NCBI GenBank assembly: GCA_905478465.1
Contig: CAJQIN010000017.1
Location: 1-55,025 of the forward strand
DNA length: 55,025 nt
Direction of reading: 5' to 3'
Source: Minisyncoccota bacterium
GTDB lineage: Bacteria > Patescibacteriota > Minisyncoccia > Phycocordibacterales > CAJQIN01
The translations under genes and the position numbers were made by a program. The notes under the pieces were generated by a model that saw only the letters and a program-made list of their open reading frames with translations, had not been told where the DNA came from and searched no databases. How positions within the stretch are numbered: position 1 is the first letter of the stretch; each line of letters starts with the position of its first letter. Below are positions 1 through 55,025 of this stretch, piece after piece.

Positions 1-1
1 T

Positions 2-1531
2 GGTACCACAGCCACCGATCACTCAGGTAATGGAAACACTGGAACACTAACTAACATGGATGCTGCCACTGACTGGGTTTCTGGAAAGAAAGGCGGGGCG
101 CTTGATTTTGATGGGAGTAATGATTATGTGAGTGTCTCTGACAACAATCTTGTTCGCGGAAGATCGGTACTCACGTTCTCTAGTTGGTTCAAAATAGATC
201 CATCGGCAAGTGTTATAAGATTTTTAGTTGAAAAAGGTGAAAATTCTTATTTTTCTTTAGAAGCATATAGTAGTCTTTCTCCAAATTTTTATATAAATAA
301 TACACTAGCGGCATCATATGGAGTTCTCCAAAAAGATATTTGGTATAATTTGGTACTCACTCTAGATGGTGCAACTGCAAAAGGATATCTTAATGGTGTG
401 GAAGTAGATTCGAGAAGTTTTTCGACTACTGTTCCAGATAACTCAAATGATATTACTATAGGGGCTCGTATTTTAGGAGCTAATGCTGGGTACTTTAACG
501 GCCTCATCGACGACGTCCGCATATACGACACCACCCTCTCCGCCACAGAAATCCAAGCTATATACAATGAAAACCAAGTAACAATCAACGCCTCCCAAAA
601 CAACAAACTGACCGACGGACTCGTTGGTCTGTGGAGTTTTGATGGGCAAGATGTTGCAATTGTTGAGGGAGTTGGAGGAGGTGGTTATGTTGTTTCAGGT
701 GCGGGTAATGTTACATACAACGGAACGTATCTTGAAAGCGGAACTCTTAATGGTCAACCGAGATATCGTCTTGATGATACTCATTGGCTTGCTTATCTTG
801 CTGATTATGGATTTGAGAATTGGTTTCTTGCACCAGACCAAACTTTAACTGATTACCCTTCATATATTTCTGATGATAATACAATTCTTGGCTCGTGGGA
901 AGAGCTAGCTGAGTCTGGCGCACCTACTGTTCTTGAGGCGGGTGGTAGTAGTTCCGCCACCACCTACGACCGCTCAGGTCAAGGAAATGACGGAACCCTC
1001 ACCAACGGACCAACACCAGACAGAGGTATTATTGGTCAGGGTATGAGATTTGATGGGGTGGATGATTATGTTTTGGTGTCAAATAGTACATCTCTTAATC
1101 CATCACATATTACAATGAGTGCGTGGGTAAAGGTAAATAAAACAACAGATTTACAGACTGTTGTTGTTAAACAAAATGAACCAGTAGGCCAATATTTTAT
1201 ACGTATAGACGACGGGCAAATAGGAGGAGGTATTCACACTGGTGTATGGTCTTTTGTACTTGATAGTGACATTGTGCAAATTGGTACTTGGTATCACATT
1301 GTTGTTACTTATGATGGAAGTAATATTCGTCTCTATAAAAACAGTATCCTCATTGATACTGAGCCAAAAACAGGAGACATGAGTACTACTGTCGGGGGTA
1401 TGGGAATTGGACAGTGGTACTCATTTAATACGCATTACCTAGATGGAAATATAGACGACGTTCGAATATACAACTATTCCCTCTCTGCTATTGAAGTAAA
1501 TAGATTATATAAGTTAGGGGCTAGGGAGTAG
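2..1531 (+). CDS. LamG/concanavalin A-like repeat surface protein, 5'-truncated by window edge
   Basis: Frame is open from position 2 into the ORF at 56. Two LamG_3-type repeats (ALDFDGSNDYV...WYNLVLT...FNGLIDDVRIY; MRFDGVDDYV...WYHIVVTYDG...GNIDDVRIYN). Confidence 0.85.
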   Translation, partial: GTTATDHSGNGNTGTLTNMDAATDWVSGKKGGALDFDGSNDYVSVSDNNLVRGRSVLTFSSWFKIDPSASVIRFLVEKGENSYFSLEAYSSLSPNFYINNTLAASYGVLQKDIWYNLVLTLDGATAKGYLNGVEVDSRSFSTTVPDNSNDITIGARILGANAGYFNGLIDDVRIYDTTLSATEIQAIYNENQVTINASQNNKLTDGLVGLWSFDGQDVAIVEGVGGGGYVVSGAGNVTYNGTYLESGTLNGQPRYRLDDTHWLAYLADYGFENWFLAPDQTLTDYPSYISDDNTILGSWEELAESGAPTVLEAGGSSSATTYDRSGQGNDGTLTNGPTPDRGIIGQGMRFDGVDDYVLVSNSTSLNPSHITMSAWVKVNKTTDLQTVVVKQNEPVGQYFIRIDDGQIGGGIHTGVWSFVLDSDIVQIGTWYHIVVTYDGSNIRLYKNSILIDTEPKTGDMSTTVGGMGIGQWYSFNTHYLDGNIDDVRIYNYSLSAIEVNRLYKLGARE

Positions 1532-1571
1532 GTATTCATAAATAAATATTTGTTCGTGGTATACTTTTTTT

Positions 1572-3083
1572 ATGAAAAATAAACAAGTTGTTTTAATTGT
1601 TCTTGACGGGTGGGGATATCGAGAAGATCCACAAGACAATGCTGTTTTAGCTGCTAATACCCCGTTTTTTGACTCAATGTGGGCAAAGTATCCACATACT
1701 ATTTTAAATGCTTCAGGGCTTGCTGTGGGGCTTCCGGAAGGACAGATGGGGAATAGTGAGGTGGGACATACAACCATCGGTGCGGGAACAGTAGTTAATA
1801 CAGATTTAGTACGAATTAATAGATCTATAGCAGAGGGTGATTTTGGAAAGAACGCTATTCTCCAAAAAATGTTCTCACATGTAAAAGAACATAATTCAAC
1901 ATTGCATATACAAGGATTGCTAAGTTCTGGCGGAATACATTCACACTCCAAACATTTGCATGAGGTGTTACGAGAGGCAAAAAAGGCAGGTGTAAAAAAA
2001 ATTGCTATTCATGTATTTACAGATGGAAGAGATACATCACCAACGAGTGGTTCAGAGTACTTGAAGGAGTTAGAGGATTTAATTATGGAGCTTGGTGTCG
2101 GATATATTGCGTCAATATCTGGACGTTTTTATGCAATGGATAGGGATAAGCATTGGGAAAGGATTGAAAAAACAGAAGATGTAGTTTTTGAAGGGGAGGG
2201 TGATAGTTGTAGTACAAAAAAACCTTCTGCATATATACAGGACATGTATGCAAAAGAAATAACTGATGAATATATTGTGCCAGTTATTTTTCCAGATACA
2301 GAAGGAAAAGTGTATAAGGTTGAGAAAAATGATGCTTTATTTTTTGTGAATTTTAGAGCAGATAGGGCGCGTCAACTTACCGAACGATCTATCGAGCGTA
2401 TACAAGGAAAAAATGTTTATTTTGCTACTATGACAAAGTATTCAAGTGCTCTTGAAACAGAAGTTGTATTTCCTGATGTTGACATATCCCAAACCCTTGG
2501 GAGAGTTGTGTCAGATGCCAGGCTTAAGCAGTCTCGTATTGCAGAAACAGAAAAATATGCGCATGCCACATATTTCCTTAATGGGGGAAGGGAAGAGCCG
2601 TACAGTGGAGAATCAGACGTTCTTCTGCCGAGTAGGCGTGATGTGGATACTCATGATAAGGCACCAAAAATGCGTGCAGAAGGTATCGCAGATGCTGCAC
2701 TTACTGAGCTAGATAAAGGCCAGGATTTTATCTTTATAAATTTTGCGAATCCTGATATGGTAGGACATACGGGAAATGTACCTGCTATTATTGAGGCCGT
2801 GGAAGAAGCCGACAGGCAGTGTAAACGAGTTGTTGAACGTTTACTTGAAAGAGGGGGAGTTGCTTTTATAACAGCAGATCATGGAAATGCAGAGGTGAAT
2901 AAGGATGAGAATGGAAATCCTCATACATCACATACTACAAATCCAGTGCCGGCTATTGTTACAGACCTAAAGGTCTCTCTGTTAGATGGTGGAGGTTTGT
3001 CAGATATTGCACCTACTATTATTGAAATAATGAACCTTAAAAAGCCTGCTGAAATGAAGGGAGAAAGTTTGTTGACGAAGTAG
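1572..3083 (+). CDS. gpmI: 2,3-bisphosphoglycerate-independent phosphoglycerate mutase
   Basis: LIVLDGWG, GQMGNSEVGH, GRFYAMDRD, AETEKYAH, NPDMVGHTG, TADHGNAE motifs. Confidence 0.97.
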   Translation: MKNKQVVLIVLDGWGYREDPQDNAVLAANTPFFDSMWAKYPHTILNASGLAVGLPEGQMGNSEVGHTTIGAGTVVNTDLVRINRSIAEGDFGKNAILQKMFSHVKEHNSTLHIQGLLSSGGIHSHSKHLHEVLREAKKAGVKKIAIHVFTDGRDTSPTSGSEYLKELEDLIMELGVGYIASISGRFYAMDRDKHWERIEKTEDVVFEGEGDSCSTKKPSAYIQDMYAKEITDEYIVPVIFPDTEGKVYKVEKNDALFFVNFRADRARQLTERSIERIQGKNVYFATMTKYSSALETEVVFPDVDISQTLGRVVSDARLKQSRIAETEKYAHATYFLNGGREEPYSGESDVLLPSRRDVDTHDKAPKMRAEGIADAALTELDKGQDFIFINFANPDMVGHTGNVPAIIEAVEEADRQCKRVVERLLERGGVAFITADHGNAEVNKDENGNPHTSHTTNPVPAIVTDLKVSLLDGGGLSDIAPTIIEIMNLKKPAEMKGESLLTK

Positions 3084-3152
3084 ATAAAGTCTGTTAAAGT
3101 ATAATTTGAACAGTATGTTATTTTAATTTTTTGTATCGAAAGGGGTACAACA

Positions 3153-3524
3153 TTGGGTAATTGCGTGGTATTTGGTATTTTATTGGGTTCATGTAAAAAG
3201 ATACTAGATAATGATAATCATCGATTAGTATCAGTTAATGAGATTGGTAAAATTCGAGAAGGATTTGGAGTTGTTAATGTGTCAAATATATCAGAACTTG
3301 CTCGGATAGCCAGTCACTTGTATTCGAAAGGATCAGGATGTGTCAGAGTTGTCTATTCAGGAGAACTTACTGATGAGGAAAAAAAACTACTTGAGCACGT
3401 TAGACTGAATTACAAGAATTCTCTTCTGTGGTTAATACGAGAGATTTCCGCAGGTGATGATGAAATTTTTTGTGCCCAAGTTCTTGGTGTGCTTCAGACA
3501 CAATTTGCAGCTATTGCCAGTTAA
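3153..3524 (+). CDS. hypothetical protein
   Basis: 123-aa ORF with TTG start preceded by AAGGGG, fills the gap, followed by a terminator hairpin; no recognised motif. Confidence 0.55.
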   Translation: MGNCVVFGILLGSCKKILDNDNHRLVSVNEIGKIREGFGVVNVSNISELARIASHLYSKGSGCVRVVYSGELTDEEKKLLEHVRLNYKNSLLWLIREISAGDDEIFCAQVLGVLQTQFAAIAS

Positions 3525-3548
3525 TTTGTATTAAGGATACACATGAAC

Positions 3549-3579
3549 GCGCCTGGGATAAATTCCCAGGTGTTTTTTT
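3549..3579 (+). terminator. Rho-independent terminator
   Basis: GCGCCTGGGA-TAAAT-TCCCAGGTGT followed by T-run. Confidence 0.75.
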
Positions 3580-3605
3580 ATACAAAATGAGGTAAATTAT
3601 CTAAT

Positions 3606-4253
3606 ATGAATATGCAGGATAATATAATACTCATAGATAAACCTAAAGGTGTCACTTCTTTTGACTGTATTCGTATTTTACGTAAAGAGCTTGGTATCAA
3701 AAAAATGGGACATGCTGGTACGCTCGATCCACAAGCTACAGGTCTTATGATTATTGGTATTGAAAAAGGTACAAAAAAACTCAATGATTATTTGAAACTT
3801 TCAAAGACATACGAAGCTACAATATTATTGGGTATAAAAACAGATTCAGGCGATTTAGAAGGGAATGTTCTTGAAGAGATTAATTTAGAAGATGGTAATT
3901 TTTCTAAAAAGAAGATTGAAGATGCTGTTGCTGTATTGGTAGGAGAAAATGAGTTGGCGGTACCTATATATTCAGCCATAAAAAGAGGAGGAAAACCTTT
4001 GTATGAGTATGCACGGAAAGGTCTAGAAGTTGAAATACCTATAAAAAAGATGACAGTTTTAGATGCAAATGTTTTGTCTGTGGATTTTCCGTATATAAAG
4101 GTATTTTTTAATGTAGAAAGTGGTGTATATATTCGCTCTTTAGTTGAGGAGTTTGGAAAAACTCTTGGTGTACCCGCTGTATTATCAGATTTACGTCGTA
4201 CTAGTATTGGTAAATTTAACGTAGAAGGTGCACGAAAAATACCTATGTTATAA
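3606..4253 (+). CDS. truB: tRNA pseudouridine(55) synthase, short form
   Basis: DKPKGVTS, GHAGTLDPQATG, YSAIKRGGKPLYEYAR, SGVYIRSL. Confidence 0.95.
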   Translation: MNMQDNIILIDKPKGVTSFDCIRILRKELGIKKMGHAGTLDPQATGLMIIGIEKGTKKLNDYLKLSKTYEATILLGIKTDSGDLEGNVLEEINLEDGNFSKKKIEDAVAVLVGENELAVPIYSAIKRGGKPLYEYARKGLEVEIPIKKMTVLDANVLSVDFPYIKVFFNVESGVYIRSLVEEFGKTLGVPAVLSDLRRTSIGKFNVEGARKIPML

Positions 4254-4280
4254 TAAAATAGTTACTATAATTTAATATAT

Positions 4281-5291
4281 ATGGATATTGAAAGTTTAAA
4301 ACAAATAGCATCAAAAATGATGCAGAAAGGAAAAGGGATTTTGGCACTCGATGAGAGTCAGAAAACTGCAGGTAAAAGACTTGAATCTATTGGTGTAGAA
4401 AATACAGAAGAAAATAGACGAAAGTATCGTGATCTGTTTTTAAATACAGTAGATATCGAATCGTATGTTAGTGGTGTTATTTTGCATGAAGAAACCCTTT
4501 TTCAATCAAATGCTGATGGTGTATTATTTATGAAAGTTTTAGAAGAAAAAGGTATTATTCCTGGAATAAAAGTTGATAAGGGTGCGGTAGACTTTCCTGG
4601 ATTTCCTGAAGAAAAAATTACAGAAGGATTAGACGGATTACGTGACCGTCTTAAAGCATACTACAACCAGGGTGCACGTTTTGCGAAATGGCGAGCAGTT
4701 ATTTCTATTGGAGATGGTCTCCCTACACCAGAGTGTATTCATACGAATACCACTATACTGGCTCGATATGCACGTTTGTGTCAGGAAGAAGGTTTGGTAC
4801 CTGTGGTAGAGCCTGAGGTTCTTTTGTCTGGTACTCATACACTGGAACAGTCTGAGAAAGTAACTACTGAAGTACTACAAACACTTTTTTATCAACTTGA
4901 TCGTTATCGTGTGAATCTCGAGGCGGTTATTTTAAAAACAAGTATGGTTTTGCCAGGAGATAAGAGTGGAATTATCGTTACTCCAGAACGTATAGCAGAA
5001 GCTACAGTACAAATGCTCAAAAAAAGTGTGCCAGATAATATCCCTGGAGTCGTATTTCTTTCTGGTGGGCAAGGTGTTATTTCAGCCACAGAACACTTAG
5101 ATGCGATTGCTGATTTGGAACCATTTCCTTGGGAGATTGCATTTTCGTATGCTCGGGCAATACAAGCTCCAGCACTTAAGGTGTGGCAAGGACAAGAAAG
5201 TAATATAGAAGAAGCACAGCATGAATTTATTAAAAGACTTTCTATGAATGTGGCAGCAGATGCTGGTGTATATACAAAAGAACTAGAATAA
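4281..5291 (+). CDS. class I fructose-bisphosphate aldolase
   Basis: GKGILALDES, GIKVDKG, ARFAKWRAV, VEPEVL, LKTSMV, FLSGGQ, FSYARA. Confidence 0.95.
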   Translation: MDIESLKQIASKMMQKGKGILALDESQKTAGKRLESIGVENTEENRRKYRDLFLNTVDIESYVSGVILHEETLFQSNADGVLFMKVLEEKGIIPGIKVDKGAVDFPGFPEEKITEGLDGLRDRLKAYYNQGARFAKWRAVISIGDGLPTPECIHTNTTILARYARLCQEEGLVPVVEPEVLLSGTHTLEQSEKVTTEVLQTLFYQLDRYRVNLEAVILKTSMVLPGDKSGIIVTPERIAEATVQMLKKSVPDNIPGVVFLSGGQGVISATEHLDAIADLEPFPWEIAFSYARAIQAPALKVWQGQESNIEEAQHEFIKRLSMNVAADAGVYTKELE

Positions 5292-5294
5292 TTT

Positions 5295-5981
5295 TTATTT
5301 GTTAGAGTGTAAATTCTCTCTCTTGTCGATAATCCCATCTGAAATATGAATTAATCTATCTGCATATTTACTATATTCATTTTCATGGGTCACCATTACG
5401 ATAGTTTGACCTTTTTTATGTAAACTAGAAAGGAGTGACATGATGTTTTGAGCCGATTCAGCATCAAGATTTGCAGTGGGTTCATCTGCGAATAGAATTT
5501 TTGGTTCATGTGCAATAGCACGAGAAACACTTACGCGTTGTTGCTCACCTCCTGACATTTGGTTTGGCAGGTTTCCAGATTTATCTACAATCTCTACTTC
5601 ATTTAAGTAATGTAGGGCTTTTTCGTATGCTGTTTGTTTTGTCATTCCTTGCATAATTAACGGTATCATTATGTTTTCTGCAGCGGTTAATTCAGGAATA
5701 AGGGCATAATCTTGGAATACGTAACCCATGTTTTGTAATCGAAATGAGACACGTTCTTTGTAGGATAAGTTTTCAGTAGGTGTACCATTGATAGTAATAT
5801 CACCAGATGTTTGAGTATCAAGAAGACTCATCTGATATAGGAGAGTGCTTTTTCCGGCACCTGAGCGTCCCATTATAGAAACAAATTCACCTTTTTGGAT
5901 ATGTAGATCTATGCCACGTAATACCTTTGTTTCAATAGGTCCGTTGATATATGTTTTATATAAATTTTTTACTTTAATCAT
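5295..5981 (-). CDS. ABC transporter ATP-binding protein (LolD/MacB-type)
   Basis: Walker A GRSGAGKS, signature MSGGEQQR, ADEPTANLD, VTHE. Confidence 0.93.
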   Translation of the reverse strand: MIKVKNLYKTYINGPIETKVLRGIDLHIQKGEFVSIMGRSGAGKSTLLYQMSLLDTQTSGDITINGTPTENLSYKERVSFRLQNMGYVFQDYALIPELTAAENIMIPLIMQGMTKQTAYEKALHYLNEVEIVDKSGNLPNQMSGGEQQRVSVSRAIAHEPKILFADEPTANLDAESAQNIMSLLSSLHKKGQTIVMVTHENEYSKYADRLIHISDGIIDKRENLHSNK

Positions 5982-5986
5982 AATAG

Positions 5987-7237
5987 TTAGTTTCTTCCTA
6001 ATATAGAGTCAAGTGTATTTTTTCTAATAATCATGCGAGAAGGAAGATATCCTGCTATAACTGTGATAATTATAAGTAATGTTGCACTTCCAAGAGTTTC
6101 AGTTAGGGGTGCGACAAGAATACCATCACTAAATGTAAAGTTAATAGGATGTGCTGCAAAATAAGGAACTAGAATTATCTGAAGTATTGAAAAACCTATA
6201 ACTGCTCCAATGATGGCATAGAAGAATGATTGAAATATATAGGAAATTTCAATAGCTGTTCCGTTAATGCCAATTCCTTTTAAAATACCTATGAATTTTT
6301 GTCTTGTAAGGGCATTAATAAAGATAACAATAAATACTGTAATAGAAGCTACCGCAAGTCCAATATAACTAATAATATTTCCAAGTAGCTTGAATGTAGC
6401 TTTCATGTCTTTGAGAAATTTTGGTTGAGCATCTTCAAATGTTTGTACCTTAGCGTCTTTTTCTGAAATACCACTTGCAATAAGTGCTTTTTTTACAAGA
6501 ATAGGATCAGCATCACCTGTGAGTTTAATAGATATCTCATTAATGTTAGTTTGTCCGATAAGGTTTTTAAATTGTTTTTCAGGAAAAAATACCCGTCTAT
6601 CAATCTCATCAACCTTACTTTTCAAAATACCTTTTACTGTAACTTCGCGTACAGCACCGTTTATTTCAATGCGTACTTTCGATCCTACATATACATTTTT
6701 TAATGTGCTGAATAATTCTGATTCAAAATCAAGATATCGGTCAATGAGAAGCGCACCAATAATTACTTGATCAAAATCATCTACATCTAGATACTCTCCT
6801 TCAATAAGAAGTTTACTCAACCCCGTTGTCTGGTCTTCTGCTATGGGATCTATGCCGGCAAAAGATGTGCTCACTTCTTCTGGAATATCTGTTTCTTTTA
6901 TTCTCTCTTTGTAATTAGATTCAATAATTCCTCCTGAAGTATATCTGGGACTTATAAAAGAAACTTCCGGTATAGAATTTACAATATTAATAATATCGGG
7001 ACTCCCTTCAATGAATGTTTTTTCTCTGGGTGTAATGATAATAATATCTCCTGTGTAATGTTCTTTTGTATTTTGGATAGCTCCCTCAAGAAGACCTACT
7101 AAAATTCCACTGATCACTACTAGGTTTAAAAAGGTAAGTATCATTATGGATATGATAAGTCCTGTGGTCCATAGACTTGAACGGCGGAGTTGTCGTATTG
7201 CTAGGAAAAAACCAACTCTAAGATTTGATAAAAACAT
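5987..7237 (-). CDS. ABC transporter permease (MacB/FtsX/LolC-E type)
   Basis: N-terminal TM, large extracellular loop, three C-terminal TMs, IGILKGIG motif; operon with the ATPase. Confidence 0.88.
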   Translation of the reverse strand: MFLSNLRVGFFLAIRQLRRSSLWTTGLIISIMILTFLNLVVISGILVGLLEGAIQNTKEHYTGDIIIITPREKTFIEGSPDIINIVNSIPEVSFISPRYTSGGIIESNYKERIKETDIPEEVSTSFAGIDPIAEDQTTGLSKLLIEGEYLDVDDFDQVIIGALLIDRYLDFESELFSTLKNVYVGSKVRIEINGAVREVTVKGILKSKVDEIDRRVFFPEKQFKNLIGQTNINEISIKLTGDADPILVKKALIASGISEKDAKVQTFEDAQPKFLKDMKATFKLLGNIISYIGLAVASITVFIVIFINALTRQKFIGILKGIGINGTAIEISYIFQSFFYAIIGAVIGFSILQIILVPYFAAHPINFTFSDGILVAPLTETLGSATLLIIITVIAGYLPSRMIIRKNTLDSILGRN

Positions 7238-7242
7238 AAGAG

Positions 7243-8706
7243 TTATTTATTTTGAGGATTGAGAAGTATTGAATCTCCCGCATTAAGACCGTTTAATATT
7301 TCTGTATTTCCATGAGAATCATTTTTTCCTATCATGACATCTTTTTTTTGTGTTTTTTTAGAAACCATGTCATAGGTGTATACATAAGTATTAGAATCCT
7401 CTTTGATAAGTGACCGAGTTGGTATCATCAAAACATTATCTCTTTTGTCTGTAATTATAGAGATGTCAGCTGTCATACCAGAACGTATTCGTGAATCTTC
7501 TGTGTCAAAATAGAACGTTGTTTTGTATGTAGAAATACCGTCTCGGATAGTTTCTATTGGGTCTATGGTAATCAGGTTTGCATAGAATATATCTGTTTCG
7601 TCATATGCATCAAAAATCATTTCTGCTCTTTGTTCGGGCATTATTTTTGCAATATAAACTTCAGGAACGTAGGCTTCTAATTTTAGTCCTTCTAAGCTAA
7701 TCATAGAAACAAGTTCTGTTCCAGAGCTCGCTATCTCACCAATTTGTGCATTTTGTACGGTGATGATTCCATCAAAAGGTGCGCGGATAATTGTTTTTGA
7801 GAGTTCTACTTGGTAGCCTTCAACACTTGCTTCAGCAGAAGTTATTTTACTTTGTTGTAGAGGTATTTTAGAACTTACTATTCTTAGAGACTCCTCTGCG
7901 GTGATTATGTTTGATAGGGCAGTTTGTACGGTATTTCTTGCTGTCGCTATGTCGCTTTTGAAAGATTCTCTGGTGCTAGTTGAAAGGTATGATTCAGCTG
8001 TATAAGAATTTACAGCGTTTGAAATGTTATCAAGAAAAGTAATTATATTAGAAATATCAGATTTTATTTTGATTACTGTATTTTCTGTAAAATTTTGTAC
8101 AGAAAGTGTACGAACAAGAGTTTCTAGATTCGAAAGTAACATCTGTACCTCACGACGTTTTGTATTGAGTTCTTCTTTGGCATCTAGATTTCCAAGAGCA
8201 AAAGATATTTTAGGATTAGCTGATTGTGGGTTTTCATAGAGAGGGTCAACATTGTTACGTATTGCATTATCTATTGAAGTAAATGAGTCTTGCAGGGTAG
8301 CAATCATTGATTCTTTTGCGTTGGTGAATTCCGTGGGGACACCTGAGGCATTTTTTGTGTATAGATCGTCTAGAGTAGTTACTTCTGACTGAAGATCAGC
8401 TTGTGCTTTGGAAAGATCAGAAATGATACCTGAGGAATCAATTTCAACAAGAGGATCTCCTTTTGATACGTGGTCTCCTGTTTCTGTGTACACATTATAA
8501 ATTTTTCCGCTTGTCTCAAAACCTAGATGCGCATCTCTAATAGGAGCAACTTTTCCTGAAACCTCGACGTTTTGTTCGAATGTCTTTAAGGAAACACTAA
8601 TTATTGTGCCATCTGTGTGAGTATTTGAGAATATCTTATATGCAGTATATCCCGTTAGACTTATTATAAGAATAACTAAAATAATAAAGACCTTTTTTTT
8701 AATCAT
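7243..8706 (-). CDS. efflux membrane-fusion/periplasmic adaptor (HlyD/MacA-like)
   Basis: N-terminal anchor, lipoyl motifs (GDHVSKGDPLV; IRAPFDGII), long coiled coil, RSGMTA, ILNGLNAGD. Confidence 0.88.
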   Translation of the reverse strand: MIKKKVFIILVILIISLTGYTAYKIFSNTHTDGTIISVSLKTFEQNVEVSGKVAPIRDAHLGFETSGKIYNVYTETGDHVSKGDPLVEIDSSGIISDLSKAQADLQSEVTTLDDLYTKNASGVPTEFTNAKESMIATLQDSFTSIDNAIRNNVDPLYENPQSANPKISFALGNLDAKEELNTKRREVQMLLSNLETLVRTLSVQNFTENTVIKIKSDISNIITFLDNISNAVNSYTAESYLSTSTRESFKSDIATARNTVQTALSNIITAEESLRIVSSKIPLQQSKITSAEASVEGYQVELSKTIIRAPFDGIITVQNAQIGEIASSGTELVSMISLEGLKLEAYVPEVYIAKIMPEQRAEMIFDAYDETDIFYANLITIDPIETIRDGISTYKTTFYFDTEDSRIRSGMTADISIITDKRDNVLMIPTRSLIKEDSNTYVYTYDMVSKKTQKKDVMIGKNDSHGNTEILNGLNAGDSILLNPQNK

Positions 8707-8746
8707 TACCCTTTATTATACCGCAGTTAAAAGATTCTTTCAAAAA

Positions 8747-9013
8747 TTATTTTTTATGCTTAAGAGTATAGTTTTTTTGAATATAAATAGCGTCTTTGCG
8801 AACCCCTTCAAGTAAACGTGCTTCCATACTTTCAGGATCTGTCTCTTGTATTTTTTCTTCAATAAAACCAATTATAGTAGCAAGACTTGCAAAATAATCA
8901 CCGGTTTTGATATGAAAATCTCGACGAGTATCATCATCACGATTCATTTCGTCTCGAAAAAATCTAGAAGTAATTCTGGTTGAGTATGTTCGTAAGTATT
9001 TTCTAATAGCCAT
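8747..9013 (-). CDS. hypothetical protein
   Basis: 88-aa ORF directly downstream of radC on the same strand. Confidence 0.65.
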   Translation of the reverse strand: MAIRKYLRTYSTRITSRFFRDEMNRDDDTRRDFHIKTGDYFASLATIIGFIEEKIQETDPESMEARLLEGVRKDAIYIQKNYTLKHKK

Positions 9014-9031
9014 AAAATAAAAAAATAATAT

Positions 9032-9769
9032 TTATAAGTGATAATTTACAGGAATACTTTTGTATGAATCTTTGGTGACAACTATGTGGTCGATGAGGTC
9101 AATCCCTAAGGTTGTACCTGCTTGAATAAGTTGTTCTGTGATACTTACATCCGCTTCGGAAGGATCTATATTACCAGATGGATGATTATGTACAAGTATT
9201 ACTGCAGCTGCTGCATATTCAATTGCGGGACGAAACACTTCTCTCGGGTGTACGATGCTTGAATCAAGCGTACCAATTGAGATAACTTCGTCATGAATTA
9301 CTTTATAGTGACTATTTAGATAAATACCACGTAGGTATTCTTTACTTAATCCATGCATATCTTTCGTGTGTTCGTAAACCTCTTTTGCCGTACGTATAAT
9401 GGGTGCGGTAAGGTTATCGTTTGAAAAAAATCTTCTACCTAGTTCTCCGCAAGCCACAATCTGACTAGCTTTTCCTTGTGGGATATCAAGGTGTTTCGCA
9501 AGCGTAGATACATTTTTTTGACTCAAAATACTTTTTTCTCCATATTCTCTAATAATACGGGTACTCATAGACATAACCTCTTCTTTCTTTGTTCCTGTGC
9601 CCAGTATAATTGCTAGTAGTTCTTGTATTGATAGGTGGCTAGGACCGTGTGCAATAAGTTTCTCTCGGGGTTTTTCATTTGTAGGAAGATCACGCACTCT
9701 AAGTGTGTAGCGTGGATCCTTACTATCTAGTAGAAACATTTCTCTTTTAAGAATGTAACGAGTTTGCAT
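9032..9769 (-). CDS. radC: RadC/UPF0758 JAB-domain protein
   Basis: PREKL, ELLAIILGTG, VHPREVF, HNHPSG, DHIVV. Confidence 0.93.
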   Translation of the reverse strand: MQTRYILKREMFLLDSKDPRYTLRVRDLPTNEKPREKLIAHGPSHLSIQELLAIILGTGTKKEEVMSMSTRIIREYGEKSILSQKNVSTLAKHLDIPQGKASQIVACGELGRRFFSNDNLTAPIIRTAKEVYEHTKDMHGLSKEYLRGIYLNSHYKVIHDEVISIGTLDSSIVHPREVFRPAIEYAAAAVILVHNHPSGNIDPSEADVSITEQLIQAGTTLGIDLIDHIVVTKDSYKSIPVNYHL

Positions 9770-9828
9770 ATCATTATTAAGTGTATCACGGGGATTTATC
9801 TTCTGTGTATTTAAACTGTGGAAATCTA

Positions 9829-9864
9829 ATTAACGTATCTTGTATGCTTACAAGATACGTTAAT
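9829..9864. terminator. perfect 16-bp inverted repeat, probable terminator of the M15 peptidase gene
   Basis: ATTAACGTATCTTGTA-TGCT-TACAAGATACGTTAAT, immediately past the stop at 9867. Confidence 0.6.
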
Positions 9865-9866
9865 AT

Positions 9867-10740
9867 TTAATCAAACATCTCAACAAGATATTCATCTATT
9901 TCACGCTGATCTAGGTCATAGAAATGAAGATTTTTTCTGTGTAAATATGTTGCCAAGTTTTTTCCCACAAAACGCCAATGCCAAGGTTCGTATTGATAAT
10001 AGGCATTTCCTTCTGGATAAGAAAGTGTAAATCCGTATTTGTGAGCGTTGGCAAGCATCCATTCGTAGGCATATGAAGTAGCAAAAGATGTATACGAACC
10101 ACTTAATTCTTTTGTTGTCAGGTCTATTGTTGTACCTAGTTGGTGCTCAGAGTATCCCTGGTCTGCTGAAAAAGTGTTGGCACCTGATCCATACGATACA
10201 GCATAAGAAGATTTAAGATTTGTTTGTTCGTCGAAAGATCGAAAAGCAGAAATTATTTGTAAATCTACGTTGTCATCTTCTGCTTCATCAATCATGTCTT
10301 TCAAGAAAGGCCATGTATTTGAATGGATATATTGTTCTTGTTCTCTAGAGTCATCAATATATTTATCGCTTATTTTTCGAAGTTTTTCTGGTTGATAGTG
10401 TTCATTAAGAAAATATACTTTTGAATATTTTTGTAGAAGTTCTTTGTCTGTGTTTTGAATTTTAACAATAATCCCAAGAACATCTTCGGCTTCTTGAACT
10501 CGTTCTTCAAGATCGTTATTACGTTCCTGCTCTCTTTGAAAAGCTTCATGAAGAAAAGTAATGTCATGTTCTTTCTGGGTAAGAGTAGATTCTGTGTTTA
10601 GGATTATATCGTTAAGTGTTTGTATTTCAGAAATATTATTTTTATGTGTCGTATAGAAAAGATACCCAAGAACACCGGAAGTTCCTAGTAAAATAATTAT
10701 GATACTTATCGTTATTTTTAGCTGCATTTCTTTTGACATG
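9867..10740 (-). CDS. membrane-anchored D-Ala-D-Ala carboxypeptidase (VanY/M15B) with coiled-coil stalk
   Basis: SAFRS, SEHQLGTTID, YEPWHWRFVG; N-terminal TM. Start uncertain (near 10740, or 10805 as in the ORF track). Confidence 0.88.
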
Positions 10741-10828
10741 GTGTGTATTTTAACACAGAAACATAAATGTTTTTTATTGGATATTTCAGAATCTGATTTT
10801 GACATTACTCATGATAGTATAAGTATCT

Positions 10829-12517
10829 ATGACTCAAAAAGAAGCGCTCGACCTACTAAAACTTGGACATAATGTATTTCTCACTGGTCCTGCTGGAAGT
10901 GGAAAAACATATCTTTTGAATCAATATATTGAATATTTACATGAACATGGCGTAGGTGTAGCCGTGACAGCTTCAACCGGTATTGCTGCGACGCATATTG
11001 GGGGACAAACTATACATTCCTGGAGCGGTATGGGGGTACGAGATACGTTGGCAGATGATGAGCTTGAGAAGGTTATTAAAAATGATCGTATCAAGCGTAA
11101 TTTAAAGAAAACTAAGGTTTTAATCATAGACGAAGTGTCTATGTTGCATGCTCATCAATTAGATATGATAGAAAGGATTACGCGACATGCGATAGACTTC
11201 ACGAAACCTTTTGGCGGACTGCAGGTTATACTTTGTGGAGATTTTTTCCAATTACCTCCTGTGTCTAGAGGGGGATTCGGTGGTAATGATAAAACTTTTG
11301 CATACGAGTGTGATGCGTGGGAAGAGGGAGAGTTTCAGATATGTTATCTAGAAGAACAGTTTCGACAAAATGAAGATAGTTTGTTAGATATTTTGAATGC
11401 AATACGTTCAGGAGAAGCAAATGAAAATGTAAAGATACCTCTTCGAGCTCGTTATAGAAAGGAACCAGAGGGTCCAGTTCGTCCAACGCGTTTGTACGTT
11501 CGTAATAAAAATGTTGATACTATAAATCAATCAGAACTTGATAAACTAGAGGGTCGAGAAGAAGTATATTATATGGAAACTCATGGCTTTTCGACATTAG
11601 TTGAAGTGTTACAGCGTAACTGTATGGCTTCTGAAGAATTGCATTTGAAAATCGGAGCAGAGGTGATGTTTGTAAAAAATTCTGTAACAGGAATGTATGT
11701 GAACGGTACACGTGCTGTTGTGGAGGGATTTGATGAAGATGAAAAATTGCCGATCGTTCGCACATTTGATGGACGAAGGATTGTTGTTATTCCTGAAGAA
11801 TGGCATTTAGAAGAGAACGGTTCTGTGCGGGCAACTATTAAGCAGATACCTCTTCGTTTGGCGTGGGCTATTACTGTGCACAAAAGTCAGGGTATGACGC
11901 TAGATGCTGCTGAGGTTGACCTATCTGACGCATTTGAGCCTGGTATGGGATATGTAGCTTTATCTAGAGTCCGTACACTTTCTGGACTGAAGTTAATGGG
12001 ACTAAATGATATGGCGCTTTCTGTGCACCCAAAAATATTATTACATGATGAGAAGTTTCGTAATTGGTCTACTTCTGCGGGGAAAATTCTCGCCACACTT
12101 TCTGATTCCAAAAAAGAAAAAGTACATCTTGAGATATTGCTTGTGCGTTTTGGAGGTGTAAAAGAGGGTGGGCAGATTATTGAAAAGAAAACAATGCAAG
12201 AAAAAATAAAAAAGAAACCTACGATTGAAATAACCGCTGATCTAATACCCAAGGTAACTTCAATTGAGAGTCTAGCTGATAAAAGGGGATTGACTGTTGG
12301 TACAGTTTTGAACCATTTAGAAAAATTACAAGGTATGAAAAAATTACCAGATATTTCTCATTTAAAACCATCTAAGAAAATTTTTGATTCTATTGTGAAG
12401 GAGTTTGAAAAATCAAAAGATGGAAAATTAACTATTATTTTTAAGAATTTAAATGAGAAATATTCATTTGAAACATTGAGATTAGTACGTTTGTGTAAAA
12501 ATAATGACACAAAATAA
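10829..12517 (+). CDS. Pif1-family helicase with C-terminal HTH
   Basis: TGPAGSGKT, ASTGIAA, IDEVSM, GDFFQLPPV, AWAITVHKSQGMTL, YVALSRVR. Confidence 0.92.
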   Translation: MTQKEALDLLKLGHNVFLTGPAGSGKTYLLNQYIEYLHEHGVGVAVTASTGIAATHIGGQTIHSWSGMGVRDTLADDELEKVIKNDRIKRNLKKTKVLIIDEVSMLHAHQLDMIERITRHAIDFTKPFGGLQVILCGDFFQLPPVSRGGFGGNDKTFAYECDAWEEGEFQICYLEEQFRQNEDSLLDILNAIRSGEANENVKIPLRARYRKEPEGPVRPTRLYVRNKNVDTINQSELDKLEGREEVYYMETHGFSTLVEVLQRNCMASEELHLKIGAEVMFVKNSVTGMYVNGTRAVVEGFDEDEKLPIVRTFDGRRIVVIPEEWHLEENGSVRATIKQIPLRLAWAITVHKSQGMTLDAAEVDLSDAFEPGMGYVALSRVRTLSGLKLMGLNDMALSVHPKILLHDEKFRNWSTSAGKILATLSDSKKEKVHLEILLVRFGGVKEGGQIIEKKTMQEKIKKKPTIEITADLIPKVTSIESLADKRGLTVGTVLNHLEKLQGMKKLPDISHLKPSKKIFDSIVKEFEKSKDGKLTIIFKNLNEKYSFETLRLVRLCKNNDTK

Positions 12518-12847
12518 ATTATTTTTTAATTAGAAGCTAAAAAATATTACATGCTCAGTATCATCTAGGTCCCTGTAAAATTAGGGTAGGTAATGGTTTC
12601 TGTGCGTGTATTGAGTTATTATTTTTTGTCTTGTGTCGGTAATTTTAAAGCAAGAAAGGCACAACTTTGGCAAATAGTTTTATCAAAAAAAGGGTGTAAA
12701 AGGTGGATACGATAGTATACGTTAGTTTTAAATTATAAATTAAAATATTTTTAACTAAAATTCAGGATCAAGTGATTTTTAAGTTTTCAAAAAAGTATGA
12801 AATATTGGAGTATTTTAAAATGTTGAAATAGAGTCCTCCTCGGGATA

Positions 12848-12878
12848 CAAAAACCACCTTGTCATATAAAGTGGTTTT
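12848..12878 (-). terminator. hairpin, probable original tRNA-Asn terminator displaced by integration
   Basis: AAAACCAC...GTGGTTTT inverted repeat directly adjoining TGGCTCC (reverse complement GGAGCCA, a tRNA 3' end). Confidence 0.65.
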
Positions 12879-12879
12879 G

Positions 12880-12988
12880 GCTCCGTCTACAGGACGGGTT
12901 CAGAACCGTTAATTGGAAGAAAATACAAAAGGAATTACAGTTTAGTGGTATTTTAGAGATGTTTCCAGATTTAGTACTTCAGAACTAA
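12880..12988 (+). repeat. 109-bp direct repeat copy 1 (att arm encoding the putative displaced recombinase C-terminus)
   Basis: 105/109 identical to 14423-14531; reads LRLQDGFRTVNWKKIQKELQFSGILEMFPDLVLQN* from 12881. Confidence 0.92.
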
Positions 12989-13008
12989 ATAATGCTATTA
13001 TATTGTTT

Positions 13009-13374
13009 ATGAATAGTTTGGTTAAGAAAATCACAGTTATCGCTATTTCTTTTATGATTTTAATGGCAGGTGTATTCTGCTATCAAGGAATGCAGTCAAT
13101 GAGCTCACATTGTTCTGTTGATATGAACCATACTTCTGTTTGGTGTAGTGATTTTATTTCTCACGGAACAATAATAAGTAGTGCCATTATAACCACATTC
13201 GCTACAATCCTTTCTATACTAGCCGTTCTTTTTTCTATAAAGCCACTATTTGCTTTATTTACTAAAATAAAACAAGTAACAACTCTTTTATATAAAACTA
13301 GAGATAGAATACCAATACTTTCTCCAATACAACTCGCAATTTCAAACGGAATAATTCATCCTAGAATTCCTTAG
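13009..13374 (+). CDS. small membrane protein, Cys/His-containing, first gene of a metal-resistance cassette
   Basis: Two hydrophobic segments flanking SHCSVDMNH..WC..H; same strand and directly upstream of the DUF305 and DUF411 genes. Confidence 0.65.
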   Translation: MNSLVKKITVIAISFMILMAGVFCYQGMQSMSSHCSVDMNHTSVWCSDFISHGTIISSAIITTFATILSILAVLFSIKPLFALFTKIKQVTTLLYKTRDRIPILSPIQLAISNGIIHPRIP

Positions 13375-13419
13375 TTTTTAGTATTTTCTTTATTAAAAAC
13401 TTTAACTATTAAATTAAAT

Positions 13420-13830
13420 ATGAAAAACAATGTATTAGTAATTGGGTTACTAACCTTAATAATTGGTTTGTTTGTTGGATATACACTTGCTCCACGAACA
13501 ATGATGGATACTGAAACAATGGTAGAAATGCACGATGAGGTGGAAGAATATGAAGAACACGAAGAAGAAATTATCTCTGGAGACGGAGTGATGCAACACG
13601 CAATGGAAGAAATGATGCGTCCTCTTATGGGAAAAACAGGAGAAGAATATGAAAAAGCTTTTCTTGAAATGATGATAGTTCACCATATCGGAGCAATTGA
13701 AATGGCAGAAGATTTATTAGGGCAAACAGATAGACCAGAACTTGTAAAAATGGGTAATGATATTATCACTGTCCAAACAGAGGAAGTTGATATGATGAAA
13801 GGTTGGCTAGATGATTGGTTTAACTCATAA
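13420..13830 (+). CDS. DUF305 (CopM-like, ferritin-fold) exported metal-binding protein
   Basis: N-terminal TM, Met/His-rich linker, FLEMMIVHHIGAIEMA...IITVQTEEVDMMKGWL. Confidence 0.88.
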   Translation: MKNNVLVIGLLTLIIGLFVGYTLAPRTMMDTETMVEMHDEVEEYEEHEEEIISGDGVMQHAMEEMMRPLMGKTGEEYEKAFLEMMIVHHIGAIEMAEDLLGQTDRPELVKMGNDIITVQTEEVDMMKGWLDDWFNS

Positions 13831-13833
13831 ATT

Positions 13834-14298
13834 ATGTTGAATAAACTATTAACAGCTCTTCTTCTGATTATTCTAGTTGTTTCTATCGGTTGGATGATAA
13901 ATCAAAAAGATAAACCAGCATCAGAGAATAAAATCCTAGCTACTATCTATAAAGACCCATACTGTGGTTGTTGTGGAAAGTGGGGTTCTTATATGGAGAC
14001 TAAAGGATATGAGACAGATACAGTCTTGGAAGATGATATGTCAAAAATCAAAGAACAGTTTGGTGTTCCACAGGAACTTCAAAGTTGTCATACATCAGAA
14101 ATTGAAGGTTATGTTGTTGAGGGACATATCCCAAATGAAGCGGTAGAAAAGTTATTAGAAGAAAGACCTGATATAAAAGGAATTGGAATGGCAGGAATGC
14201 CTAGTGGTTCACCTGGTATGCCAGGACCAAAAGCAGACTTCTTAATCTATGAAATAAATCACGATGGAACTAAAGGTGATTTGTTTATGAAATTGTAA
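13834..14298 (+). CDS. DUF411 (CopG-like) copper-binding protein
   Basis: YKDPYCGCCGKW, SCHT, VEGHIP, GMPSGSPGM. Confidence 0.9.
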   Translation: MLNKLLTALLLIILVVSIGWMINQKDKPASENKILATIYKDPYCGCCGKWGSYMETKGYETDTVLEDDMSKIKEQFGVPQELQSCHTSEIEGYVVEGHIPNEAVEKLLEERPDIKGIGMAGMPSGSPGMPGPKADFLIYEINHDGTKGDLFMKL

Positions 14299-14325
14299 GT
14301 CGCTTCTATAGAATGTAAAACCTTG

Positions 14326-14359
14326 GAAAAACACCCCTTGAAAGACAGAGGTGTTTTTC
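14326..14359 (+). terminator. Rho-independent terminator of the copper cassette
   Basis: GAAAAACACC...GGTGTTTTTC followed by Ts. Confidence 0.7.
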
Positions 14360-14422
14360 TTTTAGTTCTGAATCCTGTTTGGGTTCAGAAAATATGTAGC
14401 TTAAAATAAGGCTCAAATAATA

Positions 14423-14531
14423 GCTCCGTCTACAGGACAGGTTCAGAACCGTTAATTGGAAGAAAATACAAAAGGAATTACAGTTTAGTGGTATTTTAGA
14501 GATGTTTCCAAGTTTAGTGCTTCAGAACTAA
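14423..14531 (+). repeat. 109-bp direct repeat copy 2
   Basis: Reads LRLQDRFRTVNWKKIQKELQFSGILEMFPSLVLQN* from 14424; 4 mismatches to copy 1. Confidence 0.92.
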
Positions 14532-14532
14532 T

Positions 14533-15861
14533 TTACTTATTTTTCTCGTTTTCAATTAAACCCCAATAGGGTTCATAGTAATTCTCTCCTGAAACATCCT
14601 TGAGTATTTTTATTTGTTCCTTCGGTATACTATCTATGATTGAATCCAAAAATGTTAAAAAGTCATCTTTATTTCTCAGTGTAAAAATATTTTGTGTAAA
14701 TTCATCTAACCTTAATTCAGAGGGCGTGTCTTTAGGTAATTCAGTTAGTAGTCTTTTTGATTCAATATCGATAAACATAGCATCGCAGTAGGGTAAAAAG
14801 CTAGAAATAAATTCAAAATCAACAAATGATTTAGGAGGTTGGGTTTTACCCAAATGAGCATCTCGAGAGAGATTTGCGTACATTACCGAACTTATTTTAA
14901 TCTTAGGTATTTGAAGTAAGGATTTATAATCTGAAAAATAATCAGATATCCTCTGAACAATCTCAGGCTCAGGCACATTGTTTAGCCTGCACTTTCTCAT
15001 TAAGTCATCCAGTAAATCCTTAGAAGTTGGTGGAAATATGTTTTCTGGTGTCCAATCTACTTTTTCACCTTTAGCTACTTTCAACATCAATTCTTTTTGT
15101 TTATCGTAAAATTTAACAACATTAGTTATGTGAAATCTTAAAGATAATGCTTCATTGCGTACGTTTTTTATAAAATCAAATTCCTTAACTTGTTTCCACT
15201 CTGACCATATCTCAGAAAGCCTTTTTTGTGATTGTTTATTTCTTTCCACCAAATCATTTATCTCGTCTTCTTTTGGGGTTTGTGAAACTGAAATTCCTAT
15301 ACCCATTGTCCATTCGTGTATCTTATCTCCTTCAAATGAAATGTTTTCTGGAGAAAAAGTAAAGTCTGTTTTTTTGTCCTGTAGCCAATTTTCAAAATGT
15401 TTAGAAATTTGCTCTCTTTCTATCAGATAGTCAGGAAAAAATGTTTTTCCTGAAGATAAGTGTTCATACAGTCTTCTGATATATTGAAAATTTATTTTTC
15501 CCACAGCGGATTCATTTTTATGAAAGAAACTGTCTGGAAATATTACCGCTTGAGATTTGGATACATACTCCAACTTTTCAAATAATTTCGTCCAGAACTG
15601 GTCGCCTTTTATTTTTTTATGTTTTGGGTGCGAAGAATCTAACAGTATTGTTAAATTACTTAAAATAAATTGGTCTAAATATACGACTTTCTTTTTTATT
15701 GAGGGGAAAGGAAAGGTTTCTTCGTGAGAACATTCAGTACACTCTCTTTGATAGGTTGAACTACCTGAAATTGGTATAAAAACACCGAAAGTATTTTCAC
15801 TTTTGCATTTAGGACAGTCTCTGTATGGACCAGAAATAAACATATCTCTTGTAATCTTCAT
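14533..15861 (-). CDS. hypothetical protein: N-terminal Zn ribbon plus putative PIN-like domain
   Basis: CPKC...CTEC; VVYLDQFIL and DFEFISSFLPYCDAMFID resemble PIN acidic motifs (by eye). Confidence 0.6.
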   Translation of the reverse strand: MKITRDMFISGPYRDCPKCKSENTFGVFIPISGSSTYQRECTECSHEETFPFPSIKKKVVYLDQFILSNLTILLDSSHPKHKKIKGDQFWTKLFEKLEYVSKSQAVIFPDSFFHKNESAVGKINFQYIRRLYEHLSSGKTFFPDYLIEREQISKHFENWLQDKKTDFTFSPENISFEGDKIHEWTMGIGISVSQTPKEDEINDLVERNKQSQKRLSEIWSEWKQVKEFDFIKNVRNEALSLRFHITNVVKFYDKQKELMLKVAKGEKVDWTPENIFPPTSKDLLDDLMRKCRLNNVPEPEIVQRISDYFSDYKSLLQIPKIKISSVMYANLSRDAHLGKTQPPKSFVDFEFISSFLPYCDAMFIDIESKRLLTELPKDTPSELRLDEFTQNIFTLRNKDDFLTFLDSIIDSIPKEQIKILKDVSGENYYEPYWGLIENEKNK

Positions 15862-15915
15862 TATATTTAGCTTATCAATCTTGATATGTAATGTAAACTA
15901 AAGTAAAGTATTATT

Positions 15916-16716
15916 ATGAATGATGACTCATATAGAAAGGAAAGAGAATCGCAGGCTTTTCAAAAGTTTATAAATTATGTGGAAAATTTAAAAAGTAATC
16001 CAGATTTCATATCTGAAATTAAGTGGTTTCGAAGATATCACGTTAAATATGATAGTTTAGAATCAATACCTGAAAATGGATTACCACTACCAAATAATCA
16101 CGAGGAACATTTTAATAATAAATTAGAATATGATTATATGATGAATAAAGAAGGGGATGATTACCATAATTTTCCTGAATTCCAAAAAAGAAAATGGGCT
16201 TTTGAGGAAAAATATGGTCTCAATATTTTTGGAGAAGCTTTTGATTATTTATTATTTTATAATTCAGTGATACCGATGATGGATATGGGCTATGCTCGTT
16301 TTTCTGATGTCTATGACTTGGTAAGTCTTTCTAATGCTTCCGTTGGATTATACGAAGACAGAAAAGGTTCAGATATGAACACAGGACTTTTTATTCGTTC
16401 AGAGGTTGCTCCAATTACCCCAGTAGCCATCGTCGTAAATCCATATATGACACAAAGAGATATTATTGATTTTATTAAAAAGACCTACAAGACATCAATA
16501 GAACCAATACAGAAAAGATATCGTAAGAAAAATATAAAATTAAAAGATTCAAGAAAAAAATCTTCTAAAAAACAAATTAGAAACGATTTTATATATGATA
16601 ATTGTGACTTACCACTAGCAGAACTAACGTCTCTTGTTGCAAGTAAGTTTGGAGATATTCTAGATTATACTTATATACAAAAAATAATTAAAAAAGAAAA
16701 AGAAAAAAGAGAATAA
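15916..16716 (+). CDS. hypothetical protein, basic C-terminus (possible DNA-binding)
   Basis: 266-aa ORF in the element, Lys/Arg-rich helical C-terminal third. Confidence 0.7.
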   Translation: MNDDSYRKERESQAFQKFINYVENLKSNPDFISEIKWFRRYHVKYDSLESIPENGLPLPNNHEEHFNNKLEYDYMMNKEGDDYHNFPEFQKRKWAFEEKYGLNIFGEAFDYLLFYNSVIPMMDMGYARFSDVYDLVSLSNASVGLYEDRKGSDMNTGLFIRSEVAPITPVAIVVNPYMTQRDIIDFIKKTYKTSIEPIQKRYRKKNIKLKDSRKKSSKKQIRNDFIYDNCDLPLAELTSLVASKFGDILDYTYIQKIIKKEKEKRE

Positions 16717-16809
16717 GTGAACTCACTTATTTTTTAAACGAATACAAATAAAATCGTATATTTATATTTTAAGTAAAGATATCCTGAAGACATCCTTCGG
16801 GATATTTTT

Positions 16810-16974
16810 ATGCAGGATATAAATCAAAATAAAAATAAGAAAAACAAAATAAACTTTCAAGATTTTTCGATTGAACAAAAGAAGAACCTTGTCGGTGCTT
16901 TCGTTTGGCTTATTGAACAAGATAAAAAACAAAATCCTGCACTTTATAAGTTAAAAACAGCAAAAAATGATTGA
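16810..16974 (+). CDS. small hypothetical protein (54 aa), absent from the ORF track
   Basis: MQDINQNKNKKNKINFQDFSIEQKKNLVGAFVWLIEQDKKQNPALYKLKTAKND*; stop overlaps the rep start. Confidence 0.6.
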   Translation: MQDINQNKNKKNKINFQDFSIEQKKNLVGAFVWLIEQDKKQNPALYKLKTAKND

Positions 16975-18088
16975 TACTGTATGTCTTTTAGTTCCTAAAC
17001 ACAAACTATATTTCTTATCAGGAATATCTAGTTGGGATTTGTATTCTAAAACAGATAACTATTCAAAGTTTGTTCGTAATCCAAGTAAGGCTGAAAAGGA
17101 AACTGGAAAATACTTCCCTAGACTTACTGGATATAGTCGTAGATTTGGACAAGACGCAAATGTGAAAATGGAATTTTCTGTTCCCAAGTTGCTTTATCTA
17201 AATAATTTAGATGAATTAGAAAATAAGGATTTTCCTGAGGTAATTGATACTTTAAGGGAAAGATTAAAAGATATGGGAGTAATTATTTCAAAATCGTTAC
17301 TTGAAAATGCACCAATTAGTTCTGTTCATTTCTCTAAAAATATTCTAATTGAAGACGGATATACAGTTAATTATTTAATTTCTGAAATGAATAAAGCAGA
17401 CTTAAGAAAGAGTTTTGATTTTGCTAAGACTAGATTTATGAATGATGGACAAAGTCTTTATGCTCACACAACTGCACATCAGATGGTCATTTATGACAAA
17501 ATCGCAGACCTTAAAAAAGGTAAGAAAAGAGCAATTGATAAAGACCCAACTCTGTATCAACAATCACTTTTTACCGAACTAAGTGGTCATAAAAACTTTA
17601 GTGAAATGAAAGAAGTTATCAGGTTTGAGATTAGGTTAAACCACAAACAAAAACTCAATAAAGTTTTAGAAAATCTTGGGTTTAAGAAAAATCCAACATT
17701 CAAAGATGTCTTTAGTTCTGAAATGAGCAAAAAGATAGTTAGCGACTATTGGAATACTCTAATTAAAGAAAGAAACTTAGGAATTTTCTCTATATCACTT
17801 AGCTTTAAGGAAATATTACAGATATTACTTGTTTCTGAAAATATGATAGGACCAAAGCAAGCAATATATTTTCTAGGACTATTTGTTCTTGCGAGAGACG
17901 GAAATGGTATGCGTGAACTTAGAAATATTATTTCAAAAAAGGCACACGACAGAACTTGGTATCGGATATCTAAAGATGTAAGAAGTGCTAATGAACTTAT
18001 AACAAAAAATAAACTTAGGAGCTGGGTTACCCAGATTGATAGAAAGTTATCAGATTATAAACCTTACAAAATTAAAGAAAATAAATAA
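16967..18088 (+). CDS. phage/plasmid replication initiator (gene II/X, Rep_trans-like rolling-circle type)
   Basis: MIDTV start, EFSVPKLLYLNN, VIYDKIAD, IRFEIRL motifs resemble this family. Confidence 0.68.
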   Translation: MIDTVCLLVPKHKLYFLSGISSWDLYSKTDNYSKFVRNPSKAEKETGKYFPRLTGYSRRFGQDANVKMEFSVPKLLYLNNLDELENKDFPEVIDTLRERLKDMGVIISKSLLENAPISSVHFSKNILIEDGYTVNYLISEMNKADLRKSFDFAKTRFMNDGQSLYAHTTAHQMVIYDKIADLKKGKKRAIDKDPTLYQQSLFTELSGHKNFSEMKEVIRFEIRLNHKQKLNKVLENLGFKKNPTFKDVFSSEMSKKIVSDYWNTLIKERNLGIFSISLSFKEILQILLVSENMIGPKQAIYFLGLFVLARDGNGMRELRNIISKKAHDRTWYRISKDVRSANELITKNKLRSWVTQIDRKLSDYKPYKIKENK

Positions 18089-18089
18089 T

Positions 18090-18500
18090 ATGAATAAAGA
18101 TAAAAAACAAAAAAGCACTGAAGAAAAATTCAAAGATAGTCTGTCAGAAAGTATGGCAATGTGTCACAGAAATATACTTTCTGAAAATGTAAAAAGAGGT
18201 ATGAGATTAAAAAGAATAAGAAATTTTGAACTAAAGTTTGGCTTAGATAAACACGAATCATTAGGCAAAGAATTTATAGAAAGAGTTAGATTGTATAAGA
18301 GTAAAATTAAAGAGGTCGAAACAAGTACCCTAGAAGAAACTCTTGATAGTTTCAAGAGAGATTTGTACCCACAGAAAGAATTAAAGGTTTGGGAAGAAAT
18401 AGCAAATTACTATAGTAGTAAAGTAAAAGACAATCCTAAGATGAACCTCAAAGAAAAGAGAGCATTATTCACTGAGGCTTTAATTTGGACATTAGGGTAA
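18090..18500 (+). CDS. hypothetical protein containing a serine-recombinase helix-E-like segment
   Basis: ATG 1 nt after the rep stop; contains SMAMCHRNILSENVKRGMR. Confidence 0.65.
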   Translation: MNKDKKQKSTEEKFKDSLSESMAMCHRNILSENVKRGMRLKRIRNFELKFGLDKHESLGKEFIERVRLYKSKIKEVETSTLEETLDSFKRDLYPQKELKVWEEIANYYSSKVKDNPKMNLKEKRALFTEALIWTLG

Positions 18501-18545
18501 AGGGCTTGGCTTGTAAACCATTGTAAAGTATAATAATAAACAAAT

Positions 18546-19367
18546 ATGAATAAAAAAATAACTAAAAAAGAAGAGGTTGCTTTGTTTGAGCATAATGAAG
18601 TTAGAAAAATCTGGCACAAAGAAAGGTGGTATTTTGCCATAAATGATGTTGTCCAAATACTAACTGAATCTAAAGATGTTCAGGGCTATATAAAAGATAT
18701 AAGAAGACGTGATAAGGAGATTTCTAAAGGGTGGGGGCAAATTGCCACCCCCCTTGTTGTGGACACCAAAGGAGGAAAACAGAAAATGAATTGTTCTGAT
18801 TTAGAAGGAATGTTTCGAATCATCCAGTCTATACCTTCTCAAAAAGCAGAACCGTTTAAGAGATGGCTTGCTAAAGTTGGTAAAGAGAGAATTGATGAAA
18901 TTGCTGACCCAGAGTTAGCAGTTAATAGAGCTAAGGAAATTTATACTAAAAAAGGGTACGACAAAACTTGGATTGATAAAAGAATGAGAGGTATTGCAGT
19001 CAGGAATACTCTTACGGATGAATGGAAGGAAAGAGATATAAAAGGTTTCGAATATGGAATTCTTACTAATGAAATTTATTCAGGAGTATTTGAACAGGAC
19101 CATAAATCCCTAATGAAAATTAAAGGTCTAGATAAGAAAAAAGGAAATAATCTAAGGGACCATATGGGTGATGTTGAACTTATTCTGACAATGCTTGCTG
19201 AAGCCACTTCTACTGAAATTACAAAAAGTAAAGATTCAAAAGGTCTAGACAATATTAAGAAGGATGTTAAGAAAGGGGGTCAGATTGCAGGAGAAACAAG
19301 AAAGAAGATTGAGAAAGAGACAGGTCAAAAAGTTATTACTCAAAAAAATGTTAAAAAATTAAAATAA
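18546..19367 (+). CDS. Bro-N domain (phage antirepressor-like) protein
   Basis: EVRKIW..ERWYFAINDVV, RIIQSIPSQKAEPFKRWLAKVG.ERIDEIADPE, NLRDHM. Confidence 0.88.
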   Translation: MNKKITKKEEVALFEHNEVRKIWHKERWYFAINDVVQILTESKDVQGYIKDIRRRDKEISKGWGQIATPLVVDTKGGKQKMNCSDLEGMFRIIQSIPSQKAEPFKRWLAKVGKERIDEIADPELAVNRAKEIYTKKGYDKTWIDKRMRGIAVRNTLTDEWKERDIKGFEYGILTNEIYSGVFEQDHKSLMKIKGLDKKKGNNLRDHMGDVELILTMLAEATSTEITKSKDSKGLDNIKKDVKKGGQIAGETRKKIEKETGQKVITQKNVKKLK

Positions 19368-19371
19368 TATT

Positions 19372-19563
19372 ATGAGTAACACTAATAAAGAAAAAGAATT
19401 TTATAAAGCAGAGGATTTGGCTAAGATTCTAGATGTGAATATTATGACCATATATAGATATATTAAAGCAAATAAACTAAAAGCTTATAAGATTGGTAAA
19501 GAGTATCGTATAGAGAGCGTTGAGTTTAATAATTTTTTAAAAAGTGTGCAAAATAAAAAATAA
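19372..19563 (+). CDS. excisionase-family helix-turn-helix protein (HTH_17-like)
   Basis: YKAEDLAKILDVNIMTIYRYIKANKLKAYKIGKEYRI. Confidence 0.88.
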   Translation: MSNTNKEKEFYKAEDLAKILDVNIMTIYRYIKANKLKAYKIGKEYRIESVEFNNFLKSVQNKK

Positions 19564-19565
19564 TT

Positions 19566-20039
19566 ATGCGAAGTAAACTTATAAAACTACTAAGATGTCT
19601 TGAAGAAGAAAGTGGTTTTTATAATAAGTATGCGGATAGTTTTGGAGAACCACAATGTGATTACGAAGTTAAAGAGTATATAGATTTTCCCAATTATAGA
19701 TTAGTTGTAAGGCGATATAATGAAAAATATCCATTACCAAAACATAATGGTTTACAACCAATAACTCTAGATAATGGTATTAAAGCAGAATTAAAAAGAA
19801 TGGAAATGGACGGACTTATAATGATAGGAAATCAGAGAGCTACCAAATATGCTTATGCAAATAATAATCGTGGTCCAGATTATGATGACGGAACATCTTT
19901 TACTACAGAAAGTATAGTCCTCACAACAAAAGGAAAAAGCGGATGGAGATATTTTATACATAAAGCAACCGAAAATCCTGTAACAACAACGATGTCTATT
20001 ATTGCTATTGTTATATCACTAATCTCACTACTCCTATGA
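19566..20039 (+). CDS. hypothetical protein with C-terminal transmembrane anchor
   Basis: 157 aa, LTTKG followed by hydrophobic tail; ATGA overlap with the recombinase. Confidence 0.7.
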   Translation: MRSKLIKLLRCLEEESGFYNKYADSFGEPQCDYEVKEYIDFPNYRLVVRRYNEKYPLPKHNGLQPITLDNGIKAELKRMEMDGLIMIGNQRATKYAYANNNRGPDYDDGTSFTTESIVLTTKGKSGWRYFIHKATENPVTTTMSIIAIVISLISLLL

Positions 20040-21586
20040 AAACAATAATCCTAGCTAGAGTTTCAACAGAAGACCAAGATTCAAATTCTGCTCAAGTTAC
20101 AAGGCTGAAGGATTTTGCAACAAGTAAAGGTTTTGCAGATAAACCAAAGATTTATGAAATTGAGGAATCATCGTCTAAGGCTAATAGGGAAAAATTACAA
20201 GAAGTAATTGAGTATATTAAAAAATCAAAAGAAAAAGTATCTTTGTTTGTTGATACTATTGACCGACTTCAAAGAAGTTTCAGAGAATCAGTTGTTTTCG
20301 ATGATTTAAGAAAAGCAGGAAAGGTTGAAATATTTTTCTTTCGAGAAAACCTACATTTACACCAAAAATCAAACAGTGCCGATTTAATTCGTTGGGATAT
20401 GGGTGTAATGTTCGCAAGAAGTTATGTTCTTCAGCTTAGTGATAATGTTAAAAGAAGGTTTGAACAAATGAGAAGAGAAGGGCATTATTTTGGTCCGCTA
20501 CCTTTAGGTTATCTAGGCGTTGCAGAAGATGAAAAGAAAAGATTAAGAGGAGAAATTTTGATTGACCCAATAAGAGGTCATCTTATACAAAAGATGTTCG
20601 AGCTTTATGCTACTGGAAATTACTCAATTACAACACTGAGAAATGAGATGATAAAACTTGGTCTTAGAACTCATAAAGACAAGCTTCCTGTAAGAAGTAT
20701 TATAGATGGAACTCTTAAAAATACCTTGTATTTTGGACTAGCACAGTCCGAACAGTATGGTCCTTATGAGGTCGAAAACGTGCCTAGATTGATTTCTAAA
20801 GACCTGTTTGATAGATGTATGGAAATACGCTTAAAACGCAAGAAAACTCCATCAAAAGCGAATTTAAAGAAAGAATATATCTTAGGAGATGGTCTTTTGA
20901 AATGTAAAAAATGTGGATGTTCTATATCTTTTGAAACTAAAACAAAACCAAGTGGAAAAGTTTATATTATAGGTGCCTGCACAAACGCAAAGGGAATGTG
21001 TAAGAAGGAATATGTAAATGAAAATGATTTTCTAAAACCAATTTATAAAGTTCTAGATAAATTTGAAACCATTACTGAAGATGTTCAAAATGATTTACTT
21101 GCTGAAATTAGAAAGCATTCAGATTCAGAAATTGAATTCCATCAAATTCAGATAAATAGAATTAGAAAACAATATCAAGATATTAAAGATAAAGATGATA
21201 GATTATTAGATGCTTTTCTGGACCAGAGTATTACTAAGGATATATATGACAAAAAACACCAAGAGTATGCCGATAAGCTACAGCTCTTAAATATTGAACT
21301 TGAAGAACATACAGATGCCAACTCAGAATACCAAACAACCCTTGTAACAGTGCTTTCTGTGGCAAAAAGAGCCAGAAGTATATTCGATGGTTGTTCTGAA
21401 CCAATGCAAAAAAGAGCATTTTTGAAATTCATACTTCAGAACCCAGTTGTAAATGGAAAAAAGCTAGAGTTTTCAATGGTTTCTCCATACAATTTGGTAC
21501 TTGAACTAGCTGATAGTCCTGATTTGCTCCCCCGGCAGGGCTCGAACCTGCGACAAATCGATTACATTGATCCTAAAATTACTTAA
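20036..21586 (+). CDS. large serine recombinase (integrase)
   Basis: ARVS catalytic motif (S10), DRLQR, PLGY, recombinase domain, CKKCG...C...C Zn ribbon, coiled coil; last 18 aa are antisense tRNA/intron. Confidence 0.93.
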   Translation: MKTIILARVSTEDQDSNSAQVTRLKDFATSKGFADKPKIYEIEESSSKANREKLQEVIEYIKKSKEKVSLFVDTIDRLQRSFRESVVFDDLRKAGKVEIFFFRENLHLHQKSNSADLIRWDMGVMFARSYVLQLSDNVKRRFEQMRREGHYFGPLPLGYLGVAEDEKKRLRGEILIDPIRGHLIQKMFELYATGNYSITTLRNEMIKLGLRTHKDKLPVRSIIDGTLKNTLYFGLAQSEQYGPYEVENVPRLISKDLFDRCMEIRLKRKKTPSKANLKKEYILGDGLLKCKKCGCSISFETKTKPSGKVYIIGACTNAKGMCKKEYVNENDFLKPIYKVLDKFETITEDVQNDLLAEIRKHSDSEIEFHQIQINRIRKQYQDIKDKDDRLLDAFLDQSITKDIYDKKHQEYADKLQLLNIELEEHTDANSEYQTTLVTVLSVAKRARSIFDGCSEPMQKRAFLKFILQNPVVNGKKLEFSMVSPYNLVLELADSPDLLPRQGSNLRQIDYIDPKIT

Positions 21587-21949
21587 AGGCATGGACTATA
21601 TCATTACCCGTCCATTATAAAATGGGTGTGGGTACAAGGCGCTTCGACCTAATGTATCTAATTAGGCCTACTCCCGTTAGGGATAGTCTCTGAACCTTCA
21701 GCATCTTTTTTAAAAAGATGAAGCTTGGCTGCTGATTACCCGCGATTGAACGCTAGGGCTTCCAGCAATTCACCTCGTTTTTCGACCTGACTTTCGTACA
21801 GGAAGCTGCGTAATACCTTTGTGAAGTTTTGTATATTCAGCACGATCGGTATATGTTCTTGTTTGTACGTATGGCATATATAAATATACGATACATGGAA
21901 GTTAGAACTTCTTCACAGTCGATTGCTCTACCAGCTGAGCTACAGGGGA
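21527..21949 (-). tRNA. tRNA-Asn(GTT), intron-containing (exons 21949-21915 and 21564-21527)
   Basis: Joined exons TCCCCTGTAGCTCAGCTGGTAGAGCAATCGACTGT|TAATCGATTTGTCGCAGGTTCGAGCCCTGCCGGGGGAG fold into a full cloverleaf with anticodon GTT. Confidence 0.93.
21565..21914 (-). ncRNA. group I self-splicing intron, 350 nt, at tRNA position 35/36
   Basis: P GAATTGCTGGAA (21771-21760), Q AATCAGCAGCC, R GTTCAGAGACTA, S AATGATATAGTCC; exon U before the 5' splice site; terminal G. Confidence 0.92.
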
Positions 21950-22088
21950 ATGTTGAGAATTTAAACTAAAATCTAAAAAAATGGCTACTTTTTTGGGTTT
22001 TAACACAAATTCTATTTTTCAATGTTCTGTTCGTGTCGAATGACTCGAACAGCCATATAGTAGCAAAAAAACTTGCTATACTGCAAGC

Positions 22089-22313
22089 ATGTATATTAAA
22101 GTCAGAGTTGTAACAAAATCCAAAGAGGAAGTGTTTAAAAAAGTAGGGGATAATCGTTTTGAAGCATGGGTCAAAGAAAAGGCTGAAAGAAATATGGCAA
22201 ATAGGCGAACGTGTGAATTAGTGGCCATATATTTTGATATAACAACTCCTGAAGTAAGGATAATATCAGGGCATCGCCACCCTTCAAAACTTCTTGCTGT
22301 GCCAGACAAATAA
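22089..22313 (+). CDS. DUF167/YggU family protein
   Basis: IKVRV...VKEKAERNMAN...IISGHRHPSK. Confidence 0.85.
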   Translation: MYIKVRVVTKSKEEVFKKVGDNRFEAWVKEKAERNMANRRTCELVAIYFDITTPEVRIISGHRHPSKLLAVPDK

Positions 22314-22332
22314 TTTGTTATAATATATACAT

Positions 22333-22704
22333 ATGAAAATAAATATAAAAGCAACAAACATAGAGCTTACGAAATCTATTCGTGAATACCTAGAAAAAAA
22401 ACTTTCTTTGGTGGATTTAAAGCTTATTAGTCCAGAAGATACGAGTGCTATATGTGATGTTGAGGTAGAAAAGACAACAAACCATCATAAAAAAGGGGAA
22501 GATATCTTTAGGGCAGAATTTAATCTTCATGTGGGTAATATTTTTATCCGTTCCGAATCAAGTCAGAATAATTTATATGCTGCTATTGATGATGCAAAAG
22601 ATGAACTATTCCAATCTCTTAGATCAAAGAAAAATAAAAAACAAGATACTGGTAGAAAGAAAATGTCTAAAATAAAGAGATTATTAAGAGGTCTAAAGTG
22701 GTAA
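22333..22704 (+). CDS. raiA: ribosome hibernation promoting factor (HPF/RaiA)
   Basis: INIKATNIELT..IREYLEKKL; NLYAAID. Confidence 0.9.
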   Translation: MKINIKATNIELTKSIREYLEKKLSLVDLKLISPEDTSAICDVEVEKTTNHHKKGEDIFRAEFNLHVGNIFIRSESSQNNLYAAIDDAKDELFQSLRSKKNKKQDTGRKKMSKIKRLLRGLKW

Positions 22705-22707
22705 GAT

Positions 22708-22869
22708 ATGACACGTCGAGGGTTTGAGATCAACTGGTCATATGTATTCTCAGTACTTTTTATATTTTGGTTAGTTGCCGTGACGGGTATGATGTATCTA
22801 CTTTCTCAGGCTGAATTATTTTCTCAAGACTTAGTAAATAAGTCTGCAGCACAACAACTTTTGTATTAA
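22708..22869 (+). CDS. small single-TM protein (53 aa), absent from the ORF track
   Basis: ATG 3 nt after the hpf stop; MTRRGFEINWSYVFSVLFIFWLVAVTGMMYLLSQ...LLY*. Confidence 0.5.
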   Translation: MTRRGFEINWSYVFSVLFIFWLVAVTGMMYLLSQAELFSQDLVNKSAAQQLLY

Positions 22870-22910
22870 AGGTGCGGATTAAAAAATAACCTCCAGTTTA
22901 AAATTGGAGA

Positions 22911-23750
22911 TTATTTAGTATTTCCCTTGAGAAAGTCTTGGTAATTCATTTCGGATCTTCCTTCGGGTAGAACTCTCGTAATATGAAGGATGTCATCTTG
23001 TACGTATGCATCTTTAATGATAACTCTTATTGGTGTGCCATGACGTTGCGCAAAAAAGTATGCTTTAGGCCATTCAGAATAGGCTTTTATCTTCCGAAGA
23101 TTTGTATCAGCATCATCTTGTAGATTAATATGCCCATCTTCTTTTGTGATCTTTTTAGTATAAGTTGCTTTGGTATGATCTTGCGGTGTTTCTTGCAAAC
23201 TTCCAGATATCCATTTTGGAATAGTTTCAGCAAGAAGTTTACCTCCTAAGTGTGCAAGATTTTTCTCAAGAGTATTCCCATATAGGGGCCAGTTTTCAGA
23301 GGTATATTTTTCCTGGGCAATAATTGGACCATGATCCATTTTCTCATCAATTCTCATTATTGATACACCTGTTTCATTTTCGAAAAGAATAGCACTTTGA
23401 ACAGGGGATGCTCCACGAAGTTTGGGGAGTAGGGATGGGTGAACATTGATAGTTTTATGTATCGGAAGGTCGAGAATATTTTGAGGAATTATTTTTCCGT
23501 ATGACGACACTATAAATAAGTCCCAAGTATTTTGGGTAAATAGATCTGCAGAAAGTCTCTCTGGTTGAATACATTTTATCTTATGTTCTTGTGCCCACAC
23601 TTTCACAGGTGGCGGGGTTAAGATGAGTTTTCGTCCTTTGGGTCTGTCGGGTGCGGTAACAATAAGGCTAGGTAGTATGTCTACCTTTTTCAGTTCATCA
23701 AGGGTGATTGTTGAGAATGTATCTGTGCCAAAAAAAACAATACTATTCAT
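22911..23750 (-). CDS. fmt: methionyl-tRNA formyltransferase
   Basis: VFFGT, PDRPKGR, INVHPSLLPKLRGASPV, MDHGPI. Confidence 0.95.
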   Translation of the reverse strand: MNSIVFFGTDTFSTITLDELKKVDILPSLIVTAPDRPKGRKLILTPPPVKVWAQEHKIKCIQPERLSADLFTQNTWDLFIVSSYGKIIPQNILDLPIHKTINVHPSLLPKLRGASPVQSAILFENETGVSIMRIDEKMDHGPIIAQEKYTSENWPLYGNTLEKNLAHLGGKLLAETIPKWISGSLQETPQDHTKATYTKKITKEDGHINLQDDADTNLRKIKAYSEWPKAYFFAQRHGTPIRVIIKDAYVQDDILHITRVLPEGRSEMNYQDFLKGNTK

Positions 23751-23755
23751 ATTAT

Positions 23756-24262
23756 TTAGTTGTTGTCGTAAAGGTTACGTGCTTTGTCGATAAATAAAAT
23801 ACCATCGAGATGATCTGATTCATGTTGAAATATTTGAGCTAAGAGTCCAGAACCTCCTCGAGAGACTTTCTCGCCTTTTTCATTTAAAGCTTCGATTTTT
23901 ACTTTTTCAGAACGTTCTACTTCTCCATATATACCACGTATAGAAAGACACCCTTCCTCAAGCCATTGTTTGTCTTTTGAGGTACTGGTAATTACAGGAT
24001 TAATAAAAATACTATCTGGATAAACACCTTCTTCGGTGTCATGTATAAGGTCGAATGCCGTTCCAGAAATAATAAAGATACGCATAAGCGTACCTATTTG
24101 TACTGCAGAAATAGCAACACCATCTTCTTGTGAGTGGAGGGCTTTTTGCATATCCTGGATAACTTTTTGGACAGTCGGAGAAGTAATATCTTCTGGAGGT
24201 ACTTTTTTTGAGATACTCCTTAATATTTTTTCATTATCTTTTAGTTGTAATATTTTTATCAT
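23756..24262 (-). CDS. def: peptide deformylase
   Basis: GVAISAVQIG, EGCLS, QHESDHLDG. Confidence 0.95.
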   Translation of the reverse strand: MIKILQLKDNEKILRSISKKVPPEDITSPTVQKVIQDMQKALHSQEDGVAISAVQIGTLMRIFIISGTAFDLIHDTEEGVYPDSIFINPVITSTSKDKQWLEEGCLSIRGIYGEVERSEKVKIEALNEKGEKVSRGGSGLLAQIFQHESDHLDGILFIDKARNLYDNN

Positions 24263-24313
24263 AGATGCATATAAACTAACATTTTTTCCTTGTTGAGCAA
24301 GAGGGTGTGAACA

Positions 24314-26170
24314 TTAGAGTATGTCAACTGGATCAATCTCTACGGTATGGGTTGAAGGAAGATGTTTGAGTATTTCTAAGGTTTTTTTGCTAGGCCACTC
24401 GTCACTTGGAATTCTGATAAGAACATTATGGATGTGAATATTTCTGATGCGAGCATTTCTTGCAGGATAGATATCAACTAAATATTTTTTAAATAAAGAT
24501 GCTGTTGTATTGCATTCTTCTTGTATGTGTTCAGTACTATTCTGGACTGTTATTTTTATTAATGTAAAAAATGGCGGAAGATTAAAGTTTTTTCGCTCAG
24601 AAATAGTTTGGTCGTAGAAGTCTTGGGTATTGCCATTTTTTGCATAAGTAAATATTTTGTCATTAGGGTTTCTAGTTTGGATAACTATTCTTTCAGATGT
24701 GTGTGTGCGGAGAGTGATTAGAGTGCGAAGAATTTTTTCTTGTATTTTAAAATCAGGAATAGCAAAAAGCGAATCCATGGAAACAACAATACTGTAGTTC
24801 ACGGGGTCCGTGAGATACTGTAATGCAAATTCTGTTCCAAGAAGAATGCCAGAGGGACTTTCATAAAATTGATTTATTATTTTCTGAGCTTGTCTATGTG
24901 TTTTGGTGGTATTTTTGTCTAGTTTATATATATGTGCTTTTGGTAGTAGTTCTCGCAATTCATTTTCAATAGTATCTATACCAATGCCTAATGGGCGAAG
25001 ACGCCAGCTTCCACAGTGCAGACAGAGTTCATCTGCGGGACGTTTTTCTCGTGTATGTGGTGAGTAAAAATAATTTCCTTTTTCAGATTCATAAAGGACC
25101 ATTGGTGTATCGCTGTCTGTTGCCATGACGATTTCTCCACAGTCTTGGCAGACTGTTAGAGGTGCTAAACCTTTGCGGGTCGCAAGAATACAAATGTGGC
25201 TATTTTTAAACTCGTTTTCTAAAAGGTTTGTTGTTTTATCATGAAATATAAAAGATTTTTTTTCTTTGGTCATATCCATAATATTTGTTTGGGCCGATGA
25301 TAGAAAGTGCTCTAAAACACTATCGTTCATGTGAGGATTTAAGGTGTGTTCCCAGAGAGTCTCTGTTTGTAGGAGAGTGTCTCCGACAGTAAGAGGACAA
25401 GATATTGTTTCTGCTAGAGATCTTATAAAGAAACGCAGGTCTACTGAACCTCTGCCGATTGTTCTGTATCCTTCAGAGCTTTCATGTTCAAGGATAATGT
25501 GTCCAATATCTGTTCTAGGTATGGATGTGTACATAGCTGTGCTAATGATGAGTACTGGATGTTCGTTTATTTTTGCTTCATACCATCTTTTTTGTAATTG
25601 TTTTGGTGTGATGGAGCTATGTAGAATATAGGTATATTTTTCTATACCTGTTTTTATAGAAGAATATATTTTTTCTGCATCTTGTATGCTAGGCACACAA
25701 AGAAAAACAGATTCTTTTTTGCCAAAATGTTCGCGGACAATACTAGCGTACATCTCATAACGTTCTTGTTGTTTTTGTTGAATAGATATGATGCAAAATT
25801 TATTAGATGCAGACTTTTTTTCAATGAAAGGAGTCGTTTCTTCAAGTAGATGTGTAGGTGTAAGGGAATAAAGAAGAGAGCCTTCTGTACGAGCGAAATA
25901 ATTAGCCGTTTTAGCTATGGCCTTCAAGAATGAATTAGTAAATGGCAGATCTTTCCAGATGATTTCAGCTTTACGTATCTGGAAATTTGAGGAACGAATA
26001 ATAGATTTGGCATCAGTAACTTTTCGGACACCCACAATGAGAGCAGGAATTGTTTTTTTGCGTAGTGGGACTGTAGCAATTTGTCCAACAAAAACAGTGT
26101 CACTGCAGTAATATGAGAGTGTTTCGGGTATAGATTGTTTTGAGATAGGTACGACATCAATAATGTTCAT
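24314..26170 (-). CDS. priA: primosomal protein N'-like, degenerate helicase
   Basis: N-terminal LSYY..VPL, RKGLA..CQDCG, CLHCGS..GIG, IQTRNP, ERKNFNLPPF; next to def-fmt. Confidence 0.8.
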   Translation of the reverse strand: MNIIDVVPISKQSIPETLSYYCSDTVFVGQIATVPLRKKTIPALIVGVRKVTDAKSIIRSSNFQIRKAEIIWKDLPFTNSFLKAIAKTANYFARTEGSLLYSLTPTHLLEETTPFIEKKSASNKFCIISIQQKQQERYEMYASIVREHFGKKESVFLCVPSIQDAEKIYSSIKTGIEKYTYILHSSITPKQLQKRWYEAKINEHPVLIISTAMYTSIPRTDIGHIILEHESSEGYRTIGRGSVDLRFFIRSLAETISCPLTVGDTLLQTETLWEHTLNPHMNDSVLEHFLSSAQTNIMDMTKEKKSFIFHDKTTNLLENEFKNSHICILATRKGLAPLTVCQDCGEIVMATDSDTPMVLYESEKGNYFYSPHTREKRPADELCLHCGSWRLRPLGIGIDTIENELRELLPKAHIYKLDKNTTKTHRQAQKIINQFYESPSGILLGTEFALQYLTDPVNYSIVVSMDSLFAIPDFKIQEKILRTLITLRTHTSERIVIQTRNPNDKIFTYAKNGNTQDFYDQTISERKNFNLPPFFTLIKITVQNSTEHIQEECNTTASLFKKYLVDIYPARNARIRNIHIHNVLIRIPSDEWPSKKTLEILKHLPSTHTVEIDPVDIL

Positions 26171-26190
26171 ATCGTGTAGTATATGTTTTT

Positions 26191-26949
26191 TTAGAGTTCA
26201 AGACGAATGATGGTACCACCGTCTCCTATATATAGGACGTTTTCTTCTGAGTAGAATGTCAGGTCTTTTCCTGTGTACATGGTGTGTGATATTCGTCCTC
26301 CTTGGGGTGAAAGTTCTGTAATAATTATGTTAATGGGGGTGCTGTATATCAGGGCATGTGAGTTGTGTCCGTACTCAGCTACTGCGGTAAAAGGAATTTT
26401 TTCTTGAATAGTAGTGTTGCACAAAATATCTGTTTGTTCAGGTGCACATCCTATAGTTAGTATATTTTCTTCTATGGAAATAGTAAATCCATCTTCTGTT
26501 GTGTATGTTTTTTTAACAAGATTATTTCTGCCAAAGAGTCTTTGGTGTATTGCGGGATATTGGGTGTCAGAAGGGGTGATGGTGGTAGTAGAAATATGTT
26601 GATTTACTATAAAAGGATAAAGTGTTTTTCTCTCTCCTGACATGAGATTTATGTGTTTTGCCCAGGGCCAATATCCATTTTTTAGAACCGTCACTAGCAT
26701 ATTTCCAGGGGTGACGTCTGGAATAGAAAGATGTTCACTTGAAGCAATGGTTGTATGAATTGGATTTTCGTTTACAAATACCCAGGTTGTTGGTTCTGAA
26801 AGATTAAGTTCTAAGGATCCAGTTTTTGTAAGAGAAAAGTTGTTAATTCGATATCCAGCATTGTAAGAAAAGGTAATTCCAATAGCAATAAGAATAAACA
26901 GTATAAAGATGGCTATTTGTGTAGAGAACGATTTATTGAGTTTTGTCAT
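26191..26949 (-). CDS. membrane-anchored PEGA-like domain protein
   Basis: TM, then GYR...KTGSL...PG....V.KNGYWPW.K. Confidence 0.7.
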   Translation of the reverse strand: MTKLNKSFSTQIAIFILFILIAIGITFSYNAGYRINNFSLTKTGSLELNLSEPTTWVFVNENPIHTTIASSEHLSIPDVTPGNMLVTVLKNGYWPWAKHINLMSGERKTLYPFIVNQHISTTTITPSDTQYPAIHQRLFGRNNLVKKTYTTEDGFTISIEENILTIGCAPEQTDILCNTTIQEKIPFTAVAEYGHNSHALIYSTPINIIITELSPQGGRISHTMYTGKDLTFYSEENVLYIGDGGTIIRLEL

Positions 26950-27066
26950 ATGTGCAGCAAGTATAACATAGGTCTAGAATTGGTCATTTGAGTTAAAATT
27001 TGAACTTCATTGGTTTATAAAACTTAATATTCATGAATTCGATTATTTCTGCTATTATAAGAAATT

Positions 27067-28356
27067 ATGAAAGAGTCATTTGTTGTTGAGGGATTAGGAG
27101 GAAAGCGAACACTCGTTGGAGAAATTCCTGTTCGAGGTTCAAAAAATGCTGTTTTGCCTGCCATGGCATCTTCTATTATTTTTAATGCACCTTTACGTCT
27201 TACTAACGTTCCTGATATAGAAGATGTGTATCGTATGTCGGAACTTTTGGAACATTTGGGAGCTAAAACAGAAAAAGTAAAAAAAAGAGAATATGTGATT
27301 AATGGGCATGATATTAAAGATTCTGTGATGGATGAGGTGTTGTCAAAAAAAATGCGAGCATCTATTATTCTTTCGGGCCCACTTCTTGCTAGATTTAAAA
27401 AGGTAACCTTTCCACATCCTGGAGGTTGTGTTATCGGTGCTCGTCCAATCGATCTTTTCTTATCTGGATTTGAAAAAATGGGAGCAACTGTGGACGAGAA
27501 AAAAGAAAGTTTTGTAATTAGTGCTCCAAAGGGTTTACGGGGGGCAAACATTTTTTTTGCTATTCCTAGTGTGACAGCAAGTGAGACATTTATCATGGCG
27601 GGAGTTTTAGCAAAAGGTACAACTTTTTTGAAGAATGTTGCCTTAGAGCCAGAAATAACTGCACTTGCAGAATTTTTAGTTTCTTGTGGTGCCAAGATAA
27701 AGGGTATTGGAACTCCTGTGTTGGAGATTACAGGAACAAATGGAAAGCTTTTAACACCTAAAATATACAAAACAATCCCAGATCGTCTTGAGACAGGTTC
27801 GTTTCTTATTCTGGCAGCTCTTGCTGGAAAAGATGTCACAATTACACATTGTCATCCGGAGCATATTGAAGCCCTTACAGACTTACTCATTTCAAGCGGT
27901 GTGTCTATTGAGATTGCAAAGAGTAGTATTCGTGTAAAACATACTGAAAAGAGTAAACTTAAGGCATTTAATATAAAAACGCATGAATATCCAGGTTTTC
28001 CAACAGATGTACAGGCACCAACTGTAGTATATCTAACGCAAGTAAAAGGGGAGTCTTTTGTTTTTGAAACCATTTTTGAAGGGCGGCTGCAGTTCACACA
28101 AGATTTGGTGAAGATGGGTGCAGATATTAAACTTTGGGATGCTCATCGAGCAACTATTCAGGGTCCGACACCGCTCAAAGGACGAGAAGTTGAGGGTCCT
28201 GATATTCGAGCTGGATTAGCTCTTCTTGTAGCAGCCATTATTGCAAAAGGAACTTCAACTATAAATAGCATTTACTATATCGATCGTGGGTATGAGAGAA
28301 TAGAAGAAAGATTTTCTGCACTTGGTGTTGATATAAAGCGTGTTTCAGGAGAATAA
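27067..28356 (+). CDS. murA: UDP-N-acetylglucosamine 1-carboxyvinyltransferase
   Basis: GSKNAVLP, MRAS, PGGCVIGARP, YPGFPTD, IDRGYE. Confidence 0.97.
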   Translation: MKESFVVEGLGGKRTLVGEIPVRGSKNAVLPAMASSIIFNAPLRLTNVPDIEDVYRMSELLEHLGAKTEKVKKREYVINGHDIKDSVMDEVLSKKMRASIILSGPLLARFKKVTFPHPGGCVIGARPIDLFLSGFEKMGATVDEKKESFVISAPKGLRGANIFFAIPSVTASETFIMAGVLAKGTTFLKNVALEPEITALAEFLVSCGAKIKGIGTPVLEITGTNGKLLTPKIYKTIPDRLETGSFLILAALAGKDVTITHCHPEHIEALTDLLISSGVSIEIAKSSIRVKHTEKSKLKAFNIKTHEYPGFPTDVQAPTVVYLTQVKGESFVFETIFEGRLQFTQDLVKMGADIKLWDAHRATIQGPTPLKGREVEGPDIRAGLALLVAAIIAKGTSTINSIYYIDRGYERIEERFSALGVDIKRVSGE

Positions 28357-28358
28357 AT

Positions 28359-29372
28359 ATGAGTATATTTTCACAAAAACTTGGTATTGATTTAGGAACA
28401 GCAAATACGTTGGTGTATGTTCCTGGAAAAGGTGTGGTTCTCAATGAGCCTTCGGTTGTAGCTGTATCTGAAGATGATAATCAGATTATGGCTATTGGAA
28501 ATGAAGCTAAAACTATGGTTGGAAGAACTCCCGACAATATTATTGCTTATCGCCCAATGAAAGATGGAGTGATAGCCGACTATCGAGTGACTGAAGCAAT
28601 GCTTAGATACTATATTAGAAAAGCCCTTGGAAAATGGAGTATCTTTCGTCCTGATGTACTTATATCAGTACCCGCAGGTGTAACGTCAACTGAGAGGCGC
28701 GCTGTAGTAGAAGCTGCTGTGCGAGCGGGTGCAAAGAATGCCTACGTGGTAAAAGAACCCATCTTGGCCGCTATTGGTGCTGGTATTCCTATTCAAGAAG
28801 CCCATGGACATATGATTGTTGATATTGGCGGAGGTACAACAGATGTGGCGGTAATTTCTCTAGGTGGTATTGTTGCTTCAACTTCAGTGAAGGTAGCAGG
28901 AAATAAGTTGGATAATGCTATTACAGACTACGTGAAGAAAACATTTAACCTTGCTGTAGGTGATAAGACAGCAGAAGAAATTAAGATTACTATTGGTTCA
29001 GCAATTCCTGTGGAAGAAGAATTGGTGATGACAATTAAAGGGCGCGATTTAGTCACTGGACTTCCGCGCTCTGTTGAGATTAAAACAAATGAAATTGTAA
29101 AAGCTATTACACGAGAACTACGTTCGATAATCGAAGCCATAAAAAATGTATTACAAGAGACGCCTCCAGAACTTTCATCTGACATTATTGACCTAGGTAT
29201 CACAATGACAGGAGGATCTTCTCAACTTCGTAATCTTCCTGAGCTTGTTTTTCGTCGAACTGGAGTGAGGGCACATCTTGCAGATGAAGCACTTTTTTGT
29301 GTTGTGACTGGTACGGGTGTAGCCCTTGAGCACTTGCATATATATAAGAAATCAATTATTGCAAAACGGTAA
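28359..29372 (+). CDS. mreB: rod shape-determining protein (MreB/Mbl paralog 1)
   Basis: GIDLGTANT, NEPSVVA, DIGGGTTD, TGG. Confidence 0.93.
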   Translation: MSIFSQKLGIDLGTANTLVYVPGKGVVLNEPSVVAVSEDDNQIMAIGNEAKTMVGRTPDNIIAYRPMKDGVIADYRVTEAMLRYYIRKALGKWSIFRPDVLISVPAGVTSTERRAVVEAAVRAGAKNAYVVKEPILAAIGAGIPIQEAHGHMIVDIGGGTTDVAVISLGGIVASTSVKVAGNKLDNAITDYVKKTFNLAVGDKTAEEIKITIGSAIPVEEELVMTIKGRDLVTGLPRSVEIKTNEIVKAITRELRSIIEAIKNVLQETPPELSSDIIDLGITMTGGSSQLRNLPELVFRRTGVRAHLADEALFCVVTGTGVALEHLHIYKKSIIAKR

Positions 29373-29407
29373 TATTTTTAAGGATATAATTCTTGAATTA
29401 AAAAAGT

Positions 29408-30058
29408 ATGACAAAAATATTTGAAGGACTATCTTTAGAAAATATTCACCATACATATATTTGCACGGGTGATCGTGGTTTATTGCTGGGTCAGATTAAA
29501 AAATTTGCAGAAGATGAGTTGGGGATTTTGACTAGATCTAATCCTGATTTTTGGATAGGTGAATTTGAATCATTTGGAGTTGAGGATAGTCGATATATCA
29601 AAGGTTTGCAAAAACATACAAGCGTAGCTTCTTTGCAGGTTTTTGTTATTGCAACATATTCTATGACACGTGAAGCACAAAATGCTTTTTTGAAGGTTAC
29701 GGAAGAGCCTTCAAAAAATACATGTTTCTTTTTTATAGTGCCTTCTTCTGAAATTATGCTTCCTACAATGCTGTCTCGTGCTGTACATGTTGTTGAACAA
29801 AAAGGTAGACATGTCGATGTGTCAGATGCTGAATTATTTATCGGGTCTACTTTTTCTAAACGCATGAAGATAGTAGATTCTTTTGTGAAAAATAATAAAA
29901 AAGGTGAAATATTGAGTTTTATTAATCACTTAGAATATCTACTTGCTGTAGATAAAAATCCCGTATCTTTGCATGCTGTATATGAGACACGAAAAAAAAT
30001 TTATGGACGTTCTCCTTCTGTAAAAACTATTTTGGAACATTTGGCTATTGCTGTATAG
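29408..30058 (+). CDS. holB: DNA polymerase III delta-prime-like subunit, reduced
   Basis: HHTY, NPDF, EAQNAFLKVTEEP, LPTMLSR. Confidence 0.75.
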   Translation: MTKIFEGLSLENIHHTYICTGDRGLLLGQIKKFAEDELGILTRSNPDFWIGEFESFGVEDSRYIKGLQKHTSVASLQVFVIATYSMTREAQNAFLKVTEEPSKNTCFFFIVPSSEIMLPTMLSRAVHVVEQKGRHVDVSDAELFIGSTFSKRMKIVDSFVKNNKKGEILSFINHLEYLLAVDKNPVSLHAVYETRKKIYGRSPSVKTILEHLAIAV

Positions 30059-30115
30059 TTTTTTTGAATATGGTAAAGTGGATATATTAATTAAAAAAAT
30101 AGCAAATAAATTAGA

Positions 30116-30661
30116 ATGGATTTTACAACATTTAAACAAAATATCACTAAGATTGAAGAATGGTTATCAAAAGAGTATCAATCTTTACGTACAGGAAAAG
30201 CAACTCCTCTTATTCTTGATAATATTATTGTTGAAAGTTACGGGGCAAAAATGAAAATAAATCAGGTTGCTGGTGTTACTATTGAAGATTCCAGAACGTT
30301 ACGAATAATTCCTTGGGATAAAAATCAAACTATTGATATAGAAAAAGCTATTACTACATCTAATTTAGGATTATCAGTAAATGTTGATGATGCTGGTTTG
30401 AGAATTATTTTTCCGGAGCTTACAGCTGAACGTCGAGAGGGATTTATTAAAATATCGAGGGCAAAACTCGAGGATGCGCGTATTTCTCTTCGGAAAGAAC
30501 GAGATGAAATAAAAAGTCAGATAGAAAAGAGTAAGAAAGATGGAGAAATAAATGAAGACGAAGAGCGGCGTTTTAAAGATGAGATGCAAAAAATAATTGA
30601 ATCTGCGAATTCCTCACTCGAGGGTATTGCTGACAAAAAAGAACAGGATATAAAAATGTAA
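30116..30661 (+). CDS. frr: ribosome recycling factor
   Basis: LRTGKATP..LD, YG, PWD, PELTAERR. Confidence 0.95.
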   Translation: MDFTTFKQNITKIEEWLSKEYQSLRTGKATPLILDNIIVESYGAKMKINQVAGVTIEDSRTLRIIPWDKNQTIDIEKAITTSNLGLSVNVDDAGLRIIFPELTAERREGFIKISRAKLEDARISLRKERDEIKSQIEKSKKDGEINEDEERRFKDEMQKIIESANSSLEGIADKKEQDIKM

Positions 30662-30677
30662 TAGACAGTTAATACGC

Positions 30678-31784
30678 ATGACCATTTTACTTTTTTTGAT
30701 AATACTAGGGGCGCTTGTGTTTGTGCATGAGCTTGGTCATTTTGTTATGGCGAAGCTTGCTGGTATTCGTGTTGATGAATTTGGTATCGGATTTCCGCCA
30801 AAAATTTTTAGTGTACGATACGGAGAAACTGAGTACTCAGTTAACGTCATCCCGTTTGGTGGATTTGTAAAAATATTTGGTGAATCTTTGGATGATATTA
30901 ATGATTCTGAAGAGGAAGACAAGACAAGAAGTTTTGTTTCAAAATCAAAATGGTGGCAGGCTTTGATATTGGTGGCAGGCGTGACTTGTAATATTATCTT
31001 TGCTTGGGTACTTATTTCTGTAGGTTTTATGATCGGTCAACCAACTCCTGTTGATTATGGTGGTTCTGTCGCGGTGCAAGATCCTGGACTTGTTGTATTA
31101 CAAATAGAAAAAGAATCACCTGCGGAGATGGCAGGGTTACGTGTTGGAGATGTTGTAGAAACTATTTCGGCACCTGATGCTAGTATTTTGCCAAAAGGTA
31201 TTCTGGATATAGATTCTTTTCAGAATTTTGTGAAAATGCACCAGGATGACACATTGTCACTTGTGTATAAAAGAGGAGATGAGATTTTTGGAACTACTAT
31301 TTTACCGGAAGATGGTTTTATTGAGGACAGGAAGGGATTAGGTGTGGCCATTGAAATGATTGGCACACTATCTCTTCCTCCACATCAGGCTTTTTGGGAG
31401 GGTGCAAAAACAACACTATCTCTGACTAGAACTGTGGCGATTGAGCTAGGTAAATTTTTTGGACGACTTTTTACTGGTAATGCAGGATTTGGCGAAGTGA
31501 CCGGGCCTATTGGTATAGTTGGACTTGTTGGAGATGCTGCCACTCTTGGTTTTGTACATATCCTTTCATTTACTGCCATTATATCTATTCATCTTGCCAT
31601 CATTAATCTTGTACCATTCCCGGCTCTCGATGGAGGAAGACTTCTTTTTGTTATCATTGAGGCAATTATTCGTCGACCTGTTCCTGTAATGTTTTTTCGT
31701 ATTGCTAATACTGTTGGTTTTGTGTTACTGCTCGGTCTCATGATTGTTGTCACATATAATGATATTTTAAAATTATTTCTGTAA
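30678..31784 (+). CDS. rseP: RIP/site-2 metalloprotease with PDZ domain
   Basis: HELGH, GGFV, NLVPFPALDGG. Confidence 0.93.
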   Translation: MTILLFLIILGALVFVHELGHFVMAKLAGIRVDEFGIGFPPKIFSVRYGETEYSVNVIPFGGFVKIFGESLDDINDSEEEDKTRSFVSKSKWWQALILVAGVTCNIIFAWVLISVGFMIGQPTPVDYGGSVAVQDPGLVVLQIEKESPAEMAGLRVGDVVETISAPDASILPKGILDIDSFQNFVKMHQDDTLSLVYKRGDEIFGTTILPEDGFIEDRKGLGVAIEMIGTLSLPPHQAFWEGAKTTLSLTRTVAIELGKFFGRLFTGNAGFGEVTGPIGIVGLVGDAATLGFVHILSFTAIISIHLAIINLVPFPALDGGRLLFVIIEAIIRRPVPVMFFRIANTVGFVLLLGLMIVVTYNDILKLFL

Positions 31785-31889
31785 TGTTTTTTGGGATTAT
31801 CTGTGTATATAATATTTTTTTATATGAAAGTGTTACAATATAATATATAAATTAAATATGTTATTACGTATAACTAAATAAAATATACA

Positions 31890-32459
31890 GTGAATAAAGG
31901 ATTCTCACTTATCGAAATGCTTGTTGTGCTCGCTATTGTTACTATTATATCAGCGGTTATTCTTGTTGATCGTGGAGGATTAAATGACAATCTTCTTTTG
32001 AAACAATCTATTGATACGGTGACTCTTGCTATTCATAGGGCACAGGTAGAGGGTTTGGCTGTGTTGGAAGATCCAGATAATATTGATAATTTTGAAATTG
32101 GATATGGAGTATATATAGAAAGTGGTTCTGACAAAATTGTGTATTTTGTAGATCGTAATAGCAATGGTATATATGATGGTGATATTGATGACATTGAGGT
32201 GGGTGATGAGGCTACGGAAAATGACATTTTTACTTTACGAAATGCAAATATAGAGGATGTTATTGCTGATGGTACTACATTTGATACTGGTGATGCTATA
32301 AATATTACATATAAACGACCTAGGCCAGATGTTTCTTTTTTTGATAATGATGGAAAAGAGTATTCTTCTGTCATCATAAAGATGCAGACAACAAATACTG
32401 ATTTGGGGGTAGACATTATAATAGGTGCAGGATCAGAAATTTCAGTTGAAAGAAATTAA
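31890..32459 (+). CDS. type IV minor pilin (FimT/GspH-like)
   Basis: Prepilin motif KG|FSLIEMLVVLAIV. Confidence 0.85.
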   Translation: MNKGFSLIEMLVVLAIVTIISAVILVDRGGLNDNLLLKQSIDTVTLAIHRAQVEGLAVLEDPDNIDNFEIGYGVYIESGSDKIVYFVDRNSNGIYDGDIDDIEVGDEATENDIFTLRNANIEDVIADGTTFDTGDAINITYKRPRPDVSFFDNDGKEYSSVIIKMQTTNTDLGVDIIIGAGSEISVERN

Positions 32460-32460
32460 T

Positions 32461-33012
32461 ATGATAGATACGTATACACAAACAAAACAAAGTATGAATA
32501 AAGGGTTTACTCTTCTTGAAGTAATTGTTTCTTTGGGAGTTTTTTCTATCATTGCTCTTATGGCGGTTGGAGCGATGATTACTATTTTAAATTTAAATAA
32601 CCAGGTTCGCGACAGTCAGTCTCTTGTTAATTCATTAAATTTTGCTGTTGAATCTATGTCTAGAGATGTACGTTTTGGTAGTAACTATAATTGTGGTAAT
32701 GGAGAATCTAATTGTGATGACGGTGCAAACTTTATACAAATAGATTTTTCTGAAAATGGGTCGCTTAGTTCTATTGCGTATCATATTGAAGATGGGCGTT
32801 TAATACGTACAACAAAAGGTTTCTCTAATTTTGTAACACCAGAAGGTGTGTATATTGATTCATTCAAGGTCTATGCGGTCGGCATAGAAGATGATGGTGT
32901 TCATCCTAGGGCAACTTTTGTACTTTCAGGAACAATTATTTCTGGTTCAGAAGATATATCTTTCTCAATACAAACAACTGTCTCCCAGAGGCTTCCTAAG
33001 GATAACGTATAA
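32461..33012 (+). CDS. type IV minor pilin (PilW/GspJ-like)
   Basis: KG|FTLLEVIV; start at 32461 or 32494. Confidence 0.85.
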   Translation: MIDTYTQTKQSMNKGFTLLEVIVSLGVFSIIALMAVGAMITILNLNNQVRDSQSLVNSLNFAVESMSRDVRFGSNYNCGNGESNCDDGANFIQIDFSENGSLSSIAYHIEDGRLIRTTKGFSNFVTPEGVYIDSFKVYAVGIEDDGVHPRATFVLSGTIISGSEDISFSIQTTVSQRLPKDNV

Positions 33013-33019
33013 ATAATAT

Positions 33020-33541
33020 ATGAAATATTTTTCTTTTATAAAACATGAGACAAAAAAAGATATATCATCAAGAGGTTTTACCCTTATAGAGATGCTCGTT
33101 GCGGTATTGATAATCTCATTAGTACTTGGTGTTGGCTTTAATGTGATCGGAAGAGGAATGATTACATTGTTTTCTTCCAGAGATCAGATTACTGCTTTTT
33201 ATCTTGCTCAAGAAGCTGTGGAGTCGGTAAAAAATGTTCGTGATACTAATTTTTTGGGTAAGAATGATTGGCTCGAGGGGTTAGATGTCTGTTTTAATAA
33301 TGATTGTGCTGTTGATATTTTGGATTCTGATGGAATTATTAATACGGTTCATAACAATTCTTATCTTAAAAAAAATAGCAGTGGTGCTTATGGTTATGCT
33401 GATGGGGAAGATTCTAGATTTATTCGTTCTTTTAATCTTGAGGATCTTGGTGGTCAAGAGGTCCGTATAAATGTTGTTGTTGTGTACGGAAGGGGCGGTA
33501 AGAGTTTTACTACAAGTGAGCATATATTTAATTGGAGATAA
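33020..33541 (+). CDS. type IV minor pilin (PilV-like)
   Basis: RG|FTLIEMLVA; AFYLAQEAVE.V.N.RD. Confidence 0.85.
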   Translation: MKYFSFIKHETKKDISSRGFTLIEMLVAVLIISLVLGVGFNVIGRGMITLFSSRDQITAFYLAQEAVESVKNVRDTNFLGKNDWLEGLDVCFNNDCAVDILDSDGIINTVHNNSYLKKNSSGAYGYADGEDSRFIRSFNLEDLGGQEVRINVVVVYGRGGKSFTTSEHIFNWR

Positions 33542-33543
33542 CT

Positions 33544-34020
33544 ATGATGTATAATAAAACAAAAGGATTTGCACTTTTCTACGCTGTTGTAATTGTTGGT
33601 GTCATAAGTATTGTTACGTTTTCTGTTTCAAAAATTACACTTAGTGAAGTGCAACTTTCTATTCTAGGTAAGAGGTCGCAGCAAGCATTTTTTGCTGCAG
33701 ATACTGGACTTGAATGTGCTTTGTATCTAGATACAAAAAAAGCACTATTTATTCCTCAGGATATTCTTGATGAAATTGATTATGATATTCTGGATAGTGA
33801 ATGTGCAGGTAACTCTGTCGCTAGAACCAGGGTTGAAATTGAGGGTGAAGAAGTATTTACTTTTTATATAGATAATCTAGAAAATAATACATGTGCAAAA
33901 GTTACTGTAACAAAAAAAGAAGTGTTATCGTCTAAAATTAGAACAACGATTGAGTCCAAAGGAAGAGATAGGTGTGACGGTGGTAGACAGGTAGAGCGTA
34001 CCATTTCAACAGAATACTAG
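33544..34020 (+). CDS. PilX-like minor pilin
   Basis: KG|FALFYAV (no Glu+5), AFFAADTGLECALY, IESKG. Confidence 0.8.
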   Translation: MMYNKTKGFALFYAVVIVGVISIVTFSVSKITLSEVQLSILGKRSQQAFFAADTGLECALYLDTKKALFIPQDILDEIDYDILDSECAGNSVARTRVEIEGEEVFTFYIDNLENNTCAKVTVTKKEVLSSKIRTTIESKGRDRCDGGRQVERTISTEY

Positions 34021-34096
34021 AGTATTTCTATAAGGTGGACTTTTTTATAGTGATTTTTGTGGACTGACTAGGTCTTTTCGTATACTATATAGTGTA

Positions 34097-35365
34097 ATGT
34101 TGCAATCACAATTGTTTACAAAAACACGAAAAGAGGCCCCAAAAGATGAGGTTTCAAAGAATGCACAACTTCTTGTTCGGGCTGGTTTTGTGTATAAAGA
34201 AATGTCAGGCGTGTATTCATACCTTCCTCTTGGACTTCGTGTCCTTACTAACATACAAAAGATTATTCGAGAAGAATTAGATACTGTTGGTGCTCAAGAA
34301 ATGATAATGACGTCCTTGCAAAAAAAAGATATTTGGGAAAAGACTGGACGATGGAATGACGAAATTGTTGATGATTGGTTCAAAACAAAACTTAAAAATG
34401 ACACAGAAGTAGGTCTCGCTTTTACACATGAAGAACCGTTGACAGCTATCCTGCAAGAATACATTTCTTCATATAAAGATATGCCAGTGTATGCATATCA
34501 GTTTCAAACAAAATTTCGAAATGAACTTCGTGCTAAGTCTGGTATTATGAGAGGAAAAGAATTTTTAATGAAAGATCTGTATGATTTTTCTTTGAATAAG
34601 ACAGAACATGAAATTTTTTATGAGAAGATGAAAGAGGTATATATGAGAATCTTCAATAGGGTAGGTATTGGTGCGCAGACATATTTAACCATGTCTTCAG
34701 GGGGTTCTTTTTCTAAGTATTCTTTTGAATTTCAGACTCTCTCTTCTGCAGGTGAGGATATTATTATTTATGATGAAAAGAAGGGGGTTGCTATAAACAA
34801 AGACGATTTCTCTGATGAACTTTTGAATGATTTTGATTTGAAAAAAGAGGACATGAATTTTAAAGAATCTTCTTCTATTGAAGTAGGTGATATTTATTCT
34901 CTTGGCGAAAAATATTCTAAAGCCCTTGGATTGAAATACAAAGATGTTGATGGAAAAGAACAGTATGTTTATATGGGCTCATATGGAATTGGTGTTACGA
35001 GGCTCATGGGAGCTATTGTCGAGGTGTATGGTGATGATGCTGGTCTTGTGTGGCCACATGAGGTTGCACCCTTTCATGTACATTTGATAACGATAGGAGA
35101 TGATAAGGAGGTGGTATCAAAAGCCAAAAAAATAAAACATACTTTTGAGCAAGGTGGTCTGCAAGTGTTGTGGGATGATAGAAAATGTGGTCCTGGTCAA
35201 AAATTTGCTGACTCTGATTTGATTGGCATTCCTCTCCGTATTGTTGTGAGTATGAAAACTATAGAAAGTGGTGAATTTGAAATAAAAAAACGTATAAATG
35301 GTGAAGTTACTTTTCTCAAAGAAGAAAGTATTACGGCTGATATTCTTAAAAATATGTGCATATGA
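34097..35365 (+). CDS. proS: proline--tRNA ligase, short form without editing domain
   Basis: LLVRAGF, THEE, QTKFRNELR...MRGKEFLMKD, GSYGIG. Confidence 0.95.
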   Translation: MLQSQLFTKTRKEAPKDEVSKNAQLLVRAGFVYKEMSGVYSYLPLGLRVLTNIQKIIREELDTVGAQEMIMTSLQKKDIWEKTGRWNDEIVDDWFKTKLKNDTEVGLAFTHEEPLTAILQEYISSYKDMPVYAYQFQTKFRNELRAKSGIMRGKEFLMKDLYDFSLNKTEHEIFYEKMKEVYMRIFNRVGIGAQTYLTMSSGGSFSKYSFEFQTLSSAGEDIIIYDEKKGVAINKDDFSDELLNDFDLKKEDMNFKESSSIEVGDIYSLGEKYSKALGLKYKDVDGKEQYVYMGSYGIGVTRLMGAIVEVYGDDAGLVWPHEVAPFHVHLITIGDDKEVVSKAKKIKHTFEQGGLQVLWDDRKCGPGQKFADSDLIGIPLRIVVSMKTIESGEFEIKKRINGEVTFLKEESITADILKNMCI

Positions 35366-36450
35366 CCCTTGCGAAAAAATGGAAGTTTTTGAAAAAAAAG
35401 ATTATGAATTGGCAACTTTCATTGTCGAATGATATTGGTATTGACCTTGGAACGGCAAATACTTTAGTGTATATGAAAGGAAAAGGGATTGTTGTTAATG
35501 AACCCTCTGTCGTGGCAGTAAATCAAAAAACAGGAAATGTTGTGGCGGTTGGTTCTGAAGCAAAGCGCATGCTGGGACGTACTCCTCAGCATATTGTTGC
35601 TGTTAGGCCTCTAGTTGATGGTGTTATTTCTGATTTTGAAATCACGGAAGAAATGATGATACATCTTTTGAATAAAGCGCAAGAAGGTTCACGAAAAATA
35701 CTTGGTCCAAGAGTTGTTGTTGGAGTTCCTTCAGGTATTACAAATGTTGAAATACGAGCTGTTCGTGATGCTACCAAAAGTGCTGGAGCACGTGAAGTGC
35801 ATATTGTAGAGGAACCAATGGCTGCTGCAATTGGTATTAAATTACCTGTGAGTAGTCCTATCGGATCAATGATTATGGATATAGGAGGGGGAACTTCAGA
35901 TATTGCGGTTATCTCTCTTAATGGAATAGTTCAATCTAGAAATCTACGTATCGCTGGAGATCGCTTTAATCAAAATATTATTTCATACGTTAGAGATAAT
36001 TTTAAAATTTTAATTGGCGATAAAACAGCCGAAGATATAAAGATTACCATAGGTAACATTTTAGAGTCTGAAAAACCAGAAGAAATGAAGGTCCGTGGTC
36101 GTGATCTTGTGACTGGTTTACCTAGGGAGGTGGTCTTGACTGAAACTGATATACGGGAAGCTATTTCACATTCGATTGATAGTCTTATTGAAACAGCAAA
36201 AGCTGTTCTTGAAACTACTCCCCCTGAGATTTTGTCAGACGTTATGGTTCATGGAATTTATCTTGTTGGTGGTGGAGCACTTATCAAGGGTTTACCTGAA
36301 TTACTTAGAGAGTATCTCATGTTGCCCGTACAGGTGGCTAATGAGCCTCTGACTGCTGTTGCTAGAGGGGCAGGTATCATTCTAGAGAATATTGAAGTCT
36401 ATAGAGATGTCCTTATCGTAAATGAAGATGAGCTTGCACCAAAAAAGTAA
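35362..36450 (+). CDS. mreB: rod shape-determining protein MreB (paralog 2, in the mre operon)
   Basis: GIDLGTANT, EEPMAAAIG, DIGGGTSD, GGGAL; ATGA overlap with the proS stop. Confidence 0.94.
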   Translation: MTLAKKWKFLKKKIMNWQLSLSNDIGIDLGTANTLVYMKGKGIVVNEPSVVAVNQKTGNVVAVGSEAKRMLGRTPQHIVAVRPLVDGVISDFEITEEMMIHLLNKAQEGSRKILGPRVVVGVPSGITNVEIRAVRDATKSAGAREVHIVEEPMAAAIGIKLPVSSPIGSMIMDIGGGTSDIAVISLNGIVQSRNLRIAGDRFNQNIISYVRDNFKILIGDKTAEDIKITIGNILESEKPEEMKVRGRDLVTGLPREVVLTETDIREAISHSIDSLIETAKAVLETTPPEILSDVMVHGIYLVGGGALIKGLPELLREYLMLPVQVANEPLTAVARGAGIILENIEVYRDVLIVNEDELAPKK

Positions 36451-37144
36451 ATTTCGAATTGTTGTTGTTTTTGGCATCTTTATAGGATTGTTATTTTTGT
36501 TATCGAACATGTTACAGTCTGTCGTATTTTTTGTTGCAAGTCCTGCGTGGAAAATTGGGGAAATTTTTTCTGGTTACTCTGTAATTTTGCATTCAAAAGA
36601 TTCTTTGTTACAAGAAAATAAAAGACTAAAAGAGCAGATAACTTTTCTCCAAGCAGAAAGTTCTATACATAATAATGCTGATAATGATTCCTCGAAAGCT
36701 TCTGTTGTTGTACGTCCTCCTCAGAGTTTGTATGGAACTTTGATAGTGCGAATCAAAGATATTCCTGTTGAGAAAGGGGATTATGTCTTAGTGGGTAGTA
36801 ATATTATGATTGGTATGGTCGACGATGTGTCTTTTGGATTTGCAAAAGTGATATTATTTTCACTTCCTGGGTACACACAAAATTTTGTTGTACAGCGTTC
36901 AGGAATACCTCTTGTCGTCGAAGGGCGGGGTTCAGGAAATATGCGAGCACGACTACCGTATGGTGCAGACATAGAAGTACATGATGTTGTTGTAGATCCA
37001 TTATCATCACGAATTATTGCAGAAGTTATTGATGTGTCTGAGGAAGACACGGATACCTTTATGAATGTGTTACTTAAAACACCTGTGAATATACTTGAAC
37101 TTCAGGATGTATATATTAGGGCACAAGAATCTCTTAAAATATAA
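36422..37144 (+). CDS. mreC: rod shape-determining protein MreC
   Basis: TM plus coiled coil (LLQENKRLK) plus beta region; follows mreB. Confidence 0.8.
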   Translation: MKMSLHQKSKFRIVVVFGIFIGLLFLLSNMLQSVVFFVASPAWKIGEIFSGYSVILHSKDSLLQENKRLKEQITFLQAESSIHNNADNDSSKASVVVRPPQSLYGTLIVRIKDIPVEKGDYVLVGSNIMIGMVDDVSFGFAKVILFSLPGYTQNFVVQRSGIPLVVEGRGSGNMRARLPYGADIEVHDVVVDPLSSRIIAEVIDVSEEDTDTFMNVLLKTPVNILELQDVYIRAQESLKI

Positions 37145-37146
37145 TT

Positions 37147-37404
37147 ATGTTTTTTTTACGAATATTTTCATACATTGTACTGAGTGTTGTTATTCTATTT
37201 TTTCCATGGTGGTTTGCGGGTACGGTTCTCTTCTTATTTTTTTGTTTTTTCAAGAAATATTATGAAGGAATATTTTTTGCATTTATGTACGATTTATTAT
37301 TTTCTGTCCCAGTGACACACTTCTGGGGAAGTGTGCATGTTGTTTTTTTTACAGCGTTGATAGTGTTTGTTTTTATTGAAAATGTTCGAAAACGTCTTCT
37401 ATAA
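37147..37404 (+). CDS. small polytopic membrane protein, MreD-like by position
   Basis: Hydrophobic 85 aa between mreC and the PBP2 gene. Confidence 0.6.
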   Translation: MFFLRIFSYIVLSVVILFFPWWFAGTVLFLFFCFFKKYYEGIFFAFMYDLLFSVPVTHFWGSVHVVFFTALIVFVFIENVRKRLL

Positions 37405-37428
37405 AGTTCCGATGTTATACTGAATAAA

Positions 37429-39126
37429 ATGGTAATAAGAAAATTTTTTAGAAAAAAAAGACGTCGACAACATGAGATAAGTCCTGATGAAATTTTTGCA
37501 GAGGCTACTAATGTCTCACATTTCAATACTGATCAATTTGAAGGGCGTATAGAAAAACCGATAGCTCGCAATACTTTTATTCTAGTTGGTATTTTTGTTT
37601 TGTGTGTTTTTACTTTTTTTCTTATGCGTATGTATTTCTTACAAGTGTATAAAGGAGAGAGATATGCACAGATTAGCGAAAACAATCGCTTAGACAGTAC
37701 GCCTATTTTTTCTGAGAGGGGAATTATTTTTGATAGGTTTGATCAAAAACTTGCTTGGAATATTCCAAATGTTGATACTTCTGATTATTCACTGAGAGAA
37801 TACACTGATATGTCAGGCTTAGCCCATGTTCTTGGGTATGTAACACTTCCAGCTACTGATTCATTAGGAAGATATTATCAAACTAATTTTGTTGGAAAAG
37901 CGGCAGCAGAAAAAGTTTTTAATGATGTCCTAACTGGTGAGAATGGTACAAAAATTGTTGAAACAAATGCTCTCGGGGATGTTCTTTCGGAAGGAATAAT
38001 AAATGACCCGCGACCAGGTGAAAATATTAATTTGTCTGTAGACAGTCGTATACAAAATAAAATGTATGACGTAATGGAAGAACTAGCAAATGATGTTGGT
38101 TTTGAAGGGGGTGCAGGAGTTATTATTGATATTCATACTGGAGAGATACTTTCATTGGTGAGCTATCCTGAATATAATGTGCAGGCTTTTTCTAGAGGCG
38201 AAGACTCTTCTTATATATCAGAGGTGTTAAATGATCCTAAAAAACCTTTATTAGACAGAGTTGTGTCGGGTTTATATGCACCGGGTTCGGTGGTAAAACC
38301 TTTTGTAGCTGTTGCCGCTTTGAGTGAGGGTATTATCTCTGCCGAGAAAGAAATCATAAGTACAGGGTCTCTGGTTATTCCTAATCCGTATACCCCTTCA
38401 CAACCGACAGTTTTTAAAGACTGGAAGGCTCATGGTGCCGTTGACATGCGTAAGGCTATTGCTGTTTCTTCAGATGTTTATTTCTATGAAATAGGAGGAG
38501 GGTATGAAGATCAGGAGGGTCTAGGTATTGAAAGGATAGAAAAATATATGCGTTTGTTTGGTTTTGGTGAAGGTACAGGTATTGTACTACCGGGAGAACT
38601 TTCCGGTACTATTCCAAATCCAGAATGGAAAGAAAAAGTATTTAATGATGAGTGGCGACTTGGTAACACATATCACACATCTATTGGGCAGTACGGGTTT
38701 CAGGTGACACCTCTTCAGGAAGTAGTTGGAACTGCGGCACTTGCTAACGGGGGTATGCTACTTGAGCCATCTATTATTCGTTCTAAGGGTGGTTATACTT
38801 CTGTGAAAAGAATTATTGATATAAAAGATGAATATTTGCAAGTGGCCAGAGAGGGTATGCGTTTAGCGGTAACTGACGGTACAGCATCAGGGCTTGATGT
38901 ATCGTATGTAAATATTGCTGCAAAAACAGGAACTGCAGAACTAGGAGCTAGAAAAGATTTTGTTAATTCTTGGGTAGTAGGTTTTTTCCCTTATGAAGAA
39001 CCAAAATATGCATTTGCGGTAGTGATGGAAAATGGTCCTGTGGACAATCATTTAGGGGGAGTATATGTTATGAGAACTCTTCTTGACTGGATGCATATTA
39101 ATGTGTCTGAATATTTTTCTCTGTAA
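37429..39126 (+). CDS. mrdA: penicillin-binding protein 2
   Basis: RGIIFDR, PGSVVKP (SxxK), SSDVYFY, AKTGT. Confidence 0.92.
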   Translation: MVIRKFFRKKRRRQHEISPDEIFAEATNVSHFNTDQFEGRIEKPIARNTFILVGIFVLCVFTFFLMRMYFLQVYKGERYAQISENNRLDSTPIFSERGIIFDRFDQKLAWNIPNVDTSDYSLREYTDMSGLAHVLGYVTLPATDSLGRYYQTNFVGKAAAEKVFNDVLTGENGTKIVETNALGDVLSEGIINDPRPGENINLSVDSRIQNKMYDVMEELANDVGFEGGAGVIIDIHTGEILSLVSYPEYNVQAFSRGEDSSYISEVLNDPKKPLLDRVVSGLYAPGSVVKPFVAVAALSEGIISAEKEIISTGSLVIPNPYTPSQPTVFKDWKAHGAVDMRKAIAVSSDVYFYEIGGGYEDQEGLGIERIEKYMRLFGFGEGTGIVLPGELSGTIPNPEWKEKVFNDEWRLGNTYHTSIGQYGFQVTPLQEVVGTAALANGGMLLEPSIIRSKGGYTSVKRIIDIKDEYLQVAREGMRLAVTDGTASGLDVSYVNIAAKTGTAELGARKDFVNSWVVGFFPYEEPKYAFAVVMENGPVDNHLGGVYVMRTLLDWMHINVSEYFSL

Positions 39127-39197
39127 CATAGGTTGACTAAGTAGGGTTACATACAGTACAATAGCCAAAATTATTTTGTAGACTCATAATAAATACT

Positions 39198-39665
39198 ATG
39201 TTAGAGGAAAAAGAATATTTAACAAAAGAAAAACATGAAGAATTTAAGATTGAGCTTGAGTTTCTTAAGCATGATAAACGTCGAGAAATTGCACAAAATC
39301 TAGAGTATGCAAAATCACTTGGTGATTTGTCTGAAAACGCCGAATACCACACTGCACGAGAGGCCCAAGCAAAGCTTGAAGATAGAATTTTGAAACTTAC
39401 TGATCTTATAAAAACAGCAGAAATTATCGATAATCATGACAAGAAAACGGTTTCAGCTGGTTCAGTTGTGACAATAAAAAGAAAAGATACAGGTGATACG
39501 TATGAATACACGCTTGTTGGGTCTGAAGAAACTGACATGTCTACGGGAAAAATATCTAACAAGTCACCGCTTGGACAAGCAATGATAGAAAAAAAGAAAG
39601 GAGAAGATTTTACCGTAATGACACCAGGAGGAGAGGTTGTATATACAATTCAAAGTATCAAGTAA
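39198..39665 (+). CDS. greA: transcription elongation factor GreA
   Basis: GDLSENAEY, ISNKSPLG. Confidence 0.96.
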   Translation: MLEEKEYLTKEKHEEFKIELEFLKHDKRREIAQNLEYAKSLGDLSENAEYHTAREAQAKLEDRILKLTDLIKTAEIIDNHDKKTVSAGSVVTIKRKDTGDTYEYTLVGSEETDMSTGKISNKSPLGQAMIEKKKGEDFTVMTPGGEVVYTIQSIK

Positions 39666-39685
39666 TTGTTTTTTAGAAAAATTAA

Positions 39686-39720
39686 AAAATACCACCTAAA
39701 CTTTGTTTGGGTGGTATTTT
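39686..39720 (+). terminator. Rho-independent terminator after greA
   Basis: AAAATACCACCTAAAC-TTT-GTTTGGGTGGTATTTT. Confidence 0.75.
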
Positions 39721-39774
39721 ACTAAAATTAAGTACTAATGACTACGATCTAATTCATGTTATACTATCGCTTAT

Positions 39775-41259
39775 ATGGCATCACTAGAAGAAATAAGAAC
39801 TGCACGACTTGCAAAACTTGAAGTATTATCTGCTCGAGGAATTGATGCGTATCCAGCACGCGTTACTCGAACACATAGCACAAAAGATTTGAAAGAAAAT
39901 TTTGAGTCTCTTGAAAAAGGGGGAAAGAAAGTTTCTGTTGTTGGACGAATTATGTCTATGCGTGGACAGGGGGCGCTTGTTTTCGTGGACCTTTTTGATG
40001 GTACAGATAAAGTTCAGGCGCTCTTAAAGTCTGATGAAAAAATTGCATACACAGGATTAGAAACAGAAGAGCCTTTTGAATTATTTAAAAATACTGTCGA
40101 TCATGGAGATTTTATAGAAGTAACAGGAACTCTTTTTGTTAGTAAGAGGGGAGAGCAAACTATTCTTGTTGGAGAGTGGAAAATGCTTGCCAAGAGTCTC
40201 CGTCCAGTACCAGATGAATGGTATGGATTAAAAGACGAGGATGAACGATACAGAAAAAGATATCTGGATATACTTTTGAATACTGAGGTGCGAGAACGTA
40301 TACAACGTCGATCGGTTTTTTGGAATTCTATGAGAAACTTTCTTATCGAGCGTGGTTTCATGGAAGTAGAAACACCTGTTTTAGAGAATACTCCTGGAGG
40401 GGCAGATGCTCGTCCTTTTATGACGCATCACAATGCTCTAGATATAGATGTGTATCTACGTATTTCTGGTGGAGAACTAAGACAGAAAGAGCTTCTTGTT
40501 GCAGGTTTTCCAAAGGTGTTTGAAATAGGGCGAATTTTTCGTAATGAAGGAATGTCATATGAGCATTTACAGGACTATACTCAGATTGAGTTTTATCAAG
40601 CCTATTCAGATTATACAGAAGGTATGAAAATGCTTACTGAACTATATCGATATGTAGCTCAAAAAACATTTGGTAAAACGGTATTTACTATTGGTGAGCA
40701 AGAAGTTGATTTGGCAAAAGAATGGGAGATATATGATTATGTAGAAATCATTAAAGAAAAGACAGGAGTTAATGTTCTTGAAGCAAATATCGAAGAACTT
40801 GTAGAAAAAATGAAAGAACTTTCAATAAAATTTGATCCCAAGGAAATTAATAAAGAACGAGCCACTGATCTTATTTGGAAAAAAATCCGAAAAGAAATAA
40901 CGGGTCCAGGTTTCCTTATTAACGTTCCTGTTTTTATGGAACCACTTGCAAAGAAAAGTGAAAAGAATCTTGAAACTGTAGAGCGTTTTCAGATTATTCT
41001 TGGTGGAAGTGAAATGGGTAAAGGATTCAGTGAACTTAATAATCCTCTTGATCAGAGAGAACGATTTGAACATCAAGAAGAGCTTCGGGCTGCGGGTGAT
41101 GATGAAGCGCATATGAAAGATGATGCGTACATAGAAGCTATGGAATATGGAATGCCCCCTGCTTTTGGTTTTGGTATCAGTGAGAGACTTTTTGCAGTAC
41201 TTGAAGGTGTATCAGTTCGTGAAGGACAGATTTTTCCAATGATGAGGCCTAAGGAATAA
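39775..41259 (+). CDS. lysS: lysine--tRNA ligase, class II
   Basis: RYRKRYLD, GGADARPF.THHN, FRNEG, YGMPP..G.G. Confidence 0.96.
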   Translation: MASLEEIRTARLAKLEVLSARGIDAYPARVTRTHSTKDLKENFESLEKGGKKVSVVGRIMSMRGQGALVFVDLFDGTDKVQALLKSDEKIAYTGLETEEPFELFKNTVDHGDFIEVTGTLFVSKRGEQTILVGEWKMLAKSLRPVPDEWYGLKDEDERYRKRYLDILLNTEVRERIQRRSVFWNSMRNFLIERGFMEVETPVLENTPGGADARPFMTHHNALDIDVYLRISGGELRQKELLVAGFPKVFEIGRIFRNEGMSYEHLQDYTQIEFYQAYSDYTEGMKMLTELYRYVAQKTFGKTVFTIGEQEVDLAKEWEIYDYVEIIKEKTGVNVLEANIEELVEKMKELSIKFDPKEINKERATDLIWKKIRKEITGPGFLINVPVFMEPLAKKSEKNLETVERFQIILGGSEMGKGFSELNNPLDQRERFEHQEELRAAGDDEAHMKDDAYIEAMEYGMPPAFGFGISERLFAVLEGVSVREGQIFPMMRPKE

Positions 41260-41277
41260 TTTAGGTATTTAGTCTTA

Positions 41278-41319
41278 TGCAAAAAACATGTCTCGATTTA
41301 TCGAGACATGTTTTTTGCA
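41278..41319 (+). terminator. Rho-independent terminator after lysS
   Basis: Perfect 20-bp inverted repeat TGCAAAAAACATGTCTCGAT-TT-ATCGAGACATGTTTTTTGCA. Confidence 0.8.
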
Positions 41320-41365
41320 CATTATCTGGGGTTTAAATAAGGTGTTGTGTTTTAATGTTATCTGT

Positions 41366-41434
41366 TGTGGATAACTTCCTTTAGGTAAGTGGGTGATGGT
41401 GGTATATAATGGTAAGCAAGTGGGATAAAGTGGG
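41366..41434 (+). promoter_or_regulatory. dcw promoter: DnaA box, MraZ-binding repeats and -10 box
   Basis: TGTGGATAA 41366-74; GTGGG-like repeats at 41389, 41399, 41409, 41420, 41430; TATAAT 41405-10. Confidence 0.8.
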
Positions 41435-41591
41435 AAGTTTGATACACACTAAGTATTACATTTTCTATGAACTCACGAGCCGTTGTTAGTCCCTTCTTTG
41501 AGATTAGATACGCTAACGTAGACAATCTTAGGGTAAGGGGCGCCCCTCTGGGGTTTATAGTTTTGAATCTTGCATCTTAATTAGCATCATT

Positions 41592-42026
41592 ATGTTTATC
41601 GGAGAATACATTCATACAGTTGACGAAAAAAAACGAATTTCACTTCCTTCCAAGTTTCGAAAAGAAGTAGGAAAAAAACTCGTAGTTACTCGTGGACTTG
41701 ATAGTTGTCTTTTTCTTTATACAGAAGGTGAGTGGAAAAGAATTGCAGATCAACTCGGAACTTTAGGAATGGCAGGTAGTGATCAAAGAGGTATTAGTCG
41801 TTTTATGTTTGCAGGTGCGCAAGAAGTATCTGTTGATGGTGTGGGAAGAATTTTAATTCCAGATCATTTAAAGACATTTGCAGGAATGAAAGGAAAAGTG
41901 GTTTTTGCAGGCGTACATAACAGAATAGAATTATGGGACGAGAAGAAATGGCAAACCTATAAGAAGGTTATGGAGACACAAGCGGAAAAGCTTTCAGAAA
42001 AACTTGGTGATATTGGTGCTTTCTAA
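41592..42026 (+). CDS. mraZ: division/cell wall cluster repressor MraZ
   Basis: MFIGEY.H.VDEK.R..LPSKFR; D..GRILIP; RIELWD. Confidence 0.96.
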   Translation: MFIGEYIHTVDEKKRISLPSKFRKEVGKKLVVTRGLDSCLFLYTEGEWKRIADQLGTLGMAGSDQRGISRFMFAGAQEVSVDGVGRILIPDHLKTFAGMKGKVVFAGVHNRIELWDEKKWQTYKKVMETQAEKLSEKLGDIGAF

Positions 42027-42027
42027 T

Positions 42028-42918
42028 ATGACAGACACACAGCATATACCAGTTCTTTTACATGAATCAATACAAGGACTCTCTCTCAAGAAAGGAGACA
42101 CACTAATCGACGCAACATTTGGCGCCGGTGGTCATACTCAGGAAGTAGTTAGTCAATTTGGAAAAGATATACATATTATCGCTCTTGATCGGGATGAAGA
42201 TGCTGTTCTTAAGGGTAAAGAAAGATTTAATAAACAAGAATGTCATCTAGATATTGTGCATGCGAATTACACAGAACTTCTAGAGGTAATCAAAGAAAAA
42301 GGAGTTGACGAGGTAGATGCTATACTCTTTGATCTAGGAACATCTGTTGATCAGCTTAAAACATCGGGAAGGGGATTCACCTTTGAAAAAGATGAATCAC
42401 TTGAAATGACAATGGGCAAGAATGAGTTTAACGCAAGAGATATCGTTAACTTATGGTCCGCAGAGACACTAACGACCATCATTAAGGCATACGGAGAAGA
42501 ACAATTTGCTTGGAAAATTGCTCAGAAGATTATAGAAAAGAGAGAAGAGAAACCTATAGAAACAACCTTTGAGCTTGTAGAGATTATCAAGCAGGCTACT
42601 CCAAAGTTTTATCATTTTAAAAAAATACATCCGGCAACAAAAACATTTCAAGCCTTACGGATTGCGGTTAACGATGAAATACAAGGTGTGCAAAAGGGTA
42701 TCAGGCAAGCATTTGAAATATTGTCTCCAGGAGGAAGAATTTCGGTCATATCATTCCATAGCCTGGAAGATCGAGAAGTGAAGAGATATTTTAGAGAGTT
42801 AGAGGATGAGGGTTTGGCTATAAGGATTACCAAGAAGCCGATTACTCCTACTGAAGAAGAGATACAGGATAATAGAAAATCACGCAGTGCAAAGTTACGA
42901 ATAACAGAAAAAATATAA
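42028..42918 (+). CDS. rsmH: 16S rRNA m4C1402 methyltransferase
   Basis: HIPVLL, DATFGAGGH, DLG.S, FQALRIAVN, SFHSLEDR, SRSAKLR. Confidence 0.96.
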   Translation: MTDTQHIPVLLHESIQGLSLKKGDTLIDATFGAGGHTQEVVSQFGKDIHIIALDRDEDAVLKGKERFNKQECHLDIVHANYTELLEVIKEKGVDEVDAILFDLGTSVDQLKTSGRGFTFEKDESLEMTMGKNEFNARDIVNLWSAETLTTIIKAYGEEQFAWKIAQKIIEKREEKPIETTFELVEIIKQATPKFYHFKKIHPATKTFQALRIAVNDEIQGVQKGIRQAFEILSPGGRISVISFHSLEDREVKRYFRELEDEGLAIRITKKPITPTEEEIQDNRKSRSAKLRITEKI

Positions 42919-43238
42919 TGAAAACATTACTACATTTACATAAAGAAAAAATCATTACATGGACATTATTGTTCACCATAGTATTTTCATTTGTTTCGTA
43001 TATATATTTAGTAAATCGCACAGTACTAAACGTTGTTGCTAGAGAGGAAGTGGAAACAGTTCTTTCTACGTTAGGTACAAAAGTCAGTGAGTTAGAATTT
43101 AAGTACATATCTTTAAAAAATGTTGTCACTATGCAATATGCATATGATAGGGGTTTTACTAAAATTGACGAAGGAAGGGATGTTTATTTCGCAGTACGTA
43201 GTGGATCACGAGATCTTTCTGTAAATACGACACAATAA
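42918..43238 (+). CDS. FtsL-like cell division protein
   Basis: TM plus coiled coil, between rsmH and ftsI. Confidence 0.65.
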   Translation: MKTLLHLHKEKIITWTLLFTIVFSFVSYIYLVNRTVLNVVAREEVETVLSTLGTKVSELEFKYISLKNVVTMQYAYDRGFTKIDEGRDVYFAVRSGSRDLSVNTTQ

Positions 43239-43242
43239 AAAC

Positions 43243-44943
43243 ATGAAAAATTCAGCAAACATCCGAATTAAAATACTTTCGGTGTGTGTTGTTTTTTGCG
43301 GTGTATTTTTGATGACACGTTTGTATTATGTACAAATTTTACACGGGGAAGAATTTTCTTTGAGGGCAGATCGCCAATACGTACGTCCTAATCATTCTCT
43401 TTTTAACAGGGGAACAATTTTTTTTGAAACAAAAGATGGTGAACGTATTCCTGCTGCTACGCTAAAAACTGGTTACATTGTCTCCATTAATCCCTCTTTA
43501 TTGGAAAATCCTAAAGACACATATGTGGCTATAGAGTCTCTTATTGACGTAGATAAAGAAGATTTTTTCTCGAAAGCTTCAAAAGTAGATGATCCCTATG
43601 AAGAAATAGCTAGTAGAGTAAATCAAGAAACGGCTGATGCTATTTTGGATCTTCAGATGACAGGGCTACAAGTTAGTAAAGAAAAGTGGCGCTACTATCC
43701 TGGAGGAGAAATGGCTGCACAAACGTTAGGAATTATTGCATATAGCGGTGATGAGCTTGCGGGACGATATGGTTTGGAGCGTTCGTATGAACAAGTACTT
43801 GGTCGGACTGAGGGTAATGTATATGTGAACTTTTTCGCAGAAATTTTCTCAAATATTCGTGATGTGGTGACATACTCTGAAGATAAAGAAGGAGATGTCG
43901 TGACAACTATTGAGCCAAATGTTCAGGCCTTTCTTGAACAGAAGCTGAGAGATACACAAGAGGAATGGGATTCTGTACAAGTGGGTGGTATTGTCATTGA
44001 TCCACAAACGGGAGAAGTTGTGGCGCTTGGGTCATATCCAACATTTAACCCAAATGATTTTTCTGGAGAAAGCTTATCGGCTTTTATTAATCCGCTTGTA
44101 GAGGATGTGTATGAGATGGGTTCTATTGTAAAAGCTCTGACTGTAGCGGCAGGTCTAGATTCTGGAGTTATTACTCCAGAGAGTACATATTATGACGCCG
44201 GATATTTGGTGTTGAACGGATCTCGTATAGAAAACTATGATGGTAAAGGAAGGGGTACTGTTCCGATGCAGGAAATATTAAGTCAGTCTCTGAACACTGG
44301 TGCTGCTTACGTGGCATCAGAATTGGGAAACGAAATTTTCTCACAATATATGTTTGATTATGGTCTCGGAGAAGTTTCAGGGATAGACCTGCCAAATGAT
44401 ACACTGGGTTTGACTGCTAATTTAAATTCTCCTCGTGAAATTGAGCATGCAACTGCTTCATATGGACAAGGTGTTGCTGTGACACCTATGACTATAACAA
44501 GAGCGTTGTCCGTATTGGCAAATGGAGGTAGACTCATTACTCCTCATATAGTAAAAGAAGTTAATTATATATATGGCTTACCAAATAAAACTGAAATACA
44601 AGAAAAAAGAGTTTTGAAAGAGGGTACTGCCGAGGATATTAGTCGTATGCTGACTACTGTTGTAGATGATGCTTTACTTGGTGGTACAGTTAATCTGGAG
44701 CGATATTCTATAGCTGCCAAAACAGGAACTGCTCAGGTTGCATCAGAAGACGGTGGGTACTATGATGACAAATATCTACATACATTTTTTGGATATTTTC
44801 CTTCGTATGATGCAAAATTTCTTATTTTCTTGTATGTAAAGTTTCCACAAGGAGAGCGATATGCATCACATACTCTTACGTATCCTTTTATGGACATGAC
44901 AAACTTTTTAATTAATTATTATGATATACCGCCTGACAGGTAA
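43243..44943 (+). CDS. ftsI: FtsI/PBP3-type transpeptidase
   Basis: RYYP, EMGSIVK (SxxK), SLN, AKTGTAQ; dcw position. Confidence 0.9.
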   Translation: MKNSANIRIKILSVCVVFCGVFLMTRLYYVQILHGEEFSLRADRQYVRPNHSLFNRGTIFFETKDGERIPAATLKTGYIVSINPSLLENPKDTYVAIESLIDVDKEDFFSKASKVDDPYEEIASRVNQETADAILDLQMTGLQVSKEKWRYYPGGEMAAQTLGIIAYSGDELAGRYGLERSYEQVLGRTEGNVYVNFFAEIFSNIRDVVTYSEDKEGDVVTTIEPNVQAFLEQKLRDTQEEWDSVQVGGIVIDPQTGEVVALGSYPTFNPNDFSGESLSAFINPLVEDVYEMGSIVKALTVAAGLDSGVITPESTYYDAGYLVLNGSRIENYDGKGRGTVPMQEILSQSLNTGAAYVASELGNEIFSQYMFDYGLGEVSGIDLPNDTLGLTANLNSPREIEHATASYGQGVAVTPMTITRALSVLANGGRLITPHIVKEVNYIYGLPNKTEIQEKRVLKEGTAEDISRMLTTVVDDALLGGTVNLERYSIAAKTGTAQVASEDGGYYDDKYLHTFFGYFPSYDAKFLIFLYVKFPQGERYASHTLTYPFMDMTNFLINYYDIPPDR

Positions 44944-44958
44944 CTCTTTGTACTTATT

Positions 44959-46271
44959 ATGAAAAAAATAACAAAAAAAATTCTAAGAAGTTTAATTACA
45001 GGAATTTTAAATATGGAGGCTCGTTTTGTCTTATGGAGATATCGTCCAAAAATTGTAGTAGTGACTGGAACTGTGGGTAAGACATCAACAAAAGATGCAG
45101 TTTTTGCAGTATTCGATACTCTTTTTACAACACGAAAAAGTGACAAAAGTTTCAATAGTGAAATAGGGGTACCTCTTACTATACTCGGATTACCAAATGC
45201 CTGGGGGAGCCTTTCTGGATGGATGAAAAATATCTTGAGAGGTTTTGTATGTATGCTTTCATCTCCTAAATATCCGGAGTGGCTTATCATTGAGATGGGT
45301 ACAGATAGGCCAGAGATATGAGTAGTATTTCAAAATGGCTACATCCTGATATTGTTGTGGCTACACGTTTTGCAGAAATACCTGTGCATGTTGAAAATTT
45401 TAAAAGTCCAGAAGATGTAATTAAAGAAGAGCAGTCTATTGCATATGCTCTTTCTCAGGAAGGTGTGCTAGTTGCCAATAATGATGATCCTATATCTGTA
45501 TCTTTGCGTGACGCACTTCATGTGCAAGGAGTATCTTTTGGTATGACTGAGAAAGCTGGTGTAAATGCAACACATCTAGAAATTTTATATAAAAAAGTGG
45601 GAGAGCAGACATTCCCAGATGGAGTTCGTTTTCGGGCAAATCACAAAGAAGCTAGTGTACCCATTACTATTCAAGGAGCTCTCGGTGTACAGCATGTGTA
45701 CCCCGTGATAGCTGCTCTGGCAACAGGTATTTCACAAGGTATTAACCTTGTGAAGCTAGGACAGGTATTTGATAGCTACGAGACGCCACGGGGACGTATG
45801 AGGCTCTTAGAGGGTAAATATGAGAGTCTACTCATTGATGACAGTTATAACTCTTCTCCAGTGGCTGCAGAACAAGCACTTATTACATTAAAAAACATAG
45901 AAACAAAAGGTAGAAGAATTGTTGTCTTTGGGGACATGAAAGAGCTTGGGGTATATGCAGAAAAAGAACATGTGCGTATCGGTAAAATCGCAGGTGAATA
46001 TGCGGACATGTTTATTGTGGTTGGAGAGCATTGTTCATATTTTTTAAAAGGAGCAGAAGTTTCTGGTTTAAAAAATTCTCAAATGTCTGCGCACAAGGAT
46101 GCTGAGAGTGCCGGAATCTTTTTGCAAGACAAAATCCAGGCTGGAGATATTGTTTTAATAAAAGGATCACAGTCTATTCGTTTGGAAAAAATAGTAGAAA
46201 AATTAATGCTACATCCTGAGTATGCAAAAAATCTTCTTGTTAGACAAGAAGATGAGTGGAATAAAAGATAA
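44959..46271 (+). pseudogene. murF: MurF ligase split by a 1-bp frameshift near 45313 (ORFs 44959-45321 and 45318-46271)
   Basis: TGTVGKTSTK, FNSEIGVPL, EMGTDRP in ORF 1; GRM, DDSYNSSP, GDMKELG, IKGSQ in ORF 2. May be a sequencing error or a functional split gene. Confidence 0.75.
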
Positions 46272-46272
46272 A

Positions 46273-46899
46273 TTACAAAATAGCTTCAATATCTTTTTTT
46301 GAAATAGGTCCTTCACGAAGGATATTTATTTTATCTCCGGTTAAGTCAACAATTGTTGAAGGAATGTGATTCTCTAAAGGCCCTTGGTCGATAGCTGTGT
46401 CTATTTCAGGAAGCTGGTTAATAATTTCTGGAACATTTGTTAGTTCCGGAAAGCTACTCTTATTGGCACTGGTAGTGGTTATTGGTTTTCCAAGTTGTTT
46501 GATAAGTTCAAGAATAAATGGATGTTCAGGAATACGTATACCTATAGTGTTTCCTCCGGCAACTACTTCATCAGGGAGTTTATGTGTTCTGGGAAGAATT
46601 AGGGTTAATGGTCCCGGAAGAAAAGTGGAAATAATTTTTTCTGTGCGTATATCAACCTTTGCATATATTTTTAACATTTCAATATCAGATACGGCGATAC
46701 TGAATGGTTTTGTGTATTCTCGTTCTTTTAGAGTGTAGAGTTTCTTGGTTGCTTCTATGTTAGTGGCATCAACTCCTAGGCCATAAACAGTATCGGTGGG
46801 GTAGAGAAGGGTATTTCCTTTTTGTAACGTAAAGAGGGCTTTTTTCAAAGTTTTTGGTGTGTATGTGTCAGGTGATTGTATAGACAGTATGTGTGTCAT
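46273..46899 (-). CDS. L-threonylcarbamoyladenylate synthase (TsaC/YrdC/Sua5)
   Basis: YPTDTVYGL, PGPLTLIL, TTSAN.S, STIVD, LREG; start set at ATG 46899. Confidence 0.92.
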   Translation of the reverse strand: MTHILSIQSPDTYTPKTLKKALFTLQKGNTLLYPTDTVYGLGVDATNIEATKKLYTLKEREYTKPFSIAVSDIEMLKIYAKVDIRTEKIISTFLPGPLTLILPRTHKLPDEVVAGGNTIGIRIPEHPFILELIKQLGKPITTTSANKSSFPELTNVPEIINQLPEIDTAIDQGPLENHIPSTIVDLTGDKINILREGPISKKDIEAIL

Positions 46900-46951
46900 A
46901 TGAACAAAAATGAATATTAGCAGGTTTTTTATTTTTTGGGTATAAAAAGAA

Positions 46952-46978
46952 AAACCGGACCCCGTTGGGATCCGGTTT
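46952..46978 (-). terminator. Rho-independent terminator of the SPFH gene
   Basis: AAACCGGA..CC..GG..TCCGGTTT hairpin followed by T-run on the minus strand. Confidence 0.7.
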
Positions 46979-46996
46979 ATTATAAACACAACAGCA

Positions 46997-48322
46997 TTAG
47001 TTATTGGCCGATGAAATAGCCTCTCTTGTGACGGGGGTAGGCCGGCCGATGTTCTGCATGTCAAGCAGAAGATCTTTGGCCGTTTTGACCGAGAACATTT
47101 GGATTAGGTCCATAGCAGCATTGCCACCTTGCGCCTGAACACCATTGGTTCCAGTCGTATTCCCGAACTGAATGTCCGGAACCCACTTCTGCTTCTCGAT
47201 GGCCTCGGCGTAACGTTGGTTAATTTTGACCCAGGCTTCGAGTTTCTGTTCTAGGGCGCCGTCGGCTTCCATGACTGTGCGTTTGTATGCTCCGTCACCT
47301 TCGCCGCGGAGTTCCTGCTCCTCTTTGTACTCAGCAGCTGCCAACTTTTTCTGCTCGGCTTCCATTTTCTCCTGCTCAGCAACTAGCACATTCTGGGTAG
47401 CTTCTATAACTGCCACTTGTTGCTTTTGCTCAGCCTCGACGATGGCCTTTTCTTTGTCGACTTCTTTTTCGTACTTGGCTGTCATCACAGAAGCTTTACC
47501 CTTTTCTTCGGCCGTGATTGCTTCTTGCTTAGCTTGTTCGGCCTGCGCTTTAGCAGTGATGATCGCCATGGTCGCTTCGCGCTTTGTGGAAATTTGCTGG
47601 AGTGTTTTATCTTCGAAATTCCAGTCAACGATCTGATGTCCAGAGACGGTGAAGCCATAAACGGACAGGTCACCTTTTTGATGAACCATCATGCCATCTT
47701 TTCCGACAACTATCCGAGGAACGTTCTTGACGACAGTCTTGCCCGTCGTCTCGTCAGTCTGAACAACTTCTTCGATTTCGGTCTGGAATTTACCTTTGGT
47801 GAGCTGTTCTTTGGACCACTCGGTGTAGGTACTACGCTTTTCAGCATAGGCTTCTTCGGACGTCATGAGTCCTGCGGTAAGGTTCATGGCTTCTTCTGTC
47901 ACAGGCTTGACCAGTTTGAAGGCAACGCCACTATCACTGCGAAATGCCTTATGTAACTCGACCATTGTTTTTTCATCCTTGGGTAGATCGAAACGTGTGA
48001 CACCATAGATGGTGCCCGTGCCGCCGTCTTGGTAACGGACAGCAATGCCTGTTTGCTGGATTGATGCGTCATCGTTGTTGCTCTGGTCTTTGTCGTAGTC
48101 GAAGGTTAGAACATCTTGGTAAACGGTCTCTTTGCCGAACCATGTCCAGTAGAAACCAGGTTCAAATTTGACAACAATTGTGCCGGTCGGATACTGGATG
48201 ACTGTGCGATGACCGGCATCATTGACGCCGGAAATCATGAACATCATAATGATGAGAATGACTGTGAAAACACCGGTAAAGATTACCTTGATGGGAATAT
48301 CGATCGTTTCCGATTTAAACAT
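46997..48322 (-). CDS. SPFH/band-7 domain membrane protein with long coiled coil
   Basis: N-terminal TM, V.AGHR.VIQ..PG beta domain, Ala/Glu/Lys/Gln-rich heptads; AAAGGA SD before ATG 48322. Confidence 0.78.
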   Translation of the reverse strand: MFKSETIDIPIKVIFTGVFTVILIIMMFMISGVNDAGHRTVIQYPTGTIVVKFEPGFYWTWFGKETVYQDVLTFDYDKDQSNNDDASIQQTGIAVRYQDGGTGTIYGVTRFDLPKDEKTMVELHKAFRSDSGVAFKLVKPVTEEAMNLTAGLMTSEEAYAEKRSTYTEWSKEQLTKGKFQTEIEEVVQTDETTGKTVVKNVPRIVVGKDGMMVHQKGDLSVYGFTVSGHQIVDWNFEDKTLQQISTKREATMAIITAKAQAEQAKQEAITAEEKGKASVMTAKYEKEVDKEKAIVEAEQKQQVAVIEATQNVLVAEQEKMEAEQKKLAAAEYKEEQELRGEGDGAYKRTVMEADGALEQKLEAWVKINQRYAEAIEKQKWVPDIQFGNTTGTNGVQAQGGNAAMDLIQMFSVKTAKDLLLDMQNIGRPTPVTREAISSANN

Positions 48323-48405
48323 GTGCTCTGTTCCTTTCGAGAAAAGCTGTACAATATTAGAGCTTCGCAACGTGCGAAGCTCTTGATTTTATTACCCTTC
48401 AGACT

Positions 48406-48582
48406 TTAGCTGATCCTCTGTTTGATTTTTTTGGCTTCTTTTTCAATTGACATTGCCTTCGAATCAAGTTGGGCCTGCGTAAGACTTTCCTGAGCATTGC
48501 TAATACGTCGCCACTTGATAAACTCTTTGACGGCATAGCATGCTGTCGCAATAATAAGAATAACGAACACTATCTTGAACAT
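48406..48582 (-). CDS. small single-TM protein upstream of the SPFH gene
   Basis: AGAAGGAG SD; MFKIVFVILIIATACYAV plus charged helix, 58 aa. Confidence 0.7.
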   Translation of the reverse strand: MFKIVFVILIIATACYAVKEFIKWRRISNAQESLTQAQLDSKAMSIEKEAKKIKQRIS

Positions 48583-48836
48583 GAGAGTACTCCTTCTGTT
48601 GTGTGTTATGTAAATGAACATACTATTTAGACTGGAAACATTCCAGACTAAATTAAAACCTATAAAAATCTAACATAGTAAAGTTTTTTGTCAAGTACGT
48701 GTAAATAGATTAGGTTGTCTTTTGGGGAACTCTGGTCTTATATAAACATTAGTTTTTAGATATCTAAAAAACAAGTACAAATAAACCTAATCAAAAAAAT
48801 ATTGTAAATATTTTGCAAAATAAGGCTTAAAATTTG

Positions 48837-48908
48837 TGACCCTACGGGGAATCGAACCCCGGTTTCAGCCTTGAGAAGGCTACGTCCTAGCCGCTAGACG
48901 ATAGGGCC
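48837..48908 (-). tRNA. tRNA-Glu(CTC), CCA not encoded
   Basis: GGCCCTATCGTCTAGCGGCTAGGACGTAGCCTTCTCAAGGCTGAAACCGGGGTTCGATTCCCCGTAGGGTCA cloverleaf. Confidence 0.95.
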
Positions 48909-49041
48909 AAAAAAATAAAACTCAAGGTGCTTACTTTATAAAAATAATACACAAAACCTTAAGAATGAAGAAATAGTAGCATTTTTGTATGAAAAGGCAA
49001 AAATAAAAGAGTCATACGTTTTTTGCGTATGACTCTGTTAA

Positions 49042-49233
49042 TTAAGAATTTGTTCCCATTATAGAAAGGCCAAGTTTGATATTTCTTCTTCCTTGTTTTG
49101 TTTGAGTAGGAACAGGAATATCTTTGATTTCTTGGTAGGCCACTTTGTATTCAGGCGTCTTCCATTTTTTTTCAAAAAATACAGATAACCTGATAATGGG
49201 TTTCCATATGTCCCAGCAAGATTGAATTTCCAT
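49042..49233 (-). CDS. small hypothetical protein
   Basis: 63 aa, AGAGAGGT SD-like site upstream, hairpin AGAGTCATACG/CGTATGACTCT just downstream. Confidence 0.5.
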   Translation of the reverse strand: MEIQSCWDIWKPIIRLSVFFEKKWKTPEYKVAYQEIKDIPVPTQTKQGRRNIKLGLSIMGTNS

Positions 49234-49307
49234 TAGAAACCTCTCTTTTCTCTTAGTTATTATTTTGTTTACTTTACTCTGTACAAACAGTATCTTGATT
49301 TTATTGA

Positions 49308-49763
49308 TCAGGCAAGAGCTTCTTCTACGAGCTCTTTTACAAGTGTTCCATCTGCATTACCAGCGGTTTCTTTCATCACAGCACCAATTAGCATTCCCAT
49401 TTTTGTTTTGTCAGTTACACCCATCTCTTCTTTCTTTTGAAGAACTATTTTTTGTATATCTTCTCGGCTCATAAGCTCAGGAAGAAACACGTCTAAAATA
49501 GCAAGTTCTTCTTTCTCTGATTCAGCAAGTTCTGGTCGACCACCTTTGATAAATTGTTCAATAGAATCTTTTCTTTTATTAGCTTCTCGTTTAATGACTG
49601 CTAAGGCAGCTGCATCAGAGATTTCACTTTGTGGAGTTCCTCCTTTCGAAACAAGGTCATTAACAAAAGCGGTAGACAGACCTCGAAGTACGGAAAGACG
49701 AACGGTTTCTTTGGCACGCATAGCATCTTTAATACTTTCTTTAATTTGTGATTGTAGGGACAT
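49308..49763 (-). CDS. GatB/YqeY domain protein
   Basis: IKDAMRAK...LR, KRKDSIEQF..GGR.ELA..E..EL, MG..IG.VM. Confidence 0.92.
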   Translation of the reverse strand: MSLQSQIKESIKDAMRAKETVRLSVLRGLSTAFVNDLVSKGGTPQSEISDAAALAVIKREANKRKDSIEQFIKGGRPELAESEKEELAILDVFLPELMSREDIQKIVLQKKEEMGVTDKTKMGMLIGAVMKETAGNADGTLVKELVEEALA

Positions 49764-49834
49764 AAAAAATTACATTAAGGATAATTATCTGATGTCATTC
49801 ATCATATCATAGACATCTGATATACTAAGTGTAT

Positions 49835-50872
49835 ATGGATATATTTATTGTTGTATTATTAGCTACGGTGCTTTTGTTACTAGGAATCATCCTGTTACAG
49901 TCAAATAAGAAAGATGGATCTTCTTCTGAGAGCTCATCTATGTTGCTACAGCAATTAAATGAACTATCCAAAACAGTTGACCAGAAGATGGGTGATGCTA
50001 ATAAACAAGTGAACGAAACACTTCGTTTTCAATTTAAGGACTCTCAAGATCTCATAAAAGAAATTACTAAGGAAATAACAGAGGTAAAAGAAGTTGGTCG
50101 TCAGACAGCATCTATTGCTGAACAATTGAAGTCTTTAGAGGATATTTTAAAAAATCCAAAACAGCGTGGAGTATTAGGTGAGTACTATCTGGAAACTCTT
50201 TTAAAGAATACTCTTCCCCCAGAAAGTTATGAAATGCAGTATGGATTTGCTAACGGAGAAATGGTTGATGCTGTAGTTTTTGTGAAAGATAAAATAATTC
50301 CAGTGGATTCAAAATTCTCTTTAGAAAACTACAATCGTTTTGTGGAAGAAAAAGATGGAAAAGAAAAAGATCGTCTAGAGAAGCTTTTCGTATCTGATTT
50401 GAAAATGCGTGTACAGGAAACTTCAAAATATATTCGTCCAGAAGAGGGGACGCTAGACTTTGCCTTTATGTTTATTCCACATGAGGCAATTTACTATGAC
50501 CTTCTTACTAATAAAATTGGAGAAACGGGATCTGAGGAGTCTATAATACAGAGAGCTGCTCATAAGCATAAAGTTATTATTGTTTCTCCGACATCTTTTT
50601 TGGCATACCTTCAAACAGTTCTTCAGGGATTGAAAGCTATGCAGATTGAAGAGAAAGCACAAGATATTATTAAACGTGTTGCAGAGTTAAATAGACATAT
50701 TTCAGCTTATGAGAAATACCACCAATCTTTAGGCAAATCTTTGAATACCACTGTAAATCACTACAATAAGACAGGGTCTGAATTAAAGAAAATAGATAAG
50801 GATGTTCTTCGAATAACGGGTGATGCTATAGGGGTTGAAATAGAAGAGATTGAAAACCCTGAAATAGAATAG
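49835..50872 (+). CDS. rmuC: DNA recombination protein RmuC
   Basis: TM, coiled coil, PKQRGVLGE, VDSKF, KYI.P..GT.DFAFMFIP.E, SPT. Confidence 0.93.
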   Translation: MDIFIVVLLATVLLLLGIILLQSNKKDGSSSESSSMLLQQLNELSKTVDQKMGDANKQVNETLRFQFKDSQDLIKEITKEITEVKEVGRQTASIAEQLKSLEDILKNPKQRGVLGEYYLETLLKNTLPPESYEMQYGFANGEMVDAVVFVKDKIIPVDSKFSLENYNRFVEEKDGKEKDRLEKLFVSDLKMRVQETSKYIRPEEGTLDFAFMFIPHEAIYYDLLTNKIGETGSEESIIQRAAHKHKVIIVSPTSFLAYLQTVLQGLKAMQIEEKAQDIIKRVAELNRHISAYEKYHQSLGKSLNTTVNHYNKTGSELKKIDKDVLRITGDAIGVEIEEIENPEIE

Positions 50873-51004
50873 GAAGTTTTTAGACCTAATCCAGGACTAT
50901 TTTATGTAAATTTCTGTGTTTGACACTGGAAAAAGGTACTTTATCTAGGGACTGTTAATTGGGCTTGCAAATCTCTGTAATTCAGTTATTATATTGCGAT
51001 ATAT

Positions 51005-51454
51005 ATGGCAACAACAAAAACAACACCAAAAAAAACTGAAGTAGCTGAAAAGAAAGTTACAGCTACCAAAAAACCAGCAACTACTCCAAAGAAAGTGGTA
51101 AAAAAAGCTGTGAAGAAAACAGAGGTAGATATGTCAAAAGATTATGCTATTTTTGAAACAGGAGGAAGGCAGTATGGTGTACAGGTTGGAGATACTATTA
51201 AAATAGAGAAACTTATCGGTTCATACGAAGAAGGTTCCTCAGTTACATTTGATAAAGTACTTTTTGTTGATAACGGAGCAGATACAACTATTGGTGACCC
51301 GTATATCAAGGGTGCAAGTATTGTATGTGATATAAAATCTATTGCTCGTGCCCGAAAGGTGAGTGTTGTAAAATATAAAGCAAAAAGTAGATACTTCAAA
51401 AGAAACGGACATCGACAACCATTTTTTGAACTTACCATTACTGCTATAAAATAA
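51005..51454 (+). CDS. rplU: 50S ribosomal protein L21 with Lys/Thr/Ala-rich N-terminal extension
   Basis: YAIFETGGRQY.V, IG.PY, GHRQ. Confidence 0.94.
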   Translation: MATTKTTPKKTEVAEKKVTATKKPATTPKKVVKKAVKKTEVDMSKDYAIFETGGRQYGVQVGDTIKIEKLIGSYEEGSSVTFDKVLFVDNGADTTIGDPYIKGASIVCDIKSIARARKVSVVKYKAKSRYFKRNGHRQPFFELTITAIK

Positions 51455-51480
51455 AAAAACACCCAAAGGGTGTTTTTTTA
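51454..51480. terminator. bidirectional terminator between rplU and recR
   Basis: AAAAAAACACCC-AAA-GGGTGTTTTTTT. Confidence 0.8.
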
Positions 51481-52074
51481 TTTTCTATTATTTAGTGCGT
51501 TCTCTAGTGTCTCTTTGTCAGAATATTCAATTTCTGTTCCTGTGGATAGTCCTCGTCCAAGAATAGTAAGCTTGATGTTAAAAGAATCTAATTCCTTCTT
51601 TAGAAAATCAGCAGTGTTATCTCCTTCGGGTGTTGCGTTCATGGCAATGATGATTTCTTTGGGTACTTGTTTTTCTATACGTCTTTTGAGTTCGCTAAGA
51701 CGAATTCTTTTTTGGGGATCTTTTTCAACAACTGGAAGATTCCCTCCTAGAATAAAATAAAGACCGTGATACAGGTGACTTTTTTCCATGGCTTCCAAGT
51801 CTGTATCTTTCTCTAAGACCATGAGCAAGTCGTTATTTCGTGTGGCATCTTTTACAATAGGGTGAAGTGTTTCTGTTGTATCATGCGAATAAAAATAAGC
51901 ATAGCTTTCTGTGCATAAACGAACGTGGCTTTTTAAGTTTTTTATCTCTTCTGCAAGAGAGTTAAGATAATAATCCTCTTTAGACAAAAGGGCATAAACG
52001 ACTCGTTTTGCTTGACGAGGCCCTATGCCTGGAAATTGAGAAATAAGCTGTGTGAGACTTTCTATAGATTGCAT
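51478..52074 (-). CDS. recR: recombination protein RecR, degenerate Zn finger
   Basis: PGIGPRQAKR, YHGLYFILGG, EIIIAMNATPEGDNTA, LGRGL..G.EIEY.D..TL. Confidence 0.92.
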   Translation of the reverse strand: MQSIESLTQLISQFPGIGPRQAKRVVYALLSKEDYYLNSLAEEIKNLKSHVRLCTESYAYFYSHDTTETLHPIVKDATRNNDLLMVLEKDTDLEAMEKSHLYHGLYFILGGNLPVVEKDPQKRIRLSELKRRIEKQVPKEIIIAMNATPEGDNTADFLKKELDSFNIKLTILGRGLSTGTEIEYSDKETLENALNNRK

Positions 52075-52083
52075 TTTTGTATA

Positions 52084-53463
52084 TTAAAAATTATCAAAAT
52101 CTTTACTTCCTCCATCAGCATGACCACCATCAATATCATTAAAGGAAGACTTGTCAGTATCAAAGTAAAGCTCCACTCGTCCGGTCGGACCATTTCTGTG
52201 TTTTTCGATCATAATTTCAGTTAAGTTTTGTCGTCCACCACTATCTTCGTCTTTTTCTCTGTGAATAAACATAACAACATCCGCATCTTGTTCGATAGAA
52301 CCAGAGTCTCGAAGGTCAGAAAGTCTAGGTTTTCCTCCTCGACTTTCTACAGCACGAGAAAGCTGTGATAATGCTAGGACTGGAACATTAAGCTCACGAG
52401 CAAGTGATTTTAGGGATCTAGAAATTTCAGTTACTTGTTGCACCATGTTGTCACTATTTTTGCTGTTAGTGGGGCTCATGAGCTGTAGGTAGTCCACAAC
52501 AATAAGCCCTAGACCTTTTTCACTCTTGAGTCTTCGTGCTACTGATCGCATTTTAAGGATATTATTTCCCGGTTGATCATCTATATAAATAGGAGCCTTA
52601 GATAATGCCTCAAGTGAATCACGAATACGTGCAAAATCTTCTTCAGCTGTTAGTTTTCCTGTGCGTAATTTCCAAGCATCTACTTTTGACTCTGCTGCAA
52701 GCATACGATCAACGAGTTGTTGGGAACTCATTTCAAGAGAAAATATTCCTACAGGAATGTTGTGCTTCATGGCAGCCTGGCGCGCGATGTCTAGCGCAAG
52801 TGCTGTTTTTCCTGTTGATGGTCTAGCCGCGAGAATAATGAGATCTGAATTTTGAAGACCTGAAAGTTTATTATCCAGACCTGTAAATCCTGTTGGTACT
52901 CCACGCAGGCCGTCTTCTTCGTTGTGTAATTTGTCAATTCTTTCCCAAGCATCACCAAGAATAGAACGAACGTCAACAAATTTATGTAATGTTGAAAAGT
53001 TTGTGACTTCAAAAATAGATTTCTCAGCACTGTCTAGAATGTAGTCTAGATCTTGAGACTCATCGTATCCTAAGAGTGAAATTGATTCAGATGCTTCGAT
53101 AAGTTTACGCATCATATATTTTTTTTGAATAATGTGTGCGTAATGTTCTGCGTTTGAAGAAGAGGGTACAGAGTTTACTAATTCTGTTAGATAACTACTT
53201 CCTCCGATACTTTCAAGACGTTTCTTTTCTTTCAGTTTTGAAGAGAGGGTAAGAAGGTCAATGGGCTCGCTTTTTCCAAAAAGCTCAAGCATCGCATCAT
53301 AGATAATCTTATGTTTTGCTGAGTAAAATCCTTGAGAGGGGACAATGTCCATAACTTCGTAGAGGACCTCAGGACGGAGCATTATGGACCCTAAAAAGGC
53401 CATTTCAGCATCAATACTTTGTGGTGGTATACGAAGTTCTTTCTTGTGGGATGTGTCTGTCAT
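52084..53463 (-). CDS. dnaB: replicative DNA helicase
   Basis: PPQSIDAE, AARPSTGKT, SLEM, DYLQL, SQLSR, DLRDSGSIEQDAD, KHRNGPTG. Confidence 0.97.
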   Translation of the reverse strand: MTDTSHKKELRIPPQSIDAEMAFLGSIMLRPEVLYEVMDIVPSQGFYSAKHKIIYDAMLELFGKSEPIDLLTLSSKLKEKKRLESIGGSSYLTELVNSVPSSSNAEHYAHIIQKKYMMRKLIEASESISLLGYDESQDLDYILDSAEKSIFEVTNFSTLHKFVDVRSILGDAWERIDKLHNEEDGLRGVPTGFTGLDNKLSGLQNSDLIILAARPSTGKTALALDIARQAAMKHNIPVGIFSLEMSSQQLVDRMLAAESKVDAWKLRTGKLTAEEDFARIRDSLEALSKAPIYIDDQPGNNILKMRSVARRLKSEKGLGLIVVDYLQLMSPTNSKNSDNMVQQVTEISRSLKSLARELNVPVLALSQLSRAVESRGGKPRLSDLRDSGSIEQDADVVMFIHREKDEDSGGRQNLTEIMIEKHRNGPTGRVELYFDTDKSSFNDIDGGHADGGSKDFDNF

Positions 53464-53590
53464 ATATGATTAGTATTATACAGAAAAACCTGCATATCAC
53501 CTTGAGTATTACTTGTGTGTAAGGTGTGTATAAAAAAATGGCCTAGAATGGTTCTATATGTTAATTTCTATTTAGAAAGAGGTGATTATC

Positions 53591-53851
53591 ATGTTATTAA
53601 GATTAAAATCGTGGCTCGAGAGTCTTCTGAAAGCTACGTGTGAGTTCGTAACATTAGTCATTTTATTTGTATTATTTTTATGTACCTGCGGTTTTAGTGA
53701 TTGGTATTCTGATGAGGCTGATTATCCTTCGTACTATCGTGGAAAAAAGAAATGGTATTCGATGTTTGTTCAAACTTGGAATTTTATATTATTTGCTTTT
53801 TATTTTGTTTTTTCAAAAAACACAAAAGGAAAAAGGGATATAAATTTTTAG
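53591..53851 (+). CDS. small hypothetical membrane protein
   Basis: AAAGAGGTG SD upstream, two hydrophobic segments, shared terminator downstream. Confidence 0.5.
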   Translation: MLLRLKSWLESLLKATCEFVTLVILFVLFLCTCGFSDWYSDEADYPSYYRGKKKWYSMFVQTWNFILFAFYFVFSKNTKGKRDINF

Positions 53852-53881
53852 TTTATTAGATGTAAACGTGAATACTTTTTC

Positions 53882-53916
53882 AAAAACACCCGTATTTTAT
53901 TTATCGGGTGTTTTTT
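53882..53916. terminator. bidirectional terminator after cysS
   Basis: AAAAACACCCG...CGGGTGTTTTTT. Confidence 0.7.
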
Positions 53917-53920
53917 ATAG

Positions 53921-55024
53921 CTATTTTTCTACAACCTCTTGTCCTGTAGGGGTATCTTTTATTTCTAAACCTTGAGCTTCAATTTTCTCACGAAGTTCAT
54001 CTGATAATTTCCAGTTTTTTTCTTGGCGGGCCTTTAGTCGTTTACCAAGAAGTGTTTGTACTTCTGGAGATATTTGGACATCATTAGTTTCTAAATTACA
54101 TAGATCTAGCCCAAGAACTTTGTCTATGTCAAAAATTGTTGCTTTTTTATCCGCACCAGTAATATCTGTGTCTTTTAGTATCTCCCATAATAGCGCTATT
54201 GTACGAGATGTATCAAGGTCATCAGCAATAAGCTTTTTGGCTTGTGCTACATAGCGATCGTTAATTTTCCCTTTGGGTGGATATTTTTTGAGGATATTTG
54301 ATAGTCTGAATAATGCGGTTTCAGATGCTTTAAGTGCTTGCCAGCTAAATGCGAGAGGGGAGCGGTAATGTGCCGTGAGTACGAAATATCGATAAGCAAG
54401 AGGGTGAATATGTTTATCCAGGATACTTTGTATTCGAAGGAAGTTGTCTTTTGATTTTGACATTTTTTCTCCTTCGGTAATAAGAAATTCTCCATGAAGC
54501 CAGAATTGTGCAAATTGTTTTCCTGTAACTCCTTCCGATTGTGCTATTTCATTATTATGATGGATGGCGATATGATCCACACCTCCGGTGTGTATGTCTA
54601 TCTGTTCACCCAAAATTTTCATTACCATTGCAGAACACTCTATATGCCAACCTGGAAAACCAATACCCCAGGGAGAATCCCATTCTTGTTGTCGTTTTTC
54701 AATTCCTGAAAATTTCCATAGAGCAAAATCTGTGGGATTTTTTTTCTCAGGATTAGATTTTACACGAGCGCCTTCTTTGAGCCCTTTCAGGTTGGTACCC
54801 CCGAGTTCTCCGTATGTAGGAAATTTTTTAGTATTAAAATATATACCATCAGATGTTTTGTAAGTGTAGCCTTTTTGTTCAAGTTTTTGGATTAGAGATA
54901 TTTGTTCTTTGATAAAATTGGTGGCTCGTGGGAAGATAACGGATTTTTTTTCAATATGTAATGTGTCTAAATCATTAAAGAACTGTTGAGTATAAAAAGT
55001 ACTAATTTCTTCTGCTGTTTTACC
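53921..55024 (-). CDS. cysS: cysteine--tRNA ligase, 5' part outside the window
   Basis: Frame open to the window end: DFALWK, WDSPWG.GFPGWHIECSAM, DIHTGG.DH...HH.NEIAQS, KMSKS. Confidence 0.96.
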   Translation of the reverse strand, partial: GKTAEEISTFYTQQFFNDLDTLHIEKKSVIFPRATNFIKEQISLIQKLEQKGYTYKTSDGIYFNTKKFPTYGELGGTNLKGLKEGARVKSNPEKKNPTDFALWKFSGIEKRQQEWDSPWGIGFPGWHIECSAMVMKILGEQIDIHTGGVDHIAIHHNNEIAQSEGVTGKQFAQFWLHGEFLITEGEKMSKSKDNFLRIQSILDKHIHPLAYRYFVLTAHYRSPLAFSWQALKASETALFRLSNILKKYPPKGKINDRYVAQAKKLIADDLDTSRTIALLWEILKDTDITGADKKATIFDIDKVLGLDLCNLETNDVQISPEVQTLLGKRLKARQEKNWKLSDELREKIEAQGLEIKDTPTGQEVVEK

Positions 55025-55025
55025 T

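What the first reader, a model, noticed from the sequence alone, without database searches (positions are those of the whole stretch)
12878..21586. Serine integrase whose C-terminus is swapped by its own integration (attP inside the int gene)
Seen: the recombinase ORF runs through GCTCC (21526-30) into antisense tRNA-Asn and intron sequence, so residues 499-516 (PRQGSNLRQIDYIDPKIT) are host-derived. At the far end, the same GCTCC core (12880-84) opens an in-phase, start-less frame, LRLQDGFRTVNWKKIQKELQFSGILEMFPDLVLQN*. Joining the two ends gives an attP with symmetry GTCCTG-N6-TC-N6-CAGGAC around a central TC and a 532-aa recombinase. The reciprocal join restores a tRNA ending GGAGCCA next to a hairpin (12848-78). 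Established: serine integrases cross over at a central dinucleotide in quasi-symmetric sites; att-split genes are known for SSV1 tyrosine integrases and the mycobacteriophage BPs repressor. Inference: the integrated and excised states encode different recombinase tails, which could set directionality or stability.
Basis: partly seen in the sequence, partly recalled or inferred. Interest (0 to 1): 0.85.

Follow-up and report, generated by a model that had tools for sequence, protein, structure and literature searches.

The report
Integrase tail swapped by its integration
A small mobile element in a tiny-genome (Patescibacteria) bacterium sits in a tRNA-Asn gene, and its insertion site lies inside its own serine integrase gene, so the enzyme's last ~34 residues differ between the inserted and free states, as they do in many related elements.

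Summary
The large serine integrase gene (20036-21586) crosses a GCTCC core (21526-30) into the antisense of an intron-bearing tRNA-Asn. A start-less, in-phase 34-codon frame follows the same core at 12880-84. That peptide matches the C-terminal tails of contiguous homologues (BLASTP 3e-14; tail HMM built without the window, 1.3e-11).

Across 140 assessable relatives, 101 integrase genes end in an antisense tRNA, mostly Asn. Of 50 such genes with at least 9 kb upstream, 33 have an orphan tail on the same strand. The crossover is TC at tRNA positions 71-72. The site is GTCC-N8-TC-N8-GGAC, and an outer GAAC motif is shifted 5 bp between the P' and B' arms.

The insert is therefore composite: a 1.5-kb unit without an integrase plus a 7.1-kb unit with one.

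The canonical integrase fold ends just before the crossover. The native tail is a predicted two-helix add-on showing coding-type selection; the host-derived tail is predicted disordered.

No excised circle or empty site was seen, and any regulatory role is untested. Eight searches of the held paper library found no description of this arrangement.

The parts
12848..12878 (-). Hairpin plus U-run that would follow the tRNA-Asn 3' end in the empty site. It is the host B arm and a terminator.
   Evidence: -15 kcal/mol, z -3.16; equivalent hairpins precede the orphan tails in relatives.
12880..12884 (+). Outer left core GCTCC (attL); inferred crossover TC at 12882-12883. TGG at 12878-80 is the displaced CCA end in antisense.
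12881..12988 (+). Orphan integrase tail, copy 1: start-less, 35 codons plus stop, in phase with int codon 498.
   Evidence: E 1.3e-11; E 3e-14.
12989..14422 (+). Unit A, with no integrase. ORFs: 13003-13374 (123 aa), 13420-13830 (DUF305), 13834-14298 (DUF411).
   Evidence: a DUF305 homologue also lies at the left end of the L030 element.
14423..14531 (+). Inner core GCTCC (14423-27) plus orphan tail copy 2 (LRLQDRFRTVNWKKIQKELQFSGILEMFPSLVLQN*). The repeat ends exactly at the stop codon, and the left arm is unlike the B or P arm.
   Evidence: E 4.9e-12; 109 nt, 96%.
14533..15861 (-). 442-aa ORF with no family and no homologue in the other loci.
15916..16716 (+). 266-aa ORF, found in 18 of 159 related loci.
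16810..16974 (+). 54-aa ORF, found in 42 of 159 loci.
16967..18088 (+). 373-aa core protein, found in 90 of 159 loci at up to 74% identity. It may be a rolling-circle replication initiator; this is a lead only.
   Evidence: Atlas feature score 0.97 to clusters in which 25-57% of members carry Phage_CRI, with recognition below the tool's mark. No Pfam hit.
18036..18500 (+). 154-aa ORF, found in 13 of 159 loci.
18546..19367 (+). Bro-N / anti-repressor-like protein.
   Evidence: 3 of 159 loci.
19372..19563 (+). 63-aa HTH_17 (excisionase-like) protein, found in 93 of 159 loci at ~70-80% identity. It is a candidate directionality factor or regulator.
19566..20039 (+). 157-aa ORF, found in 2 of 159 loci.
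20036..21586 (+). Large serine integrase, integrated form, 516 aa. Residues 1-498 come from the element and 499-516 from the host.
21526..21530 (+). Right core GCTCC (attR). Crossover TC at 21528-29 corresponds to tRNA G71-A72. The P arm lies within int codons ~487-498.
21526..21949 (-). tRNA-Asn(GUU) with a 350-nt group I intron (21565-21914) after anticodon position 35.
   Evidence: aragorn -i; RF00028, 75 bits.

Best explanation
Shown: window 12880-21530 is an integrated array of small mobile elements. It was placed at the 3' end of tRNA-Asn(GUU) by a large serine recombinase encoded at its right end.

Shown: the element's attachment site lies inside the integrase gene. The P arm is int codons ~487-498 (..LELADSPxxL), the crossover dinucleotide TC sits in codon 498, and the P' arm forms the first ~8 codons of a further 34-codon tail.

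Shown: integration joins codon 498 to the antisense of the tRNA, giving 18 junk residues here and 2-18 in relatives. The tail-coding segment is left start-less at the far end. The element re-supplies tRNA nucleotides 73-76.

Shown: both protein forms keep the whole canonical integrase (catalytic domain, DBD1, zinc-ribbon DBD2, coiled coil). Only an add-on after the last canonical helix changes.

Inferred: excision rebuilds a 532-aa integrase. The tail is a selected, folded part of the free-state enzyme.

Inferred, with my odds about 35-40%: the tail tunes directionality. For example, it may cover or reshape the DBD2 surface where directionality factors dock. The free element would then make an integration-committed enzyme and the inserted element an excision-responsive one.
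For: Integrase ends in relatives:
- Of 140 assessable integrase 3' ends, 101 overlap an antisense tRNA: 74 Asn calls, 11 intron-bearing 'Thr(tgt)' calls that may be Asn, 7 Gln and 9 others. Ten carry a contiguous native tail and 29 are other, many of these with a D-x-F/V-R-T motif (listing).

Orphan tails:
- The tail HMM was built from 6 contiguous database proteins, without the window. It finds start-less fragments upstream of 33 of the 50 tRNA-joined integrase genes that have at least 9 kb upstream. All 73 of 73 hits lie on the int strand.
- Each fragment starts at a (T/x)GGCTC core, in many loci just after a host hairpin.

Site anatomy:
- An inner (A/T)GGA motif sits at +8 to +11 in the P, P' and B' arms.
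- GAAC sits at +15-18 in B' and +20-23 in P'. This is the 4-5-bp DBD2 register shift described for these enzymes (passages of PMC11722253; phiC31 preprint).

Natural junction:
- L030 holds two int copies that are 100% identical over 1458 nt, up to the core. One has the native tail and the other a tRNA-Gln tail.

Selection on the tail:
- In the distal tail, third-codon-position entropy is 1.44, against 0.98 and 0.74 for positions 1 and 2.
- Median dN/dS is 0.46 over 659 pairs.

Fold:
- In the P0023 model the tail forms helices 503-510 and 514-523 with pLDDT 84/85/73.
- In the window's own form, residues 499-516 have pLDDT below 50.
- Solved integrases align only to model residues 1-491..497: SPbeta Z 17.2, Bxb1 Z 14.9.

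Prior knowledge on the C-terminus (passages only):
- SPbeta F532 and the phiC31 extreme C-terminus touch the directionality factor.
- C-terminal DBD2 extensions were proposed to block that site (PMC12286644).
Against: - No excised circle or empty site was observed for this element. Logan contigs of 4 runs show only the integrated form. Same-genus genomes lack a syntenic site.
- None of the 80 metagenome contigs has terminal repeats.
- 17 of the 50 tRNA-joined integrase genes show no orphan tail within 10 kb.
- The first tail codons are constrained as DNA: Arg is AGA in 52 of 58. Part of the conservation is therefore the P' arm, not the protein.
- dN/dS of 0.46 is only moderate, and the pairs are not independent.
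- In tandem arrays the tail is borrowed from a neighbouring element and comes in several classes. That argues against tight co-adaptation between tail and integrase.
- The difference in tail confidence between the two models partly reflects their different alignments.
- No residue-level contact of the tail could be inspected.
Confidence: 0.85

Rival explanations
1. The tail swap is a neutral by-product. The attachment site merely overlaps the 3' end of int in a compact element. The tail is read-through whose apparent conservation comes from the P' arm and recent common descent, and both protein forms work alike.
For: The proximal tail shows DNA-level constraint: AGA in 52 of 58, and a conserved GTTCAGAAC. 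Tails are exchanged between neighbouring elements in arrays and fall into several classes. The integrated form keeps every canonical domain.
Against: The distal 25 codons lie outside any plausible 25-30-bp arm, yet they show third-position excess and dN/dS of 0.46. Tails keep a length of ~29-42 codons and a shared ..LQN end. They are predicted helical with pLDDT ~85.
Confidence: 0.35
2. The mobile unit is only the inner 7.1 kb (14425-21528). The outer 1.5 kb (12885-14422, DUF305/DUF411) is then either the remnant of an earlier resident element or a separate integrase-less cassette that carries just the P'-plus-tail module.
For: The 109-nt repeat runs from the core to the stop codon at 96% identity. 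Double orphan tails 0.7-0.9 kb apart recur in L031, L038 and L049. The genome holds further orphan tails away from any family int.
Against: The inner site's left arm resembles neither the B nor the P arm. Only the outer site abuts the displaced CCA plus terminator. Unitig depths do not separate the two units consistently.
Confidence: 0.45
3. The island is a fixed relic. The integrase no longer acts, and the tail copies are decaying leftovers.
For: No excision products were seen. The second tail copy has an unrecognisable left arm.
Against: The int ORF is intact, and the catalytic residues R8-V9-S10 and the zinc cysteines fall in invariant columns. Both tail frames are open with only 4 differences. 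The core genes are intact and 70-80% identical to those of many elements.
Confidence: 0.1

Closest known systems
Canonical large serine integrases (SPbeta SprA, Bxb1, phiC31, A118/LI)
   Same: Same domain order and fold. Short quasi-symmetric sites around a non-palindromic central dinucleotide, with the DBD2 motif shifted ~5 bp between attB-type and attP-type half-sites (passages).
   Different: In this family the P arm, the crossover and the P' arm are all coding sequence of int itself. The target is a tRNA 3' end, with only the B' half conserved. A ~34-aa add-on exists only in the free or tandem state. As I recall, attP in the model phages lies outside int; none of the five papers whose passages I read states an overlap.
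SSV-type ('suicidal') tyrosine integrases of archaeal viruses and plasmids
   Same: The recombination site lies inside the integrase ORF, and integration into a tRNA gene partitions the gene (PMC7253208, abstract seen in the listing).
   Different: A different enzyme superfamily. There the gene is split into two inactive parts. Here all catalytic and DNA-binding domains stay in one ORF and only the tail is exchanged.
Integration-dependent immunity of mycobacteriophage BPs and relatives
   Same: attP lies inside a gene, so the integrated and free states encode products with different C-termini, which act as a switch (PMC4557955, start of abstract seen; details recalled).
   Different: There the split gene is the repressor and the integrase is a tyrosine recombinase. 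Here the split gene is the serine integrase, and no switch has been shown.
tRNA-targeting genomic islands of tyrosine integrases (Islander/TIGER)
   Same: Insertion at a tRNA 3' end, with the element restoring the displaced nucleotides. Tandem arrays occur at one tRNA (PMC4383910, abstract seen).
   Different: Only 4-5 shared bases rather than a long duplicated tRNA fragment. The enzyme is a serine recombinase.
SCCmec recombinases with C-terminal DBD2 extensions
   Same: An extra C-terminal element on DBD2, which the authors suggest could block the directionality-factor site (PMC12286644, Discussion passage).
   Different: There the extension is beta strands and is always present. Here it is helical and present only when the attachment site is intact.

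Membership tests
Large serine recombinase (serine integrase) | N-terminal resolvase-type catalytic domain with the nucleophilic serine | tested here: met
   PF00239 at E 4.6e-15, residues 4-150. R8, V9 and S10 are invariant in 25 relatives.
Large serine recombinase (serine integrase) | Recombinase domain (DBD1) and zinc-ribbon domain (DBD2) with four cysteines | tested here: met
   PF07508 scores 27.2 bits, above its cut-off. PF13408 scores 20.7 bits, below its cut-off of 25.3. However, C290, C293, C295, C315 and C322 are invariant, and the fold matches SPbeta, Bxb1 and A118.
Large serine recombinase (serine integrase) | Coiled-coil motif inserted in DBD2 | tested here: met
   Long helices 353-400 and 406-432 in the P0023 model and 348-444 in the window model.
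Large serine recombinase (serine integrase) | Short quasi-symmetric att sites with a central dinucleotide and an attB/attP register shift | tested here: met
   GTCC-N8-TC-N8-GGAC; GAAC at +15-18 in B' against +20-23 in P'.
Large serine recombinase (serine integrase) | Catalyses attP x attB recombination; excision needs a directionality factor | not testable with these tools
   No assay was possible. The complex prediction with the 63-aa HTH_17 protein gave no verdict.
SSV-type integrase with attP in its own ORF | Tyrosine recombinase catalytic domain | tested here: not met
   Only the serine recombinase domains were found.
SSV-type integrase with attP in its own ORF | Recombination site inside the integrase ORF, so that integration partitions the gene | tested here: met
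SSV-type integrase with attP in its own ORF | Integration leaves two inactive gene parts | tested here: not met
   Residues 1-498 keep every canonical domain. Solved integrases align to the model only up to ~491-497.
Integration-dependent immunity (BPs type) | attP inside the repressor gene; the truncated product lacks a degradation tag | tested here: not met
   The split gene is int. No repressor overlaps the core.

The most novel reading that the evidence does not exclude
The tail encoded across attP is a built-in state sensor for a serine integrase. When the site is intact (free circle or tandem junction), the enzyme carries a two-helix extension next to the DBD2/hinge surface used by directionality factors, and this commits it to integration. 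Once inserted, the gene loses that extension and the enzyme becomes competent or factor-responsive for excision. Directionality would then be partly hard-wired in the DNA topology of the element. Integrase-less cassettes that carry only the P'-plus-tail module (unit A here, and the orphan tails elsewhere in the genome) could exploit the same system.
Probability: 0.25. Interest if true: 0.85.

Novelty: new variant of a known kind. Interest (0 to 1): 0.72.

Why it matters
Serine integrases are leading tools for genome insertion, and how they set direction is an active structural question. A natural family whose C-terminus toggles with integration state offers a direct test of whether C-terminal extensions of DBD2 control the response to directionality factors.

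The finding also shows that:
- serine integrases can target tRNA genes, here in Patescibacteria, using essentially one conserved half-site;
- small elements of ~5-11 kb pile up in arrays at tRNA-Asn in these minimal genomes;
- gene callers report dozens of different integrase C-termini that are really tRNA read in antisense.

Tried and rejected
Empty site in relatives. A DNA search with the left flank in 61 genomes gave only short weak hits outside the own genome. The Pif1-like flank protein has a 64% homologue in G002, but that gene is followed by tRNA-Val, not tRNA-Asn, and G001 has no match. No verdict on the empty site.

Reads. Only Logan contigs were available, for 5 runs listed and 4 laid. 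Unitigs break at the 71-nt stretch shared by the two tail copies, with depth 26.6 against 13.3 in X1. The listed joints have sides of 21-35 nt and none links 12882 or 14425 with 21528. Contigs drop rare variants, so this says nothing about excision.

Circular forms. None of the 80 metagenome loci has a terminal direct repeat of 20 nt or more. IMG/VR holds only relatives at 27% identity or less (14 loci).

Complex prediction. Int 275-516 with the 63-aa HTH_17 protein scored 0.00 against a mark of 0.32, so no verdict.

Intact attP. A pattern search for it in the window gave 0 matches, as expected for an integrated element.

GC content. The island is 0.28-0.34 against 0.33-0.40 in the flanks, which is not decisive.

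Second tRNA-Asn. The copy on C23 has a different 3' end and is not a paralogous attB.

Chance explanation. Rejected on the HMM and BLASTP statistics.

Tyrosine-type island with a long duplicated tRNA fragment. Rejected: the only long direct repeat is the tail repeat.

Literature. Eight searches and term-search passages in five papers found no serine integrase with attP inside its gene. They also found no such family at the tRNA-Asn genes of Patescibacteria. Subscription journals and supplements (closed) were not seen, for example the att tables of PMC10083194, so prior description cannot be excluded.

Not done. I also had no access to model coordinates, so tail contacts were not inspected.

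Full report
OBSERVATION.
The ORF 20036-21586 (+) encodes a 516-aa protein. It has Resolvase (E 4.6e-15), Recombinase (E 4.7e-6) and zinc-ribbon (E 5.6e-4, below the curated cut-off) domains.

On the minus strand lies tRNA-Asn(GUU). Default ARAGORN misses it. With intron search it is called at 21526-21949 with a 350-nt intron after position 35. Rfam finds a group I intron at 21571-21887 (75 bits against a gathering score of 50). The exons can be read directly.

The int ORF crosses GCTCC (21526-30). Its residues 499-516 (PRQGSNLRQIDYIDPKIT) are antisense to the 3' exon and then to the intron's 3' end.

At 12880-84 the same GCTCC follows a terminator-like hairpin (-15 kcal/mol, z -3.2). It opens a start-less frame in phase with int codon 498: LRLQDGFRTVNWKKIQKELQFSGILEMFPDLVLQN*. 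GTCCTG (21516-21) and CAGGAC (12890-95) each lie 6 nt from the TC of the core.

A second copy of core plus tail lies at 14423-14531 (LRLQDRFRTVNWKKIQKELQFSGILEMFPSLVLQN*).
- It is 109 nt long and 96% identical to the first copy.
- The repeat starts at the core and ends exactly at the stop codon.
- Its left arm resembles neither the host arm nor the int arm.

The insert is thus composite:
- unit A (12885-14422): DUF305, DUF411 and a 123-aa ORF, with no integrase;
- unit B (14427-21528): 7.1 kb, with the integrase.

Logan unitigs break at the shared 71 nt, which has about twice the flank depth (26.6 against 13.3 in X1). This fits both copies lying in one genome.

IS THE FAR-END PEPTIDE AN INTEGRASE TAIL?
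Yes.
- Among the 120 best homologues (names point to Patescibacteria), most sequences after the conserved ..LELADSP(N/D/T)(W/L)L read like antisense tRNA (RGQDSNL.., PRQDSNLRPID..).
- A minority continue into tails like the window's peptide: P0023, P0029, P0058 and P0084, and more distantly P0065 and P0105.
- BLASTP of the window frame against P0023 gives 23/35 identities, E 3e-14, aligned to its last 35 residues.
- An HMM of six such tails, built without the window, hits both window copies (E 1.3e-11 and 4.9e-12).

FAMILY-WIDE ANATOMY.
I fetched 79 loci from species-representative genomes and 80 from metagenomes. Together with the window these give 155 distinct integrase 3' ends. Fifteen have too little downstream sequence.

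Of the remaining 140:
- 101 overlap a minus-strand tRNA (ARAGORN with introns): 66 Asn, 8 Asn with intron, 11 intron-bearing calls labelled Thr(tgt), 7 Gln, 2 Asp, and one each of His, Pro with intron, Trp, Ser with intron, Ile, Ser and Arg;
- 10 carry a contiguous native tail by the HMM;
- 29 are 'other', many with a D-x-F/V-R-T variant tail. One search lists the 24 'other' ends of the intron-less classification; the five added were not listed.

The 11 'Thr(tgt)' calls may be the same Asn gene with the intron boundary placed two bases away.

In 41 of 50 cases the tRNA's CCA end is the TGG codon (W497) of int. In 8, as in the window, it ends at C74.

Of 50 tRNA-joined genes with at least 9 kb upstream, 33 have one or more orphan tails at E <= 1e-3. 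All 73 of 73 HMM hits lie on the int strand. Each orphan begins at (T/x)GGCTC, in many loci just after a host hairpin. Core-to-core sizes are 4.7-11.2 kb, median 8.9 kb, n = 22. Host-derived tails are 2-18 aa, median 7, n = 51.

THE SITE.
Half-site logos, read outward from the TC:
- P (n = 93): GCCAgtTAGGAc...
- P' (n = 48): CC..TagTGGAcaaGTTCAGAAC
- B' (n = 47): CGcgGGtAGGAaTCGAACC
- B (n = 48): only GCCA is conserved.

The site is therefore GTCC-N8-TC-N8-GGAC, with an inner (A/T)GGA motif in one register in three arms. An outer GAAC sits at +15-18 in B' (the tRNA T-loop) and at +20-23 in P'. Solved complexes show the same 4-5-bp DBD2 shift between attB and attP half-sites (passages of PMC11722253, and of the phiC31 preprint).

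The crossover TC corresponds to tRNA G71-A72, and the element re-supplies positions 73-76. In the window the element gives G-C-A-A, so CCA is no longer encoded. The displaced TGG at 12878-80 is the original CCA.

There is no long duplicated tRNA fragment of the tyrosine-integrase kind.

NATURAL INTACT JUNCTIONS.
Tandem arrays place an int next to a neighbour's P' arm (L023, L025, L030, L032, L058, L061).

In L030 the two int copies are 100% identical over 1458 nt, exactly up to the core, and 5017 nt of the unit repeat perfectly. The first copy continues into a native tail (519 aa) and the second into tRNA-Gln (494 aa). This is either a true dimer or an assembly path through circle-junction reads. 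Either way, one element shows both protein forms.

Double orphan tails like the window's recur in L031, L038 and L049.

IS THE TAIL A PROTEIN PART OR ONLY DNA?
Both.
- The first codons double as the P' arm. Arg is AGA in 52 of 58, and third-position entropy there is 0.29.
- The distal codons (I-K-S-E-L-Q-F-S-G-I-L) lie beyond any plausible arm and vary mostly at third positions. From the table, mean entropies at positions 1, 2 and 3 are 0.98, 0.74 and 1.44.
- Median dN/dS is 0.46 distal (659 pairs) and 0.23 proximal (955 pairs). The pairs are not independent.

FOLD.
- AlphaFold2 on P0023 with 61 sequences gives mean pLDDT 85.6. The tail forms helices 503-510 and 514-523, with ten-residue block pLDDT of 84, 85 and 73.
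- P0023 numbering is the window's plus 5.
- Solved integrases align only to model residues 1-491..497: SPbeta 9dxh_A Z 17.2 (chain 13-537), Bxb1 Z 14.9, A118 to ~489, phiC31 to ~489.
- The crossover therefore falls 6-12 residues after the canonical fold ends, and both states encode a complete integrase.
- The window's own 516-aa form has pLDDT below 50 for residues 499-516. Part of this contrast comes from the different alignments used.

MECHANISM.
Shown: the architecture, the tRNA target, the site symmetry and its register shift, the coding-type conservation of the tail, and its position beyond the canonical fold.

Inferred: excision rebuilds a 532-aa enzyme, and the tail matters.

The published passages I read place the directionality-factor interface on DBD2 and its C-terminal end:
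- SPbeta Int F532;
- the acidic extreme C-terminus of phiC31;
- a proposal that C-terminal DBD2 extensions may block that site.

From the ends of the structural alignment (not a residue-level alignment), the conserved F of ..SPFNLVLEL.. lies near the position of SPbeta F532, about ten residues before the swap point.

My preferred reading, at about 35-40%, is that the tail modulates directionality or factor response in a state-dependent way. The neutral by-product reading is about as likely.

The best candidate factor or regulator is the 63-aa HTH_17 protein just upstream. It is found in 93 of 159 loci at ~70-80% identity. A complex prediction gave no verdict.

THE ELEMENT.
Genes shared with related loci:
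- a 373-aa protein in 90 of 159 loci;
- the HTH_17 protein in 93;
- a 54-aa ORF in 42;
- a 266-aa ORF in 18;
- a 154-aa ORF in 13.

The 373-aa protein has no Pfam hit. Its language-model features resemble clusters that partly carry Phage_CRI/G2P, a rolling-circle initiator, but recognition is below the tool's mark, so this is a lead only.

PHROGs finds a Bro-N/anti-repressor-like protein and nothing structural. IMG/VR holds no close relative. I would call it a small integrative element of plasmid or satellite type, not a demonstrated phage.

COMPARISON AND NOVELTY.
The enzyme passes every sequence and fold test for a large serine recombinase. Having the recombination site inside the recombinase gene is known for SSV-type tyrosine integrases, and having it inside a repressor gene is known for BPs-type phages. 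Both differ in enzyme class and in consequence.

Eight searches of the held library and passages of five papers produced no description of a serine integrase split by its own attP. They also produced none of this tRNA-Asn-targeting family in Patescibacteria (46, 49, 57, 58, 74). Supplements were closed and subscription journals are not held, so I rate it a new variant of a known kind.

VERDICT.
Observation confirmed. Interpretation supported for the architecture and extended to a whole family, with one correction: the insert is composite, with two left ends. The functional claim remains open and testable.

Noticed in passing
window 21565-21914 (-); also L015, L026, L027, L031, L069, L078, L102 and others: tRNA-Asn(GUU) carries a 350-nt group I intron after anticodon position 35. 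Of the 101 tRNAs next to related integrases, 21 are intron-bearing, with introns of 204-600 nt. The antisense intron ends give recurring 'IDYTYP..GGLYHHP' integrase tails in databases. A contig in run X5 joins 21564 to 21915; this is probably an intron-less tRNA-Asn from another organism.
   Followed up: partly
G000 C2:131391-131786 (-), C2:153719-153877 (+), C9:545-682 (+): Three more tail-HMM hits (E 1e-6 to 8e-6) in the same genome, with no family integrase nearby. The C9 hit starts at a TGCTCC core ~660 bp from tRNA-Arg(gcg), with one or two small ORFs between them. The C2 minus-strand hit keeps a P-arm-like ..SDRPNWL before the tail. They may be integrase-less cassettes or relics.
   Followed up: partly
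L030 1-11526: A perfect tandem of a 6.4-kb element at tRNA-Gln: 5017 nt repeated at 100%. It gives one int with the native tail and one with the tRNA tail. It is either a true dimer or an assembly path through circle-junction reads.
   Followed up: partly
window 16967-18088: A 373-aa protein conserved in 90 of 159 related loci at up to 74% identity. It has no Pfam family. Its Atlas features resemble clusters that partly carry Phage_CRI/G2P replication initiators.
   Followed up: partly
L049 11340, L065 9445, L123, P0012, P0025, P0054, P0076; L032, L061, L131, L037: At least two further tail classes exist: a short ..(W/L)DDVRT.. class of 11-19 aa, and a ..DDFRTIDWAKEYPYP.. class. All keep a GAC..GTTC(A)GAAC-like DNA motif.
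   Followed up: no
attL left arms in 48 loci: The host B arm shows no conservation beyond GCCA, so the chromosomal target is effectively a single conserved half-site (the tRNA T-arm side). This is unusual for this enzyme class.
   Followed up: no
window 10829-12517: The left-flank gene encodes a Pif1-like helicase with a C-terminal HTH_40 domain. Its homologue in G002 is 64% identical but sits next to tRNA-Val.
   Followed up: no
G000 C23:411-484: A second, intron-less tRNA-Asn(GTT) with a different acceptor end lies on a 4.2-kb contig. The genome is reported at 4.9% contamination, so it may not belong to this organism.
   Followed up: no

Follow-up and report, generated by a model that had tools for sequence, protein, structure and literature searches.

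Background

The locus studied here, a small mobile element sitting behind a tRNA gene, raises the question of why an element of this kind would carry a second copy of its own attachment arm, and what the DNA bracketed by the two copies represents. The locus lies in a 55,025-nucleotide stretch (the window) of contig CAJQIN010000017.1 from the tiny-genome bacterium with assembly GCA_905478465.1, where the two arms bracket a recombinase-less cassette with copper-associated genes. A first-pass annotation, made from the sequence alone, had described two 109-bp direct repeats as duplicated att arms around a three-gene operon, and proposed two alternative left junctions of an element at a tRNA gene, with either an integron-like accretion array or a remnant of tandem integration as the origin. 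Here, we show that this observation holds, whereas the interpretation is partly supported, as the structural reading is borne out but activity of the arms and an integron-like nature remain inferences.

Patescibacteria have tiny genomes and few described mobile elements are known in them. The locus, together with its relatives, shows one tRNA gene acting as a landing pad where serine-recombinase elements and small recombinase-less cassettes pile up, the cassettes carrying copper, detoxification and methyltransferase genes. If either arm is active, cargo can be dropped into the chromosome or carried away, which gives a concrete route for gene gain and loss in these organisms. We found no paper describing this arrangement in searches of open-access full text, which excluded subscription journals and supplementary files.

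Anatomy of the repeats and the attachment site

A repeat search of the window returned one family of two 109-nt direct copies, at 12880-12988 and 14423-14531, with 96% identity and a spacing of 1543 nt. Alignment with 100-nt flanks showed that identity starts exactly at GCTCC and ends just after the TAA stop, while the flanks on both sides are unrelated. The four mismatches are at 12896, 12968, 12969 and 12976. A 16-nt word from the start of the repeat occurs twice in the window against 0.10 expected from shuffles (0 of 100 shuffles reached 2), and only these two near-identical copies exist in the 927-kb genome.

The GCTCC start is also the antisense 3' end of a tRNA-Asn(GTT) on the minus strand at 21526-21949. 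ARAGORN does not call this tRNA in the unspliced sequence, a point on which the first-pass annotation is corrected, because a 350-nt group I intron at 21565-21914 (Rfam RF00028, 75.2 bits) splits it into exons 21949-21915 and 21564-21526. ARAGORN calls Asn(GTT) for the 21915|21564 splice, and although the brute-force splice scan behind this call gives many spurious tRNA calls, only the Asn(GTT) splice is backed by an independent contig, from an intron-less relative, which joins 21564 to 21915. A second tRNA-Asn, on another contig, has a different 3' end and no arm, and we take it to be unrelated or contaminant.

A large serine recombinase (LSR) gene on the plus strand at 20036-21586 runs into this tRNA. 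The integrated form encodes 516 aa, of which the last 20 codons are read from the antisense of the tRNA, and matches the Pfam families Resolvase (PF00239, 4.6e-15), Recombinase (PF07508, 4.7e-6) and Zn_ribbon_recom (PF13408, 5.6e-4), the last at 20.7 bits and thus below its curated cut-off of 25.3. The attR, at 21496-21530 on the plus strand, consists of a P arm inside the recombinase ORF (GGTACTTGAAC, the inverted counterpart of the P' motif) plus the GCTCC core, and homology with the relative G002 starts exactly at 21526. Only GCTCC is common to both arms and the tRNA end, and the P arm GGTACTTGAAC and the P' motif GTTCAGAACC are inverted around about 21524-21527.

Each repeat is the element-side (P') att arm. 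Copy 1 (12880-12988, plus strand; outer attL) starts with the core, then carries the half-site TGGAC..GTTCAGAAC..ATTGG, and encodes a 35-aa recombinase tail and the TAA stop. In copy 2 (14423-14531, plus strand; inner attL) the half-site is intact and the tail ORF is open, and the mismatch at 14439 falls on a poorly conserved column of a profile built from 58 distinct arms of other genomes. In these 58 arms, information content is about 0 left of the core and rises to more than 2 bits at its first base, the G of GCTCC. Joined to the recombinase gene at 21525, either copy gives an open frame of 532 codons that stops at the last base of the arm, and the tails are 66-69% identical over 35 aa to the natural C-terminus of a 537-aa homologue (P0023). 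The predicted circles of 8646 bp (21526-12880) and 7103 bp (21526-14423) agree with those of the first-pass annotation.

Among 8000 candidates scored, 1898 were homologues of the recombinase at E<=1e-20. Of 120 homologues that were fetched, regular expressions assigned a tail of the P' kind to 5 and a tRNA-Asn-antisense tail to 36, while 65 fell in a class of other or short tails and 14 matched no motif; by eye, many of these are integrated forms too, and about five represent a second tail type. An AF2 model of P0023 shows a long coiled coil at 353-449 but gives the tail low confidence (pLDDT 43-64), and therefore says little about the tail's role. The site logic of the family is compact and readable, with attP inside the ORF, a P' motif conserved as far as Chlamydiota and different tRNA targets, which could make it a source of new site-specific integrases.

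Left of copy 1, the host-side (B) arm at 12850-12879 is a hairpin flanked by A and T runs that abuts the core (-9.3 kcal/mol, z -2.4). It has no homology with the left flank of copy 2 and is the likely bidirectional terminator of the tRNA before the island arrived.

Between the copies lie three plus-strand ORFs. The first (13003-13374) encodes a 123-aa hydrophobic, TM protein without any Pfam or PHROG hit, the second (13420-13830) a DUF305 protein (PF03713, E 4.4e-17) and the third (13834-14298) a DUF411 protein (PF04214, E 3.8e-23). In G002, the DUF305 homologue lies beside homologues of a metal-sensing repressor and a 663-aa ATPase-like ORF, names that rest on our reading of N-termini rather than on a family search, and the DUF305-DUF411 pair sits in a larger chromosomal metal operon without arms. 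The genes are followed by a terminator-like plus-strand hairpin with a U-run at 14325-14360 (-14.3 kcal/mol, z -2.3); a consensus terminator scan did not call the hairpins cited here. GC content does not set the cassette apart, at 0.31-0.35 against 0.28-0.32 for the element and 0.33-0.40 for the host.

The first-pass annotation had stated that the DNA left of copy 2 resembles neither the recombinase-side arm nor the host arm. This is correct, but the statement needs amending, as the sequence is a conserved 58-nt module (X; 14365-14422, plus strand). It consists of the motif GTTCTGAATCCTGTTTGGGT, an inverted P'-like half-site that forms a 10-bp hairpin (-13.7 kcal/mol, z -5.6), then a second weak hairpin, and ends exactly at the core of copy 2. 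To the right of copy 2, the cargo and maintenance genes of the 7.1-kb element occupy 14533-20039 and include a 442-aa minus-strand ORF ending at 14533, one base after copy 2, ORFs of 266, 373 and 154 aa, a Bro-N/anti-repressor-like protein (18546-19367; Bro-N 3.2e-12), a 63-aa excisionase-like HTH protein (19372-19563) and a 157-aa ORF. PHROG matches among them were phrog_15286 (3.8e-74) and phrog_66, 'excisionase and transcriptional regulator' (6.4e-8).

Recurrence in related genomes

The first-pass annotation had named as a refuting condition that homologous loci never carry more than one repeat. We found the contrary: of 401 genomes of the order, 93 carry such arms, and at least 17 of these have same-strand arrays of 2-6 arms. 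Further, 3 of 60 recombinase loci with 8 kb or more of upstream flank carry two arms. Arrays end at a complement-strand tRNA-Asn in 7 of 18 fetched loci, and also in genome G192, while 20 of 84 near-full LSR ORFs in 80 loci end on tRNA-Asn. As to polarity, in 6 of 14 arrays the most distal arm has a mutated core, as read by eye from the list of arms.

The site is occupied serially. Two of the recombinase loci (L077 and L079) hold two whole elements in tandem, with the distal recombinase reading into the next arm, and 9 of 80 loci have more than one LSR hit, although two of the nine are a single ORF broken into pieces. The three species of the window's genus carry three different elements at this tRNA. 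The same cassette-plus-element layout recurs in loci L082 and L091, each of which has a one-gene recombinase-less unit between two arms, 681 and 776 nt apart, followed by a full element.

The X module was seen in seven contexts across three families, each 0.3-1.5 kb downstream of an arm and each ending 57-59 nt later at GCTC(C), with gap-free alignment to the left flanks of arms in genomes G010 and G277. It is joined at the core to a P' arm in three contexts, to tRNA-3'-like sequence in two (G192 and G242) and to other DNA in two. In G192, the module is followed by 15 nt identical to that genome's tRNA-Asn 3' end, so that junctions of the kind predicted for a cassette left behind the tRNA exist in nature.

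These data also bear on an integron-like reading, in which recombinase-less units (P' arm, cargo and an end module such as X) would themselves be mobile circles whose own site is end-module|P', inserted at the tRNA by a recombinase supplied in trans. The end module would regenerate a usable target, arrays would grow at the tRNA-proximal end, and the copper unit would be such a cassette rather than a remnant. In support, genome G352 has six arms ending at tRNA-Asn, where a 52-nt site (24 nt left plus 28 nt of arm) is 98-100% identical three times and its left 26 nt recur at the tRNA, while the cargo and the rest of the arms differ. Only 5 of 19 sequences scanned (18 loci and the window) have any hit to the LSR profile, and no Resolvase domain lies inside the arrays of the 5 genomes searched, of which G010 has none in the whole genome. 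The conservation of X across families with fixed spacing to the core points the same way, and the cargo is of the accessory kind, including glyoxalases, methyltransferases, MOSC, GrpB-kinase and a sigma factor. However, no free cassette circle was seen, and left flanks of arms are in general not conserved. Only G352 and G192 repeat the tRNA's left flank, and in G192 the repeat is a 100% identical 171-nt block at a contig end, which may be an assembly effect. Recombinase remnants and P|P' junctions do occur (loci L056, L061, L065, L077 and L079), as accretion with decay predicts. No cassette cargo is shared between genomes or arrays at 80% nt identity or more over 200 nt, only recombinase genes and one element core gene being shared. 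The copper cassette as a travelling unit likewise found no support, as it was not found in any other array, and DUF411 homologues occur in 27 of the 401 genomes but none at an arm position. We regard the integron-like reading as possible but unlikely.

Assembly evidence

An artefact, in which two strain variants, or an island plus a separate 1.5-kb molecule, were collapsed into one tandem path, was examined in the public contigs of the likely source runs. These k=31 contigs break at the arm SNPs, and their unitig graph cannot phase the arms, allows both paths and fits a single-arm island plus a 1,543-bp circle equally well. The copy-number pattern fits two arms per genome, as the shared 71-mer has about twice the depth of its flanks (26.6 against 13.4, and 14.9-16 against about 8). 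It is about twice as deep in the two runs where it was listed as its own piece (X3 and X4); in run X1, the 71-nt piece listed is a different stretch, also about twice as deep. The cassette unitig has a depth of 17.5 against 13.3 in X1, 1.3 times its flanks, which counts for an artefact, and of 7.2 against 7.3 in X4, equal to its flanks, which counts against one. The identical core of the repeat is only 71 nt long, which, assuming typical short-read lengths, is shorter than a read, so the original assembler may have had reads spanning it. The same two-arm layout also occurs in independent assemblies (L082 and L091). We consider an artefact very unlikely. Among these k=31 contigs, no circle, empty-site or X|tRNA junction of this very element was seen, and the joints listed, with sides of 21-25 nt, match none of the predicted junctions.

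Interpretation

In the reading that we favour with moderate confidence, the window holds a two-unit island built by serial site-specific recombination at the last five bases of tRNA-Asn(GTT). In this view, the LSR element has its attP inside the 3' end of its own recombinase gene, and integration therefore leaves the gene's last 35 codons, as the P' arm, at the far (left) end of the element. Unit 1 (12880-14422) is a 1,543-bp recombinase-less cassette with P' arm, three copper-associated genes, terminator and X module, which we infer once abutted the tRNA (X|tRNA). Unit 2 (14423-21525) is a complete 7,103-bp element that then would have integrated at the same tRNA end, pushing unit 1 outward and creating the X|P'2 junction. 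Both arms are attL-type sites with intact half-sites, and with a directionality factor, for which the 63-aa excisionase-like ORF is the candidate, the recombinase could pair attR with either arm. The inner arm would give a 7,103-bp circle and leave the cassette behind the tRNA, whereas the outer arm would give an 8,646-bp circle that carries the cassette along (cis-mobilisation). The anatomy, the reading frames, the recurrence of every junction type in other genomes and the serial occupation of the site are established by our analysis, while the order of events, the activity of either arm and the occurrence of either excision are inferred.

Some observations do not fit this reading easily. No circle, empty-site or X|tRNA junction of this very element was seen in the k=31 contigs, whose unitig graph fits a single-arm island plus a 1,543-bp circle equally well. 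The copper cassette was not found in any other array, and no cassette cargo is shared between arrays at 80% nt identity or more. Canonical serine integrases do not recombine attP with sites whose left half is not B-type, and that this family does so is inferred from genome anatomy only. No remnant of a recombinase gene lies in unit 1, so the model does not explain how a recombinase-less unit ending exactly at the core arose. Further, the two arms are 96% identical, whereas arms within other arrays are about 75-88% alike, which would also fit a duplication-type origin. Another possible origin of the layout is a double integration by a near-identical element, into a secondary site inside a resident element or in tandem, after which homologous recombination between the similar recombinase-proximal parts deleted the resident's right-hand part and left its arm and left-hand cargo in front of the newcomer. 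The close identity of the arms and the tandem whole elements in L077 and L079 support it. However, it needs a secondary target inside the first element, and the sequence found there is the X module, which recurs at cassette ends in six other genomes and points to a regular junction rather than a chance pseudo-site. A tblastn search of the genome also found one copy of the recombinase gene and no trace of a hybrid or second one, and we regard this origin as unlikely.

A broader hypothesis, which is not excluded but which we consider improbable, is that a large family of serine recombinases in Patescibacteria, and reaching Chlamydiota, runs an integron-like gene-cassette platform at tRNA 3' ends. 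Recombinase-less cassettes, with a P' half-site at one end and a target-regenerating module at the other, would be stacked at the tRNA and picked up or dropped by whichever recombinase-bearing element visits, and swapping the conserved 35-aa tail for tRNA-encoded residues on integration would act as a built-in switch of directionality or activity.

Comparison with described systems

The closest described systems are composite islands of the staphylococcal cassette chromosome (SCC), i.e. SCCmec with ACME or COMER modules, moved by the CcrAB large serine recombinases (PMC7029739). There too, a large serine recombinase integrates elements at the 3' end of one conserved gene, recombinase-less modules, including copper-resistance ones, sit beside the recombinase-bearing element and are bounded by repeats of the site, and either the recombinase-bearing element alone or the whole composite can excise. 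Recombinase-less modules in this position were found in the window, in L082 and L091 and in the arrays, while excision is here only a prediction. The locus differs in that the target is tRNA-Asn and not rlmH (orfX), there is a single recombinase rather than a CcrA/CcrB pair, the repeated unit is a 109-nt element-side arm encoding the recombinase's own C-terminus rather than a 15-bp repeat, and the host is, judging by its relatives, a Paceibacterota (CPR) bacterium.

In the tycheposons of Prochlorococcus (bioRxiv 10.1101/2020.12.28.424599), newly arriving elements integrate at the same tRNA and push older ones inward, degraded remnants accumulate and the cargo is niche-adaptive. Accretion of this kind also occurs with ICE and CIME elements in streptococci. 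In tycheposons, however, 910 of 937 elements use tyrosine recombinases and units are separated by partial tRNA copies, whereas the separators in the window are element-side arms that share only 5 nt with the tRNA, and the enzyme is a serine recombinase whose ORF spans attP. Partial tRNA-end copies do occur in genomes G015 and G192.

With integrons, the arrays share small, mostly one- to three-gene cassettes in one orientation beside a fixed attachment point, and accessory cargo. However, the only recombinase between the arms and the tRNA is a serine recombinase and not a tyrosine IntI, and the recombinase rides on a mobile element, or is absent, rather than sitting fixed beside the array. The cassette here has its own terminator, and the sites appear conserved in sequence rather than folded as attC. 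In this regard, the X module has two hairpins with z -5.4 over 101 nt, but that a hairpin always abuts the core was not supported: 41% of 56 left flanks of arms fold at -8 kcal/mol or better, against 18% and 29% in controls, and the difference is not significant (Wilcoxon p 0.054 and 0.51).

Elements whose attP lies inside a gene, so that integration changes the product, include those with SSV-type archaeal integrases, which are split by integration, and some mycobacteriophages, with integration-dependent immunity. Integration likewise changes the C-terminal coding part of a key element gene here, but only the last 35 codons of a serine recombinase are swapped, for about 3-20 codons read from the tRNA antisense.

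Structure of the repeat and the island

Between 10 and 24 kb, the window, a whole 55-kb contig of a 927-kb genome in 50 contigs, contains one family of long direct repeats with two 109-nt copies, at 12880-12988 and 14423-14531, which are 96% identical and lie 1543 nt apart. When the copies were aligned with 100 nt of flank on each side, identity began exactly at GCTCC and stopped just after a TAA, while the flanks did not align, and the four mismatches fall at 12896, 12968, 12969 and 12976. A 16-nt word from the start of the repeat occurs twice, against 0.10 expected, and none of 100 shuffles reached two. No third near-identical copy exists in the genome. The first-pass annotation, which had described two such repeats bracketing a three-gene unit with its own terminator, is correct in its description.

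Between the copies lie three plus-strand ORFs, encoding a 123-aa hydrophobic protein without a family, a DUF305 protein and a DUF411 protein, followed by a hairpin with a U-run at 14325-14360 (-14.3 kcal/mol, z -2.3) that was not listed by a simple terminator scan. A 442-aa minus-strand ORF ends one base after copy 2. From left to right, the island consists of a host hairpin at 12850-12878 that abuts the core, the first arm, the three copper-associated genes, a terminator, a 58-nt module here called X (14365-14422), the second arm, about 5.5 kb of element genes, the recombinase, and finally the core and the tRNA. The element genes include a Bro-N/anti-repressor-like protein and a 63-aa excisionase-like HTH ORF (phrog_66, 6.4e-8; 19372-19563, plus strand), which lies 470 nt upstream of the recombinase and is a candidate directionality factor; a similar small HTH ORF lies at the contig end of the element in genome G001. 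The predicted circles are 8,646 and 7,103 bp.

The repeat as an element-side attachment arm

A 516-aa large serine recombinase is encoded at 20036-21586 (plus strand), matching Resolvase and Recombinase above their cut-offs and the zinc ribbon just below. Its 3' end runs into a tRNA gene on the other strand (21526-21949, minus strand), which ARAGORN misses because it is split in the anticodon loop by a 350-nt group I intron (21565-21914; RF00028 at 21571-21887, 75.2 bits). The same intron is present in both other species of the genus. Removal of 21565-21914 gives a 74-nt tRNA-Asn(GTT), and although the brute-force splice scan also gave many spurious calls, this splice is the one backed by an intron-less relative's contig, which joins 21564 to 21915. 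The last bases of the tRNA, read on the plus strand, are GCTCC at 21526-21530, the same five bases that open both repeats, and homology of the relative G002 with the window starts exactly at 21526.

Joining the recombinase frame at 21525 to either repeat gives a 532-codon open frame that stops at the last base of the repeat, and the two 35-aa tails are 66-69% identical to the natural C-terminus of P0023, a 537-aa homologue. We classified the C-termini of the 120 listed homologues with simple regular expressions, by which 5 carry such tails and 36 end in residues read from the tRNA-Asn antisense (..QDSNL..). A further 65 fell into a class of other or short ends, of which by eye most stop within a few codons of the junction and about five carry a second arm-like tail type, and 14 did not match the anchor motif, although by eye about eleven of these are of the tRNA-antisense type too. 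So attP of this family lies inside the 3' end of the recombinase gene, the repeat is the element-side P' arm, and integration replaces a conserved tail (D.FRT.NW..) with residues read from the tRNA antisense. The P arm (GGTACTTGAAC, 21496-21506) and the P' motif (GTTCAGAACC) are inverted around about 21524-21527, as expected for a serine-integrase site.

A conserved module to the left of copy 2

The left flank of copy 2, which had been annotated only as resembling neither the recombinase-side arm nor the outer host arm, aligns without gaps, from GTTCTGAAYCC..TCTGGGT to the core, with the left flanks of arms in genomes G010 and G277, which represent two other families of the order. A motif search found this X module in 7 distinct contexts, namely the window and genomes G010, G277, G192, G240, G141 and G242; in each it ends 57-59 nt later at GCTC(C), and in each it lies 0.3-1.5 kb downstream of an arm on the same strand. 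What follows the core varies, being a P' arm in three contexts, 15 nt identical to that genome's own tRNA-Asn 3' end in G192, a TCGAACC-type tRNA-like stretch in G242, and other DNA in two contexts. This is the pattern of a left half of a recombination junction that has met different partners, and the G192 case is the junction predicted by the first-pass annotation, in which a cassette is left behind the tRNA. The G192 locus (L021, contig C10, reverse strand 1-1243) also carries a 171-nt block, comprising 15 nt of the tRNA end, then 157 nt, then the downstream flank of the tRNA, that is repeated at 100% identity on both sides of an arm-cargo-X unit; since the outer copy sits at the contig end, this is either real duplication or an assembly effect.

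The X motif is an inverted P'-like half-site, and in the window it forms a 10-bp hairpin (z -5.6). Its recurrence bears on the possibility that a near-identical element integrated twice and that a deletion followed. Such a history would explain the 96% identity of the arms, but it needs a chance target that happens to be the recurrent X module, and we regard it as doubtful. A second recurrent left-flank motif (TGTCAAT/ATGTCAAGT, about 5-14 nt before the core), seen by eye only, occurs in several genera, in the left flanks of arms at loci L054, L052 and L082 and on contig C9 of the window's own genome, and once at a tRNA, in the tRNA flank of locus L060.

Recurrence of arms and arrays across the order

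A profile built from four tail peptides, two from the window and two from diverged copies on contigs C2 and C9 of the same genome, matched 93 of 401 genomes of the order at E<=0.01, in 77 of 223 genera. At least 17 of these, including the window's genome but leaving out one further genome marked as unpublished, have two to five same-strand hits within 10 kb, so that multiple repeats at one locus, whose absence from homologous loci had been named as grounds for rejecting the initial interpretation, are found. At the DNA level, the arrays hold up to six arms (genome G352) or five (G010). In 58 distinct arms, information content is near zero to the left of the core and exceeds 2 bits from its first base, and conserved columns continue to at least +57.

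The arrays end at a complement-strand tRNA-Asn(GTT) in 7 of the 18 fetched loci, while most of the others stop at contig ends. At locus L057 (G015:C23), a 19-nt partial copy of the tRNA-Asn 3' end (about 8595-8615) lies about 190 nt before the real tRNA end, between the last arm and the tRNA. A recombinase profile hit only 5 of the 19 sequences scanned (the 18 loci and the window), these being the window, one full gene and three fragments, and a Resolvase search of five array-bearing genomes found none inside the arrays. The cargo includes an FAD oxidoreductase, methyltransferases, MOSC, a sigma factor, a ParB-like protein, glyoxalases, a histidine phosphatase and a GrpB-kinase fusion. In 6 of 14 arrays, as read from a listing of the arms, the most distal arm has a mutated core, which fits distal meaning older.

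The array of G352 (L048, contig C4, 7036-14853) has six arms ending at tRNA-Asn with no recombinase. In it, a 52-nt site recurs three times at 98-100% identity and its left 26 nt also flank the tRNA, while everything else differs, and one cassette boundary carries the same left motif inverted. This array is the main support for an integron-like platform, one of the origins offered in the first-pass annotation. However, no cassette is shared between arrays at 80% nucleotide identity or more and the copper genes are chromosomal elsewhere, and we consider this reading possible but unlikely.

Recombinase-bearing loci

A scan of species-representative genomes gave 80 loci (L072-L151), holding 84 near-full recombinase ORFs. 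Of these, 41 end on a complement-strand tRNA, with 20 on Asn(GTT) and the others on Gln, His, Ser(TGA), Glu, the Tyr/Thr cluster of Chlamydiota, Trp and Leu, whereas 3 run straight into an arm, 7 stop at contig ends and 33 have no tRNA called, although split tRNAs like that of the window would be missed. The family reaches Chlamydiota at 38-40% identity, with the GGAC..GTTCAGAAC..TGG arm motif kept. Of the 60 with at least 8 kb upstream, 36 have one arm, 21 have none detected and 3 have two.

Loci L082 and L091 repeat the layout of the window, with a one-gene recombinase-less unit between arms 681 and 776 nt apart, then a full element. Loci L077 and L079 are tandem elements in which the distal recombinase reads into the next element's arm, so in nature this family does integrate next to an occupied site. 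Within the window's own genus, three species carry three different elements at this tRNA, one of which belongs to a distant recombinase lineage that also reads across the tRNA end. At locus L011 (G002:C8, 4581-6248), a 555-aa recombinase of a distant lineage, with 24-26% identity to that of the window, reads across the same tRNA-Asn end, and no arm of the window's type was found in that genome.

Support for the tandem arrangement

Four public runs, which may include the source samples and were examined as k=31 contigs, hold the stretch, and their unitigs break exactly at the SNPs. The shared 71-mer 12897-12967 has about twice the flank depth in runs X3 and X4 (14.9-16 against about 8), and in run X1 another 71-nt piece inside copy 2 has a depth of 26.6 against 13.4. 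The cassette unitig has a depth of 17.5 against 13.3 (X1), 7.2 against 7.3 (X4), and 10.6 and 4.6 against 8.2-8.7 (X3). This fits two arms and one cassette per genome, but the graph of these contigs cannot phase the arms, and a single-arm island plus a 1.5-kb circle is not excluded. We regard an assembly artefact as very unlikely.

Probable serial accretion and comparison with known systems

We consider serial site-specific accretion the most likely explanation, with moderate confidence. In this view, a recombinase-less arm-cargo-X unit abutted the tRNA, the 7.1-kb element then integrated at the tRNA end, and either arm could now serve as attL. None of the readings considered here, including this one, accounts for how recombinase-less units that end exactly at the core arise. 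The layout of the island, the open frames across both junctions and the recurrence of arms, arrays and tandem elements are observed in the sequences, whereas the order of events and any excision through either arm are inferred. The initial interpretation, which proposed two alternative left junctions and a drop-off cargo unit, is partly supported.

The closest known system is the staphylococcal SCC composite island, in which serine recombinases act at one conserved target, ccr-less ACME or COMER modules are bounded by site repeats, and either SCCmec alone or the composite excises (PMC7029739). Accretion of elements at one tRNA, with older ones pushed inward, is described for tycheposons (bioRxiv 10.1101/2020.12.28.424599). 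What differs here is the phylum, the single recombinase whose ORF spans attP, the long coding arm as separator, the arrays of up to six units and the X module, and a full-text literature search, which did not extend to supplementary files or subscription journals, found no description of this.

Further features of the window and its genome

Three more, diverged arm copies lie in the same genome away from tRNA-Asn, at C9:562-685 (plus strand), C2:153772-153882 (plus strand) and C2:131405-131451 (minus strand). Two are within 560 and 140 nt of contig ends, and the third follows a sequence that looks like a recombinase P arm (an open frame of 132 aa), while only one recombinase gene was found by tblastn. 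A second, intron-less tRNA-Asn(GTT) with a different 3' end sits next to an AT-rich tandem repeat on a 4.2-kb contig (C23:411-484, minus strand) and may be a contaminant, the contamination estimate of the genome being 4.9%. In the window, about 330 nt of AT-rich non-coding DNA (12518-12849) lies between the helicase-like gene and the host hairpin, with no arm and no Rfam hit at gathering score.
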